The notes beneath the pieces were generated by a model, which was not told the origin of the DNA, made no database searches, and saw nothing but the letters and a program-made list of their open reading frames with translations. This document shows positions 1 through 64,000 of a DNA stretch of 64,000 nucleotides, one piece after another. Each line of letters opens with the position of its first letter. Position 1 is the first letter of the stretch. The translations under genes were made by a program, and so were the position numbers. Source of the stretch: an uncultured beta proteobacterium (GTDB taxonomy: Bacteria > Pseudomonadota > Gammaproteobacteria > Burkholderiales > Casimicrobiaceae); assembly GCA_963755065.1 (NCBI GenBank), contig CAVWIM010000018.1, positions 242,278-306,277 on the forward strand, read 5' to 3'.

Positions 1-1202
1 GAGGTGATGATCCTGCAGGCGAAGGCGACGGTGCTCGCCACCGGCGGCGCCGGGCGGATCTTCGCGGCGTCGACCAACGCGTTCATCAATACCGGCGACG
101 GCCTCGGCATGGCGGCGCGCGCCGGCATTCCGCTGGAGGACATGGAGTTCTGGCAGTTCCATCCGACCGGCGTCGCCGGCGCGGGCGTGCTGATCACCGA
201 AGGCGTGCGCGGCGAGGGCGGCATCCTGCTCAACAGCGCCGGCGAGCGCTTCATGGAGCGCTACGCGCCCAACGCCAAGGACCTGGCGTCGCGCGACGTC
301 GTGTCGCGCGCGATGGACCAGGAGATCAAGGAAGGGCGCGGCTGCGGTCCGGAGAAGGACTACGTGCTGCTGAAGCTCGACCACCTCGGCCCGGACGTCA
401 TCATGAAGCGGCTGCCGTCGATCCGCGAAATCGCGATCAAGTTCGCCAACGTCGATCCGATCAAGGAACCGATTCCGGTGGTGCCGACCATCCATTACCA
501 GATGGGCGGGGTTCCGACCAACGTCCACGGACAGGTCGTGGCGCCCAAGGACGGCAATCCGAATGCCGTCGTCCACGGCCTGTACGCCGTGGGCGAGTGC
601 GCATGCGTGTCGGTGCACGGCGCCAATCGGCTCGGCACCAACTCGCTGCTCGACCTGCTGGTGTTCGGCCGCGCCTGCGGCAACTTCATCGTCGACCAGA
701 ACCTGCGCGCGCAAGGGCAGAAGCAGCCTGCCCGCGGATGCCGGCGACGCGTCGCGGCGCGGCTGGCCCGGCTCGACGGCGCGACGTCCGGCGAATCGGT
801 GCCGGAGGTCGCGAACCAGCTGCGCAAGGCGATGACGACGCATTGCGGCGTCTATCGCAACCAGCAGCTGCTGACGCGAAGGCGTCGCGCAGGTCATGGA
901 GCTCGAACAGCGGGTCGCGCGCACGGCGATCAAGGACCGGAGCCACGTCTTCAACACGGCGCGCGTCGAGGCGCTGGAACTGGACAACCTGATCGAGACC
1001 GCCAAGGCCACCGTCGTCTCGGCCGAGGCGCGGCGCGAATCGCGCGGCGCGCAGGCGCGCAGCGACTATCCCGAACCGCGACGACGCCAACTGGCTGAAG
1101 CACACGCTGTGGTACCGGGACGGGAACCGGCTGGACTACAAGCCCGTCAATCTGAAGCCGCTGTCGGTGGACGCGTTTCCGCCGAAGGCGCGAAGCTATT
1201 GA
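1..1202 (+). CDS. sdhA: Succinate dehydrogenase flavoprotein subunit, 5'-truncated by window edge, frameshifted
   Basis: Motifs [38 protein letters not shown]; C-terminus (ELDNLIETA...RRESRGA...NWLKHTL) continues in other frames. Confidence 0.97.
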
Positions 1203-1218
1203 CTGAAGAGCCTTCCCA

Positions 1219-1915
1219 ATGAAATTCCGCATCTACCGCTACGACCCCGAGCAGGATTCCGCGCCGCGCTACCAGGAGTACGACGTCGCGCTCGAGCCCA
1301 CCGACCGGATGCTGCTCGACGCGCTGATGCGGCTGCGACAGCAGGACGACACGCTGTCGTTCCGCAAGAGCTGCCGCGAAGGCGTGTGCGGGTCCGACGC
1401 GATGAACATCAACGGCAAGAACGGCCTCGCCTGCATCACGAACCTGAAGGACGTGAAGGAGCCGGTCGAACTGCGTCCGCTGCCGGGGCTGCCGGTGATC
1501 CGCGACCTGATCGTGGACATGAGCCAGTTCTTCAAGCAGTACCACTCGATCAAGCCTTACCTGGTCAACGACACGCCGCCGCCGGAAAAGGAGCGCCTGC
1601 AGTCGCCCGAAGACCGCGAGGAGCTGGACGGCCTTTACGAATGCATCCTGTGCGCGTGCTGCTCGACCGCGTGCCCGTCGTTCTGGTGGAATCCGGACAA
1701 ATTCGTCGGGCCCGGCCGGGCTGCTCGCCGCCTATCGCTTCATCGCCGACAGCCGCGACCTCGACACCAGCCACCGCCTCGACAACCTCGAGGATCCGTA
1801 CCGTCTGTTCCGTTGCCATACGATCATGAATTGCGTCGACGTGTGTCCGAAGAACCTCAATCCGACCAAGGCGATCGGCAAGATCAAGGACATCATGGTC
1901 AAGCGCGCGGTCTGA
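1219..1915 (+). CDS. sdhB: Succinate dehydrogenase iron-sulfur subunit (frameshift ~1715)
   Basis: [22 protein letters not shown] and [12 protein letters not shown] Fe-S motifs; follows sdhA. Confidence 0.97.
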
Positions 1916-1938
1916 CGATTGCAGCGACCCTAGCGACG

Positions 1939-2184
1939 ATGCTCTGCCCAGGAACGCCTGAACCGCATCCGCTGGCGCAGCCGGCGCGGAATGCTCGAGA
2001 ACGACCTGGTGCTGGCGCGATTCCTGGACGGCAAAGGGGCCGCGCATGACCGAGGACGAGGTCGCGATGCTCGACCGGCTCCTCGACTTGACCGACAACG
2101 ATTTGTGGGACCTGATCGCCGGCAGGCGGGAGCCGCACGACGCGACGGTGGCGTCCGCTGCTCGCGCAACTGCGCGCGGCGTGA
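1939..2184 (+). CDS. sdhE: Succinate dehydrogenase assembly factor 2 (FAD assembly), frameshifted
   Basis: Stitched RIRWRSRRGMLENDL (RGxxE motif) ... LLDLTDNDLWDLI; lies between sdhB and gltA. Confidence 0.88.
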
Positions 2185-2276
2185 GCGCCATGATTGTCGT
2201 GCCCCTCAGTTGTGCTCTCCATCGACCTCCGTCATTGTCCACTGACTTCTGACTTCACCGGCCGGGAGCCACCGCC

Positions 2277-3592
2277 ATGACTGACCGCACCGCCACACTC
2301 AACTTCTCCGACGGCTCGCCCGCCGTGACGTTCCCGATCCTGTCGGGTACCGTCGGGCCGGACGTCATCGATATCCGCACGCTGTACGGCAAGACCGGGA
2401 AGTTCACGTACGACCCGGGCTTCCTCTCGACCGCGTCGTGCAGTTCGGCCATCACCTACATCGACGGCGACAAGGGCGAGCTGCTCTATCGCGGGTATCC
2501 GATCGAGGAACTCGCGACGCGCTGCGACTTTCTCGAAACCTGCTACCTGCTGCTGTATGGCGAGCTGCCCACGGCGGATCAGAACGCGAAGATTCGTGTC
2601 GCTCGTGTCGCCACCACACGATGGTCAACGAGCAGATGCACTTCTTCATGCGCGGCTTCCGGCGCGACGCGCATCCGATGGCCGTGCTGACCGGGCCTGG
2701 TCGGCGCGCTGTCCGCGTTCTACCCGGACTCGATGAACCTGCACGACGCGAAGCAGCGCGACATCTCGGCCATTCGCCTCATCGCCAAGCTGCCGACGCT
2801 GATCTCGATGGCCTACAAGTACTCGGTGGGCCAGCCGTACATCTACCCGCAGAACAATCTTTCGTATGCGGCGAACTTCATGCGCATGATGTTCGCCACG
2901 CCGTGCGAAGCGTACACGGTCAACGAAGTGCTGGTGCGGGCGCTCGACCGCATCTTCATCCTGCATGCCGACCACGAGCAGAATGCGTCGACGTCGACGG
3001 TGCGCATGTGCGCCTCCAGCGGCACCAATCCGTTCGCGGCCATCGCGGCGGGCGTCGCCTGCCTGTGGGGTCCGGCGCACGGCGGCGCCAACGAGGCCGC
3101 GCTCAACATGCTCTACGACATCCAGGCGAACGGCGGGCGTGGCCAAGATCGGCGAGTTCATCACCAAGGTGAAGGACAAGAATTCGAGCGTGAAGCTGAT
3201 GGGCTTCGGCCATCGCGTCTACAAGAACTACGATCCGCGCGCGAAGCTGATGCGCGAGACCTGCTACGAGGTGTTGAGCGAGCTCGGCTTGCACGACGAT
3301 CCGCTGTTCAAGCTCTCGATGGAGCTCGAGAAGATCGCGCTCGAGGACGACTACTTCGTGCAGCGCAAGCTGTACCCGAACGTCGATTTCTACTCCGGCA
3401 TCGTGCAAAAGGCGATCGGCATCCCGGTGCAGCTCTTCACCGCGGTGTTCGCGCTGGCGCGCACTGTCGGCTGGATCGCCCAGTTGAACGAAATGGTCTC
3501 GGACCCGGAGTACAAGATCGGCCGGCCGCGGCAGCTGTACGCCGGTGCGACGCGGCGCGTCGGTCACGCCGATCGCGAAGCGTGCCAAATGA
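2277..3592 (+). CDS. gltA: Citrate synthase, frameshifted
   Basis: [64 protein letters not shown]. Confidence 0.97.
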
Positions 3593-3695
3593 GGGGCTGA
3601 CGGCGTCTTCGGCGAACGGTTGCGGGGCTGGTTTTGGACGCATCGCGCCACCATCTAGTCGGATGGTCAGGGTCGCGCGCAACGAGGTGATCGTC

Positions 3696-6536
3696 ATGGG
3701 CAGCATGAAGGAATTCGCGGAAACCAGCACGTTGTTCGGCTCGAACGTCCCGTTCATCGAGGAGCTGTACGAGCATTACCTGGCCGACGCGAATGCCGTT
3801 AGCCCGGAGTGGCGCGAGTATTTCGACGAACTGCGCGGCGACGCGGCGGACGTCGCGCACGCGCCGGTGATCGCGTCGTTCGTCGAGCTCGCCAAGAACC
3901 GCAAGGTCGCCGGCGCGATGGTCGACGCGGCGACGATGCACAAGCAGGTGCTCGTCCTGCGGCTCATCAGCAAGTTCCGCACGCTCGGCATGTTCTACGC
4001 CGACTTAGACCCGCTGGGGCGGCACGAGCCGCAGTACATCCCCGACCTCGATCTGCGCACCTACGGCTTCACCGAGGCCGACATGGCTACCGAGTTCGAT
4101 GTCGGCTCGTTCAAGGCGGGCCCGGCGCGGATGCGCCTGTCCGACATCATCAGCGCGCTTCAGGAGACCTATACCCGCACGCTCGGCACCGAGTACATGT
4201 ACATCTCGGACACGGCGACCAAGCGCTTCTTCCAGCAGCGGTTGGAGCCGATCCGCGCGACGCCTTCTTACTCGCAGGAGGAGCGGCGGCACATCCTCGA
4301 ACGGCTGACCGCGGCGGAAACGCTCGAGCGCTACCTGCACACCAAGTACGTCGGCCAGAAGCGCTTCTCCGGCGAAGGCGGCGACTCGATGATCCCGATG
4401 CTCGATCGGCTGATCGAAAAGGCGGGCGTTGCCGGCGTGCAAGAGATCGTGCTGGGGATGGCGCACCGCGGCCGGCTCAACGTGCTGGTGAATACGCTGG
4501 GCAAGATTCCGGCCGATCTCTTCTCGGAGTTCGAAGGGAAGACCGCGCAGGACCTGCCGGCCGGCGACGTGAAGTACCACCAGGGCTTTTCGTCGGACGT
4601 CTCCACGCTGGGCGGGCCGGTGCATTTGACACTCGCGTTCAATCCTTCCCACCTCGAGATCGTGAACCCGGTCGTCGAGGGCAGCGTGCGCGCGCGGCAG
4701 TTCCGCCGCGGCGACACGAAAGGCGACCAGGTCCTTCCGGTCCTGCTGCACGGCGATGCGGCCATCGCGGGGCAGGGCGTCAACCAGGAATGCCTCAACA
4801 TGGCGCAGACCCGCGGCTTCTACACGGGCGGCACCATCCACATCGTCATCAACAACCAGATCGGCTTCACCACGTCGGATCCGCGCGATACCCGCGGCAC
4901 GATCTACTGCACCGACGTCGCGAAGATGGTCGAGGCGCCGATCCTGCACGTCAACGGCGACGATCCCGAGGCTTGTCTCCTCGCCGTCGAAATCGCGATG
5001 GAGTATCGCCAGCAGTTCCACAAGGACATCTTCATCGATCTCGTGTGCTTCCGCCGCCAGGGCCACAACGAGGCCGACGAGCCGCTCGTCACGCAGCCTC
5101 TGATGTACAAGAAAATCGCGCAGCACCCGGGAACGCGCAAGCTGTACGCGGACCGGCTGGTCGCGGCCGGCGTCGTCACGGCCGAGGAGGCGGACGGCAT
5201 GGTGACCGCGTACCGCGCCGCGATGGACCGCGGGCAGAACACCAACAAGACCGTCATCGCGAATTACAAGCCGCCGTTCACGATCGACTGGTCGCCGTAC
5301 AAGAACCGCCACTGGACGGATCCCGCCGCCACCGCGGTTCCGATCCGGCAACTGGAGGCGCTGGCGCAGAAGGTCACGACCGTTCCCGCGGGCTTCAAGC
5401 TGCATTCGCGCGTCGAGAAGGTGATGGCGGACCGTCGCGCGATGGGCGAGGGCACGCTGCCGCTGGACTGGGGCATGGGCGAAACGCTGGCGTATGCGTC
5501 GCTGCTCAACGAAAACCACGGCGTGCGCCTGACCGGCCAGGATGTCGGGCGCGGCACGTTCTCGCATCGCCACGCCGTGCTGCACGACCAGAATCGCGAA
5601 AAGTGGGATGACGGCACGTGGATTCCGCTGCAGCACGTCAAGGAAGGACAGCCCGCGTTCGAGATCATCGATTCCGTCCTCACCGAGAATGCCGTGGTCG
5701 GCTTCGAATACGGCTATTCGACATCCGATCCCACGCGCCTCGTGATCTGGGAAGCGCAGTTCGGCGACTTCGTCAACGGTGCGCAGGTCGTCATCGACCA
5801 GTTCATCAGCGCCGGCGAAGTGAAGTGGGGCCGGATCTGTGGCCTCGTCATGCTGCTGCCGCACGGCTACGAAGGCCAGGGACCGGAGCACTCGTCGGCT
5901 CGCCCCGAACGGTTCCTGCAGCTGTGCGCGCAGCACAACATGCAGGTGTGCGTTCCGACCACGCCGGCGCAGGTCTTCCACATGCTGCGGCGGCAGATGC
6001 TGCGCAACTATCGCAAGCCGCTGATCGTGATGAGCCCGAAGAGCCTCTTGCGGCACAAGGAAGCCGTCTCGTCGCTCGATGATCTGGCCAAGGGCGGATT
6101 CCGCAACGTGATCGGCGAGGTGGACAAGCTCACGGCAAAGAACGTCCGGCGCGTGTTGCTGTGCTCGGGCAAGGTGTACTACGAGCTGCTGGCCTTCCGG
6201 CGGGAAAGGAAGATCGACGACATCGCGATCATCCGGATCGAGCAGCAGTATCCGTTCCCCCACGCCGATTTTTCAGCCGAAGTCGCGAAGTATCCGAATG
6301 CGACGGAAGTCGTCTGGGTGCAGGAAGAGCCGCAGAACCAGGGCGCGTGGTACCGGCTGCGCGCCTACCTGCGCCGCGACATGCCGGATCGACAGGTGCT
6401 GGCCTACGCGGGACGCCCGATCTCCGCCTCGACCGCCGTGGGTTACGGCAGCAAGCACAACCAGGAGCAGAAGCAGCTGTGGGAAGACGCGTTCGCGGCC
6501 AAGCTCGCCTCCGGTGAAATGGTCGTCGCGCACTAG
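3696..6536 (+). CDS. sucA: 2-oxoglutarate dehydrogenase E1
   Basis: [44 protein letters not shown]; start is internal to the 2733..6536 ORF. Confidence 0.98.
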
Positions 6537-6557
6537 GCCCCATCAGGATTTCCTCCA

Positions 6558-7862
6558 ATGCGTATCGAAGTGAAGGTCCCGCAGCTGCCCGAATCCGTGG
6601 CCGAAGCCACGCTCGTCGCCTGGCACAAGAAACCCGGCGACGCGGTGAAGCGGGACGAGAATCTGATCGACGTCGAGACCGACAAGGTCGTGCTCGAGTT
6701 GCCCGCGCCGGCTGACGGCGTGCTGGTCGAACTCGTGAAGCCGGATGGCTCCACCGTGACCTCGAACGAAATCATTGCGGTAATCGATTCGGAAGCAAGG
6801 GTGACAAATGAGGCGACCCATGCGGCCGCGACGACCGCACCCGCTGCCGCGAAGCCGGCGCCCGCCGCGATGCCGCAGTCGCCATCCGCGCCAGCCGCCG
6901 CGAAGCCGTCGCCTGCACCCGTAAGCGCGACCGTCACGGCGCTGCCGGCCGCGCGCAAGATGATGGCGGACCAGGGCGTCGAGCCGGCGGCCGTCGAGGG
7001 AACCGGACGCGGAGGACGCATCACCAAAGGCGATGTCCTTACCGCGGTCGAGGCGAGATCCGGCGAAGGGAAGAATGCGGCCGTTCCTGCGGCGAAGGCG
7101 CCCGCGACGACCCCAGTGCCCGCAGTTTCTCCCCCGGTTTCCACTCCGGCCGTGCAGGGATCCCGCCCGGAACAGCGCGTGCCGATGTCGCGCCTGCGCC
7201 AGCGCGTCGCCGAGCGCCTCGTGCAATCGCAAGCCACCGCCGCGATCCTGACCACGTTCAACGAAGTCAACATGCAGCCGATCCTCGACCTGCGCAACAA
7301 ATACAAGGAGCGCTTCGAGAAAGAGCACGGCGTCAAGCTGGGGTTCATGGGCTTTTTCGTGAAGGCCGCCGTCCACGCGCTGAAGAAATACCCGGCGGTC
7401 AATGCGTCCATCGACGGCACCGACATCGTCTATCACGGCTATTTCGATATCGGCATCGCCGTCGGCAGCCCGCGCGGCCTCGTCGTGCCGATCCTGCGCG
7501 ACGCCGACCAGATGTCGCTGGCGGAAATCGAAAAGCAGATCGCCGATTACGGCAAGCGCGCCAACGAAGGCAAGCTGACGATCGAGGAACTCACGGGCGG
7601 CACGTACACGATCAGCAACGGCGGCGTATTCGGATCGATGCTGTCCACGCCGATCATCAATCCGCCGCAGTCAGCGATCCTCGGCGTGCATGCGACGAAG
7701 GATCGCGCGGTGGTCGAGAACGGGCAGGTGGTGGTGCGGCCGATCAACTACCTCGCGCAATCGTACGACCATCGGATCATCGACGGCCGCGAGGCGGTGC
7801 TGTCGCTGGTCGCCATCAAGGAAGCACTGGAAGATCCCGCGCGGCTGCTCCTCGATATATGA
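6558..7862 (+). CDS. sucB: Dihydrolipoamide succinyltransferase E2
   Basis: Lipoyl domain ETDKV, Ala/Pro linker, [19 protein letters not shown]. Confidence 0.98.
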
Positions 7863-7911
7863 AAACTTCTGATGGACCCGGGCCGGCGCGGCCGGCCCGA
7901 CTCTGAAAGCT

Positions 7912-9356
<1,445 letters not shown>

Positions 9357-9382
9357 CATGGGCGATATTGGGCGAGCGTCGA

Positions 9383-9426
9383 GTAGCGAAATGGAGCGTC
9401 GCTGGCAGACGCGACGCTCATTTCGC
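9383..9426. repeat. REP-like imperfect palindrome preceded by GTAG
   Basis: GTAG overlapping arm gcgaaatggagcgtcgc (9386-9402), 8-nt loop, arm gcgacgctcatttcgc (9411-9426); one bulged base. Confidence 0.6.
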
Positions 9427-9579
9427 GATGCCTAAAAGCAAAATGGCTGTGGGCCGATAGACAGATAGGATGTTGCAACTGCGCGCGGCGGGACGAGAAT
9501 CGGAGGAGCGTTGAACGGCATCAATATCGCGATGGCGGCCTTCGGGCGGACGGCGGGTGTCGCCGCCGCGCGTTGGCGC

Positions 9580-10731
9580 ATGACCGGGGCACTCGCCCCC
9601 GGTCAAATCGCGCGCCGCGAAGGCGCGCTCATCGATTATCTCGAACCGCTCCTTGCGCGGCGCCGGGCGACGCTCGACCACGCGCAGGCCGCCGCGCTCG
9701 ACCGGCTGCAGCGGCTGTCCGACGAACTCGCGGACTTTCGCGCCGCGCGGCAATCGACGCTCACGCGCCTGTTCAACGCGCCCGACGGTGCCGCGCGGCG
9801 TCTACCTGTGGGGCGGCGTGGGCCGCGGCAAAAGCTTCCTGATGGACAGCTTCTTCGCGACGGTTCCGATCCGGCGCAAGACGCGGGTCCATTTCCACGC
9901 TTTCATGCGCAACGTCCACGCGGACCTCATGCGCTGAAAGGCGAAGCCGATCCGCTGGCGACGGTGGCCGCGCGCATCGCCAAGCGCTGGCGGCTCATCT
10001 GCTTCGACGAGTTCCACGTGTCGGACATCGCCGACGCGATGGTGCTGGGCCGGCTGCTGTCCGCGCTGTTCGACGCCGGCGTCGTGTTCGTGATGACGTC
10101 CAACTATCCGCCGGAGGGCCTGTGGCCGAACGGCCTGCATGCGCGAGCGCTTCCTGCCTGCCGATTCGGCTGCTCCGGGAATGGCTGGACGTCCTCGAAG
10201 TCGACGCCGGCGTCGACTACCGGCTGCGCACGCTGGAGCAGGTGAAGGCGTTTCATGTGCCGGCCGGACCGATGGCCGATGCGGCGCTCGGGCGCGCCTT
10301 CGACGCGATGAGTTCCGGCCCGGACGAGGATCCGAAGCTTTCCATCGAGCGGCGGACACTGACCGCGCGCCGCCGCGCGGGCGGCGCCGTGTGGTTCGAC
10401 TTTCACACGTTGTGCGATGGCCCGCGCTCGCAGCTCGACTACCTCGAACTCGCGCGCCGCTTCGCCGTGATGTTCGTGTCGGACATCCCGGTCATGAACG
10501 CCGCAGAAAGGCGATTCCGCGCGGCGCTTCACGTGGCTCGTGGACATCCTGTACGATCATCGCGTCAAGCTCCTGGCCTCGGCCGAAGCGCCGCCGGAAG
10601 AGCTGTACGTCGCCGGACCGAATGCCTTCGAATTCTCTCGTACTGTCAGCCGGCTGGCCGAAATGCGCACGCGCGAATACATGGCGCTGCCGCACAACTC
10701 GGGCAGCGCGGCCGCCGCCGATACCGCCTGA
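9580..10731 (+). CDS. zapE: AFG1/ZapE family ATPase, frameshifted
   Basis: [17 protein letters not shown] Walker [40 protein letters not shown]. Confidence 0.92.
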
Positions 10732-10781
10732 CCTCATTGCCGCAACCGGTTCGCAAACGCAAGATCCCCAAGGAGACTCCC

Positions 10782-11790
10782 GTGCACAAATTCAAGGCCT
10801 ATCGCACATTCGAGGAGAACAAGGTCGTCTCGAGCCGGTTCGTCGACATGTCGATCGACGAACTTGGACCCCGGCGAGGTGGTCATCCGGACCAAATATT
10901 CGACGATCAACTACAAGGATGCGCTGTCGCACAACGGCGCCGGCAAGATCATGCGCAAGTATCCGACCAACGCGGGAATCGATGTGGCCGGCACCGTGGA
11001 AGCATCGGCAGACCCGCGCTTCAAGCCGGGCGACAAGGTCATCGTCACGGGCTACGACATGGGCGTCGCGCACGACGGCGGCTATGCGGAACATGTCCGC
11101 GTGCCCGCCGACTGGGTGGTGCGGCGGCCGGAGAGCATGACGGCTTTCGATGCGATGACCCTCGGAACCGCGGGCTTCACCGCGGCGCTGGCCGTGCTGC
11201 TGATGGAACACAACGGCCTGACACCTTCGGCAGGGCCTGTCGCGGTCACCGGCGCCACGGGGGGCGTCGGCTCGGTCGCGATCGAGATACTGGCGAAGCT
11301 GGGCTATCACGTGGTCGCGATCACCGGCAAGCCGGAGGAGGCCGCGTATCTCAAGGACATCGGCGCGTCGGAAGTCCTTCTGCGGCAATCGCTCGATGTC
11401 ACGAACATCCGGCCGCTCGGGAAGGCGACGTGGGCCGGGGTCGTAGACAACCTGGGCGGCGATCTGCTGGCGTCGCTGCTGTCGATGATGAAGATCGGCG
11501 GAACCGTGGCGGCGGTCGGGCTCGCGGCCGACTACAAGCTCAACACGACGGTGATGCCGTTCATCCTGCGCGGCGTGCGCCTGCTGGGCGTGGACAGCGC
11601 GAACTGCGACATGTCGCTGCGCCAGAAACTGTGGAACAAGCTGGCGGTCGAGTGGCGCCCGGACCGCGTCCACGATCTCGTCCGCACCATCGACTTCGAC
11701 GAACTGCCGACTCATTTCGATCCCTACCTCAAGGGCCTGGTCCGCGGGCGCACGGTCGTGCGCATCGCCCCCGATACGCACGGAGGCTGA
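10782..11790 (+). CDS. YhdH/AcuI-family NADPH-dependent oxidoreductase (acryloyl-CoA reductase-like)
   Basis: YSTINYKDAL, GTAGFTAA, VTGATGGVGS, TVMPFILRGVRLLGVDS; RBS aggaga; frameshift near 10865. Confidence 0.85.
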
Positions 11791-11850
11791 TCTAAAGCAA
11801 GGCGCGACTCGCCGCCGGCCCGCACAATCGGCGCAGGGAGGAAGCGTCAA

Positions 11851-13756
11851 ATGCCCACGTATCGGGAGTTCTATCGCCGTTCGCTCGCCGACCGGGACGC
11901 GTTCTGGCGCGACGAGGCGGCGCTCATCGATTGGCAGACGCCGTTTGCGTCGGTGCTCGACTACTCGCGGCCGCCGTTCGCGAAATGGTTCGTCGGCGGG
12001 CGCACGAATCTCTGCCATAACGCGATCGACCGCCATCTGGCCGCGCGCGCGGAACAGGCGGCGGTCATCTACATCTCCACCGAAACCGGCGCTGCGACGC
12101 GCTATACGTTCAGCGAGCTGCACGCCGAGGTAAACCGGTGCGCGGCGGTGCTGCAGAGCCTGGGCGTGGGACTCGGCGACCGCGTCCTCATCTACATGCC
12201 GATGATTCCCGAAGCGATGTTCGCGATGCTCGCGTGCGCGCGCTTCGGCGCCATCCATTCGGTGGTCTTCGGCGGCTTCGCCGCGGCGAGCCTTTCGACG
12301 CGCATCGATGACGCGCGTCCCAAGGTGATGTTCACGGCGGATGCGGGCATGCGCGGCGGCAAGCCGGTTCCGTACAAGCACTTGGTGGACGAGGCGATAC
12401 GGCTCGCCGCCCATCCGCCGCGTTCCGTCGTGATCGTGGACCGCGGCATCGACCGCGATTTCCCGCGCGTGGCAGGCCGCGACATCGACTACGCGACGCT
12501 GCGCGCGGCGCACATGGACGCCAGCGTGCCTTGCGCGTGGCTCGAGTCGAGCGAGCCCTCGTACATCCTCTATACGTCAGGCACGACCGGCAAGCCCAAA
12601 GGCGTGCAGCGCGACACGGGCGGCTATGCCGTTGCGCTGGCCTCGTCGATGCGCCGCATTTTCAACGTTGCGCCCGGCGAGACGATGTTCACGACCAGTG
12701 ACATCGGCTGGGTCGTCGGCCATTCGTACATCGTCTACGCACCGCTCATCAACGGCTCGACGACCATCCTGTACGAAGGCTTGCCGATCCGGCCCGATCC
12801 GGCCATCTGGTGGAAGATCGCCGCAGACGAAAAGGTCACGACGATGTTCAGCTCACCCACGGCCATCCGCGTGCTGAAGAAACAGGACCCGTGCGTTCAT
12901 GAAGAAGCACGACGTGTCAGCGTTGCGATGTCTCTTCCTGGCCGGCGAACCGCTGGACGAGCCCACGGCGCGCTGGGTCTCCGACGCGCTGGGCAGCGTG
13001 GCGATCGTCGACCACTATTGGCAGACCGAGTCCGGATGGCCGATCCTGTCCGCGCACCCCGGCGTCGAAGACACGCCGCGCAAGTTCGGCAGCCCGTCTT
13101 TCCCCGTGTACGGCTACGACGTCAGGCTGCTGCACGAAGGTACCGGCAAGGAGGTGGCAGCGAACGAGAAGGGCGTACTGATGATCATGCCGCCGCTGCC
13201 GCCCGGCTGCATGACGACCGTGTGGGGCGATGACGAGCGCTTCGTGCAGACCTATTTCACGACCTTTCCGGACAAGCTCGCGTATTCGACATTCGACTGG
13301 GCGACGCGCGACGACGACGGCTATTATTTCGTGCTGGGCCGTACCGATGACGTGATCAACGTGGCCGGCCACCGCCTGGGCACGCGCGAAATCGAGGAGG
13401 CGGTGCAGGCGCATGCCGGCATCGCCGAAGTCGCGGTCGTCGGCATGGCCGATTCGTTGAAGGGGCAGATTCCGGTGGCGTTCGCGGTCGTCAAGGATCC
13501 GGCCAAGGTCGCGAGCGCCGCGGGTATCGCGCAAATGCGCAAGGAAGTGATGGACACGGTCGATCGCGAGCTGGGCGCCATCGCGCGGCCCGGCGCCGTG
13601 TATTTCGTGACGGTGCTGCCGAAGACGCGCTCGGGTAAGTTGCTGCGGCGATCGCTGCAGGCGCTCGCCGAGGGACGCGATCCGGGCGATCTGACGACCA
13701 TCGAGGATCCGGGCGCGCTGGATCAAATCAAGGCGGCGCTCGCGGTCAAGGGCTGA
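11851..13756 (+). CDS. prpE: Propionate--CoA ligase (frameshift ~12895)
   Basis: YTSGTTGKPKGVQRDTGGYAVAL, DHYWQTE, GRTDDVINVAGHRLGTREIEE, LPKTRSGK. Confidence 0.92.
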
Positions 13757-13854
13757 TGACAACCTAGGCGAATTGTCCCGACCCTCCGCCGCATCCGACG
13801 ATCAACGGGGTTGATAGGCGATAATAGGAGGTTGATGTCCTTCATTGCGCGCCC

Positions 13855-14913
13855 GTGCCCGCCTCGGTTCCCATCCTCGCATCGTCATCCCATCCCGCAG
13901 CACCGTCGCACGTTCCGCTCACTGCCGTCATGCGTGGCGGCGCGGTCGAGAGCGTGCACATGGGCTCGGTGGCGGTCGTCGACCGGCAGGGCCGCGTTCT
14001 TTACTCCGCCGGCGACGCGGCGACCATGACCTTCACGCGCAGCGCGCTCAAGCCGCTGCAAGCCCTGCCGTTCGTTGCCGGCGGGGGCGTCGAGCGCTTC
14101 GGCTACACGCAGCAGCAGGTTGCATTGCTGTGCGCCAGTCACACGGGTGAGCCGCGCCATGTCGACGCCGTCGCGGACATGCTCGCCCGCGCCGGCAATA
14201 CCGAGGGCGACCTGCAGTGCGGCACCCATGCGCCCACGTATTTCGACTTGCGCGGCGACGTGCCGCCGCCGCCGCCGTATTCGCCGCTGGCGCACAACTG
14301 TTCGGGCAAGCACAGCGGCATGCTGGCCTATTGCGTCCAGTGCGGCCTCACGAAGCACGACTATCTGGCCTTCGACCATCCGTTGCAGCAGGCGATCCGG
14401 CGCGCGGTGGCCACCTTCACCGAAACGCCGGAGGACCGGCTGGTGGCCGGGATCGATGGCTGCTCCGCGCCCAATTACGCGCTGCCGTTATCGCGGCTCG
14501 CGCTCGCGTTTGCCCGCCTCGCGTCGTCGGATGTCGACGCAGATTATGGTCGCGCGCCGAAGCTGCTCGCCGATGCCATGACGGCGCACCCGGAAATGGT
14601 TTCGGGCGAGCACCGCAACGACCTTGCGCTCTCCCGCGCAGGACGGGGCGACTGGGTGCCCAAAGTGGGCGCGGAGGGGGTACAAGCCATCGGCATCCGC
14701 AGCCGCGGCTGGGGAATTGCCATCAAGGTGGCGGATGGGAATGCGCGCGGCTTGCACCCGGCGACCGTCGCCGTCCTGGATCAGCTGGGCCTCGTGGACG
14801 ATTTCGCGGCCGGAGTGCTGTCTGCCTGGGGCCATCCGCTGGTCAGGAATTACCGGGGCATCACCACCGGAGACATCCGGGCGGCGGTTGTCTTGGACAA
14901 ACTCTCGGCATGA
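13855..14913 (+). CDS. L-asparaginase, Rhizobium etli AnsA type (asparaginase II family)
   Basis: RSALKPLQA, NCSGKH, DGCSAP, KVGAEG motifs; start codon uncertain. Confidence 0.85.
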   Translation: MPASVPILASSSHPAAPSHVPLTAVMRGGAVESVHMGSVAVVDRQGRVLYSAGDAATMTFTRSALKPLQALPFVAGGGVERFGYTQQQVALLCASHTGEPRHVDAVADMLARAGNTEGDLQCGTHAPTYFDLRGDVPPPPPYSPLAHNCSGKHSGMLAYCVQCGLTKHDYLAFDHPLQQAIRRAVATFTETPEDRLVAGIDGCSAPNYALPLSRLALAFARLASSDVDADYGRAPKLLADAMTAHPEMVSGEHRNDLALSRAGRGDWVPKVGAEGVQAIGIRSRGWGIAIKVADGNARGLHPATVAVLDQLGLVDDFAAGVLSAWGHPLVRNYRGITTGDIRAAVVLDKLSA

Positions 14914-14944
14914 AGCGGTCCAGGGAATAACCATGGCAGTCAAT

Positions 14945-14971
14945 GAACTAAACCCCCCTCCGGCAGTCTGT
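14945..14971 (+). promoter_or_regulatory. Putative sigma-E (RpoE/AlgU) autoregulatory promoter
   Basis: GAACTA-N16-TCTGT, close to the GAACTT-N16/17-TCtgA consensus, ~120 bp upstream of rpoE. Confidence 0.7.
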
Positions 14972-15088
14972 TACGCCAAGCGTGCACTGCGCCTTTGCCC
15001 GGGCGACTCGCGCCGGAAGGCCACGGCTTCCGGCTGCCGTACCCGCAACCCGCGGGATAACAAACAATGAATCAGGGACGACCCGTCA

Positions 15089-15688
15089 GTGGGTGACCGC
15101 GAAGTCGACCAGCAGCTCGTGGAGCGGGCGCAACGAGGCGACAAGCGCGCGTTCGAGCTGCTGGTCATGAAATACCAGCGCAAGCTGGCGCGGCTCCTGT
15201 CGCGGCTTGTGCGCGACCCGGCCGAGGTCGAGGACGTGGCGCAGGAGGCCTTCATCAAGGCCTATCGCGCCCTCCCGAGCTTCCGGGGCGACAGTGCGTT
15301 CTACACGTGGCTGTATCGCATCGCGATCAACACGGCGAAGAACTACCTGGTCGCGCTGGGCCGGCGGGCGCCGACGTCCACCTCCTTCGACAACGAGGAG
15401 GCGGAAGGCTTTGAGGATGCGGAACAGTTGCGCGACAGCGCGACGCCGGAAGACGAGTTGATCGGCAAGCAGATTGCGGCGACGGTGAACCGCGCGATGG
15501 ATGCACTGCCCGAGGACCTGCGCACGGCGATCACGCTGCGCGAGATCGAGGGCTTGAGTTACGAGGAAATTGCCAGCGTGATGAATTGTCCGATCGGTAC
15601 CGTGCGTTCGCGGATCTTCCGCGCGCGCGAGGCGATCGCCGCCGAACTGCGTCCGCAGCTTGGCACCGATGAAACCCGGAGATGGTGA
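15089..15688 (+). CDS. rpoE: RNA polymerase sigma-E factor
   Basis: DQQLVERAQRGDKRAFELLV, SAFYTWLYRIAINTAKNYL, CPIGTVRSRIFRAREAI. Confidence 0.98.
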   Translation: MGDREVDQQLVERAQRGDKRAFELLVMKYQRKLARLLSRLVRDPAEVEDVAQEAFIKAYRALPSFRGDSAFYTWLYRIAINTAKNYLVALGRRAPTSTSFDNEEAEGFEDAEQLRDSATPEDELIGKQIAATVNRAMDALPEDLRTAITLREIEGLSYEEIASVMNCPIGTVRSRIFRAREAIAAELRPQLGTDETRRW

Positions 15689-16242
15689 TGAACGAGAATA
15701 TTTCGCGCCTGATGGATGGCGAGGTCGACCCCGCGGAATTCGAGCGCCTGTGCGCAGAAATGAAGGCGCCCGAGGCGCTGCGAACATGGGTGTGCTATCA
15801 CGTGATCGGCGACCAGCTGCGTGGCGCGCACGGCGTCGCGCCGCGCTTCGCGACGCGATTCTGCGCCGCGTTGGCCGCCGAGCCCACGGTCGTGGCGCCT
15901 CATTTGGCAACTAAGTCGGCAACTCATTTGCCGCCTCATTTGGCACAATCCGCGCATGGACGCGCAGGGCAAGTGGCGACGCTGGCCTGGGCGGTGGCGG
16001 CGACGCTCGCGGCCGTGACCGTCGTCGGCTGGACCGCGTTTTCGATGGTCGACGCCCCGCCCACCGCCATGGCCAAGGCGCGCGAGGCCACCACCGTCAG
16101 GGCGGCGCAAATCAAGCCGCCTGCGGACATTCCCGCGGACTACCTGCTCGCCCACCAGGAATATTCCCCGTCCGTGGTCATCCAGGGCGGGGTTCCCTAC
16201 CTTCGCGCCGTCGCCGTCACCGGAAGCGAGCCGCGGCCGTGA
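15682..16242 (+). CDS. rseA: Anti-sigma-E factor RseA/MucA
   Basis: ENISRLMDGE...WVCYHVIGDQLR N-domain, single TM, YLLAHQEYS; overlaps rpoE stop. Confidence 0.9.
   Translation: MVMNENISRLMDGEVDPAEFERLCAEMKAPEALRTWVCYHVIGDQLRGAHGVAPRFATRFCAALAAEPTVVAPHLATKSATHLPPHLAQSAHGRAGQVATLAWAVAATLAAVTVVGWTAFSMVDAPPTAMAKAREATTVRAAQIKPPADIPADYLLAHQEYSPSVVIQGGVPYLRAVAVTGSEPRP
15895..15942 (+). repeat. Imperfect 12-bp tandem repeat (4 units) inside rseA
   Basis: gcgcctcatttg/gcaactaagtcg/gcaactcatttg/ccgcctcatttg, encoding APHL ATKS ATHL PPHL. Confidence 0.8.
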
Positions 16243-16262
16243 GCGAGTTTTGCCGATGACCG

Positions 16263-17274
16263 TTGTCGTCCAACCGATGCCGCGCGCCGCGCGGCCCCGG
16301 AAAGTCGCTGGCCGCGCGCTCGCTTCTCATCCTGTCCGTGGGCTTCGTCGCTGACGCTCGCGGCCGATGCGTCGGCCGAGGACAGCGCGCAGTGGCTCGA
16401 ACGGGCCGCGCAAGCCGCGAGGACGCTCAACTATGCCGGCACCATCGTGTACCAGCACAACGGTCACGTCGAGACGTCGCGGCTGGTCCACGTGCTCGAC
16501 GGCGGGCAGGAGCAGGAAAAACTGGTGAGCCTGGATGGGCCCGCGCGCGAAGTGATTCGCAGCGGCGGCGAAGTACGCTGTTATTTTCCCGACGCCAAGA
16601 TCATCCGGATCGAGCCACGGACTTTTCGCAATGTGTTTCCCGGCGCTCTCGCCGGAGCAGCAGCGCAACCTGGCGCAGTACTACGACGCGCGCATGGTCG
16701 GTCAGCGAGCGCGTGGCGGGGCGCTGGACGCAGGTGATGGTCGTTCGAGCCCAAGGACGGCCTCCGCTATGGCCACAAGTTCTGGGCCGATGCGAACACG
16801 GGCCTTCTGCTCAAGGCGCGCCTGGTCGACGACCACGGCGAGGTCGTCGAGCAATTTGCGTTCACCGACGTGGCCGTCAACGACAAGATCGACCGCGAGA
16901 TGGTCAAGCCGTCGTGGGCGGCAGCGCCGCCGGATTGGCAGGTGCAAGCAGGGCTCGTTCGGCGAGATGTCGCCCCATGAAACGGGCTGGTCCGTCGGCA
17001 AGGTGCCCGGCGGATTCCAGAAGATCATGGAAGGCTATCGCACGCTGCGCGGCAAGCGCGAACCGGTCGTGCATCTCGTCTATTCCGACGGCCTGGTGGC
17101 GGTCAGCGTATTCGTCGAGCCGCTTGCCCCGGCGCCGCTGCAGACCGGCGGTGTCGCAGCAGGGCGGCCTCAATGTCTACATCGACCAAGAGCGATGACT
17201 ACCTGGTCACCGTGCTGGGCGAAGCCCCGCCCGCGACGGTGCGCCAGATCGCCCAGTCCGTCGCCAGGCGCTGA
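16263..17274 (+). CDS. rseB: RseB/MucB periplasmic regulator, frameshifted
   Basis: LNYAGTIVYQ, EKLVSLDGPAREVIR, HLVYSDGLVAVSVFVEP, VTVLGEAP; start uncertain. Confidence 0.9.
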
Positions 17275-17317
17275 TGCGCGGGCACGCCTCCCGCGCAAAT
17301 ACACAATGAACGCCGGC

Positions 17318-17353
17318 CAATTTCCTGTCAATTTTCGTGCTCATTTTCGTGCA
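17318..17353 (+). repeat. Imperfect 12-bp tandem repeat (3 units) upstream of degP
   Basis: caatttcctgtc/aattttcgtgct/cattttcgtgca. Confidence 0.7.
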
Positions 17354-17377
17354 CCGAGTCAAGTGAAAAGGAATTCC

Positions 17378-18831
17378 ATGTTGAAGCGTATCTGTTCCGT
17401 GCGGGCGCCGCCGCATTGGCGACTTCGTTGCCATCGTTCGCGGCATCGCCGGCCGCCGCTTGCCCAGGGCAAGGCGGGGCTGCTGCCCGATTTCACGGAA
17501 CTCTACGAAAGGAACGGTCCCGCGGTCGTGTCGATCGACGTCACGCAAAAGGCCAGGCGCGTCCGCGGCATGCCGGAACTGTCCGAGGACGATCCGTTCT
17601 ACGAATTCTTCCGCCGCTTCGGCCAGGTGCCGCCGGGTCCGCGCGGCCAGCAGCGTGAACCGGAGGCGCAATCGGTCGGCTCGGGCTTCATCATCGGCGC
17701 CGACGGCTACGTCATCACCAACGCGCACGTGGTCGACGGCGCCGACGAAGTCACGGTCCGCTTGAGCGACAAGCGCGAATTCAAGGCCAAGGTCATCGGC
17801 GCCGACAAGCGCACCGACATCGCGCTGCTGCGGATCGAAGCCAAGGACCTGCCGAAGGTCACGATCGGCGATCCGGACAAGTTGCGGGTCGGCGAATGGG
17901 TCGTCGCGATCGGCAAGCCGTTCGGCCTCGAGAACACGATGACGGCGGGCATCGTCAGCGCCAAGGGCCGCGACCTGCCGCAGGAGAACCTGGTTCCGTT
18001 CATCCAGACCGACGTGGCCATCAATCCCGGGCAATTCCGGCGGCCCGCTCTTCAACATGCGCGGCGAGGTCGTCGGCATCAATTCGCTGATCTATTCGCG
18101 CACCGGCGGCTACATGGGCCTCGCCTTCGCCATCCCGATCGACGTCGCGATGAACACGGTGAACCAGCTGAAGGAAAAGGGCCGCGTCACGCGCGGCCGC
18201 ATCGGCGTGCAGATCCAGCCGGTGACCAAGGAAGACGCCGAATCCTTCGGCCTGGGCGCGCCGCGCGGCGCGCTGGTCAACGGCGTCGAGAAGGACGCGC
18301 CGGCGGCCAAGGCAGGCATCGAGATCGGCGACATCATCATCAAGGTCGACGGCCGCGACGTGAAGACGTCGAACGAACTGCCGCGGATCATCAGCGCCGT
18401 CAGCCCGGGCACGAAGATCAACCTCACCATCTGGCGCAAGGGTGCGCAGAGGGACATCGCCGTCACCGTCGCGGAGATGAAGGAAGAGGTCGCGGTCGTT
18501 CCCGGGCGCGGCGTCCAGCCGCCGAAGGAGAAAGGGCAAGCCCAACCGGATGGGCCTCGTGCTGTCGGACCTGACCGATGAGCAGAAGAAGGAGGCCGAC
18601 GTCAAGAACGGCGTGCTGGTCGAGGACGTGCGCCCAACGTGCGCGGCAACGTGCAGCCCGGCGACGTGATCCTCGCCATCATCAACCGCGGCCAGTCGAC
18701 GGACGCGCGAAGCGCGGCGCAGGTGAACGACGTGATCGCGAAGCTGGACAAGGGTGCCTCGGTCACGCTGCAATTGAAGCGCGGCGAACAGCAGTTCTTC
18801 TCGGCGCTGCGCGTCGACGAGCAGCGAGTAG
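17378..18831 (+). CDS. DegP/MucD family serine endoprotease with two PDZ domains, frameshifted
   Basis: LPDFTEL, GSGFII, TNAHVV, TDIALL, IQTDVAINPGNSGGPL (across indel), PDZ GDII motifs. Confidence 0.93.
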
Positions 18832-18863
18832 CTGGATGGGTACGCCGGCGCACGCAGGAAGGC

Positions 18864-19128
18864 GTGCGGCTGATCCCGCAGTTGACACTTCTCACGCGCG
18901 CGTATTGCCACCTGTGCGACGCGATGCGCGATGCGCTCGCGCCGCTTGCCCGCCAAGTACGGTGCGACGGTCGCGGAATTCGACGTCGATGCGCATCCGG
19001 CGCTGGAGGCGGCGTATGGCGACCTCGTTCCCGTCCTGCTGCGCGGCGGCGTTGACATGGTGCCGTGCTTTGCCACTACCATCTTGATCGCGAGGCGGTC
19101 GATACTCCGCGGCTGCGAGGGGCGCTAA
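18864..19128 (+). CDS. Glutaredoxin-like protein (DUF836), frameshifted
   Basis: [13 protein letters not shown] Cxx[27 protein letters not shown]; usual position before lepA. Confidence 0.8.
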
Positions 19129-19143
19129 ATTCCGCTGTATTCG

Positions 19144-19171
19144 TGGACGGAAGGGGTTTTTCCGATATAAT
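19144..19171 (+). promoter_or_regulatory. Putative sigma-70 promoter of lepA operon
   Basis: TGGACG-N16-TATAAT ~90 bp upstream of lepA. Confidence 0.5.
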
Positions 19172-19259
19172 TCAAGACTTTCCGATGTCTTCCTGCCGGC
19201 GGGCTACCTTTGCGGTGCCCCTTGCGGTGTCCTGCCAGGGCTTGGCTCCTGGAATCCGC

Positions 19260-21059
19260 GTGCGCCAGAATCCGCAACTTTTCGATCATCGCCCACATCG
19301 ACCACGGGAAGTCGACGCTCGCCGACCGCTTCATCCAGCGCTGCGGCGGCCTGACCGACCGGGAGATGAGCGAGCAGGTCCTGGATTCGATGGAGCTGGA
19401 GCGCGAGCGCGGCATCACGATCAAGGCGCAGACCGCGGCATTGACGTATCAGGCGCGCGACGGGCAGACCTACCACCTCAACCTGATCGACACGCCGGGG
19501 CACGTCGACTTCGCGTACGAGGTCTCGCGTTCGCTCGCGGCCTGCGAAGGGGCGTTGCTGGTCGTCGATGCGTCGCAGGGCGTGGAAGCGCAGACCGTCG
19601 CCAACTGCTATACCGCGGTGGAGCAGGGCGTCACCGTGGTTCCGGTTCTGAACAAGATCGATCTGCCCTCCGCCGAACCCGAGCGTGTCATCGACGAGAT
19701 CGAGGACATCATCGGCATCGACGCCACCGACGCGGTGCGCGCGAGCGCCAAGAACGGCATCGGCATCGACGACATCCTCGAAGCGGTCATCGAGAAGGTG
19801 CCGCCTCCCACCGGCGATCCCGCCGCGCCGCTGCAGGCGTTGATCATCGACTCGTGGTTCGACAACTACGTCGGCGTGGTCATGCTGGTGCGGGTGATGC
19901 AGGGTACCTTGAAGCCCCGGGACAAGCTGCTGTTCATGGCAGGCGGGGCCGCGCACAACTGCGAGCAGGTGGGCGTCTTCACGCCGAAATCGGTGGCGCG
20001 CGACCAACTGTCCGCCGGCGAGGTCGGATTCATCGTCGCCGGCATCAGGGAATTGAGGCCGCGAAGGTCGGCGACACCGTGACATTGGCCAACCGCCCCG
20101 CGTCCGCCGCGCTGCCGGGATTCAAGGAAGTGAAGCCGCAGGTCTTCGCCGGACTCTACCCGGTCGAATCCAACCAGTACGAGGCATTGCGCGACGCGCT
20201 CGACAAGCTCAAGTTGAACGACGCCTCGCTGCATTACGAGCCGGAAGTCTCGCAGGCGCTCGGCTTCGGCTTCCGCTGCGGCTTCCTGGGCCTCCTGCAC
20301 ATGGACATCGTGCAGGAGCGCCTCGAGCGCGAGTACGACATGAACCTCATCACGACTGCGCCGACGGTCGTCTACCAGGTGCTGATGCGCGACGGCACGG
20401 TGCTGGAAATCGAGAATCCCTCGAAGCTGCCGGACTTGTCGCGCGTCGAGGAGATTCGCGAGCCGATCATCACCGCGACGATCCTGATGCCCCAGGAATA
20501 CGTCGGCCCGGTGCTGACGCTGTGCACGGAAAAGCGCGGAACGCAGAAGAACATGCAATACCTCGGGCGGCAGGTCATGCTCACTTACGAGCTGCCGATG
20601 GCCGAGGTCGTGATGGACTTCTTCGACAAGCTGAAATCGGTGTCGCGCGGCTACGCGTCGCTCGACTACGAATTCCGCGAATTCCGCGCGGCAGACGTCG
20701 TGAAGCTCGACATCCTGATCAACGGCGAGCGCGTGGACGCGCTGTCCGTGATGGTGCACCGCTCGGTCGCGACCTACCGTGGGCGCGAGGTCGCGTCCAA
20801 GATGCGTTCGCTGATCCCGCGGCAGATGTTCGACGTCGCGGTGCAGGCGTCGATCGGCGCCAACATCATCGCCCGCGAGACAATCAAGGCGATGCGCAAG
20901 AACGTCCTCGCCAAGTGCTACGGGGGCGACATCACGCGCAAGAAGAAGCTGCTCGAGAAGCAGAAAGCGGGCAAGAAGCGGATGAAGGCCGTGGGAAGCG
21001 TCGAAATCCCGCAGGAGGCGTTTCTCGCGATCCTCCAGGTGGGCGGACAAAATAGATGA
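19260..21059 (+). CDS. lepA: Elongation factor 4, frameshifted
   Basis: [57 protein letters not shown]. Confidence 0.98.
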
Positions 21060-21167
21060 CGAATCGCCGGAATGAAGGGCCGGATGGCGGCCCCCGCGCG
21101 CCCGTCCCGTGCCACAATCCGCCGGCCGCGTAGGGGCCATGCATCGACACTTCCATCCGACATCACT

Positions 21168-22098
21168 ATGAATTTCGCGCTGATCCTGTTTCTCCTGACG
21201 CTCGCCACCGGCGTGCTATGGCTGCTCGACGTCGGCATTTTCAGGAAGCGGAGGCAGGCCGTTCTCGCCGCCGAGTTCGGCGGCGTTCGACAAGAAAAAC
21301 CAAGTACTGCTGGCCACCAATGAAGGCGCGGTCCTGGCCGAAAGGGCCCAATTAGAAGAGCGGCTGCTGCGCCAGCCCGCGTGGGTCGAGTACGCGGCGA
21401 GTTTCTTCCCCGTGCTTCTCGTGGTGTTCCTGCTGCGATCGTTCGTAGCGGAGCCCTTCAAGATCCCGTCGTCGTCGATGCGGCCCACGCTCGAGGTCGG
21501 CGACTTCATCCTGGTCAACAAATTCGTCTACGGCCTTCGCCTGCCGATCATCGAAAGCAAGATCGTGCCCATGTCCGATCCGAAACGCGGCGACGTCGTC
21601 GTATTCCGGTATCCGCTGAACCCGTCGCAGGATTTCATCAAGCGCGTGATCGGCGTCGGCGGCGATGTCGTTACCTACCAGGACAAGAAACTCGAGGTGA
21701 ACGGCCACCCGCTGTCGCAGGTTCCCGATGGCACGTACAGCTACCTCGAGAACATGCGCTTCGAAACCCTGGATCGGATGCTCGTGACCCCGAACGCCGG
21801 AGAAGGGCCGCATTCGTACGCGATCGGACTCAATCCGCGTGCGCCCCCGGTCAATCCGCAGGCCGTCAGGCCGTTTCCGGGACGCGAAAATTGCGACTAC
21901 AATGAGCGCGGTTTTACCTGCAAGGTGCCTGCCGGCCACTACCTCATGATGGGTGACAACCGCGACAACAGCGACGACAGCCGTTATTGGGGGTTCGTCC
22001 CCGATGACCACATTCGCGGAAAAGCCTTCTTCATCTGGTGGAACTGGGATGACCTTTCGAGCCTCGCGTTCAAACGCGTGGGCAGCGGGATACGCTGA
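21168..22098 (+). CDS. lepB: Signal peptidase I, frameshifted
   Basis: EPFKIPSSSMRPTL, DFIKRVIG, MMGDNRDNSDDSRYWG. Confidence 0.96.
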
Positions 22099-22123
22099 TG
22101 GGAGTGATGAATTGAACAAGTAC

Positions 22124-22483
22124 ATGACGATGCCGGCGCGCCAGCGCGGCCTGTCGATGATGGGATTCATTTTTGTGGCCGCCGTCGTTCTCGTCTCGGC
22201 TCTCGTCGCCTTTCGGGTGATCCCCGCCTACATCGAATATTTTTCTGTACAAAAGGCGCTGCAGGGTGCGCTCAACGACTCCACCGAGTTGACGCGGGCC
22301 GATATTCGCCGCCGCGTCGAACGCCGCATCGGCGCCGAATACATCGACTCCGTGAATGCAACTGACGTCGAAGTCACCAAGAGCAACAACGTGACCACGG
22401 CGTCAGTCAGCTGGGAAAACAAGCTGCACCTGGTGGGCAACATCAGCTTGTTGCTGGAGTTCGACGCTTCCGCATCGCGGTAG
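22124..22483 (+). CDS. DUF4845 family membrane protein
   Basis: RQRGLSMMGFI N-terminus, TM, PAYIEY, GNISLLLEF; conserved position between lepB and rnc. Confidence 0.85.
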   Translation: MTMPARQRGLSMMGFIFVAAVVLVSALVAFRVIPAYIEYFSVQKALQGALNDSTELTRADIRRRVERRIGAEYIDSVNATDVEVTKSNNVTTASVSWENKLHLVGNISLLLEFDASASR

Positions 22484-22502
22484 GCAGATCCTACGCTCCC
22501 GG

Positions 22503-23207
22503 ATGGCCGAACCGCCGCGCTTGAATCCCGGGCTCCTGGGACATGCATTCCGCCGGCCGGAACTGCTGCGCCAGGCGCTGACGCACCGCAGTTTCGGCAC
22601 ACCTCACAACGAACGCCTGGAATTCGTCGGCGACGCGGTCCTCAACTGCGTCGTGGGCGCTACGCTGTACGAGCGCTTTCCCGCCTTGCCCGAGGGCGAC
22701 CTGTCGCGTGTGCGGGCGGGACTCGTCAACCGCGACACGCTGGCGCGCGTTGCTCGGCGGCTCGGCCTCGGCGAGCAGATTCGCCTGGGGGAGGGCGAGA
22801 TGAAGAGCGGAGGAGCTGCGCGCGCCTCGATCCTCGCCGACGCGCTCGAGGCGTTGTTCGGCGCGGTGTTTCTCGATGGCGGATTCGACGCCGCACGCGA
22901 CGCGATCGTCGAAATTTATGCGGACGTGCTCCGCGACGCCAACCCCGAGGCGCTCCCCAAGGATCCGAAGACGCGCCTGCAGGAGTGGCTGCAGGCGCGC
23001 CGCTGGCCGGTCCCGGAGTATGCCGTCACGGTGACCAGCGGAGAGCCCCATGAGCAGCGGTTCGTCGTGGAGTGCCGGATTCCCGGTTTGGCGATCCAGG
23101 CGCTGGGCGAGGGCTCCAGTCGGCGCGCGGCGGAGCAGGCGGCGGCCGAGGCGGCCAGCGAGCTGGCCGTTGCCGCGGAGCGCGCGGGAGCAGGACGTGG
23201 CAAGTAA
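22503..23207 (+). CDS. rnc: Ribonuclease III
   Basis: ALTHRS, NERLEFVGD signature, KDPKTRLQEWLQ dsRBD. Confidence 0.98.
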   Translation: MAEPPRLNPGLLGHAFRRPELLRQALTHRSFGTPHNERLEFVGDAVLNCVVGATLYERFPALPEGDLSRVRAGLVNRDTLARVARRLGLGEQIRLGEGEMKSGGAARASILADALEALFGAVFLDGGFDAARDAIVEIYADVLRDANPEALPKDPKTRLQEWLQARRWPVPEYAVTVTSGEPHEQRFVVECRIPGLAIQALGEGSSRRAAEQAAAEAASELAVAAERAGAGRGK

Positions 23208-23268
23208 GATGGCCAATAAGGTGGCCAATGAAGTGGTCGATAGCGTGGCTCGTGAGGTGGGGAACGCG
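23197..23268 (+). repeat. Imperfect 12-bp tandem repeat (6 units) at rnc/era junction
   Basis: gtggcaagtaag/atggccaataag/gtggccaatgaa/gtggtcgatagc/gtggctcgtgag/gtggggaacgcg. Confidence 0.85.
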
Positions 23269-24144
23269 TCCTTTCGCTGTGGACACATAGCCATCATCGG
23301 GCGGCCGAGCGTGGGCAAGTCTACGCTGCTTAATGCGCTGGTCGGGCACAAGATCAGCATCACGTCGAAGAAGCCCCAGACCACTCGCTACCGGATCACC
23401 GGCATCGCGACGGACGAGCGCGCGCAATTCGTGTTCGTCGACACGCCCGGCTTCCAGACCAAGCATCGCTCGCGCCTGAACGAGCGGCTGAACAACGCGG
23501 TCCGCGAAGGCCTCACCGACGTCGACGCGGTGGTCCTGGTCCTCGACGCGACCCGGATTACGTCCGCAGACCGGGCCGTGGTGGAGCTTCTGCCCCAGGG
23601 CGTGCCGGTCATCGCGGCCGTGAACAAGGTCGATACCCTGGCCGACAAGGCGGCCTTCATGGCCCGTCTCACGGAAATCGCGAAGCTGTATTCGTTCGCG
23701 GCGATCGTGCCGGTATCGGCCGAAAAGGGCACGCAGCTCCCAGCGCTCAAAACCGAGATCGCGGCGGCGCTGCCGGTATCGGACCGGCTGTATCCGGAAG
23801 AGGACCTGACCGACCGCGACGAGCGCTTCCTTGCCGGCGAATTCATTCGGGAGAAGATATTCCGGCTGCTCGGCGACGAAGTGCCCTATGCGACGACGGT
23901 GGCCATCGACAAGTTCGAAATGGACGGCGCACTGCGGCGCATCCACGCCACCGTCTATGTGGACAAGCCGGGCCAGCGCGCGATCTTGCTGGGCGAGGGC
24001 GGATCGCAGATGAAGGCCATCGCCACCCACGCACGCTCGGACATGGAGAAGCTCTTCGGCGGCCAAGTGTTCCTCGAGATCTGGGTGCGCGTGAAAAGCG
24101 GCTGGGCGGACACCGACGCGTCACTCGCGCGATTCGGGTATTAG
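23197..24144 (+). CDS. era: GTPase Era (start ambiguous because of N-terminal repeat)
   Basis: GRPSVGKST, DTPG, NKVD, VSA, KH domain LLGEGG. Confidence 0.97.
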   Translation: MASKMANKVANEVVDSVAREVGNASFRCGHIAIIGRPSVGKSTLLNALVGHKISITSKKPQTTRYRITGIATDERAQFVFVDTPGFQTKHRSRLNERLNNAVREGLTDVDAVVLVLDATRITSADRAVVELLPQGVPVIAAVNKVDTLADKAAFMARLTEIAKLYSFAAIVPVSAEKGTQLPALKTEIAAALPVSDRLYPEEDLTDRDERFLAGEFIREKIFRLLGDEVPYATTVAIDKFEMDGALRRIHATVYVDKPGQRAILLGEGGSQMKAIATHARSDMEKLFGGQVFLEIWVRVKSGWADTDASLARFGY

Positions 24145-24156
24145 CGGCTCGCCGCC

Positions 24157-24933
24157 ATGGCCACGCGCCAACCTGCTGAACGGCGCGACGCCCAGGCGGC
24201 GTTCGTGCTGCACGCCTACGCGTACCGCGAAACGAGCCTTATCGTCGAGGCGTTCACGGCGGATCACGGCCGGGTGGCGATGGTGGCGCGGGGCGCCAAG
24301 CGGCCCCGTTCGGAAACGCGCGGATTGCTGCAGGCGTTCCAGCCGCTGACGCTGTCGTGGGCGGGATCGGGCGAGCTCAAGACCTTGCTCAAGGTGGAAT
24401 GGAGCGGTGGCCTGCCGCTGCCGCGGGGCGCCGCCCTGTTGTGCGGGTTCTATCTCAACGAACTGTTGCTGAAGTTGCTCGCGCGCGAGGATCCTCACGT
24501 GCTCCTCTTTCGCGACTATCAGGACGCGCTGGCCGCGCTGGGCGAGAAGAAATCCGCTGCGGAGCAAGGCGCCGTGCTGCGGCGATTCGAGCTGCGCTTG
24601 CTAGCGGAATTGGGATACGCGCTGCTGCTGACGCACGACGCCGACACCGGCGCCGCCATCGATCCTTCCGCACGCTACTATTACGACTTCGGACGCGGAC
24701 CGCGCGCGTTGGCGGCGCGCGTGGCGCGAGAGCCGGGCGTACCCTTTCCCCACATCAAGGGCGCTACGCTGCTGGGACTGGCCGCCAACGTTTTGCCCGA
24801 TGCGGAGACGGCGGCGGAAGCCAAGCGCCTGATGCGCGAAATACTGGATCATCATCTCGAACAGCGGCGCATTTTCAGCCGGCGGGTCGTGCAGGACCTG
24901 CAGGCGATCGACGAAGAGAGCGAGCCATCGTGA
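24157..24933 (+). CDS. recO: DNA repair protein RecO
   Basis: [42 protein letters not shown]; follows era. Confidence 0.95.
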
Positions 24934-25706
24934 TTGAATTGGGCGTCAACATCGACCACGTCGCGACCTTGCGGCAGGCACGGCAAACCTACGAGCCGGA
25001 TCCCGTCTGGGCCGCGGTCGAGGCGCACATAGGCGGCGCCGATGGAATCACCGTGCATCTGCGCGAGGACCGGCGGCACATCCAGGACGAGGACGTGCGT
25101 CGCCTGCGCGAGCTCGTCCACATCAAGCTCAACCTGGAAATGGCGGCGACGGACGAAATGCTCGCCATCGCCTGCAAGCTGCGCCCTGAGATGGCGATGC
25201 TGGTTCCCGAAGGACGGCACGAGATCACGACCGAAGGCGGACTCGACGTCGCGGGACAGCAGGCGAAGCTCAAGGCGGCCGTCGCGCGCCTGGCCGATGC
25301 CGGCATTGTGACGTCGGTGTTCATCGACGCGCTTCCGGTACAGGTCGATGCGGCGGCGCGCATCGGCGCGAAGGTGTGTGAAATCCACACCGGCCCGTAT
25401 GCGCACGCGTTTCATGCCCAGGGCCGCGATCCCTTGGGCGCCGCCGCCGCAAGGGAATTGGCGAAGATTCGCGCCGCCGGCGAAGCCGTGCTCGGGTACG
25501 GAATGCGTTTCAACGCGGGCCATGCGCTCAACTATTTCAACGTCCAGCCCGTGGCGGCGCTGCCCGGTGTGCGCGAGCTGCATATCGGCCATGCCATAGT
25601 CTCGCGCGCGGTCTTTGTCGGCCTGCGCGAAGCGGTGCGGCAGATGAAGGCGTTGTTGCGCGAGGCGGCCGCAACAGGTCCCGCGGCAGGGCCGGCGCTC
25701 CCATGA
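24930..25706 (+). CDS. pdxJ: Pyridoxine 5'-phosphate synthase
   Basis: [44 protein letters not shown]; GTG start overlaps recO stop. Confidence 0.97.
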
Positions 25707-25719
25707 GCGCGGCGTATCC

Positions 25720-26688
25720 ATGAACAACGCGGAGACGGCACGCGGCCCAGTCATCCTCGGCATCGAGGGGACTGCGCTCACCGATGCCGACCGTTCGCGA
25801 TTGCTGCATCCGCTCATCGGCGGCGCGATCCTGTTCTCGCGCAACTTCGAGTCCAGCGCGCAACTCCGGCTGCTGACCGCGTCGATCCGCACGCTGCGCA
25901 CGCCGTCGCCGCTCATCTGCGTCGACCACGAAGGCGGACGTGTGCAGCGGTTCAGGGATGGCTTCACGGCCATCCCGGCGATGCGCACGCTCGGTGAAAC
26001 GTGGGACAGCGACGTCGCCCGCGCGGCAGCGGAAGCACAGCGATTGGGCGAGCTCATCGCGCGCGAGCTGCGCGCGCACGGTGTGGACTTCAGTTTTACA
26101 CCGGTGCTCGACCTCGATTTCGGCGCCAGTAGTGTGATTGGCGACCGTGCGCTCCACGGCAATCCCAACGCGGTAGCGCATCTCGCCTCCTGCCTGCGGC
26201 GCGGGCTCAACGCGGGGGGGTGCGCAGCGGTCGGGAAGCACTTTCCCGGGCACGGCTTCGTCACCGTGGATTCGCACGTCGATCTCCCCGTGGACGAGCG
26301 CACACTGGACACGCTGTTTGTCGAGGACCTCGTTCCATTCGGCGTCCTCGCGCACGAGGGGCTGGAGGCGGTGATGCCCGCGCATGTCGTCTACCCGGAG
26401 GTGGACAACGTCGCGGCAGGATTTTCGCGGGTCTGGCTGCAGGACATCCTGCGCGGACGCCTTCGCTTCGACGGACTCATCTTCTCGGACGACCTGGAGA
26501 TGGCGGGAGCCCAGGCGGCGGGGGACATCGTCGGGCGCGCGAGCGCCGCCGTGGCCGCCGGGTGCGACATGGTTCTCGTCTGCAACGACTTTGCCGCAGC
26601 GGACGACCTCCTGTCCCGCTGGAAGCCGGATGCGCAGCCGGATCTCGCGCGCCGCGCCGCGAGGATGGAAGGAAGGAGCGGGAAGTAA
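25720..26688 (+). CDS. nagZ: Beta-N-acetylhexosaminidase (GH3)
   Basis: VDHEGGRVQR, KHFPGHG...DSH, MPAHV, FSDDLEM. Confidence 0.96.
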   Translation: MNNAETARGPVILGIEGTALTDADRSRLLHPLIGGAILFSRNFESSAQLRLLTASIRTLRTPSPLICVDHEGGRVQRFRDGFTAIPAMRTLGETWDSDVARAAAEAQRLGELIARELRAHGVDFSFTPVLDLDFGASSVIGDRALHGNPNAVAHLASCLRRGLNAGGCAAVGKHFPGHGFVTVDSHVDLPVDERTLDTLFVEDLVPFGVLAHEGLEAVMPAHVVYPEVDNVAAGFSRVWLQDILRGRLRFDGLIFSDDLEMAGAQAAGDIVGRASAAVAAGCDMVLVCNDFAAADDLLSRWKPDAQPDLARRAARMEGRSGK

Positions 26689-26737
26689 GGCCAGACTCGA
26701 CTTTTCACGGCGCCTGCATCATTGGCGACGTGAAACT

Positions 26738-26763
26738 AAAACGCCGCCCCGGGGCGGCGTTTT
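26738..26763. terminator. Bidirectional rho-independent terminator
   Basis: aaaacgccgccccggggcggcgtttt perfect palindrome with A/T tails, between convergent nagZ and iclR. Confidence 0.85.
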
Positions 26764-26787
26764 CGCATTTCGGTGTTTCCTCGTTGT

Positions 26788-27624
26788 CTATCGGCCGTGG
26801 GGCCACTTGCCCCCGAGCCGATGCGTCAATTCCTCGGCCGTATGCGCAACCAGCGGACCCAGTTGCTTGATGCGCTCGTCGGGCAAGCGCGAGGACGGTC
26901 CGGCAAGCGAAATCGCGCCCAGCGTTTCCGCATGTTCGTCGTAGATCGGCCCGGCGACGCAGCGCGTGCCGATCGCGTGTTCCTCGTCGTCGAACGACCA
27001 GCCTCTTTGCCGGATGACGCGGATGCTGGCCCACATCGTCTCGGGCGTAGTGATCGTGTTTCCCGTGATGCGCGGCAGCCCGCGGACCTTCAGGATTGCG
27101 TCGATCTGGTCGTCGGGCAGCGACGCGAAAATCGCCTTGCCCACGCCGGATGCGTGCAGCGGCGCGCGGCTGCCCAGCTTCACGATCGTGCGCATCATTT
27201 CGCGGCACTGCACCTGGTCGACGAAAACCGCCTCGGTTCCGTCGAGGATTGCCAAGTTGACCGTTTCTCCCGACTGGTCCATCAGCCGCCGCATGTACGG
27301 GTGGCTTTGCGCGACGAAGTCCCGGCTCGACAGGAAGCTCGAGCCCACGGCGAACGCCTGCAGGCCGACATACCACCGGCCCAGTTCGCCCGCCTGGTAC
27401 ACATAGCCCATTTTCTCGAGCGTGGCGAGCAGCCGGTGGACCGTCGACGGCGGCAATTGCACGCGCTGGCCGACATCGGTGAGCGTCAGGCCGCCCTCCG
27501 CCTTGGCAAGACATTCGAGGATCGACAGGCCGCGCGTGAGACTCTGCACCTGGCCGGTGACGACGGCGGTCTTGCCGGGCGTGCGGCCCCGCTTGGGCGG
27601 CAGGGCGGGGGGACGATGCGTCAT
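26788..27624 (-). CDS. iclR: IclR-family repressor, close to the IclR/AllR/BhcR glyoxylate-sensing group
   Basis: KRGR...TGQVQSLTRGL, SGETVNLAILD...DQVQC, PLHASGVGKA resemble E. coli IclR as recalled. Confidence 0.8.
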   Translation of the reverse strand: MTHRPPALPPKRGRTPGKTAVVTGQVQSLTRGLSILECLAKAEGGLTLTDVGQRVQLPPSTVHRLLATLEKMGYVYQAGELGRWYVGLQAFAVGSSFLSSRDFVAQSHPYMRRLMDQSGETVNLAILDGTEAVFVDQVQCREMMRTIVKLGSRAPLHASGVGKAIFASLPDDQIDAILKVRGLPRITGNTITTPETMWASIRVIRQRGWSFDDEEHAIGTRCVAGPIYDEHAETLGAISLAGPSSRLPDERIKQLGPLVAHTAEELTHRLGGKWPHGR

Positions 27625-27642
27625 GGGACCTGCGCGTCGGCG

Positions 27643-28383
<741 letters not shown>

Positions 28384-28400
28384 GGTCCGTCGTTGCCCGC

Positions 28401-29512
28401 TCAGCGCGCGGTGCCGACGTTGAGGTGCCGCTCGACCCACTGGCTGTAGCGCGACATGGCGAAGCAGAATATCCAGTAGATGGCGGCGATGAAGAGGTAG
28501 CCCTCCAGGTAGAACTGCCGCCAGTTGGCGTCGCCGCCCAACGCCAGCGCCAGCGACCCGGTCAGGTCGTAGAGGCTGACGATGGTGACGAGCGACGTGT
28601 CCTTGAACGTGCTGATGAAGCTGTTCATGATCGACGGCACCACCATGCGCAGCGCCTGCGGCAGGACGATCTTGCGCTGCGTCTGCCAATACGAGAGGCC
28701 CATCGCGGCCGCGGCCTCGTGTTGTCCCTTGGGAATCGCCTGCAGGCCGCCGCGCACGACCTCGGCCAGGTAGGCCGCCGCAAACAGCGTGATGCCGACC
28801 AGCACGCGCAGCAGCACGTCGACGGTGATGCCCGGCGGCATGAACAGCGGGAACATGAACGACGCCATGAACAGCACCGAAATGAGCGGCACGCCGCGGA
28901 TCAGCTCGACATAGACGATGCACAGCGTGCGGATCGCCGGCAGGTGCGAGCGGCGTCCCAGCGCCACCAGCACCGCGATCGGAAACGCCGCCGCGATGCT
29001 CGAGCGTGGACAGCAGCATCGTGAGCGGAACGCCGCCCCAGCGCGCGGTCTCGACCGGCGTCAGGCCCGCGACGCCGCCGCGCATCAGCACGAAGAAGAC
29101 CGCGAGCACCGCGAGCCACGCCACGACCAGCCACCGGCTCCAGAGCACGCGCGTGCAGCTCGCGACCAGCATGACGACCATGAGCAGCGTGGCGATCAGC
29201 GGCCGCCATTGCTCGTCGAACGGGTAGCGCCCGAACAGGATCAGGCGGTATTTTTCGGCGATGACGCCCCAGCAGGCGCCCGTAGTGTTCGAGCGCGCGG
29301 CAGGCGGCGTTGTCCGGGCGCGTGACGGCGCGGACGACGGCCCAGTCGATGATTTCCGGCAGCCAGGCGCGCGATGCAACGCGACGACGATGACGGTCGC
29401 CAGCGTGCTCTTCCAGTCGGCGAAGAGGTTCGCGCGCAGCCACGCCAGCGGGCCGGCGCGTGCGCACGGGCGGCGGGCGGGCGATGACGGGCGCGTGCAG
29501 CGCGGTGTCCAT
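28401..29512 (-). CDS. aapM: Amino acid ABC permease, frameshifted
   Basis: [50 protein letters not shown]. Confidence 0.82.
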
Positions 29513-29515
29513 CGG

Positions 29516-30685
29516 TCAGCGCTCGCGGATCGCCGAGCGTGCGTTGTACCAGTTCATCAGTGCCGGCGGTGACCAGCGACAGCGTGAGATAGACCGCCAT
29601 GATGACCGCGATGCACTCCACGGCGCGGCCGGTCTGGTTCAGCGTCGTGTTGGAGATCGACACCAGGTCCGGGTAGCCCACCGCCACCGCGAGCGACGAG
29701 TTCTTGGTGAGGTTGAGGTATTGATTGGTCAGCGGCGGAATGATCACGCGCAGCGCCTGCGGCAGCAGCACGAGCTTCAGCGCCTGTCCGCGCGACAGGC
29801 CGAGCGCGCCCGCGGCCTCGGTCTGTCCCCAGGCCACGGCCTGGATGCCGGAGCGCACGATCTCGGCGACGAAGGAAGCCGTGTAGATCGTGAGGCCGAT
29901 GGTCACCGCGAGGAATTCAGGGGTGACGGCACCGCCGCCGGAGATGTTGAGGTCGCTGCGCTCCGGCAATTCCAGCGCCGTCGGCGCGCCGCCGGCGACC
30001 CATCCCAGCAGCGCGCCGGCGACAACGATGGCGATGGCGGGCCAGACCATCGGTCGCGCGATGCCGGTGCGCTCGAACGCGCTGCGCGCCCATCGCCGGT
30101 AGACCCAGGCACCGCGATGCCCAGCGCGAATGCCCGCGACCGTCACCAGGTGCCCGCTGTTCCCATTCGGGGATCGGGAACGACATCCCGCTCTTGCTCA
30201 GGTAAATGCCCGGGAACGGATGCAGCGCGTCGGACGCCGGAGGCAGCCACTCGTTCAGCACGAAATACCACATCAGCAGCTGGATCAGCACCGGAATGTT
30301 GCGGAACAGCTCGACGTATCCGGTGCACAGGCTGCGCACCAGGAAGTTGCGCGACAGCCGGCCGATGCCGATCAGCGTGCCGAGGATCGTCGTGAGCACG
30401 ATGCCGACGACCGCCGCGCGCAGCGTGTTCGACGAGGCCGACGAGAAACGCCTTCCAGTACGGATCGGCCGAGTCGAACGCGAAGACGCTCTCGCCGATG
30501 TCGAAGCCGGCCGGCTGCGTAAAGAATCCGAAGCCGCTCTGGATGCCGCGCACGCGCATGTTTTCCAGCGTGTTGTGCGCGAGGAACCAGACGGCGGCGG
30601 CGATCACCGCCACCGCCACCACCTGGTAGATCAGGCCGCGAGTCGCCCGGCTGCGCCAGGACCAATCGCGTTTCTTGGCACGCAC
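29516..30685 (-). CDS. aapQ: Amino acid ABC permease, frameshifted
   Basis: [53 protein letters not shown]. Confidence 0.82.
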
Positions 30686-30705
30686 GTCCGCGGCTGCCGG
30701 GCGGG

Positions 30706-31746
30706 TTACCGAATCGGCGGCGCGTACATGATGCCGCCCTTGTTCCACTGGTTGTTGAGGCCGCGCGGCAGTTTCAGCGCCGATTGCGGGCCCGACATTG
30801 CGCTCGAAGATTTCGCCGTAGTTGCCGACGGACTTGATCGCCCGGTAAGCCCACTCCTTGTCCAGGCCCAGCAGCTTGCCCGTGTCCTCGGACGTGCCGA
30901 GGATGCGCTGAACCGGCGGATTCGGTGCTCGATTTCATCTGGTCGACGTTCGCCTGCGTGATGCCCGTACTCCTCGGCTTCGAGCAGCGCGTAGATCGTC
31001 CACTTGACCATCGCGAACCACTCGTCGTCGCCGCGCCGGACCATCGGTCCCAGCGGCTCCTTGGAAATCAGCTCCGGCAGGATCACGTAGTCGTCCGGAT
31101 TCGGGGCTTCCTTGTTGCGGATCGACGCCAGACCGGACGCATCGGTCGTGTACGCCTGGCAGCGGCCCGAGAAGAACGCCTTCACGCTCGCCTCGAAGCC
31201 CTCGAACACCACGGGCTTGATCTTGACGTCGATCGACTTGAAGTAATCGGTCAGGTTCTTCTCCGTCGTCGTGCCGGACTGCACGCAGACCTCGGCGTTC
31301 TTCAGTTGCTTGGCGCTGGTGATCTTGCCCTTCTTCGGCACGATGAAGCCCTGGCCGTCGTAGTAGGTGACGACCGTGTCATGTAGAGGCCGAGCGACGC
31401 GTCGCGCGTCAGCGTGAACGTCGTGTTGCGCGAAAGGATGTCGACCTCGCCCGACTGCAGGGCGGTGAAGCGCTGCTGCGCGTTGAGCGGAACCCACTTC
31501 ACCTTCTTCGCGTCGCCCAGCACCGCTGCCGCGATAGCCTTGCAGACGTCGACGTCGAGGCCGACCCAGATTGCCCTGGCTGTCGGCGGCCGAAAAGCCC
31601 GCGAGGCCGGTGTTGACGCCGCACACGACCTGGTCGCGCTGCTTGATCGCGTCGAGCGTCTTGCCCGCATGCGCGTGGGCGGCAAACACCGCGCCACCGA
31701 CGACGAGCAGCGATGCGGAAATGATCTGGAGGGCGGGTTTGCTCAT
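30706..31746 (-). CDS. aapJ: General L-amino acid ABC substrate-binding protein, frameshifted
   Basis: Signal peptide, CGVNTGLAGFS, RFTALQSGEVDILSRNTT, ISKEPLGP, GGIMYAPPIR. Confidence 0.88.
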   Translation of the reverse strand: MSKPALQIISASLLVVGGAVFAAHAHAGKTLDAIKQRDQVVCGVNTGLAGFSAADSQGNLGRPRRRRLQGYRGSGAGRREEGEVGSAQRAAALHRPAVGRGRHPFAQHDVHADARRVARPLHDTVVTYYDGQGFIVPKKGKITSAKQLKNAEVCVQSGTTTEKNLTDYFKSIDVKIKPVVFEGFEASVKAFFSGRCQAYTTDASGLASIRNKEAPNPDDYVILPELISKEPLGPMVRRGDDEWFAMVKWTIYALLEAEEYGHHAGERRPDEIEHRIRRFSASSARPRTRASCWAWTRSGLTGRSSPSATTAKSSSAMSGPQSALKLPRGLNNQWNKGGIMYAPPIR

Positions 31747-31913
31747 GGGAATCTCCTTCGAGGGAAGCTTCGGAGTGCCGGCAAGGCCTGCGGGCGGACG
31801 ATGGCTTTGGATCCTGTCGGGTCGGATAATGACAAACCTTGCCCAGCAACACAAATCCCGCGGATGGACTCGGCCGACGCGCCCGCGCGATTCACTCGAC
31901 TCTCCCTCGCGGG

Positions 31914-34348
31914 TTACGCGAGCTTGAGATGGGGCGTCACTGCAAATATCGTCCCCGCAATGTCGACGGCGTAGCGTGCCCCAAGAATGCGTTCGTCCGA
32001 CAAAGGAGGTTCGCCGGAGATGGCGCGGGCATAGCCCATGGCGATGGCGCGGCCGTATTTGCGGCTGTAGCCGGCCGAGGTCAATTCGCCCACATTGCGA
32101 CCATCCATCAGGATGGGTTCGCCGCCCCAAGGAAACGCCGCGGAATCGTCGAACGTGAACGTCACGAGGCGCTTGCGTATCCCCGATTCCCGCTGCTTCA
32201 CGAGTGCGTCGCGTCCAATGAAGGGCGCGGCCTTGTCCATTTTCACGGCGTAACCAAGACCGGCTTCCCACGGCGTCTCGTCGGGCGACAACTCCGGGCC
32301 CCAGGCGCGCCGTCCGGCCTCGACCCGCAAGGCATCGATCGTGTAGTAGCCCGCATCCCGGAGGCCGTGCGGGCCGCCTGTGCCGCACAGAGCGTCGTAG
32401 AGCGTCACGCACTGGTCCGTCGGGACGACCATCTCGTAGCCGGGACCGCCCACGTAACTCATCCGGGCGGCACGCACGCGCGCGTGTCCGACGTCGATGT
32501 CCGCGGTCATCGAAAACGGCAATCCGGTCTTGGTGAGGTCGTCGGGAGATAGTTCCTTCAGCAACGCCTCGGACTTGGGACCCATCAGCGAGATCACGGA
32601 ATAGGCGCTGGTTACATCGACCAGCGCGGCGAATTCGGCGGGATCGATATGCCGCTCGATCCATGACGCATCGCGCGTCGCCTGCCCCGATCCCGTCATG
32701 ATAAAGAACGTGTCCGGATGAAGGCGCGTGATCGTCAAGTCGCTTTCGAATCCGCCGCGTTCGTTGAGCATCGCCGTGTAGACCATCCTGCCGATCGGCA
32801 CGTCGATTTCGTTCGCGCACAGCCGCTGCAGGACGGCGAGCGCGTCGCGGCCCTTGAGGATGAATTTGGAGAACGACGTCTGGTCGAAGACCACGACACC
32901 CTCGCGGCAGGCGCGCTGCTCGTCGAGGACGTACGGAAGCCAGTCCGGCGTGTCGAACGTGTACGGCGCTTCCGCGGCGCCTGGTGGCAGGAAGTAGTTG
33001 GCGCGCTCCCAGTTGAGCTTGGTGCCGAAGACGGCCCGCCTGGCTTTCAGGCGGTCGTACAGCGGCGAGCGGCGCAGCGGGCGCACCGTCTGCAATTCCT
33101 CGCGCGGCCAGCGCATCGCGTAGTGCAGTCCGAGGGACTCGACCGTGCGGTCGGCTAAGTGTTTTCGGTTCGCGTGGAAGGACGCGAAGCGCCGGATATC
33201 GACGTCCCAAAGGTCGAGCGGCGCTTCGCCTCCCACGATCCATTCGGCGACCAGCCGACCGGCGCCGCCGGCGTTCGCGATGCCCGCCGAGTTGAAGCCC
33301 GCGCACACGAAATAGCCCGCGACTTCCGGTGCCTCGCCCAGGATGAAATTGCCGTCCCCCGTGAAACTCTCCGGACCGTTCAACAGCATCCTGATCTCGG
33401 CCGTTTCGAGGCACGGCGTGCGGTGGATCGCGTTCGTCATCAGCACCTCGAACTGGTCCCAGTCCTCGGGCAGCAGCTGGAATTCGAACTTGTCCGGGAT
33501 GCGCGGCGGGTTCCACGGCTTGGCGACCGGCTCGAATCCGCCCATCACGAGGCCGCCGACTTCCTCCTTGTAATAGATGAAGCCGTCCGGATCGCGGATG
33601 ACCGGCAAAGCAGGGGTGACTCCGGGAATCGCCTTGGTGACGATGTAGAAATGTTCGGCGGAATAAAGCGGCACGTTGACGCCTGCCAGGCGTCCGAACT
33701 CGCGCGCCCACTGGCCGCCGCAGTTGACGAGCGTCTCGCAGGCGATTTCGCCTTCGTCCTCGCCGCGTTGCCAGGCGATGCCGGTCACGCGCCCGCCGCG
33801 CCGTTCGTACGCCTGTTACTTTCACGCCCTCGAATATCGCGGCGCCGCGCATCCGGGCGCCCTTGGCCAGCGATTGCGTGAGATCGGTCGGGTTGGCCTT
33901 GCCATCGCCGGGAATCCACACGGCGCCTGCAAGGTCGTCGGTGCGCAATATCGGCGCGATCCTTTGCGCTTCGGCCGGCGTCACATAGTCGAACGCGATA
34001 CCGAAGCTCTTCGCGCGCGCCATCTGGCGCTTGATCAAGTTGCATGCGCTCGGGCGTCTTCGCGACGTTGAGGCTGCCGCATTGCTTCCAGCCGGTCGCA
34101 AGGCCCGTCTCCTGCTCCAGCGTCGAGTAGAGCTCGATGCCGTACTGGCTCATCCGCGTCGCGTTGCGCGTCGCCCGCGTCTGCCCGACAAGGCCCGCCG
34201 CATGCCATGTGGTTCCGCAGGTGAGCTTGCCCTGTTCCAGCACGACGACGTCCGCGACGCCCATCTTGGCCAGGTGATAGGCGGTCGAGGCGCCGACGAT
34301 GCCGCCGCCGACGACGACGACGCGGGCATGCGATGGGGGAGCGGTCAT
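31914..34348 (-). CDS. GcvT-family FAD-dependent oxidoreductase (dimethylglycine/sarcosine dehydrogenase-like, ~810 aa), frameshifted
   Basis: [18 protein letters not shown] motif, [16 protein letters not shown]-terminal folate-binding domain ([29 protein letters not shown]). Confidence 0.88.
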
Positions 34349-34349
34349 G

Positions 34350-35211
34350 TCACAGCTTGAGGGTTGCCACACCCACGACGACGGTCGCGGCGCCGGCCAG
34401 GCGCGCCAGTCCGAAGCCTTCCTTCAACCACAGCGCCCCAATCAATGCCGCGAAGATCACCGAAGTTTCGCGCAATGCCGCCACGGCGGCGACGGGCGCG
34501 CGCGTCATGGCCCAGAGCACGATGCCATAGGCAGCCACGCTGCAGAAGCCCCCCACCAGGCCGCGGCGCCATTGCCTGCGAACATAGCCTGCCGCCATTG
34601 TGCCGCGGCGCGTGCCGATCCACGCCAGGAAGACGATGCCCTCGAGGAAGGTGAGCCACAACACATAGCCGAAGGCGTTGCCGGACGCGCGCGCGCCGGC
34701 GCCGTCGACCAGCGTGTAGATCGCGATGATGGCGGCGTTGGCGAATGCCCAATACGCCGCTGCCGGCGGATGGCGCTCGCGCCGCGCGAACGCGATGCCG
34801 ATGATGCCGATCGATATGAGCGCGATGCCGGCGATCACGTGCGCCTGCGGCAGTTCGCGCAGGAAGATCGCGCCGAGCACGGTGACCAGCAGCGGCGCGG
34901 TACCGCGCATCAGCGGATAGGCGAACGACAGGTCGCCGGTTCGGTACGCCTGCGCGAGTGTCAGGTAGTAGCCGAAGTGAATGACGGTGGAGGCCGCGAC
35001 GAAGACCCAGGCACCTGCCTCGGGAAACGGCAAGAACGGCAGCGCGAGCAGCGAGCACACGGTCGATCCCGGCGACGACCGTCGCCGTGTCGAGCAGCGG
35101 ATCGCCGCCGCCAGCCGACTTGAGCAGCGCGTTCCAGCCGGCATGAAGCATCCCGGCGCCCAGGACCGCAAGGGTGACGCCGAGCGTGAGTTCTACGGGG
35201 GCGGGCGGCAC
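34350..35211 (-). CDS. EamA/DMT family transporter (frameshift ~35070)
   Basis: LHAGWNALLK, GDLSFAYPLMRG, VAALRETSVIFA; multiple hydrophobic segments. Confidence 0.88.
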
Positions 35212-35750
35212 GCAACCGACTCCAGCGCGGCCACGAAATGCGCGAGCGGCGGCGTCGCCGCGCCTTCCACCTTGGCCAGGTCATCCCATAGCCGGACCCG
35301 GACGGCGTCCCGCGCAAACGGCTGCGCTATGAACGCGGCGGCCTCTTCCGGCGCAAAAATGCCGCCTTGCAGCACAAGGCTGCGCTTGGAATCGGCCGAC
35401 AGCGCTTCGTAATAGGCGTCGCGGGTTGCGCACAGGTAACGCTTCGCGTCGACATGCAGCCGGATCGGCACCAGCACATCATCGGGGAACAGCCCGCGCA
35501 GGAACGGCAGCGCCGCGTATTGGTGCAGGTCATCCACGCCCCGCATCGTCGGCGTTTCACCCTGGTCGTTCAGCAGGTGGCCCAGGTCGTGCAAAAGCGC
35601 GGCGGAGACGAGCGCCGGCAAGGCGCCCTCATCTTCGGCGCGCGCGGCCGTCTGCAGTGCGTGCTCGATCTGCGTGACCGGTTCACCGTCGTACGCGCGG
35701 CCGCCTTTGCGGGCGAACAGGATGCAGATATCCGAGATCGAGAGGGCCAT
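35193..35750 (-). CDS. phnZ: HD-domain phosphonate oxygenase, PhnZ family
   Basis: EPVTQIEHALQ, LLHDLGH, LHVDAKRYL, YYEALSADSKRSLVLQGG, RLWDDLAK; lies in a phosphonate operon. Confidence 0.88.
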   Translation of the reverse strand: MALSISDICILFARKGGRAYDGEPVTQIEHALQTAARAEDEGALPALVSAALLHDLGHLLNDQGETPTMRGVDDLHQYAALPFLRGLFPDDVLVPIRLHVDAKRYLCATRDAYYEALSADSKRSLVLQGGIFAPEEAAAFIAQPFARDAVRVRLWDDLAKVEGAATPPLAHFVAALESVACRPPP

Positions 35751-35757
35751 GGGCTCG

Positions 35758-37491
35758 TCAGGCGGCTTTCGGTTTGCGCTTTTGCCAGTTGCCCTTGCCG
35801 TTGCGCGGCTTGGCCATGACCGGGTCGTCATCCGGAGGTGTTTCAGGCTCGGGTTCCTTGAGGCGGGTTCGCGCCAGCACGCCGGCCTCTTCGAGGATCG
35901 GGTAGGCAATCGAGCAGATATGCGAATTGATGCGCTTCAAGTCCGAAATGAGGTCGAGGTGCAGCGACGAGGTCTCGATGCTCTCCAGCGTATTGCCGGC
36001 GAGGCGCGTGAGGTGCGAGTCGGCATAGGCGCGCTCCAGGTCGCGGAACAGCACCTTTTGCGCGAGCAGTTCCTGCGCGCTCTTCAGGTCGCCATTCAGG
36101 AACACGCTCATGCCGAGGCGCAGGTTGGCCACGAGGCGCGCGTGCAGGTCGCAGATCTCGGCCATGCCGGCTTCGGAAAAATTGCGATGCTTCTCGATCT
36201 TCTTCTCCTCGAGGTCGATCAGCACGCGCTCGATGATGTCGCCGACCTGCTCCAGGTTGATCGTGAACGACACGATGTCCGCCCAGCGCCGGCCTTCCTT
36301 GTCGTCGAGCGCCTCGCGCGAAATCTGCGTCAGATAGAGCTTCACCGCCGTGTACAGCTCGTCGACGATGTCGTCCTTCTGCCGCAGCCGTTGCCGCCAG
36401 CGCGCGGTCGTTGGTCTTCATGACCGTCAGCATGCCGTTCAGCATGTCTTCGATGACGTCGCCGATGCGCATCGCCTCGCGCGCGGCGTTGGCGATCGCC
36501 AGCGTGGGCGTGGTCAGCGCGGAGGGATCGAGATGGCGCGGCGCGGCAGGGTTGTCGGCCGCGCGCTTGGCGGGCAGCAGCCGCTCGGCGATGCGCGCGA
36601 TCCTTTCGGTCCAGAAGATGAACAGCAGCGCCAGCGCGACGTTGAAGCACAGGTGGAACAGCACGACTTCGCGCGCCTTGTCGAGCTCGAGGGCGTCGAT
36701 CCAGCCGTCGATATGCGCCAAGGAACGGAATGGCGATCACGCAGCCGATCAGCTTGAACAGGAAATTGCCGAGCGTGACGCGCCGCGCTTCGGGCGGCGA
36801 GCGCAGCGTCGACAGCATGCCCAGCAGGCCGCTGCCGAGGTTGGCGCCCAGCACCAGGCCGAGCGCGACCGGCAGCGCGATCACGTGCAGCGACGCCAGC
36901 GTGGCGACCAGCAGGACGACGGCCAGGCTCGAGTAGCAGAGCATCGTGAACAGCGCGGCGACCAGCATGTCGAGCAGCACGTCGCCGGTCAGCGACGCGA
37001 AGATCACCTTGACGCCGGCGGCCTGCACGAACGGCTTGGCGGCGACCGAGATCCACTGCAGCGCGAACATGATGAGGCCGAGGCCGATCAGGATGCGGCC
37101 GAAGCGTCCGACGTTCGTCGCCTGCAGCGTCAGGAACAGCGTCACGCCGACGAAGATCAGCAGCGGGGCGAGCCACGACAGGTCGAACGACAGGATCAGC
37201 GTGACGAGCGACGTGCCGACATCGGCGCCCAGCATCACGGCCAGCGCCGGCGCGGTGCCGATGAGGCCCTGGCCGGCGAAGGCGGCGACGATCAGCGCGG
37301 TGGCCGTGCTGCTCTGGATCAGCCCGGTGACGCCCAGCCCCGCAAGGAAGGCCGTAGAAGCGCTGGCTGATGCTCTTGCGCAGCACGCGGCGCAGGTCGC
37401 CGCCGTACAGCCGCAGGATGCCCGTGCGCACGATGTGCGTGCCCCAGACGAGCAGCGACACGCCGGCCAGCAGGTTGAGCAGCGTCTGCAT
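35758..37491 (-). CDS. Na/Pi cotransporter family protein with PhoU-like C-terminus (YjbB-like), frameshifted
   Basis: QSSTAT, LGADVGT, YSSLAV, LGANLG, C-terminal [19 protein letters not shown]. Confidence 0.88.
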
Positions 37492-37507
37492 CTGTCAGAT
37501 GCGCGGG

Positions 37508-41153
<3,646 letters not shown>

Positions 41154-41230
41154 TCACAGCGCGCGAAAGTGCGTCCGCCCCGTTTGCCGCGTCATTTTCC
41201 GCTAACCCGTTCGCCTGAAGGAGCACATCG

Positions 41231-42279
41231 ATGAAATTCCACCGAGGCTTTCGCTGGCTGTCGTCCCTCTTCGCTGCCGCGGCGTTCGCGCTGTATCGGC
41301 GAGCGGGTCGGCGTCCGCGCAGAAGACGTCAACTCCTCGTCTACACGGCGCTCGAAGCCGATCAGATGAAGGCCTATGCCGATGGCTTCAACAAGGTCGT
41401 GCCGAACATCGAAATCCAGTGGGTGCAGGATTCGACCGGCGTGATCACGGCCCGGTTGCTCGCGGAAAAGGCCAATCCGCAGGCCGACGTCATCTGGGGA
41501 CTCGCCGCGACCAGCCTCGTGCGGTTCGAACGGACGGCATGCTGACGCCGTACGCGCCAAGCGGCCTCTGCGGCCATCAAGGCGTCCTATCGCGACGCCA
41601 AGAACCCGCCGTACTGGTTCGGCATGGACGTCTGGGGCGCCACCGTCTGCTTCAACACCGTCGAGGCGGCCAAGATGAACCTGCCCAAGCCCGAAACCTG
41701 GCAGGACCTGACCAAGCCGATCTACAAGGGCAGGATCGTCATGCCCAATCCCGCGTCGTCCGGAACGGGCTACCTCGACGTCACGTCGTGGCTGCAGATC
41801 TTCGGCGAGCAGGGCGGCTGGAAGTTCATGGACGCGCTGCACGAGAACATCGCGCAGTACGTGCACTCGGGCAGCAAGCCGTGCGTGCTCGCGGGCAATG
41901 GCGAGTTCCCGATCGGCATCTCGTTCGAATACCGCGCCAACACGATCAAGGCCAAGGGCGGCCCGATCGACCTGATCTTCCCCAAGGAAGGCCTGGGCTG
42001 GGACCTGGAGGCGTTCGGCATCATGAAGAACACGAAGAAACTGGATGCCGCCAAGAAATTGGCGGACTTCGCGTCGAGCAAGGCCGCGATGGACCTCTAT
42101 GCCAAGAACTACGCGATCGTCGCCATACCGGGTGCGGCCATCCCATCTGCCCAATATTCCGGCTGACTACGAGTCCCAGGCTGGTCAAGAACGATTTCGC
42201 GTGGGCCGCCAACAATCGCGACAAGATTCTCGCGGAGTGGACCAAGCGCTACGACAGCAAGTCCGAACCCAAGAAATAG
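41231..42279 (+). CDS. Putative 2-aminoethylphosphonate ABC substrate-binding protein, frameshifted
   Basis: [61 protein letters not shown]; context with phnW. Confidence 0.85.
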
Positions 42280-42296
42280 ACGTCTGCCTGCGCCAA

Positions 42297-42321
42297 CGCG
42301 CCCCGCCTCCCGCGGGGCGCG
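42297..42321. other. GC hairpin after the binding-protein gene (possible mRNA stabiliser)
   Basis: cgcgccccgc-ctccc-gcggggcgcg, no U-tract. Confidence 0.45.
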
Positions 42322-42344
42322 CTTACATCACGGGGACCGCTCTC

Positions 42345-43420
42345 GTGACCGACGACTCCTACCTGCGGCTTTCGGGCATCAACAAGAGCTTCGGCAAATT
42401 CGAGGCGTTGAAGGACATCGCGCTGGAAGTCCGGCGCGGCGAACTGATGGTTTTCCTGGGCCCTCCGGCTGCGGCAAGACCACGCTGCTGCGCATCATCG
42501 CCGGCCTCGAAACGCAGGATACGGGAACGATCCACCAGGATGGGCGGGACATTTCGCGGCTTGCCCGCGATCCGGCGCGACTACGGAATCGTCTTCCAGT
42601 CCTACGCGTTGTTTCCGAACCTCACGATCCGCGCCAACGTCGCGTACGGACTCGTCAACCGCCGGCAGGCGCGCGGCGCGATCGCGGCGCGCGTCGCGGA
42701 ACTTGCTTAAAGCTCGTCGGGCTGCCCGACGCCGGCGCCAAGTACCCGGGGCAATTATCCGGCGGACAACAGCAGCGGATCGCGCTTGCGCGCGCGCTCG
42801 CCACCGCGCCGGGATTGCTGTTGCTGGACGAGCCGTTGTCGGCGCTCGACGCACTCGAACGCGTCCGGCTGCGCGGCGAAATCCGCGCACTGCAGCAGCG
42901 GCTGGGCGTGACGACCGTGATGGTGACGCACGACCAGGAAGAGGCGCTTTCGATGGCCGATCGCATCGTGGTCATGCATGCCGGCCGGATCGAGCAGGTC
43001 GGCACGCCGCGGGAAATCTACGAAGCGCCCGCGACGCCGTTCGTCGCTGACTTCGTCGGCAAGATCAATGTGCTGCCCGGCCGTGGCGGAAGGCGGAGGG
43101 CAATTCCGCGTCGGGCGCGGTTTCGCTTGCCGTCGCGCGCCCGGATATCGCGGCCGGCACGGCCGTGAAGCTTTACCTGCGTCCGGAAGAGATCGGGCTG
43201 AATGCCGCCGGCGCGCGTGAACGGCAATACGCTCGGCGCGCGGATCGCCAAGGTCGAATTCCTCGGCGCCTTCTGCATGGTGGGGCTGACGCTCGACGCC
43301 GGCGGCGCGCCGGCACTGGTCGCGAACGTGCCGCGCCAAGACGTCGACGAGGGCAACATGATGGCGGGGCAGTCCGTCACGGTGAGCCTGCCTCCCGACG
43401 CGCTGCGCATCCTTGGATAA
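42345..43420 (+). CDS. AEP ABC transporter ATP-binding protein, frameshifted
   Basis: GxSGCGKTT (across indel), [37 protein letters not shown]-like end. Confidence 0.85.
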
Positions 43421-43427
43421 GGGAGAC

Positions 43428-45201
43428 ATGAGCAGTGCAGCGGCAGCGGCACCGGCCGCATGCGCGGGGATCCTTGAGCACGCCTGCGATCCTCCCGGGA
43501 ACAAGGGCCGCGACCCGCCCGCGCGTTCACTGGCAGGACCGGCTGGCGCAAGGACTGCTGCTCGGTTGTTGCGCCGTGCTCGCGCTGTTCCTGCTGGGAC
43601 CGATGGCGAGCGATCCTGGTCGAAGCGTTCAGGACAAGGGCGGCGCATTCGTCGGATTGCTGCAATTCCGCGAATATTTCGCCACGCCGGCATTGATGAG
43701 CTCCATCTGGAATACCTTCTGGGTGGCGGTCATCGTGACCGCCATCACCATTCCGCTCGCGTTTGCGTACGCGTATGCGCTCACGCGCTCGTGCATGCGC
43801 GGCAAGATCATTTTTCGCGTCATCGCGCTGACGCCGATTCTCGCGCCGTCGCTGCTGGCGGCGATTTCGTTCATCCAGTGGTTCGGCAACCAGGGCGCGC
43901 TGAAGTGGCTGCTTTATGGCGCCTCGATTTACGGGCCGCTCGGCATCATCGTCTCCGCCATTTACGCGACGTTTCCGCATGCGCTGATGATCGTTCTCAC
44001 GTCGCTGCTCCTGACCGATGGCCGTCTCTACGAGGCGGCGGAGTCGTTGCGCACGCCGACGTGGCGCAGGTTTTTCACGATCACGCTGCCCGGCGCGAAA
44101 TTCGGGCTGATCAGTGCCACGATGGTCGTGTTTTCGTACACCGTCAGCGACTTCGGCATTCCCAAGGTGATCGGCGGCAACTTCAACGTGCTTGCGGTGG
44201 ACATCTACAAGCTGGTGATCGGCCAGCAGAACTTCAACAAGGGCGCCGTGGTCGGCCTGGTGCTGCTGTTTCCCGTGCTGGTCGCGTTCATCGTCGACTG
44301 GATCATGCAGGGCGCCAGCAGGCACTGTTCTCCGCGCGTGCCGTGCCCTATGCGCCGAAACCCGCGCCGTGGTTCGACCGCGGGATGTTCGTGTACTGCC
44401 TCGTCATCGCGTCTGCTGCTGCTCGCCGTGCTCGGCATGGCGGTCTACACGTCGTTCATCAAGTTCTGGCCGTACGACAAGTCGATGAGCCTGCGCCACT
44501 ACGTCTTCGGACTCGTCGACGCGGGTGCGCTGGACGCCTATGTCAACAGCCTCAAGATGGCGCTCGCGGTGGCGGTGGGCGGCACGGCATTCATCTTCGG
44601 CTGCGCCTACCTGCTCGAAAAAACGAGGGGGGTGCCGCTGCTCAAGGCGTTCGTGCGCCTTCTCGCCGCCATTCCGATGGGCGTGCCCGGCATGGTGCTC
44701 GGCTTAGGCTACATCCTCTTCTTCATCGATCCAGCCAATCCGCTGAACGGACTCTACGGGACGCTCGGGATCCTGGTGTTCTCGACCGTCGTCCACTACT
44801 ACACATCGAGCCACCTGACGGCAGTGACGGCGCTGAAGGCGCTCGACAGCGAATTCGAGGCCGTCTCGGCTTCGCTCAAGGTGCCGTTCTACAAGACGTT
44901 CTTCCGGGTGACCGTGCCGGTTTGCCTGCCCGCGATTCTCGACATCGGCCGGTACCTTTTCGTCAATGCGATGGTGACTATTTCCGCCGTCATTTTCCTG
45001 TATACGCCGCAGACGCGATTGGCGTCGATCGCGATCCTCCGGCTCGACGAGTTCGGCGAGATCGGCCCCGCCGCCGCAATGGCGACGCTGATCGTGATCA
45101 CCTCCACGGCCATCTGCCTTGTCTATGCCGTGCTGACGCGCTTCATCGTCACGCGCACGCAGGCGTGGCGAAGCCCGTCGTTCTCTAAGGAAATGCCATG
45201 A
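43428..45201 (+). CDS. AEP ABC transporter fused double permease, frameshifted
   Basis: LAPSLL, RLYEAAESL, DFGIPKVIGG, EFEAVSASLKVP; two EAA loops. Confidence 0.85.
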
Positions 45202-46351
45202 GCCTTCATTCCCGCGATCCCATCCTGCTCACACCCGGCCCGCTGACCACGTCGCTCGCCGACCAAGATGGCGATGCTGCGCGACTGGGGCTCGTGGGAC
45301 GCGGAGTTCAACGCGGTGACCGCGCAGGTCCGGCGCAAGCTCACCGACATCGTCCATGCGAGGGAAACCCACACGTGCGTGCCGATGCAGGGCAGCGGGA
45401 CGTTCGCGATCGAGGCGGCGGTCAACACGCTCGTGCCGCGCGCGCGGCCACGTGCTGGTGCTGATCAACGGCGCCTACGGCAAGCGGTTCGCGAAGCTGA
45501 CCGAGATGATGGGACGGCGGCTGACGACGTTCGAAACCGCCGACGACGTGCCGACGACGGCGGACGACGTCGACCAGATGCTCGCGAAGGAGCCCTCGAT
45601 CACGCACGTGGGCCTCATCCATTGCGAGACGTCGACGGGCATCCACAATCCTCTCGCCGCGATCGCCGAAGTCGTGGCGCGCCATGGCAAGGGACTCATC
45701 GTCGACGCGATGAGCTCTTTCGGCGCGCTGCCCATCGATGCGCGCGCGACCCCCTTCGACGCGCTGATCGCGGCCTCGGGCAAATGCGTCGAGGGGCCGC
45801 CCGGCATGGGCTTCGTGCTGGTGCGCAACGGGCTTGCTCGAACGCTGCGCGGGCAATTCGACGTCGTTCGCACTGGACCTGGCCGACCAGTGGGCGTACA
45901 TGGAGAAGACGACGCAATGGCGATTCACGCCGCCGACGCACGTCGTCGTCGCGCTCAATGCGGCGCTCGACCAGTACATCGCCGAGGGCGGGCAGCCCGC
46001 GCGGCTTGGCGCGCTACACGGCAAATTACGACGACGCTCGATGCCGGGATGCGCGAGCTGGGGTTCAAGCCGTTCCTCGATCCTGCGATCCAGGCGCCGA
46101 TCATCGTGACGTTCCATGCGCCCGCCGATCCCCGCGCATACGCGTTCAAGGAGTTCTACGATCGCGTGCGCGACAAGGGCTTCATCCTGTATCCCGGCAA
46201 GCTCACGCAACTCGAAACCTTTCGCGTCGGCTGCATCGGCGCCATCGGTCCGGACGAGATGCGGCATGCGGTCAACGCCGTGCGCGATACGCTGCTGGAA
46301 ATGGGCATCAAGCACGTCGCGCCGGCTCACGCGCGGCGTGCGGCTGCCTGA
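45198..46351 (+). CDS. phnW: 2-aminoethylphosphonate--pyruvate transaminase, frameshifted
   Basis: [59 protein letters not shown]. Confidence 0.95.
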
Positions 46352-47196
46352 GCGCGCAAGAGCCCCTTCAGTCCGTTGTACGCCGGCATCGCGGGATCTA
46401 CGGCGCCCTGGCGCAGCAGGAAGTCCAGCACGACGAGGCTCGCGTCGGCCGTGACTTCGTCCGGCTCGTCGGTCAGGGCGATCAGCCGCGCCGCCTCGTC
46501 CATCGCGACGAGGCGGTGGTCGACGGCTTCGCCATCCTGGTTGGCGGGAGCGAAATCACCGGGGAGCCACAGGTCATGCACGAAGATCGTCTCCGACTGA
46601 AGGCCGTCCGGCTGCTCGCGCCAGATGTGCACGGCGCCTGCAGGCTGCGCGCGCAAGGCCAGATCCGTCTTTATGCCGGCTTCCTCCCACGCTTCCTTGG
46701 CCAGCGTCTCGCCGACCGTTTCCCCCGCCGCGATGCCGCCGCCCACGAGGTTGTCGAGCTTGCGAGGATCGATGGCCTTGCCCTCGCTGCGGCGCGCGAA
46801 CCACATCTGCGCCTTCGGCGGCCCACGGACGACGCCATTGATATGCGCCGCCCAGGTATGCACGCCGAAGTAGCGCGCGGCCGCCCGCTCGAGCAGAAAC
46901 CAGGGCGGGGCGCCGAAAGCCGGCGCCGCCGCGTAGAGTTCGTCCCGCCACTGCGTGAGCGCCCCTTCGGCGGCCAGCGTCGCGGTAACATCCGCCATCG
47001 CCTTGCTGCGCGACTGTTCGTCGGCGAGCGAGGGAAGGAACGACACGCCGTCGCTGTTCACCGCAAAGACATCGGCAAAGTCCGCGAGCCGTGCCGCGCG
47101 GTGCTCGTCGAGCCAGCCCGCAATGGGCCGTCCCGACTCGCAGCGGACGCAGCAAGTGGCTCCGGCGGTCGCGAGCGCACGCCGAAGGCGGGTCAA
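46327..47196 (-). CDS. DUF4743/NUDIX hydrolase
   Basis: [32 protein letters not shown] Nudix box, NQDGEA. Confidence 0.8.
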
Positions 47197-47273
47197 GAAT
47201 GCGCATTGGCTGCGACGTTACCGATCACTGCGCCGGATTCCAACTCTTTTCTTCCTCAAGGATTGTGACTGTC

Positions 47274-47951
47274 ATGGCCCACGACATCCTGGCGTTGTTC
47301 GACCTCGACCACACGCTGCTGCCCAACGACAGCGACGAGCAGTGGGTCGAATTCCTGCTTGCGCGCGGCAAGCTCGATCGCGCGACTTTCGAAGCCGCGA
47401 ACCTCGAACTGGGCGAGCGCTATCGGCGCGGCGAGGCGGGCGCCATCGAATTCACCGAGTTCTACCTGTCGACGCTGAAGCCGTTCACGGCGGAGGAATT
47501 GGACGGCGCTTGCACCGCGACGTTCATGCGCGAGCGCATCCTGCCTTCGATCGCGCCTGCGGCGCGCGCAACTCATCGCCAAGCATCGCGGGCTCGGCCA
47601 TTTCATGATCCTGACGACGGCGACCAGCCGCTTTCTGACCGCGCCCATCGCGCGCGAGCTGGGCTTCGAGAATCACATCGCGACCGAGCCGGAGATGAAG
47701 CAGGGCCGCTACACCGGGCCGCGTCGTCGGTACGCCCAACATGCGCGAAGGCAAGGTCGAGCGTCTGCTGGCGTGGCTTGCCGCGCGCAACATGCGGCTC
47801 TCCGACTTTCCGCGAGAGCTGGTTCTACAGCGATTCGCAGAACGACCTGCCGCTGCTTTCGCACGTGACCCACCCGGTCGCCGTGAACGCCGACCCGGTG
47901 CTAGCCGCGCACGCGCGGCACAAGGGGTGGCCGCAGATCGTGATCGGGTGA
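47274..47951 (+). CDS. HAD-IB family phosphatase (SerB/histidinol-phosphatase-like), frameshifted
   Basis: FDLDHTLL motif I, TAT motif [15 protein letters not shown]. Confidence 0.85.
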
Positions 47952-47999
47952 CCAGGTCGTGCCGCCAGTGCGCCATAGATGAGGAAAATAAAGCCATAG

Positions 48000-48995
48000 T
48001 TGCAAACGATAGCAACAACAGGTGATCGGCGAACGCCTTCCAGCAGCAGTCCTTGAACCCGATTAAACCGCAGGCGATCAGGAGTGCGGCGCGCCATGCG
48101 CGCTGGGCATTGGTCCGAGGCGATCAGGATGCGAGCAAATCAATGGCTGAAGTGGCGATACCAATGGTCGGCAACGATGAAGGCTGCAAGTGAATCAACC
48201 AGGCCGAGCTGGACGGCAAAGGCATCAGTCCCGCGGCGGCCGAACACAATCAACTGCAAGCAGGGCGAGCCCTCGCGGCAGCGCAGATGGGCCAGCACGT
48301 CGCGAGCAGTGGAAGATCGGCAAGCCGTCGACATCGATTGGGCGCGAACAACGCGACGCAAAAGCCGAACCACTGATTGGGCGGATAAGCCGCAACCCTT
48401 GAAGGCTACATCGAAAAAGCTGTGCACGTAGTCCAGTCGAGCCGATCCTCCGCCATAATCAGCATTGGCGAGCACGCCGATTATGAGCCCACCAGCAAAG
48501 GCCGCGACACGCTCTCCAGTCACGCTGCCAGACAAGGTAGGGCCAAGGCAATCGCGATAAGGTTCGATCGAGGCTGAAAGCCAGGGCGATGCCGGCTAGC
48601 CACGGCCGGTCGCGTTGATCGAGCAGCAGGAAGCCGGCGAGCGCAGCCAGCACGAGCGCGTTCGCTTGTCCGAGACACAACTTGTGACGGTCGGCACAAA
48701 GAATGCCGCGCCCCGAAAGGGCACGGGTCGATCCAGCGTCGGCGCAGGAATCGCGAGAGGCACAACGGCAGGCATGAGCCGCTACAAACTCGCCACGGCA
48801 GTGCGGCGGCAAATGGCAATGCGAATCGGGCGCAGGACGCCGGCGAGAAGCGGCGGACAGATAGCGTTCGTCATAATTGGCGACCTGCGCGGTTGGCCTG
48901 CCAACGTGTGCCGAATCAGACTCGCTCAGTGTGTAAGATGTTGCGCTCTGCTGCAAGGCAGCCGCTGCCTAGACAAATAGGCCGCAAAATCGACG
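48000..48995 (-). pseudogene. Decayed GT87/DUF2029-like membrane glycosyltransferase remnant
   Basis: Fragments VDFAAY, LCLGQANALVLAALA, RPWLAGIALA in different frames; no intact start; visibly lower GC and many more breaks than neighbours. Confidence 0.5.
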
Positions 48996-48997
48996 CG

Positions 48998-49072
48998 TCA
49001 TAAGGTCCGCGCGCGGTCCACGTCTTCCATCGTGGCTCCCTTGACCTCGTGGATGTCCATGTACATCGGCAT
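48998..49072 (-). pseudogene. 5' stub of a DUF4242 (SCO4226-like) gene
   Basis: GGAGGT RBS followed by MPMYMDIHEVKGATMEDV, then abrupt stop after 24 codons. Confidence 0.6.
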
Positions 49073-49102
49073 TGCGACCTCCGAAAAATGCGGCCTCGAC
49101 GT

Positions 49103-49608
49103 CTAGACCAGTCGGCGTGACACCGTGATATCCGGGGACCGGCGCAGCGTTTGGTAGACGACGCAGTAGCGCTCGGTGAGGCGCATCAGCGTGGCCAGCT
49201 GTTCTTCGGACGCGTCGGTCTCGAGGTCGAAATGCAGGCGGATCCGCTGGAAGCCGACCGGCGCGTCCTTGGCGACACCCAGCGTGCCGCGAAAGTCGAG
49301 ATCGCCTTCGGCGCGAACCGCGCCGCTTCGAATCACGAGCCGAGCGCCGTCGCCACCGCGTTCAGCGTCACGCCGGCGCAGGCCACCAGCGCCTCGAGCA
49401 GCATGTCGCCCGAGCAGGCGCTCAGGCCATTACCGCCCGTGGCCGGATGCAGCCCCGCCGTGACAAGCGCCTTGCCGGTCGCAACCTTGCAGGTGACGCC
49501 TTCGCCGAGCCGGCCCTCCGCCTTCAGCGTAATCAGCGCGGCATCGGGACGCTCCTTGTAGCGGTCCTTCAGGGGTGCCTGGATGGCTCGAAGTTCTTCC
49601 ATCTTCAT
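49103..49608 (-). CDS. OsmC family protein (frameshift ~49335)
   Basis: ACSGDMLLEALVACAGVT, GDLDFRGTLGV, LTERYCVVYQTL. Confidence 0.88.
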
Positions 49609-49757
49609 TGAGCACTCCATGTCGTGTTGCGCTCTGGTGATTGTACATCGGAGCTTGACCGGCACCGGCAGATTCTAAATACTCCGAATGCAGGGTTCGA
49701 GTACCGATCCAAGGGGTAAACTCCCGCGAACATACAAACTCAACTGGGAGAACGAAG

Positions 49758-50273
49758 ATGATTTATTCCAGGAACAGAGCGTGGCTTGTGTTCGGAGTTG
49801 TCGCATTGGCGGGAACGATGGCGGTTCGTGCGCACGCGGCGAGTGCGGATGAGGCCGCGATCCGCGCACAAACCACAAGCTGGGAGAAAGCGTATAACGG
49901 CGGCGACGCGAAAACGGTCGCTGCGCTTTACGCCGACGACGCCTTGCTGCTTCCACCGGGCGCGCCCGGCGTGCGCGGGAGGGCGGCGATCCTGGAGTTC
50001 ATCACCAAGGATATCGCGAGCTCGAAAGCGGCGGGCGCGGTCTTTGCGATTACCCCAAACACCGACGTCGGTATCTCGGGCGACATGGGCTGGGAATCGG
50101 GGACGTACAAAGTGCTGGTGAAGGGTGCGGCTGTTGAGACAGGCAAGTTCCTCTCGGTCTCCCGCAAGAAGGATGGAAAGTGGCTCTACATCCGCGACAC
50201 GTGGAACGCGGATGCGCCGTCCGCGCCACTCCCGCCGCCGAGTGCGCCAGCGGCACCCGCGATGAAGAAATAA
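49758..50273 (+). CDS. Secreted SnoaL/DUF4440 (NTF2-like) protein
   Basis: Signal peptide, [21 protein letters not shown]...[12 protein letters not shown]. Confidence 0.8.
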
Positions 50274-50295
50274 GCTGCGGATTTCGGCGGACCCG

Positions 50296-51154
50296 ATGAC
50301 CGCCCGCATCATCGACGGCAGGGCTGTCGCCAGGACGGTTGTCGACCAGGTCCGCGCCGACGTTGCGGCGTACGTGGCGGCAGGCGGCGCCGCGCCTGGA
50401 TTGGCGGTCGTGCTGGTCGGCGACAGTGCCGCGTCGCAGGTCTACGTGAGCAACAAGCGCAAGACAACCGAAACCGTCGGGATGCGCTCGTTTGCGCACG
50501 ATCTTCCGGCAACGGCCAGCGAGGCGGAACTGTTAGCACTCGTCGACCGCCTCAACGCCGATCCTGCAGTCAACGCCATCCTGGTGCAACTGCCGCTGCC
50601 CAAGCATATCGACCCCGAGCACGTGATCGAGCGCATCGATCCGAAGAAGGACGTCGATGGTTTCCACCCGTACAACATCGGCCGGCTGGTGCAGAAGCGT
50701 CCGACGCTGCGTCCCTGCACGCCGTTCGGGTGCATGCGGCTCTTGCAGGAGACCGGCGAAGACCTGGTCGGCAAGCACGCCGTGGTCATCGGGCAATCGA
50801 ACATCGTCGGCAGGCCGATGGCGCTGGAACTGCTGATGGCGCGCTGCACGGTGACGATCTGCCATTCCGCGACGCGCGACCTGCCGGGCATCGTGCGCCA
50901 GGGCGACATCGTCGTCGCCGGTGTGGGCAGGCCGAAGTTCGTCGCCGGCGACTGGATCAAGCCGGGGGCCATCGTCATCGATGTCGGCATCAACCGGCTG
51001 CCCGACGGCAAATTGTGCGGCGACGTCGACTTCGATGCCGGCGAAGAATGTGGCGGGCTGGATCACCCCGGTGCCGGGCGGCGTGGGGCCGATGACGATC
51101 GCGACGCTGCTGGCGAATACGCTGCGCGCGGCGCAGTGGCAGGCGCGACGCTAA
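50296..51154 (+). CDS. folD: Methylenetetrahydrofolate dehydrogenase/cyclohydrolase (frameshift ~51040)
   Basis: [44 protein letters not shown]. Confidence 0.97.
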
Positions 51155-51280
51155 GCGCAGTAGCCTGCGGCCGCTCGGCACCGTTCGTCGCCCCGACATT
51201 CAGCCTTCATCGTTCGGGCATGGACATTGCTGCGGATCACCACGGAGGCGCACTTGGTGCGCCGAATCTGGGAGCGATCA

Positions 51281-51424
51281 ATGCTGATTCCCTTCTGGTG
51301 GGTGGTGGTGGCGTTCATTCTTGGCGGTACGGGCGGCCTGCTGGGCCTGGCCATTTTGTCGGCCATGGCCGACTTGGAAGAACGCGACGCCGCGAGTTTC
51401 GACGGTATCAGCCAAACGCGTTGA
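51281..51424 (+). CDS. Small (47 aa) single-TM protein of unknown function
   Basis: GGAG RBS; [29 protein letters not shown] hydrophobic stretch with acidic tail. Confidence 0.55.
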
Positions 51425-51463
51425 CGGCCGGTTGCGCCCCCGCGGCGCAGATGCGTGACTGCG

Positions 51464-52348
51464 TCAAAGACGCATGATCGATGAGTGTCCTTCGATCAGA
51501 TACCAGTTCTCAGCCTTCGCCCTGCGCGCAACGCTGGCGCTTCGGCGCCGTGCCTTGTTCGGATCGCCCCGCGGCTGCTGCGCAAGCGCTACTGCGGCCA
51601 GGCCGACCACGATGAGCATTCCGACACAAACTATGAGCGCGTCGGCGGCGACGTCCTTGTCGTACCCGCGCTGCGCGATGAAGATCGCGCCCACGCCCGA
51701 GGCGATGACCGCCGGATAGAGGAAGTCCCTGTAGCGGAGCGCGATGAAGCCTCCCGTCGCGGCGGCGATCGCAAGAAATGCGGTTGCCGCGTCGTCCGGC
51801 ATCACCGCGGTCCCGGCGAGCAGGCCGCTGGCATTCAGCCACTGCGTCATGGCTACCAGGAATGCGATGGTCATCGCGCCGAAGTGGAGGCTGAACGGGA
51901 CGCGCAACCAACCGGAGTGCTTGCCCGGGGATACCGACGCAACGCGCACGAACATGACGCCAGCCAATGCGACGCCGGCGGCAATCAATGCGGCGGAGAG
52001 ACCGACCGCTTCGTGCCGGAATGCCACGAACCAGCTCGACGCCAGAGCGCTGGTTAGCGTAAGCGGGATGACCACCTTGTCGTACACGCGGTTGCGGTGT
52101 CTGCTGGGCCATAGAGCGGCGACATAGAAGAGCAGGAACGCGACCAGGATGGCCACGCAAATCGCCTTGGCAAATCCTGCAGGCACGAACGCATTGCCCA
52201 ATTCGGCCATCAGGCCGGCGATCGTGGGAGATTCGCTGAGACCGCTGTAGACGGCGATGAACGCCAAGTTCGCCGCAACGAGTACCAGACTCGTCCAACG
52301 CAGCATGGTTGAGGATGAGGGGGCGCCCGTAATGTCTGGCATGGCCAT
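51464..52348 (-). CDS. Polytopic membrane protein, possibly TspO-like
   Basis: ~8 hydrophobic segments; FVPAGFA and RVPFSLHFG resemble that family's motifs. Confidence 0.6.
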
Positions 52349-52457
52349 TCCACATTGTTGCCTACAAGAGGTAGTATGCCACTACAGAGCAGCGCGCGCG
52401 AGCCCAGGGGAAACTTCCCCTATGGCGTCGACGCCTCGCTCGTCCGGTGGCAGCGCC

Positions 52458-53828
52458 TCACGCGCTGCGCAGGTGCCAGGCTTTCGGCCGCGTGAACGTC
52501 TGGATCCCGTAGGTCGACAGCGTGAGGCCGATGCCTGAATGCTTGACTCCCGACCACGGCAGGCGCGGGCTGACGCGGTCACAGCAGTTCCAGTAGACGC
52601 TGCCCGCGTTCAGCTTGCTCAGGATTTTCTTCGCGCGCTTCTCGCTCGCGGAGTAGACACCGGCCGTTAGCCCGTACTCGCTGTCGTTCATGAGATCGAT
52701 GGCGGCTTCGTCGTCGGCCACGGCCTGCAAGCCGATGATCGGACCGAACGATTCGTCGCGCATCACGAGCATCGAATGGTCGACGTCGGCCAGCACGGTC
52801 GGCGCATACCAGTTGCCCTTGGCCCGGAGGACGTGGCCGCCTAGCAACAGCTTCGCCCCTTTCCGCTTCGCGTCCGCCACCTGCGTCTTCAGCACCGCAA
52901 GCTGCGGCTTGCGCGTGATGGCGCCCACGTACGTCGTCTCGTCCTGCGGGTCGCCGATCTTGTAGCTCTTCACTTCGGCTACGAAGGCCGCGACGAACGC
53001 GTCGTAGATCTGCTCGTGGACGTAGACCCGCTCCACCGAGCAGCACGACTGGCCGGTGTTATAGAACGCGCCATCGGCCACCGCTACTGCCGCCGCCTTG
53101 ACGTCAACGTCCTCGCAGACGTAGATGGGATCCTTGCCGCCTAATTCCAGTTGCGTCTTGATCATCCTGCGGCCGGTGCTGGCGGCGATTTTCGCGCCCG
53201 TCCGGTAGGAACCGGTGAAGAAAACGCCATCGACGGGCTGCCGTAGCAGGGCGGCGCCCGTCGCGCCGTCGCCGATCACGGCGATGAAGACGTCGCGCGG
53301 AACGCCGGATTCGTGGAGCAGGTCGGCGATGTGCTGGCCGGTTAGCGTGGCGAACTCGGAGGGCTTGTACAGGACCACATTGCCGGCCGCCAGCGCCGGC
53401 ACGAACACGTTGCCGCCGACGAAATACGGATAATTCCACGCCGAGATGTTGGCGATCACGCCAAGCGGGACGTGGGCAATGCGCTCCTCGAGCTTGCCGG
53501 CGGGATCGGCAAGCACCTTTTCGTCGCGCAACGCGCGTTCGGTTTCGGCGAGGAAAAAATCGATGCGCGCGGTCAGGCCATTCAACTCGTTGCGCGACTG
53601 CCGGATCGGCTTGCCGACTTCCGCCGTGAGGGTCCGGGCGAGCTTGTCCTGGCGCTCGATCAGCAGTTCGCGGAATTTGGCGAGGATTGCGAGTCGCCTC
53701 TTGATCGGCACGGCCGACCACTTCGGTTGCGCCGCGCGCGCTAATTCATACTTGGCGCGCACCGTCTTGAGATTGTCGGCGGCGACCTCGGCTAAGACGA
53801 GCCCGGTCGCGGGATTGCTGATCCTCAT
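52458..53828 (-). CDS. Aldehyde dehydrogenase
   Basis: AWNYP, KPSE, FTGS, ELGGKDP, NTGQSCC, ESFGP. Confidence 0.93.
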   Translation of the reverse strand: MRISNPATGLVLAEVAADNLKTVRAKYELARAAQPKWSAVPIKRRLAILAKFRELLIERQDKLARTLTAEVGKPIRQSRNELNGLTARIDFFLAETERALRDEKVLADPAGKLEERIAHVPLGVIANISAWNYPYFVGGNVFVPALAAGNVVLYKPSEFATLTGQHIADLLHESGVPRDVFIAVIGDGATGAALLRQPVDGVFFTGSYRTGAKIAASTGRRMIKTQLELGGKDPIYVCEDVDVKAAAVAVADGAFYNTGQSCCSVERVYVHEQIYDAFVAAFVAEVKSYKIGDPQDETTYVGAITRKPQLAVLKTQVADAKRKGAKLLLGGHVLRAKGNWYAPTVLADVDHSMLVMRDESFGPIIGLQAVADDEAAIDLMNDSEYGLTAGVYSASEKRAKKILSKLNAGSVYWNCCDRVSPRLPWSGVKHSGIGLTLSTYGIQTFTRPKAWHLRSA

Positions 53829-53851
53829 CGCTTGACCTTAAGAGCGCGGAT

Positions 53852-54640
53852 TCATAGAGCGTAGGCGGCGGCCTTGTGTTGCGCGGCCGTGGCGAGAAAG
53901 TCGTCGAGCAGCGGCGTGTCGTCGATGAATGTCGTGTCACCCGGCGGGTGAAACTCGGGGTGCCACTGCACCCCTACTACGTAAGAGGGTCCGTTCCAGC
54001 GCAGCGCCTCGACGATGCGATCCGGCTCGGACCACGCCTCGGCGGCAAGGCCCGTCCCCAGGGCCTTCACCGCTTGATGGTGCACGGAATTGGTCTTCAC
54101 GAGCGTCGTTCGCGGATACAGCCTGGAGAGGCCGGTGCCCGGGGCGATCGATGTCGCGTGGCAGTTCTTGTCGTAGATCGACTGCATCCGGTGCCGCAGC
54201 GCATCCGGCCGCTGCGTCGGAATGTCCTGGTAGAGCGTCCCGCCCATCGCGACGTTGATCACCTGCGCGCCTCGGCACAGCCCCAGGACCGGCTTGCCCA
54301 GCGCCACGAAGGCGCGCAGGAGCGCGATTTCATAGACATCGCGGACACGATCGCCGCTCCAGGCGGGCTTGAGGGCGACTTCACCGTAGGTTTCCGGACA
54401 CACGTCCGAGCCGCCCATCAGCACCAGCGCGTCAAGCTCGCGCGCATAGTCGTCCACCGTGACGCCGCTGCCGGCGCGCCGCGTCTTACCTTCGGGCGAG
54501 GGCACCATGAACGCCAGCACGTCGCGCTGCATCAGCCAGTGGGCGACATTCTGCTCGATATATTGCAGCGTCATTCCCTGGAACAGCGTGCGCGGCTGGT
54601 CCCCGTGGAGGAATGACGCCGAAATCCCGACCTTGAGCAT
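53852..54640 (-). CDS. Gamma-glutamyl-amide hydrolase (peptidase C26 / PuuD-like)
   Basis: MGGSDV, LGLCRGAQ nucleophile, NSVHHQAV, GVQWHPE. Confidence 0.9.
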   Translation of the reverse strand: MLKVGISASFLHGDQPRTLFQGMTLQYIEQNVAHWLMQRDVLAFMVPSPEGKTRRAGSGVTVDDYARELDALVLMGGSDVCPETYGEVALKPAWSGDRVRDVYEIALLRAFVALGKPVLGLCRGAQVINVAMGGTLYQDIPTQRPDALRHRMQSIYDKNCHATSIAPGTGLSRLYPRTTLVKTNSVHHQAVKALGTGLAAEAWSEPDRIVEALRWNGPSYVVGVQWHPEFHPPGDTTFIDDTPLLDDFLATAAQHKAAAYAL

Positions 54641-54644
54641 CGGA

Positions 54645-55814
54645 TCAGATCGCAGCGGCGAACAGGTTCTCGAAATCCGCCGCCGTGCACTTGCGCGGAT
54701 TGGTCTGGTGGCAGATGTCGGCGGTCGCCACTTCGACCAGGCGCGGTATGTCCGCTTTCGTCACGGGCCGGGCCCCGCGGTAGTCCGACACCTTGGCGGG
54801 AATCGCCAGCGTGGATTTGAGCGTCGACAGCCACGCGATGAAGGCAATGGCGCGCGCTTCCGTGGTTCCGTCTTCGCCGCCGGGCACGTTGGCCGCATGC
54901 GCGAGTTCGGCCAGCTTGGCGGTCGCCGCCGGCAGGTTGAAGCGCATGACGTGGTCGATCATGATGCCGTTGGCAAGGCCGTGATGCAGGTCGGCCACCG
55001 TCGACAACGCGTGCGCGCACGAATGCACGGCGCCTAAGTCCTTCTGGAACGCGACCGCGCCCATCAGCGAACTCATCAGCATGTCGGAGCGTGCCTGGAG
55101 ATCCTGTCCGTTCTTCACCGCAAGCGGCAGCGCACGGGCGGCGATACGCACGCCTTCCAGCGCAATCCCGTCGCACATCGGGTGGTAGGCCGACGACAGG
55201 TACGACTCGACGTTGTGCGTCAGCGCGTCCATGCCGGTTGCGGCGGTGATCGAGGCGGGCAGGTCGAGCGTGAGTTCGGGATCGGCGAACACGGCCTTGG
55301 CAAGCAGGGCCGGCGAGAAGATGATCTTCTTGATGTGCGTTTTTTCGTCGGAGACCACCGCCGAGCGGCCGACTTCCGAACCGGTTCCGGCGGTGGTGGG
55401 CAGCGCGACGAACCACGGGATCGGCTGCGCAATGGCGCGCACCTGCGGGTGGTCCCACGCGTAGTCGAGGATGTCGCCGTCGTGGTTCGCCATCAGAGCG
55501 ATGGCCTTGGCGACGTCGAGCGCGGCGCCGCCACCCACGCCGATGACCGCGTCCGCACGGTGCGCCTTGTACGCCGCAGCGCCCGCCGCGACCTGGCCGC
55601 GCACCGGATTGCCGGAGATGTCGGAAAAGACCGCGACGTCGAGTCCAGACAGGTCGGCAACCAGCGCGGCAAGGAGCGGCAACGCGGCGATGCCGCGGTC
55701 GGTGACCAGCAGCGGGCGCGCAATGCGCTGCGCCTTCAGATGATCGGCGACGAGTTTGCGCGCGCCGGGGCCGAAATGGATGGTGGTCGGAAAGCTGAAG
55801 CGTTCGATGCTCAT
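54645..55814 (-). CDS. Iron-containing alcohol dehydrogenase
   Basis: GGGAALDVAK, PTTAGTGSE, GMDALTHNVE, HSCAH, HHGLAN. Confidence 0.93.
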   Translation of the reverse strand: MSIERFSFPTTIHFGPGARKLVADHLKAQRIARPLLVTDRGIAALPLLAALVADLSGLDVAVFSDISGNPVRGQVAAGAAAYKAHRADAVIGVGGGAALDVAKAIALMANHDGDILDYAWDHPQVRAIAQPIPWFVALPTTAGTGSEVGRSAVVSDEKTHIKKIIFSPALLAKAVFADPELTLDLPASITAATGMDALTHNVESYLSSAYHPMCDGIALEGVRIAARALPLAVKNGQDLQARSDMLMSSLMGAVAFQKDLGAVHSCAHALSTVADLHHGLANGIMIDHVMRFNLPAATAKLAELAHAANVPGGEDGTTEARAIAFIAWLSTLKSTLAIPAKVSDYRGARPVTKADIPRLVEVATADICHQTNPRKCTAADFENLFAAAI

Positions 55815-56327
55815 CGCATTCTCAAAGGAAAAGGATCATGTGTTCTTTGTCGAAATATTCGATGCCGACCTTGAGGGCGCGTGGTTCCATCCCAAACGTC
55901 CTGAATCCGGCCGATCGGTACAACTCGATCGCGGGCTGGTTGGTGCGTGTCACCGTCAACACCAGCTGCTCCAGTTTCTCCGCGTCTCGCGCGTAATCGA
56001 TCACGGCCTGCAACAGCGCGCGCCCCAATCCGTGGCGGCGGAACTCCGGCGCGACGTACATCGCGACAACGTCGCCTTTGTGCCGGTTCTTGAGGCGCGG
56101 TTCGCGCGTCAATCCAATCATGCCTCGGATCTCGCCGTGCGATGAAGGCGCCCCAGAACACGTTACCTTCACCGGCAATTCGCTGTTCCGTTGCGCTCTG
56201 CGCCTTGTGCACGTCCTCCTCGTAACTCGATGTGAACGCCTCCGGGTGCTCCTGCAATGCTCGCAGCCGTAGCGTCACGAAACGCGGCGGCGTCGGCGTT
56301 CGTCAGAATACGGACCGGCATTCGCAT
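55811..56327 (-). CDS. GNAT family N-acetyltransferase, frameshifted
   Basis: LRLRALQEHPEAF, MYVAPEFRRHGLGRALL motif A, N..AIELYRSAGF. Confidence 0.85.
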
Positions 56328-56334
56328 TGGCGTA

Positions 56335-57708
56335 TCAAATGATCTCGAAATAGCGCTTCAACTCCCAGTCGGTGACACCATCCAGCCATTGGCGCCATTC
56401 CCATTCGCGCGTGGCGGCAAAATGATCGACGAAATCGTCGCCGAACCAGTCGCGCGCGACATCCGACTTCTCGAAGATGCGCGTCGTCTCGATCAGCGTG
56501 CGCGGCGCGCGTGGGATGTTCTCGGCGCCCTGGTTCGTTCCGGTGATCGGCTTTGCGGTCAGCTTGAGCCCCTTTTCCACGCCGTGGATGCCGGCCGCGA
56601 TCACGGCGGCCATCGCCAGGTACGGATTGATGTCGGCGCCTGGGCAGCGCGTCTCCAGCCGCGTGGACTTGGGCGATCCGGGAATCACGCGGAAACTCGC
56701 CGTGCGGTTGTCCACGCCCCACGTCGGCTTGACCGGCGCCCAGAAGCCGTCCACCAGCCGCTTGTAGCTGTTGATCGTCGGCCAGAACATGGGCGCGAAC
56801 TCCATCAGCACCGCGACCTGCCCGGCCAGATAGCTCTCGAAGAGCCGGCTCATCCCGTGCTTGCCCTTGGGATCGTAGAAGCGGTTGGTCTTCCCATCCG
56901 ACAGCGACTGGTGAATGTGGCCCGAGCAGCCGGGATACTGCTGGCTCCACTTCGCCATGAAGCTCGGCATGATGTCGAAGTGCGACGCGATCTCCTTCGC
57001 GCCCGTCTTGAACAGGATCGCGCGGTCGGCCTGCTCGAGCGCTTCCGAGAACAGGATGGCCGCCTCGTAGACGCCGGGGCCCGTCTCGGTGTGCAGGCCC
57101 TCGATGGGCACGCCGAAGGCGCCCATCTCGTTGAACAGCGCTTCGAAGAACGGCTGCGCCGCGTTGGCGCGCAACAGCGAGTAGCCGAACATGCCCGAGG
57201 TGATCGGGTCCGGACCGACCCCTTTTTTCTCGGCCCACGATTGCGGCGTCTCGGAGAAGTTGAACCACTCGAATTCCATCCCGCACATCGGCGTGAAGCC
57301 CAGCTTCTCGGCGCGGCGCAGCACGCGCTTCAGCAACTGCCGCGGACACAGCGGAAACGCCGCTTCCTTGCCATCCTTCTGCCACACGAACTCGCCCAGG
57401 AAGAACGGCACATTGTCGTCCCACGGCACGTGCCGGTGGGTGCCGAGGTCGAGGCGCGCAAGCACGTCGGGATACCCCTTGTGCCAGCCGGTGAGTTTAG
57501 TGTTGTCGTAACACACGTCCTGCGAATCCCAGCCGAACACGACATCGCAGAATCCGAATCCGCCTTCGACGGCGGAGACGAACTTGTCCTTGTGCATGTA
57601 TTTCCCGCGCAGGATGCCGTCGATGTCCGAGCAGGCGACCTTGACGCGGTTGCCCGGCGTCTTGCGGACGGCGTCGATGACCTTGGCGGGCGTGACCGGC
57701 GTGGGCAT
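56335..57708 (-). CDS. Glutamine synthetase-like gamma-glutamylamide ligase
   Basis: DIDGILRGK, GMEFE, HTETGPGVYE, FMAK, SGHIHQS, NSYKRL, WGVDNRT, RLETRCPGADINPY. Confidence 0.9.
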   Translation of the reverse strand: MPTPVTPAKVIDAVRKTPGNRVKVACSDIDGILRGKYMHKDKFVSAVEGGFGFCDVVFGWDSQDVCYDNTKLTGWHKGYPDVLARLDLGTHRHVPWDDNVPFFLGEFVWQKDGKEAAFPLCPRQLLKRVLRRAEKLGFTPMCGMEFEWFNFSETPQSWAEKKGVGPDPITSGMFGYSLLRANAAQPFFEALFNEMGAFGVPIEGLHTETGPGVYEAAILFSEALEQADRAILFKTGAKEIASHFDIMPSFMAKWSQQYPGCSGHIHQSLSDGKTNRFYDPKGKHGMSRLFESYLAGQVAVLMEFAPMFWPTINSYKRLVDGFWAPVKPTWGVDNRTASFRVIPGSPKSTRLETRCPGADINPYLAMAAVIAAGIHGVEKGLKLTAKPITGTNQGAENIPRAPRTLIETTRIFEKSDVARDWFGDDFVDHFAATREWEWRQWLDGVTDWELKRYFEII

Positions 57709-57857
57709 GGGTTGCTCCTGGCGTCTTCTCTGGCAGCGTAGGTGCGCGCGGCGGCTGATTCTAGCAGCCCGACGACGCGAGACCATGTGATGCCGATGGC
57801 GCCGAGGGTCGCGATTGGGTAGCATCGCGGCTTCCATTCCTCCGCGGAGACGTACGC

Positions 57858-58358
57858 GTGATCGTCCTCCTGATGGGCGTCAGCGGTTCCGGCAAGACCA
57901 CGATCGGTCTCGCATTGGCGAAGGCGCTGGGTTGGCCGTTCTTCGATGGCGACGACTTCCACCCGGAAGCCAATGTGGCCAAGATGGCCGCGGGGCAGCC
58001 GCTGACCGACGACGATCGGTGGCCGTGGATCGACCGCATCGCCGAGGAAATGAGAAAGGTCTCGGCCCGTGGCGAGAGTGGAATCTTTGCGTGCTCGGCA
58101 TTGAAAGAGGCCCACCGTCTTCGCTTGCGGCGCGCCGGTGACGTGCGCATTGTCTATATGAAAGGCGATGCGACGACGATTGGCGCGCGCCTCGCCGCAC
58201 GTGCGCATCGCTTCATGCCGGCGTCGCTGTTGCCTTCGCAGTTTGCTGCGCTGGAAGAACCCGCGGACGCTTTGGTGGTCGATATCCGCGATCCCATTGC
58301 GGCACAGGTCCGGCACATCCGCGAAGGGTTGGGCGAAGGCGTGCCGACGCAATCATGA
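57858..58358 (+). CDS. gntK: Gluconokinase
   Basis: MGVSGSGKTT, DGDDFHP..N..KM..G.PLTDDDRWPW, ACSALK, SQFAALEEP. Confidence 0.9.
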   Translation: MIVLLMGVSGSGKTTIGLALAKALGWPFFDGDDFHPEANVAKMAAGQPLTDDDRWPWIDRIAEEMRKVSARGESGIFACSALKEAHRLRLRRAGDVRIVYMKGDATTIGARLAARAHRFMPASLLPSQFAALEEPADALVVDIRDPIAAQVRHIREGLGEGVPTQS

Positions 58359-58365
58359 TCCGACC

Positions 58366-59541
58366 ATGACCGACAAGCCGCGCAACAAGGCGACGCAGGT
58401 CGGCCATCTCGGGCGCGCGCCGCGCAAATTCCTGGGCGCCGTGAACACGCCGGTCTTTCGCGCCACGACGATGCTGTTCCCGACGGTAGCCGACCTCGAA
58501 GCGGCCACGCGCGGCGAATACGCCGGAATCGGCTACGGCCTGCACGGGCTGCCGACCGTCACCGACCTGCAGGCCGCCATCGCCACGCTCGAAGGCGGGT
58601 ATGCGGCGCTGGCCGTGCCATCGGGCCTGACTGCGACCACGCTGCCATTGCTGGCGCTCACGCGACCCGGCGACCACGTTCTCGTGACCGATTCGGTGTA
58701 CGGCCCCACGCGCCGCTTTTGCGAATTGCACCTGAAGCGCCTGGGCGTCGAGGTCAGTTACTACGATCCTTTGCTGGGCGCCGACATCGCGCGCGAGTTT
58801 CGACCCAACACCAAAATCGTGTTCGTCGAATCACCGGGATCGCTCACCTTCGAAGTCCAGGACGTGCCGGCCATTGTGCAGGTCGCCCATGCCCGCGGTG
58901 CGCTGGTCATCATCGACAACTCCTGGGCGACGCCGCTCAACTTTCGCGCGTTCGACTTCGGCGTTGACGTCTCGGTGCATGCGGCGACCAAGTTCATCGG
59001 CGGCCATTCCGACGTCCTGCTGGGGCTGATCGTGGCCAGCGAGGCGACCTATCCTGCGCTGCACCGGCTGTGGACCGACATGGGCGTCACCGCGTCGAGC
59101 GACGATTGCTTCCTCGGCTTACGCGGCTTGCGCACGCTGGCGGTCCGCCTCGTGCGCCATCAGGCGAGCGCCATCAAGGTGGCGCAGTGGCTGCGCACGC
59201 GGCCCGAGGTGAACGAGGTGATTTATCCGGCGCTGCCCGGATCTCGTGGTCATGAGTTGTGGAAGCGCGATTTTCAAGGCGCGACGTCGCTCTTCGGCGT
59301 CGTGCTCAACCCGGTCGCGAAGGCGCGCATCGATGCGCTGCTGGACGGCATGCGCATCTTCAGCATGGGCTCGAGCTGGGGCGGCTTCGAGAGCCTCATC
59401 ATTCCGACCTATCCGGAGCGCATGCGCACGGCGTCGACGTGGAAGGCCGGCGGTCCGTCGCTGCGGCTTTATGTCGGCCTCGAGGACCCTGACGACCTGA
59501 TCGCGGATCTGGCGGACGGCCTCACGCGCCTTGCGGATTAA
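58366..59541 (+). CDS. metC: Cystathionine beta-lyase
   Basis: VNTPVFRATT, YGLHGLPT, ESPGSLTFEVQD, DNSWATP, AATKFIGGHSD, SWGGFESL. Confidence 0.92.
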   Translation: MTDKPRNKATQVGHLGRAPRKFLGAVNTPVFRATTMLFPTVADLEAATRGEYAGIGYGLHGLPTVTDLQAAIATLEGGYAALAVPSGLTATTLPLLALTRPGDHVLVTDSVYGPTRRFCELHLKRLGVEVSYYDPLLGADIAREFRPNTKIVFVESPGSLTFEVQDVPAIVQVAHARGALVIIDNSWATPLNFRAFDFGVDVSVHAATKFIGGHSDVLLGLIVASEATYPALHRLWTDMGVTASSDDCFLGLRGLRTLAVRLVRHQASAIKVAQWLRTRPEVNEVIYPALPGSRGHELWKRDFQGATSLFGVVLNPVAKARIDALLDGMRIFSMGSSWGGFESLIIPTYPERMRTASTWKAGGPSLRLYVGLEDPDDLIADLADGLTRLAD

Positions 59542-59547
59542 GGCCTC

Positions 59548-60298
59548 TCAAGCGTCGACGCCCAAGTAGACCGCCCGCACGCGCGGATCGGCGCGAATCG
59601 CATCGGGAGGTCCTTCGGCGATGATCCTGCCGCGGTCGAGGACGATCACGCGATCGGCGAACCCGAACACCACGTCCATGTCATGTTCGGTGAAGAGCAC
59701 GGCGATGCGGTCGCGCTGCGCAAGACTGGATGCCTGCTCCATGAGCGCCGCGCGTGCGTACTGCGCCATCCCGGCGGTCGGCTCGTCCATCAGCAAGAGC
59801 TTTGGCGCACCCGCCAGTGCCAACGCGAGCTCGACGCGTTTGGCGTCGCCGTACGCGATCGTCGCGCAGTGCGCGTCGGCGAGCTCGCGGCATCCCACGC
59901 GCGCCAGCAGCGCGTCCGCGCCCTCGGCGAATGCGGCCGCTCGAACCCGACCACATCGCGCCGTGCTTGCCGGCATGAGCGAGCAGCGCGAGCACGACGT
60001 TCTCGCGTACGGTCATCGACGCGAATGTCGCCGCCACCTGGAACGTGCGTCCGACGCCACGCCCGGCGATGACCTGCGGCGGAAGTCCGTCGACGCGCCG
60101 CCCGGCGAGCACGATGGCGCCCGAATCCGGACGCAGCTGGCCGTTCACCAGGTTGAAGCACGTCGTCTTGCCCGCGCCATTGGGCCCGATCAGCGCGACG
60201 CGTTCGCCGGCGGCGACCTCGAAGGTGATGCGATCGACGGCGCGCACGCCATCGAACGCCTTGGCCAGGTCCTTGACCTCGAGGATGGCGGTACTCAT
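59548..60298 (-). CDS. Branched-chain amino acid-type ABC ATPase (LivG-like), frameshifted
   Basis: GPNGAGKTT, RTFQ, YGDAKRVE, MDEPTAG, TEHDMD. Confidence 0.85.
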
Positions 60299-62196
60299 TG
60301 GCTTGCGCCCGTGCGCCGAAGCCAACGCATCGCGCCGCCGATGCCCGTGGGCAGCACCAGCACGATGGCCAGGATCAGGATCCCGAGCACCGCGCGCCAA
60401 TATTCGGTAACCCGTGCGAGCGTATCGGCAAGCCACGTGAACGCGGCCGCGCCGAGCAACGGACCAAACAGCGCGTTGAGGCCGCCCAACAGCACCATCA
60501 CGATGGCGTCGACGGAGCGTGGGATCGCCAGCGACTCGGGCGAAATGCTGCCCTTCGAGAATGCAAACAGGCCACCGGCGATGCCGGCGAACGCCCCGGC
60601 GAGCGCAAACCCTTGCCAACGCATGCGCGCGACGTCGATCCCGAGCGCCGCGGCGCGCAGCGGCGAATCGCGGACGCCGCGCAGCGCGAGACCGAAGGGC
60701 GCGTGGGTGATGCGGATGAGGACGAACGCGGCCGTCGCGACGACTATCAGCGCAAAGAGGTAGAACGCCGTGCGCGCTCGCGAGCCAGGGTGCGGGCCAG
60801 ATGCCGACGAGGCCATTCGAGCCGCCGGTGACGCTTTCCCACTGGAACGCGATCGACCAAACGATCTGCGCGAACGCGAGCGTCAGCATCGCGAGATAGA
60901 CGCCCGCCAGACGCACGCAGAACCAGCCGAAGATGACTGCCGCAAACCAGGATGCCAAGGGTGCCAAGGCAATCGCCGCGAGCATCGGCCAGCCGGACCG
61001 CACCGCCAGCGCGGCGGCATAGGCGCCCACGCCGAAATACGCGGCGTGGCCGAACGAGGACATGCCGCCGGTCGCGAGCAGAAACTGCAGGCTCGCCGCG
61101 AACAGGGCTGCGATCACGATGTCGGTCGCGAGGACCGCCGCGTATTCGTCGCGGACGAAGGGCAGGGCGATCAGCGCGACCAGCACGATGGCCGCGACGA
61201 CCGCGGCGCGCCGCCCAGGCGCGACCACCAGCGCGCGCTGTTCGGGCAGCGGCGTGGTCATGGCGCCGGCCGGCGCCTTCCCGAGCAGGCCCTGCGGCTT
61301 TAACGCCAGCACGATGGCCATGACGATGAATTCGGCGACGAGCGTGAGGCGCGGAAAAGCGAAGGTGATGCCGAAGAGGTCGACGTCTCCCAACGCGATG
61401 CAGAATGTCTTGGTCACGCCGATCAGCACCGCTGCCAGAAAAGCGCCGGGAATCGAACCCAAGCCGCCGACCACGGTGACGACGAAGGCATCCGCGATGA
61501 TCGACAGGTCCATGCCGAGGTTGGCGGGTTCGCGCGGCAACTGCAACGCGCCGGCCAATCCCGCCAGGAAAGCGCCGAGCACGAAGACGGCCGTGTACAG
61601 CCGGGACTGGTCGATGCCCAACGCCGACGTGAGCGCGCGGTTTTCCGCTGCCGCGCGGATCAGCATGCCGAAACGCGTGCGCGTGACCAGCGAACGTCAG
61701 CGCGACCAGGACCACCGGTCCGGCGACCATGAGGAACAGGTCATATTGCGGAATGGCGTGGCCTGAAGAATTCGAACGGTGCCTGCGAGACCCGGCGCGC
61801 GCGGTCCAAGCAAGATCTTCGGCGCCCCACAGCGCGAGTGCCGCGTCGCGGACGATGAGCACGACGGCGAAGGTGGCCGTCAGTTGCATGAGTTCGGGCG
61901 CGTCGTAGAGGCGCTTCAGCAGCAGCGACTTCGAGCAGCGCGCCGATCAGCGCGACGGCAAGCGCAGCCAGGAGCAGCCCGAGCCAGAACGACAGCGGCC
62001 CGCGGCCCAACACGCCGGCGAGGCGGTTCCCGAACGTGTACGCGCAATACGCGCCCAGCATGTACAGCGAGCCGTGCGCGAAATTGACGACGCGCGTGAC
62101 GCCAAAGATCAGCGTCAGGCCGGCCGCGACAAGGAAAAGCGCCGAGGCGGAGGCGAGGCCGTTGAGGAGCTGCAGGAAGAAGGAGGCGAGGGACAA
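60295..62196 (-). CDS. Fused LivH-LivM type ABC permease, frameshifted
   Basis: GLTLIFGVTRVVNFAHG, VVGGLGS, SFGHAAYFG, YLAMLTLA, MVLLGG. Confidence 0.82.
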
Positions 62197-62240
62197 GCGA
62201 GAGGCGCCGGCGGCGGGGTGCGCCGGCGCTGCCCGCGATT

Positions 62241-63439
62241 CTAATCTGCGGGCCGCATCCGGCGCACGTCGCTGTCGTCGGGCAGGTAGTTCTTGCCGTC
62301 GGCGTACTTCCAATCGACCATGACGCCCTTGCCGTCTTTAACCGCGGTGCGGCCGACATACGCGCCCATCGTCGACTGGTGGTCGATGCCGCGGAAACGT
62401 TACAGGTCCGAACGGCGTGCCGAAACCGAGGCCCTTCATGGCGGTGACCAGCTTTTCAGGGTCGGTCGATCCGGCTTTCTTGATGGCCGCCACCGCCGCG
62501 ATCACCGTGCTGTATCCGACCACCGAGCCCAGGCGCGGATAGTCGTTGAACTTGGCTTGATACGCGTCGCGAAAGCGCTTGTGTTCCGGCGTATCGATCG
62601 CATACCACGGATAGCCGGTGACGTACCAGCCGGCCGGCGCTTCTTCTTTTAGCGGATCCAGGTATTCCGGCTCGCCGCCAAGGAGGTTGAACACCGGCCG
62701 ATTCTTGAACAGGCCGCGCAACTCGCCCTCGCGCACGAAGCGGGCGAGGTCCGGCCCGAACAGCGAGGAGAAGATCGCGTCCGGCTGCGCGTCGAGCAGC
62801 GCCTGCACGACCGGTCCCGGATCGATCTTGCCCAGCGGCACGGTGACTTCGATGAACTCCAGGCCGCCGCTTTGCATCACGTTCATCTGCTTCTTGAACG
62901 CGGCGGTGGCCGATTGCCCGTACTCGTAGTTGGGATAGACGATGGCCCAGCGTTTGCTTGATTGAGCTTCGCCGCCTCCGGCACGAGCATCGCGGTTTGC
63001 ATGAACGTCGATGGACGCAGCCGGAACGTGTACTTGTTGCCGCTTTCCCAGACGATCTTGTCGGTCAGCGGTTCCGCAGCGAGAAACGGGATCTTGCGCT
63101 GCTTCGCAAAATCGGCGACCGCGAGGCCGACGTTTGACGCGAACGTGCCCATCAGCATGACCACTTTCTCGCGTGACATGAGCTCCTCGGCCACGCGCAC
63201 TGCATCGCCCGGCGTGCCGTTGTCGTCGCGCGAGACGATTTCCACCTGTCGGCCGAGCACGCCGCCGCCGGCGTTCACTTCCGCCAGCGCCAGCTCCATG
63301 CCCTTCTTGTAGGGCTCGAGGAATGCCGGAAATACCTTGTAGCTGTTCAGCTCCCCGAGCTTCACCGGTCTGCGCAAGCGACGGCGCTGCCAAGGAAGGG
63401 CAAAGGCGGCATGACGACAGCGCGGCGATAAGCGCTCAT
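62241..63439 (-). CDS. Branched-chain-type ABC substrate-binding protein, frameshifted
   Basis: GELNSY, NAGGGVLGR, RDDNG, YTFRLRPST, PNYEYGQ, GYPWY. Confidence 0.85.
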
Positions 63440-63590
63440 GCGATTCTCCGAGACGGAAAGGGAACTAAGCTGCAATGGAGTTCATCCTGCCGACTGAACC
63501 AGGCCTAAGCATATTCTCCACGCATAGTGCCGGCGAACCGATCCGGAAAGGTAAAATAGCAGGCTTTTGCGTGTAACGGGCCGCGGCGAA

Positions 63591-63673
63591 TCGGGCTTGG
63601 GCGGCAGGCGGGTGTGCGCTGCGCTCCATTAGACCAGTCGCTTGGCGCACACCCGCCTGCCGCCCAAGCCCGA
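63591..63673. repeat. 29-bp perfect inverted repeat with 25-nt spacer
   Basis: tcgggcttgggcggcaggcgggtgtgcgc (63591-63619) / gcgcacacccgcctgccgcccaagcccga (63645-63673). Confidence 0.9.
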
Positions 63674-63709
63674 CAGGTTCCCAGACCGCCGCGAATTATC
63701 CGCTATCCC

Positions 63710-64000
63710 ATGCTGACGCTCGCCTACGGCCTCGAGTTCGCCGACCTGTACACGGTCGGCGGGCGAGACCGCATCGACCGGTTGTTCGTCGCGCACCTTC
63801 GCGACGCCGATCCGCGCTGGCGGATCGGCTCGAGACTGCTCGCAGCGGACCCCGCGAGCGCTGGCGCCCAAGGACGAATCGTCGCTGCTGATCGACATCG
63901 CGCCACACCTCGAGGATTTCCTGGCGCATCTTTTCGGCATCGCAGACGAGGTCCAGGCACTCGAGGCGCAACACCACGAATTGGCGCCGCTCTTCGCGAT
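63710..64000 (+). CDS. N-terminus of a large FAD/pyridine nucleotide oxidoreductase (partial, frameshifted)
   Basis: MLTLAYGLEFADLY...RIDRLF...ESSLLIDIAPHLEDFLAHLFGI resembles that family's N-terminus as recalled; runs off the window. Confidence 0.5.
   Translation, partial: MLTLAYGLEFADLYTVGGRDRIDRLFVAHLRDADPRWRIGSRLLAADPASAGAQGRIVAADRHRATPRGFPGASFRHRRRGPGTRGATPRIGAALRD

Follow-up and report, generated by a model that had tools for sequence, protein, structure and literature searches.

A DMGDH-like flavoprotein subfamily linked to aminoethylphosphonate catabolic clusters: a candidate folate-dependent N-methyl-AEP demethylase

Among natural phosphonates, N-methylated aminoethylphosphonate (M1AEP) is a common one, and the AEP-pyruvate transaminase PhnW is unable to use it (PMC10590968). 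Oxidative deamination by the PbfB/C/D flavoenzymes is the only described entry of N-methylated AEPs into the hydrolytic pathways. These are single-domain proteins of about 370-450 aa, shorter than the enzyme studied here and without its GcvT domain, as the original prediction had stated, and they cleave the other C-N bond, yielding phosphonoacetaldehyde and methylamine; formaldehyde formation was checked experimentally and excluded, and a route to AEP plus formaldehyde was considered and then excluded for PbfC/D (PMC10590968).

The dimethylglycine and sarcosine dehydrogenases (DMGDH/SARDH; human 5L46, rat 4P9S/4PAA) and the Arthrobacter dimethylglycine oxidase (DMGO; 1PJ5) act by oxidising an N-methyl group, whose carbon is then passed to tetrahydrofolate (THF) as a C1 unit; they combine four domains, DAO, FAO_M, GCV_T and GCV_T_C. 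The formaldehyde-forming 4-methylaminobutanoate oxidase (MabO) is DMGO-like, has FAD and folate domains, and removes the methyl group from a secondary amine with a distal acid group. It would be the nearest analogy for the demethylation of N-methyl-AEP, its own substrate carrying a carboxylate and belonging to a nicotine pathway on plasmid pAO1. MabO of Paenarthrobacter nicotinovorans has been placed among the known PF01266 relatives (PMC10590968).

Here, we describe a gene for a protein with these same four domains at the end of an AEP catabolic operon. The window analysed is a stretch of 64,000 nucleotides from an uncultured soil member of the Casimicrobiaceae (GCA_963755065.1, contig CAVWIM010000018.1). 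Like PbfB/C/D (PMC10590968), the enzyme is an accessory PF01266 flavoprotein of AEP clusters and is predicted to bring N-methyl-AEP into the hydrolytic pathway. Unlike them, it is predicted to release AEP and a folate-bound C1 unit, and hence to depend on PhnW.

Layout of the locus and its frame breaks

The Na/Pi cotransporter, HD, EamA and DMGDH-like genes follow one another in that order on the minus strand, at the end of a run comprising gntR, phnA, phnY and the Na/Pi gene; the same order had been read from the letters in the original prediction. The GntR-family regulator (40576-41091, ends approximate) is of the phnR_burk type and gave 164.6 bits on TIGR03338, under the cut-off because a partial ORF was used. 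The phosphonoacetate hydrolase gene phnA (38970-40205, start approximate) has at least three frame changes and was placed by tblastn with an orthologue that scores 609 bits on TIGR02335 (cut-off 408), and phnY, encoding phosphonoacetaldehyde dehydrogenase (37508-38913, also with frame changes), was placed likewise (852 bits on TIGR03250, cut-off 636). The Na/Pi cotransporter gene (35758-37491, about three frame changes), whose product has a PhoU-like C-terminus, stops at TGA 35760-35758. The PhnZ-like HD-domain phosphonate oxygenase (TIGR03276; 35193-35750) is intact and encodes 185 aa from ATG 35750 to TAG 35195-35193. It overlaps by 19 nt the frame of an EamA-family membrane protein (34350-35211), which begins with GTG at 35211 and ends with TGA 34352-34350. 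For this gene the Pfam EamA match holds and the best-matching family is TIGR03340 (phn_DUF6), on which the window fragment reaches 164 bits and the intact orthologue of genome G013 178, under the cut-off of 288. The DMGDH-like gene (31914-34348), delimited from ORFs and their translations, Pfam matches and tblastn with the intact G013 orthologue, begins with an ATG at 34348, 1 nt past the EamA stop, and its final frame terminates at 31914. Both junctions thus agree with the overlap and near-contact first proposed for these three genes.

Divergently, on the plus strand, lie an AEP-type ABC importer, phnS2-phnT2-phnU2 (41192-45190, with frame changes), whose orthologues exceed their cut-offs (522 bits on TIGR03261, 508 on TIGR03265 and 785 on TIGR03262), and phnW (45198-46351), which is spread over at least four reading frames; its pieces in the window together reach about 406 bits, where the cut-off is 400.8, and the intact orthologue scores 502. 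An ORF of 392 aa upstream of gntR was rejected as a gene, being the opposite-strand shadow of phnS2. On the far side, an amino-acid importer (aapJQMP) follows the DMGDH-like gene in the window and in close relatives. A promoter and terminator scan of positions 31400-41400 gave no signal above shuffled expectation.

The original prediction had described one open frame of about 810 aa with a GTTWHAAG motif and a C-terminal GcvT domain. The length, motif and domain stand, but the single frame does not: the gene is split over three frames (34348-34037, 34059-33796 and 33794-31914) by single-base insertions near 34036 and 33795, and would give 810 aa once the two extra bases are removed. The EamA gene carries one such base near 35071, and phnA, phnY, the Na/Pi gene, phnW, aapJ and aapQ are likewise broken, so that no fewer than 13 frame changes fall within about 11.5 kb of coding sequence. 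These two frameshifts, and the many across the operon, could mean that the gene and much of the operon are truly decayed in the source organism. We consider this very unlikely, since the same 1-nt insertions recur over 24 kb in all genes, transporters included, with roughly 1 per kb of coding DNA, while the residues of the broken genes are 83-91% identical to those of intact orthologues and no in-frame stops occur beyond the shifts. The three pieces of the DMGDH-like gene are themselves 83-90% identical to the intact 812-aa G013 orthologue in tblastn, and relatives carry an unbroken version of 805-815 aa. The source genome consists of 25 contigs at 80% marker completeness, few contigs and low completeness being typical of uncorrected long-read MAGs, and its close relatives are long-read 'MFD' MAGs. 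Since the indels affect nearly every nearby gene and the sequence comes from a Casimicrobiaceae MAG that is prone to errors, the frame breaks are likely assembly errors and not decay, and the gene is probably intact in the cell. Errors at GATC methylation motifs were rejected as the source of the indels: only 10 of the 175 non-3n indels have a GATC within 8 nt, which does not exceed chance.

Domain make-up and cofactor residues of the DMGDH-like enzyme

Pfam matches on the window pieces recover DAO in three frames (95.9, 53.2 and 71.8 bits), FAO_M (67.3 bits), GCV_T over the whole model (239.5 bits) and GCV_T_C (49.4 bits), which is the domain layout of DMGDH, SARDH and DMGO. The alignment with human and rat DMGDH (5L46, 4P9S; E about 1e-135) spans the whole protein at 38-40% identity, and the Arthrobacter oxidase (1PJ5; E 1e-97) also aligns over the full length. 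It falls outside the PbfB/C/D type (one PF01266 domain, about 370-450 aa, TIGR03364), having 810 aa and a GcvT half and scoring 46.4 to 60.4 bits on TIGR03364 against a cut-off of 285.

The residues expected of a covalent flavoenzyme with a folate domain are conserved. Human DMGDH binds FAD covalently at His91 (PMC5082570), and the CGTTWHAAG motif is present in the window translation, His49 of its TTWHAAG portion aligning with that residue. His49, together with the His/Tyr pair H234 and Y260 that is also shared with the DMGDH group, is invariant in all 64 sequences compared. In the GcvT half, F494, D538, Y633 and E640 are the counterparts of Met56, Asp101, Tyr197 and Glu204, the canonical THF residues of human GcvT (PMC9551070), as mapped by motif and spacing (D-x-S-x-F, G-G-x-x-x-D and Y-x-G-x-x-G-x-E), not by structure. 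All four are kept in 33 of 33 members of the clade described below, and human DMGDH also has Phe at the position of F494. Clade members share on average 62% identity in the GcvT half and 72% in the FAD half, showing that both halves are constrained. An ETF alpha gene is present in the source genome.

Linkage to AEP catabolic clusters

Among informative Casimicrobiaceae, EamA lies directly upstream of the DMGDH-like gene in all 72 related loci (median gap about 43 nt) and 55 of 55 loci hold core phn genes, counts drawn mostly from one family, so that related genomes are non-independent observations. Four other Burkholderiales families and a sister genus share this arrangement at 57-68% identity. 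In family f263, at 51-57% identity, phnW, alaDH and EamA are all found a few kb or less from the gene, and in another proteobacterial class it adjoins phn_lysR-NaPi-phnW-phnA-phnY-PbfA. Outside the Casimicrobiaceae, the linkage thus recurs in four or five Burkholderiales families and in one further class. Homologues with 50% identity or less had no phn genes nearby. The subfamily is thus a regular accessory gene of AEP catabolic clusters, closing the AEP operon in the source bacterium and its relatives, and the enrichment near phn genes that the original prediction had proposed to look for is present. It is also an optional one: the operon ends at EamA in two genomes of the genus and at phnY in one. 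After EamA in G012 and G014, no Pbf-type oxidase replacing the DMGDH-like gene was found; the unrelated genes at that place encode IclR regulators, a pentapeptide-repeat protein, APS kinase and an AMP-binding enzyme.

A tree of linked and unlinked homologues, MabO not among them, places 32 phn-linked copies and one unlinked copy (L134, with no phn neighbour within about 8-10 kb) on one side of a branch with SH-aLRT support of 99-100. The 31 unlinked homologues and the paralogue that the genus itself carries fall outside, so the phn-linked copies make up a single clade. Lys150 and Trp742 occur in 33 of 33 clade members and in none of the 31 others, the position of Lys150 being His in human DMGDH and Gln in bacterial neighbours. 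By these sequence features, the gene belongs to a distinct subfamily of DMGDH-type enzymes, found in AEP catabolic clusters and not in those for choline or betaine.

An ordinary dimethylglycine or sarcosine dehydrogenase could have come to lie beside the phn operon through inherited synteny or because of the aapJQMP importer. The full-length resemblance to mammalian DMGDH and the position of aapJQMP would suit such an enzyme, and the predominance of one family means that the counts overstate independence. We nevertheless judge it improbable. The linkage outlasts rearrangement in other families and in a further class; aapJ is absent there, and most Casimicrobiaceae loci already lack it. The clade stands apart from the unlinked homologues with its own signature residues. 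In addition, a paralogue in the source genome, 42% identical, has a betaine-type context in which it is fused in an operon with a GbcA-like Rieske oxygenase, and it is this paralogue that would cover the ordinary DMGDH-type role. Context and clade signature both argue for a substrate other than dimethylglycine or sarcosine.

A predicted route from N-methyl-AEP to AEP

We propose, with a probability of roughly one half, that the DMGDH-like enzyme is a THF-dependent N-methyl-AEP demethylase feeding AEP to PhnW. In this route, whose substrate, THF use, electron acceptor and co-transcription we infer, the gene would be the last of a transcript phnR-phnA-phnY-NaPi-HD-EamA-DMGDH-like, opposite phnS2T2U2-phnW. 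N-methyl-AEP, and possibly N,N-dimethyl-AEP, would not be usable by PhnW; the covalent FAD would oxidise the N-methyl C-N bond, and THF in the GcvT domain would capture the iminium or formaldehyde equivalent to give 5,10-methylene-THF, with the electrons passing to ETF or a quinone. The AEP released would then be converted to phosphonoacetaldehyde by PhnW, to phosphonoacetate by PhnY, and to acetate and phosphate by PhnA. The predicted chemistry is that of DMGDH, on a substrate with a phosphonate in place of the carboxylate. Demethylation of N-methyl-AEP to AEP was the first of two alternatives in the original prediction, and it fits the gene content because phnW is in the same locus and PhnW is encoded in every genome of the genus that has an orthologue of the enzyme. 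No PbfB-type enzyme (TIGR03364) scored above the cut-off in the source genome (G000) or in G013.

If this proposal is correct, a folate-coupled demethylase would form a second, chemically different entry beside the oxidative deamination by PbfB/C/D, one in which the C1 unit from the methyl group is saved and PhnW stays part of the route. It would also tell which substrate is used by a large, unannotated DMGDH-family branch whose members occur in abundant soil Burkholderiales and a further proteobacterial class. The original prediction knew of no description of such a branch, and our literature search likewise found no paper on a folate-dependent AEP demethylase, or on aminoethylphosphonate and aminomethyltransferase together. 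Syntheses of M1AEP and M2AEP and coupled assays have been published (PMC10590968).

Linkage indicates the pathway and not the substrate, and the enzyme may act in the same pathway on N-methylated 1-hydroxy-AEP, another N-alkyl aminophosphonate or a phosphonolipid head group, or by another chemistry. PbfC/D show that PF01266 enzymes can turn M1AEP into phosphonoacetaldehyde (PMC10590968), and the enzyme here might carry out such an oxidative deamination with its GcvT domain modified or repurposed. Subclade A, which includes the window protein, has substitutions in the GcvT domain at positions that do not vary elsewhere: E636G and L637P within the SYTGELGWE motif, Y681R, G763S and H479Q. Since these residues are invariant in the other sampled members, folate-domain chemistry may differ in subclade A. 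Most clusters also hold HD or PbfA, which acts on hydroxy-AEP, and locus L138 has a PLD-like gene between EamA and phnW. We regard another substrate or chemistry as possible though unlikely. The enzyme retains the canonical THF contacts as well as the Asp, and the whole GcvT domain, conserved across two classes, is the hallmark of C1 capture after N-demethylation. Moreover, PhnW always co-occurs, and an enzyme forming phosphonoacetaldehyde directly would not need it.

The HD oxygenase bears on the second alternative of the original prediction, that the enzyme demethylates sarcosine or dimethylglycine freed by HD from N-methylated hydroxy-AEP. HD lies two genes upstream in the window, and its relative TmpB produces glycine betaine. 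HD resembles the mixed-valent diiron oxygenases PhnZ and TmpB: it is above the TIGR03276 cut-off (230.9 bits against 214.6; the G013 orthologue scores 226), and its ligand spacing H...HD...H...H...D and Tyr20/Glu23 pair match those of PhnZ. It nevertheless falls below the TmpB model NF049941 (151.9 against 300 bits) and the PhnZ1 model (133.4 against 300), and the ORFs of the cluster, annotated by way of the intact G013 locus, include no PhnY*/TmpA-type hydroxylase, the 2-oxoglutarate-dependent partner that makes the 1-hydroxy substrate for such oxygenases. HD is also optional, missing from 25 of the 55 loci that keep the DMGDH-like enzyme and variable in position, and it alternates with PbfA (HD in 30 loci, PbfA in 22, both in 2). 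This near-exclusivity indicates plain hydroxy-AEP as the likely substrate of HD. Release of N-methylated glycines by HD is therefore disfavoured, and we hold this second alternative to be extremely unlikely.

Finally, trimethyl-AEP could be demethylated in three betaine-like steps with the phn-linked enzyme acting last, an extension that we consider doubtful. The GbcA-like Rieske oxygenase would take the first methyl off the quaternary amine, the paralogue fused to it would take the second, and the phn-linked enzyme would take the third to give AEP. The pair of Rieske oxygenase and paralogue is on contig C9 of the source genome (G000). In relatives, one such pair directly adjoins phnR-phnA-phnY (L109) and two others lie next to a second PhnS2T2U2-like importer (L149 and L150).

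The phosphonate operon and its frameshifts

On the minus strand of the window, we read from the sequence a Na/Pi transporter gene (stop TGA 35760-35758), a PhnZ-like HD-domain gene (ATG 35750 to TAG 35195-35193), an EamA transporter gene (GTG start 35211, TGA stop 34352-34350) and a dimethylglycine-dehydrogenase-like (DMGDH-like) gene (ATG 34348, last frame to 31914), in that order. The junctions described in the original prediction, a phnZ/EamA overlap and an EamA stop beside the next ATG, are present: the HD and EamA genes overlap by 19 nt, and the ATG of the DMGDH-like gene lies one base beyond the EamA TGA. The HD-domain gene scores above the TIGR03276 cut-off (230.9 vs 214.6 bits). The flavoprotein of 810 aa, originally read as one ORF, is not a single frame in the window; two single-base insertions, near 34036 and 33795, spread it over three frames. 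EamA has one such insertion (near 35071), and the same type of break occurs in phnA, phnY, the Na/Pi transporter gene, phnW, aapJ and aapQ, adding up to 13 or more frame changes over ~11.5 kb of coding sequence. Since the source genome is in 25 contigs with only 80% completeness, it is most closely related to long-read 'MFD' MAGs of Casimicrobiaceae, and the enzyme gene is intact in relatives (805-815 aa), we take these frameshifts to be, very probably, assembly errors. The assembly resembles an uncorrected MAG from long reads, and ORF-based readings of the window therefore need frameshift-tolerant methods. From 24000 to 47950, single-base indels, mostly insertions, disrupt nearly every gene when compared with an 84%-identical congener; the 175 alignment entries there whose length is not a multiple of three include some counted twice, from overlapping reference loci, and some that are intergenic.

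To annotate the locus we used its syntenic and unbroken counterpart in G013, a congener with 94% completeness. One strand there carries gntR (phnR_burk type), phnA, phnY, the Na/Pi transporter, HD, EamA and DMGDH-like genes; the divergent strand carries phnS2, phnT2, phnU2, phnW, an unknown 340-aa gene and a HAD-IB phosphatase. By annotation, then, the PhnW-PhnY-PhnA route for 2-aminoethylphosphonate (AEP) is complete at the locus, importer included. In the window, phnW (45198-46351) belongs to the divergent, plus-strand group and is trailed on that strand by the conserved ~340-aa gene (46255-47139; no Pfam or NCBIfam match; also in G013 and a further genome, G521), after which comes the HAD-IB phosphatase. 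The G013 locus (L014) has ~230 bp extra between EamA and the enzyme gene (8412-8621) and ~1 kb extra behind the latter (11059-12108), neither of which is in the window.

Linkage of the enzyme gene to AEP clusters

The recurrent linkage of close homologues to phn genes, for which the original prediction proposed a neighbourhood analysis, is found. Our Casimicrobiaceae sample comprised the 80 best loci (74-90% identity) in species-representative genomes, each of them a Casimicrobiaceae-like MAG. Where 1 kb or more of sequence upstream of the enzyme gene was available, the gene next to it on that side was EamA in 72/72 loci (median gap ~43 nt); where 8 kb or more was available, core phn genes occurred in 55/55. 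In these counts, related genomes are non-independent observations. Homologues of 57-68% identity occur in four other Burkholderiales families and a sister genus, where they likewise lie behind EamA in phnS2T2U2W / gntR-phnA-phnY clusters, and those of a further family (51-53%) have EamA, alanine dehydrogenase, phnW and phnU2T2 within a few kb. The best matches in another class of the phylum (54-57%) lie beside phn_lysR-NaPi-phnW-phnA-phnY-PbfA or EamA-phnW-phnA-phnY-phnS2T2, and each of these enzyme genes is preceded by a DeoR regulator. The genomes of this class that L151-L153 come from look like isolates. Among the loci compared, no phn neighbours were found for homologues of 50% identity or less. 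Because the linkage is kept through rearrangement across families and classes, inherited synteny alone can hardly account for it.

The enzyme gene is an accessory of the operon. PhnW is encoded in every genome of the genus that carries the orthologue. In congeners without the enzyme gene the operon ends with EamA (two) or phnY (one), and no Pbf-like gene was found in its place; in two family members, phnY and phnW are absent along with the enzyme. At L070, L102/L026 and L127, gntR-phnA-phnY is absent but phnS2T2U2-phnW is kept opposite (NaPi)-EamA-enzyme, so that the enzyme module follows the importer and PhnW, not PhnA/PhnY. In three clusters an alanine dehydrogenase gene has been inserted next to EamA and the DMGDH-like gene (L132 7937-9055, L137 6867-7985, L138 12275-13393); its product presumably regenerates pyruvate for PhnW. 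In L138, from family f263, a 527-aa phospholipase-D-family protein (14311-15894) is encoded between EamA and phnW of the AEP cluster and may free the phosphonate head group from lipids.

The original prediction offered, as its second alternative, that the enzyme demethylates PhnZ-derived sarcosine or dimethylglycine. Of the 55 enzyme loci, only 30 carry HD, at two different positions, and 22 carry PbfA (hydroxy-AEP ammonia-lyase, 666-684 bits); between phnY and EamA in the Casimicrobiaceae loci (L050-L129), both occur together in only 2/55 and neither in 5/55. Such near-exclusivity points to HD and PbfA as alternative solutions for the use of plain hydroxy-AEP. The flavoenzyme, by its distribution, is independent of HD, which argues against the second alternative. 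PhnX accompanies PbfA in 4 loci.

A distinct clade of DMGDH-like enzymes

The predicted GTTWHAAG motif and C-terminal GcvT domain are both confirmed: the window protein contains CGTTWHAAG and the Pfam domains DAO, FAO_M, GCV_T (239.5 bits) and GCV_T_C, and over its full length the enzyme can be aligned with human and rat DMGDH (E ~1e-135) as well as dimethylglycine oxidase. The covalent-FAD histidine and the His234/Tyr260 pair are invariant in the compared sequences. By motif, F494, D538, Y633 and E640, all conserved, are the counterparts of the four canonical THF residues described for GcvT-fold enzymes (PMC9551070). Mean identity of the GcvT half within the clade is 62%, and this half is therefore under constraint. 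No NCBIfam model covers the clade, the best matches being generic GcvT models below their cut-offs.

A maximum-likelihood tree built from 64 sequences has a branch (SH-aLRT 100; 99 in a second, 54-row tree under a site-heterogeneous model) that sets apart the 32 phn-linked copies together with one unlinked copy (L134). Lys150 and Trp742 occur in 33/33 members of this monophyletic clade, from both classes, and in 0/31 others; position 150 is Gln in bacterial neighbours and His in human DMGDH. Subclade A, which includes the window protein, gains Arg414 and Arg681 and changes positions invariant elsewhere (E636G/L637P, G763S, H479Q).

Proposed reaction and the second paralogue

N-methyl-AEP is common in nature and unusable by PhnW (PMC10590968). 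In the proposed route, the flavin would oxidise the N-methyl carbon of N-methyl-AEP, perhaps also of N,N-dimethyl-AEP, the C1 unit would be caught as 5,10-methylene-THF, and the AEP product would pass on to PhnW, PhnY and PhnA. What the sequences show is the domain architecture, the conserved cofactor residues, the linkage and the monophyly of the clade; we infer the substrate, the use of THF, co-transcription and the electron acceptor, for which ETF is an available candidate in the genome. The products would be AEP and folate-bound C1. This corresponds to the AEP plus formaldehyde route that Zangelmi et al. weighed explicitly and ruled out for PbfC/D, whose products are phosphonoacetaldehyde and methylamine (PMC10590968). 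No PbfB-type enzyme scored above cut-off in the source genome or G013. Among the papers searched, none connected the breakdown of AEP to an enzyme of DMGDH type or with a GcvT domain. The present analysis contributes the assembly-error diagnosis of the window, the alternation of HD and PbfA, a tree of the clade across two classes, the Lys150/Trp742 signature and the changes that subclade A shows in its folate motif.

The source genome also encodes a paralogue (42% identity) whose gene is fused into one operon with that of a GbcA-like Rieske oxygenase; an ordinary betaine-type role is therefore taken as already covered. The paralogue (contig C9:75379-77733; L161 11332-13764) also occurs at L109, L148, L149 and L150 and always overlaps the Rieske gene, which scores 376 bits against a cut-off of 670. 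The pair is divergent and beside gntR-phnA-phnY in L109, adjoins a second PhnS2T2U2-like importer in L149 and L150 (the latter also with a betaine-homocysteine methyltransferase), and adjoins egtB/egtD in G013.
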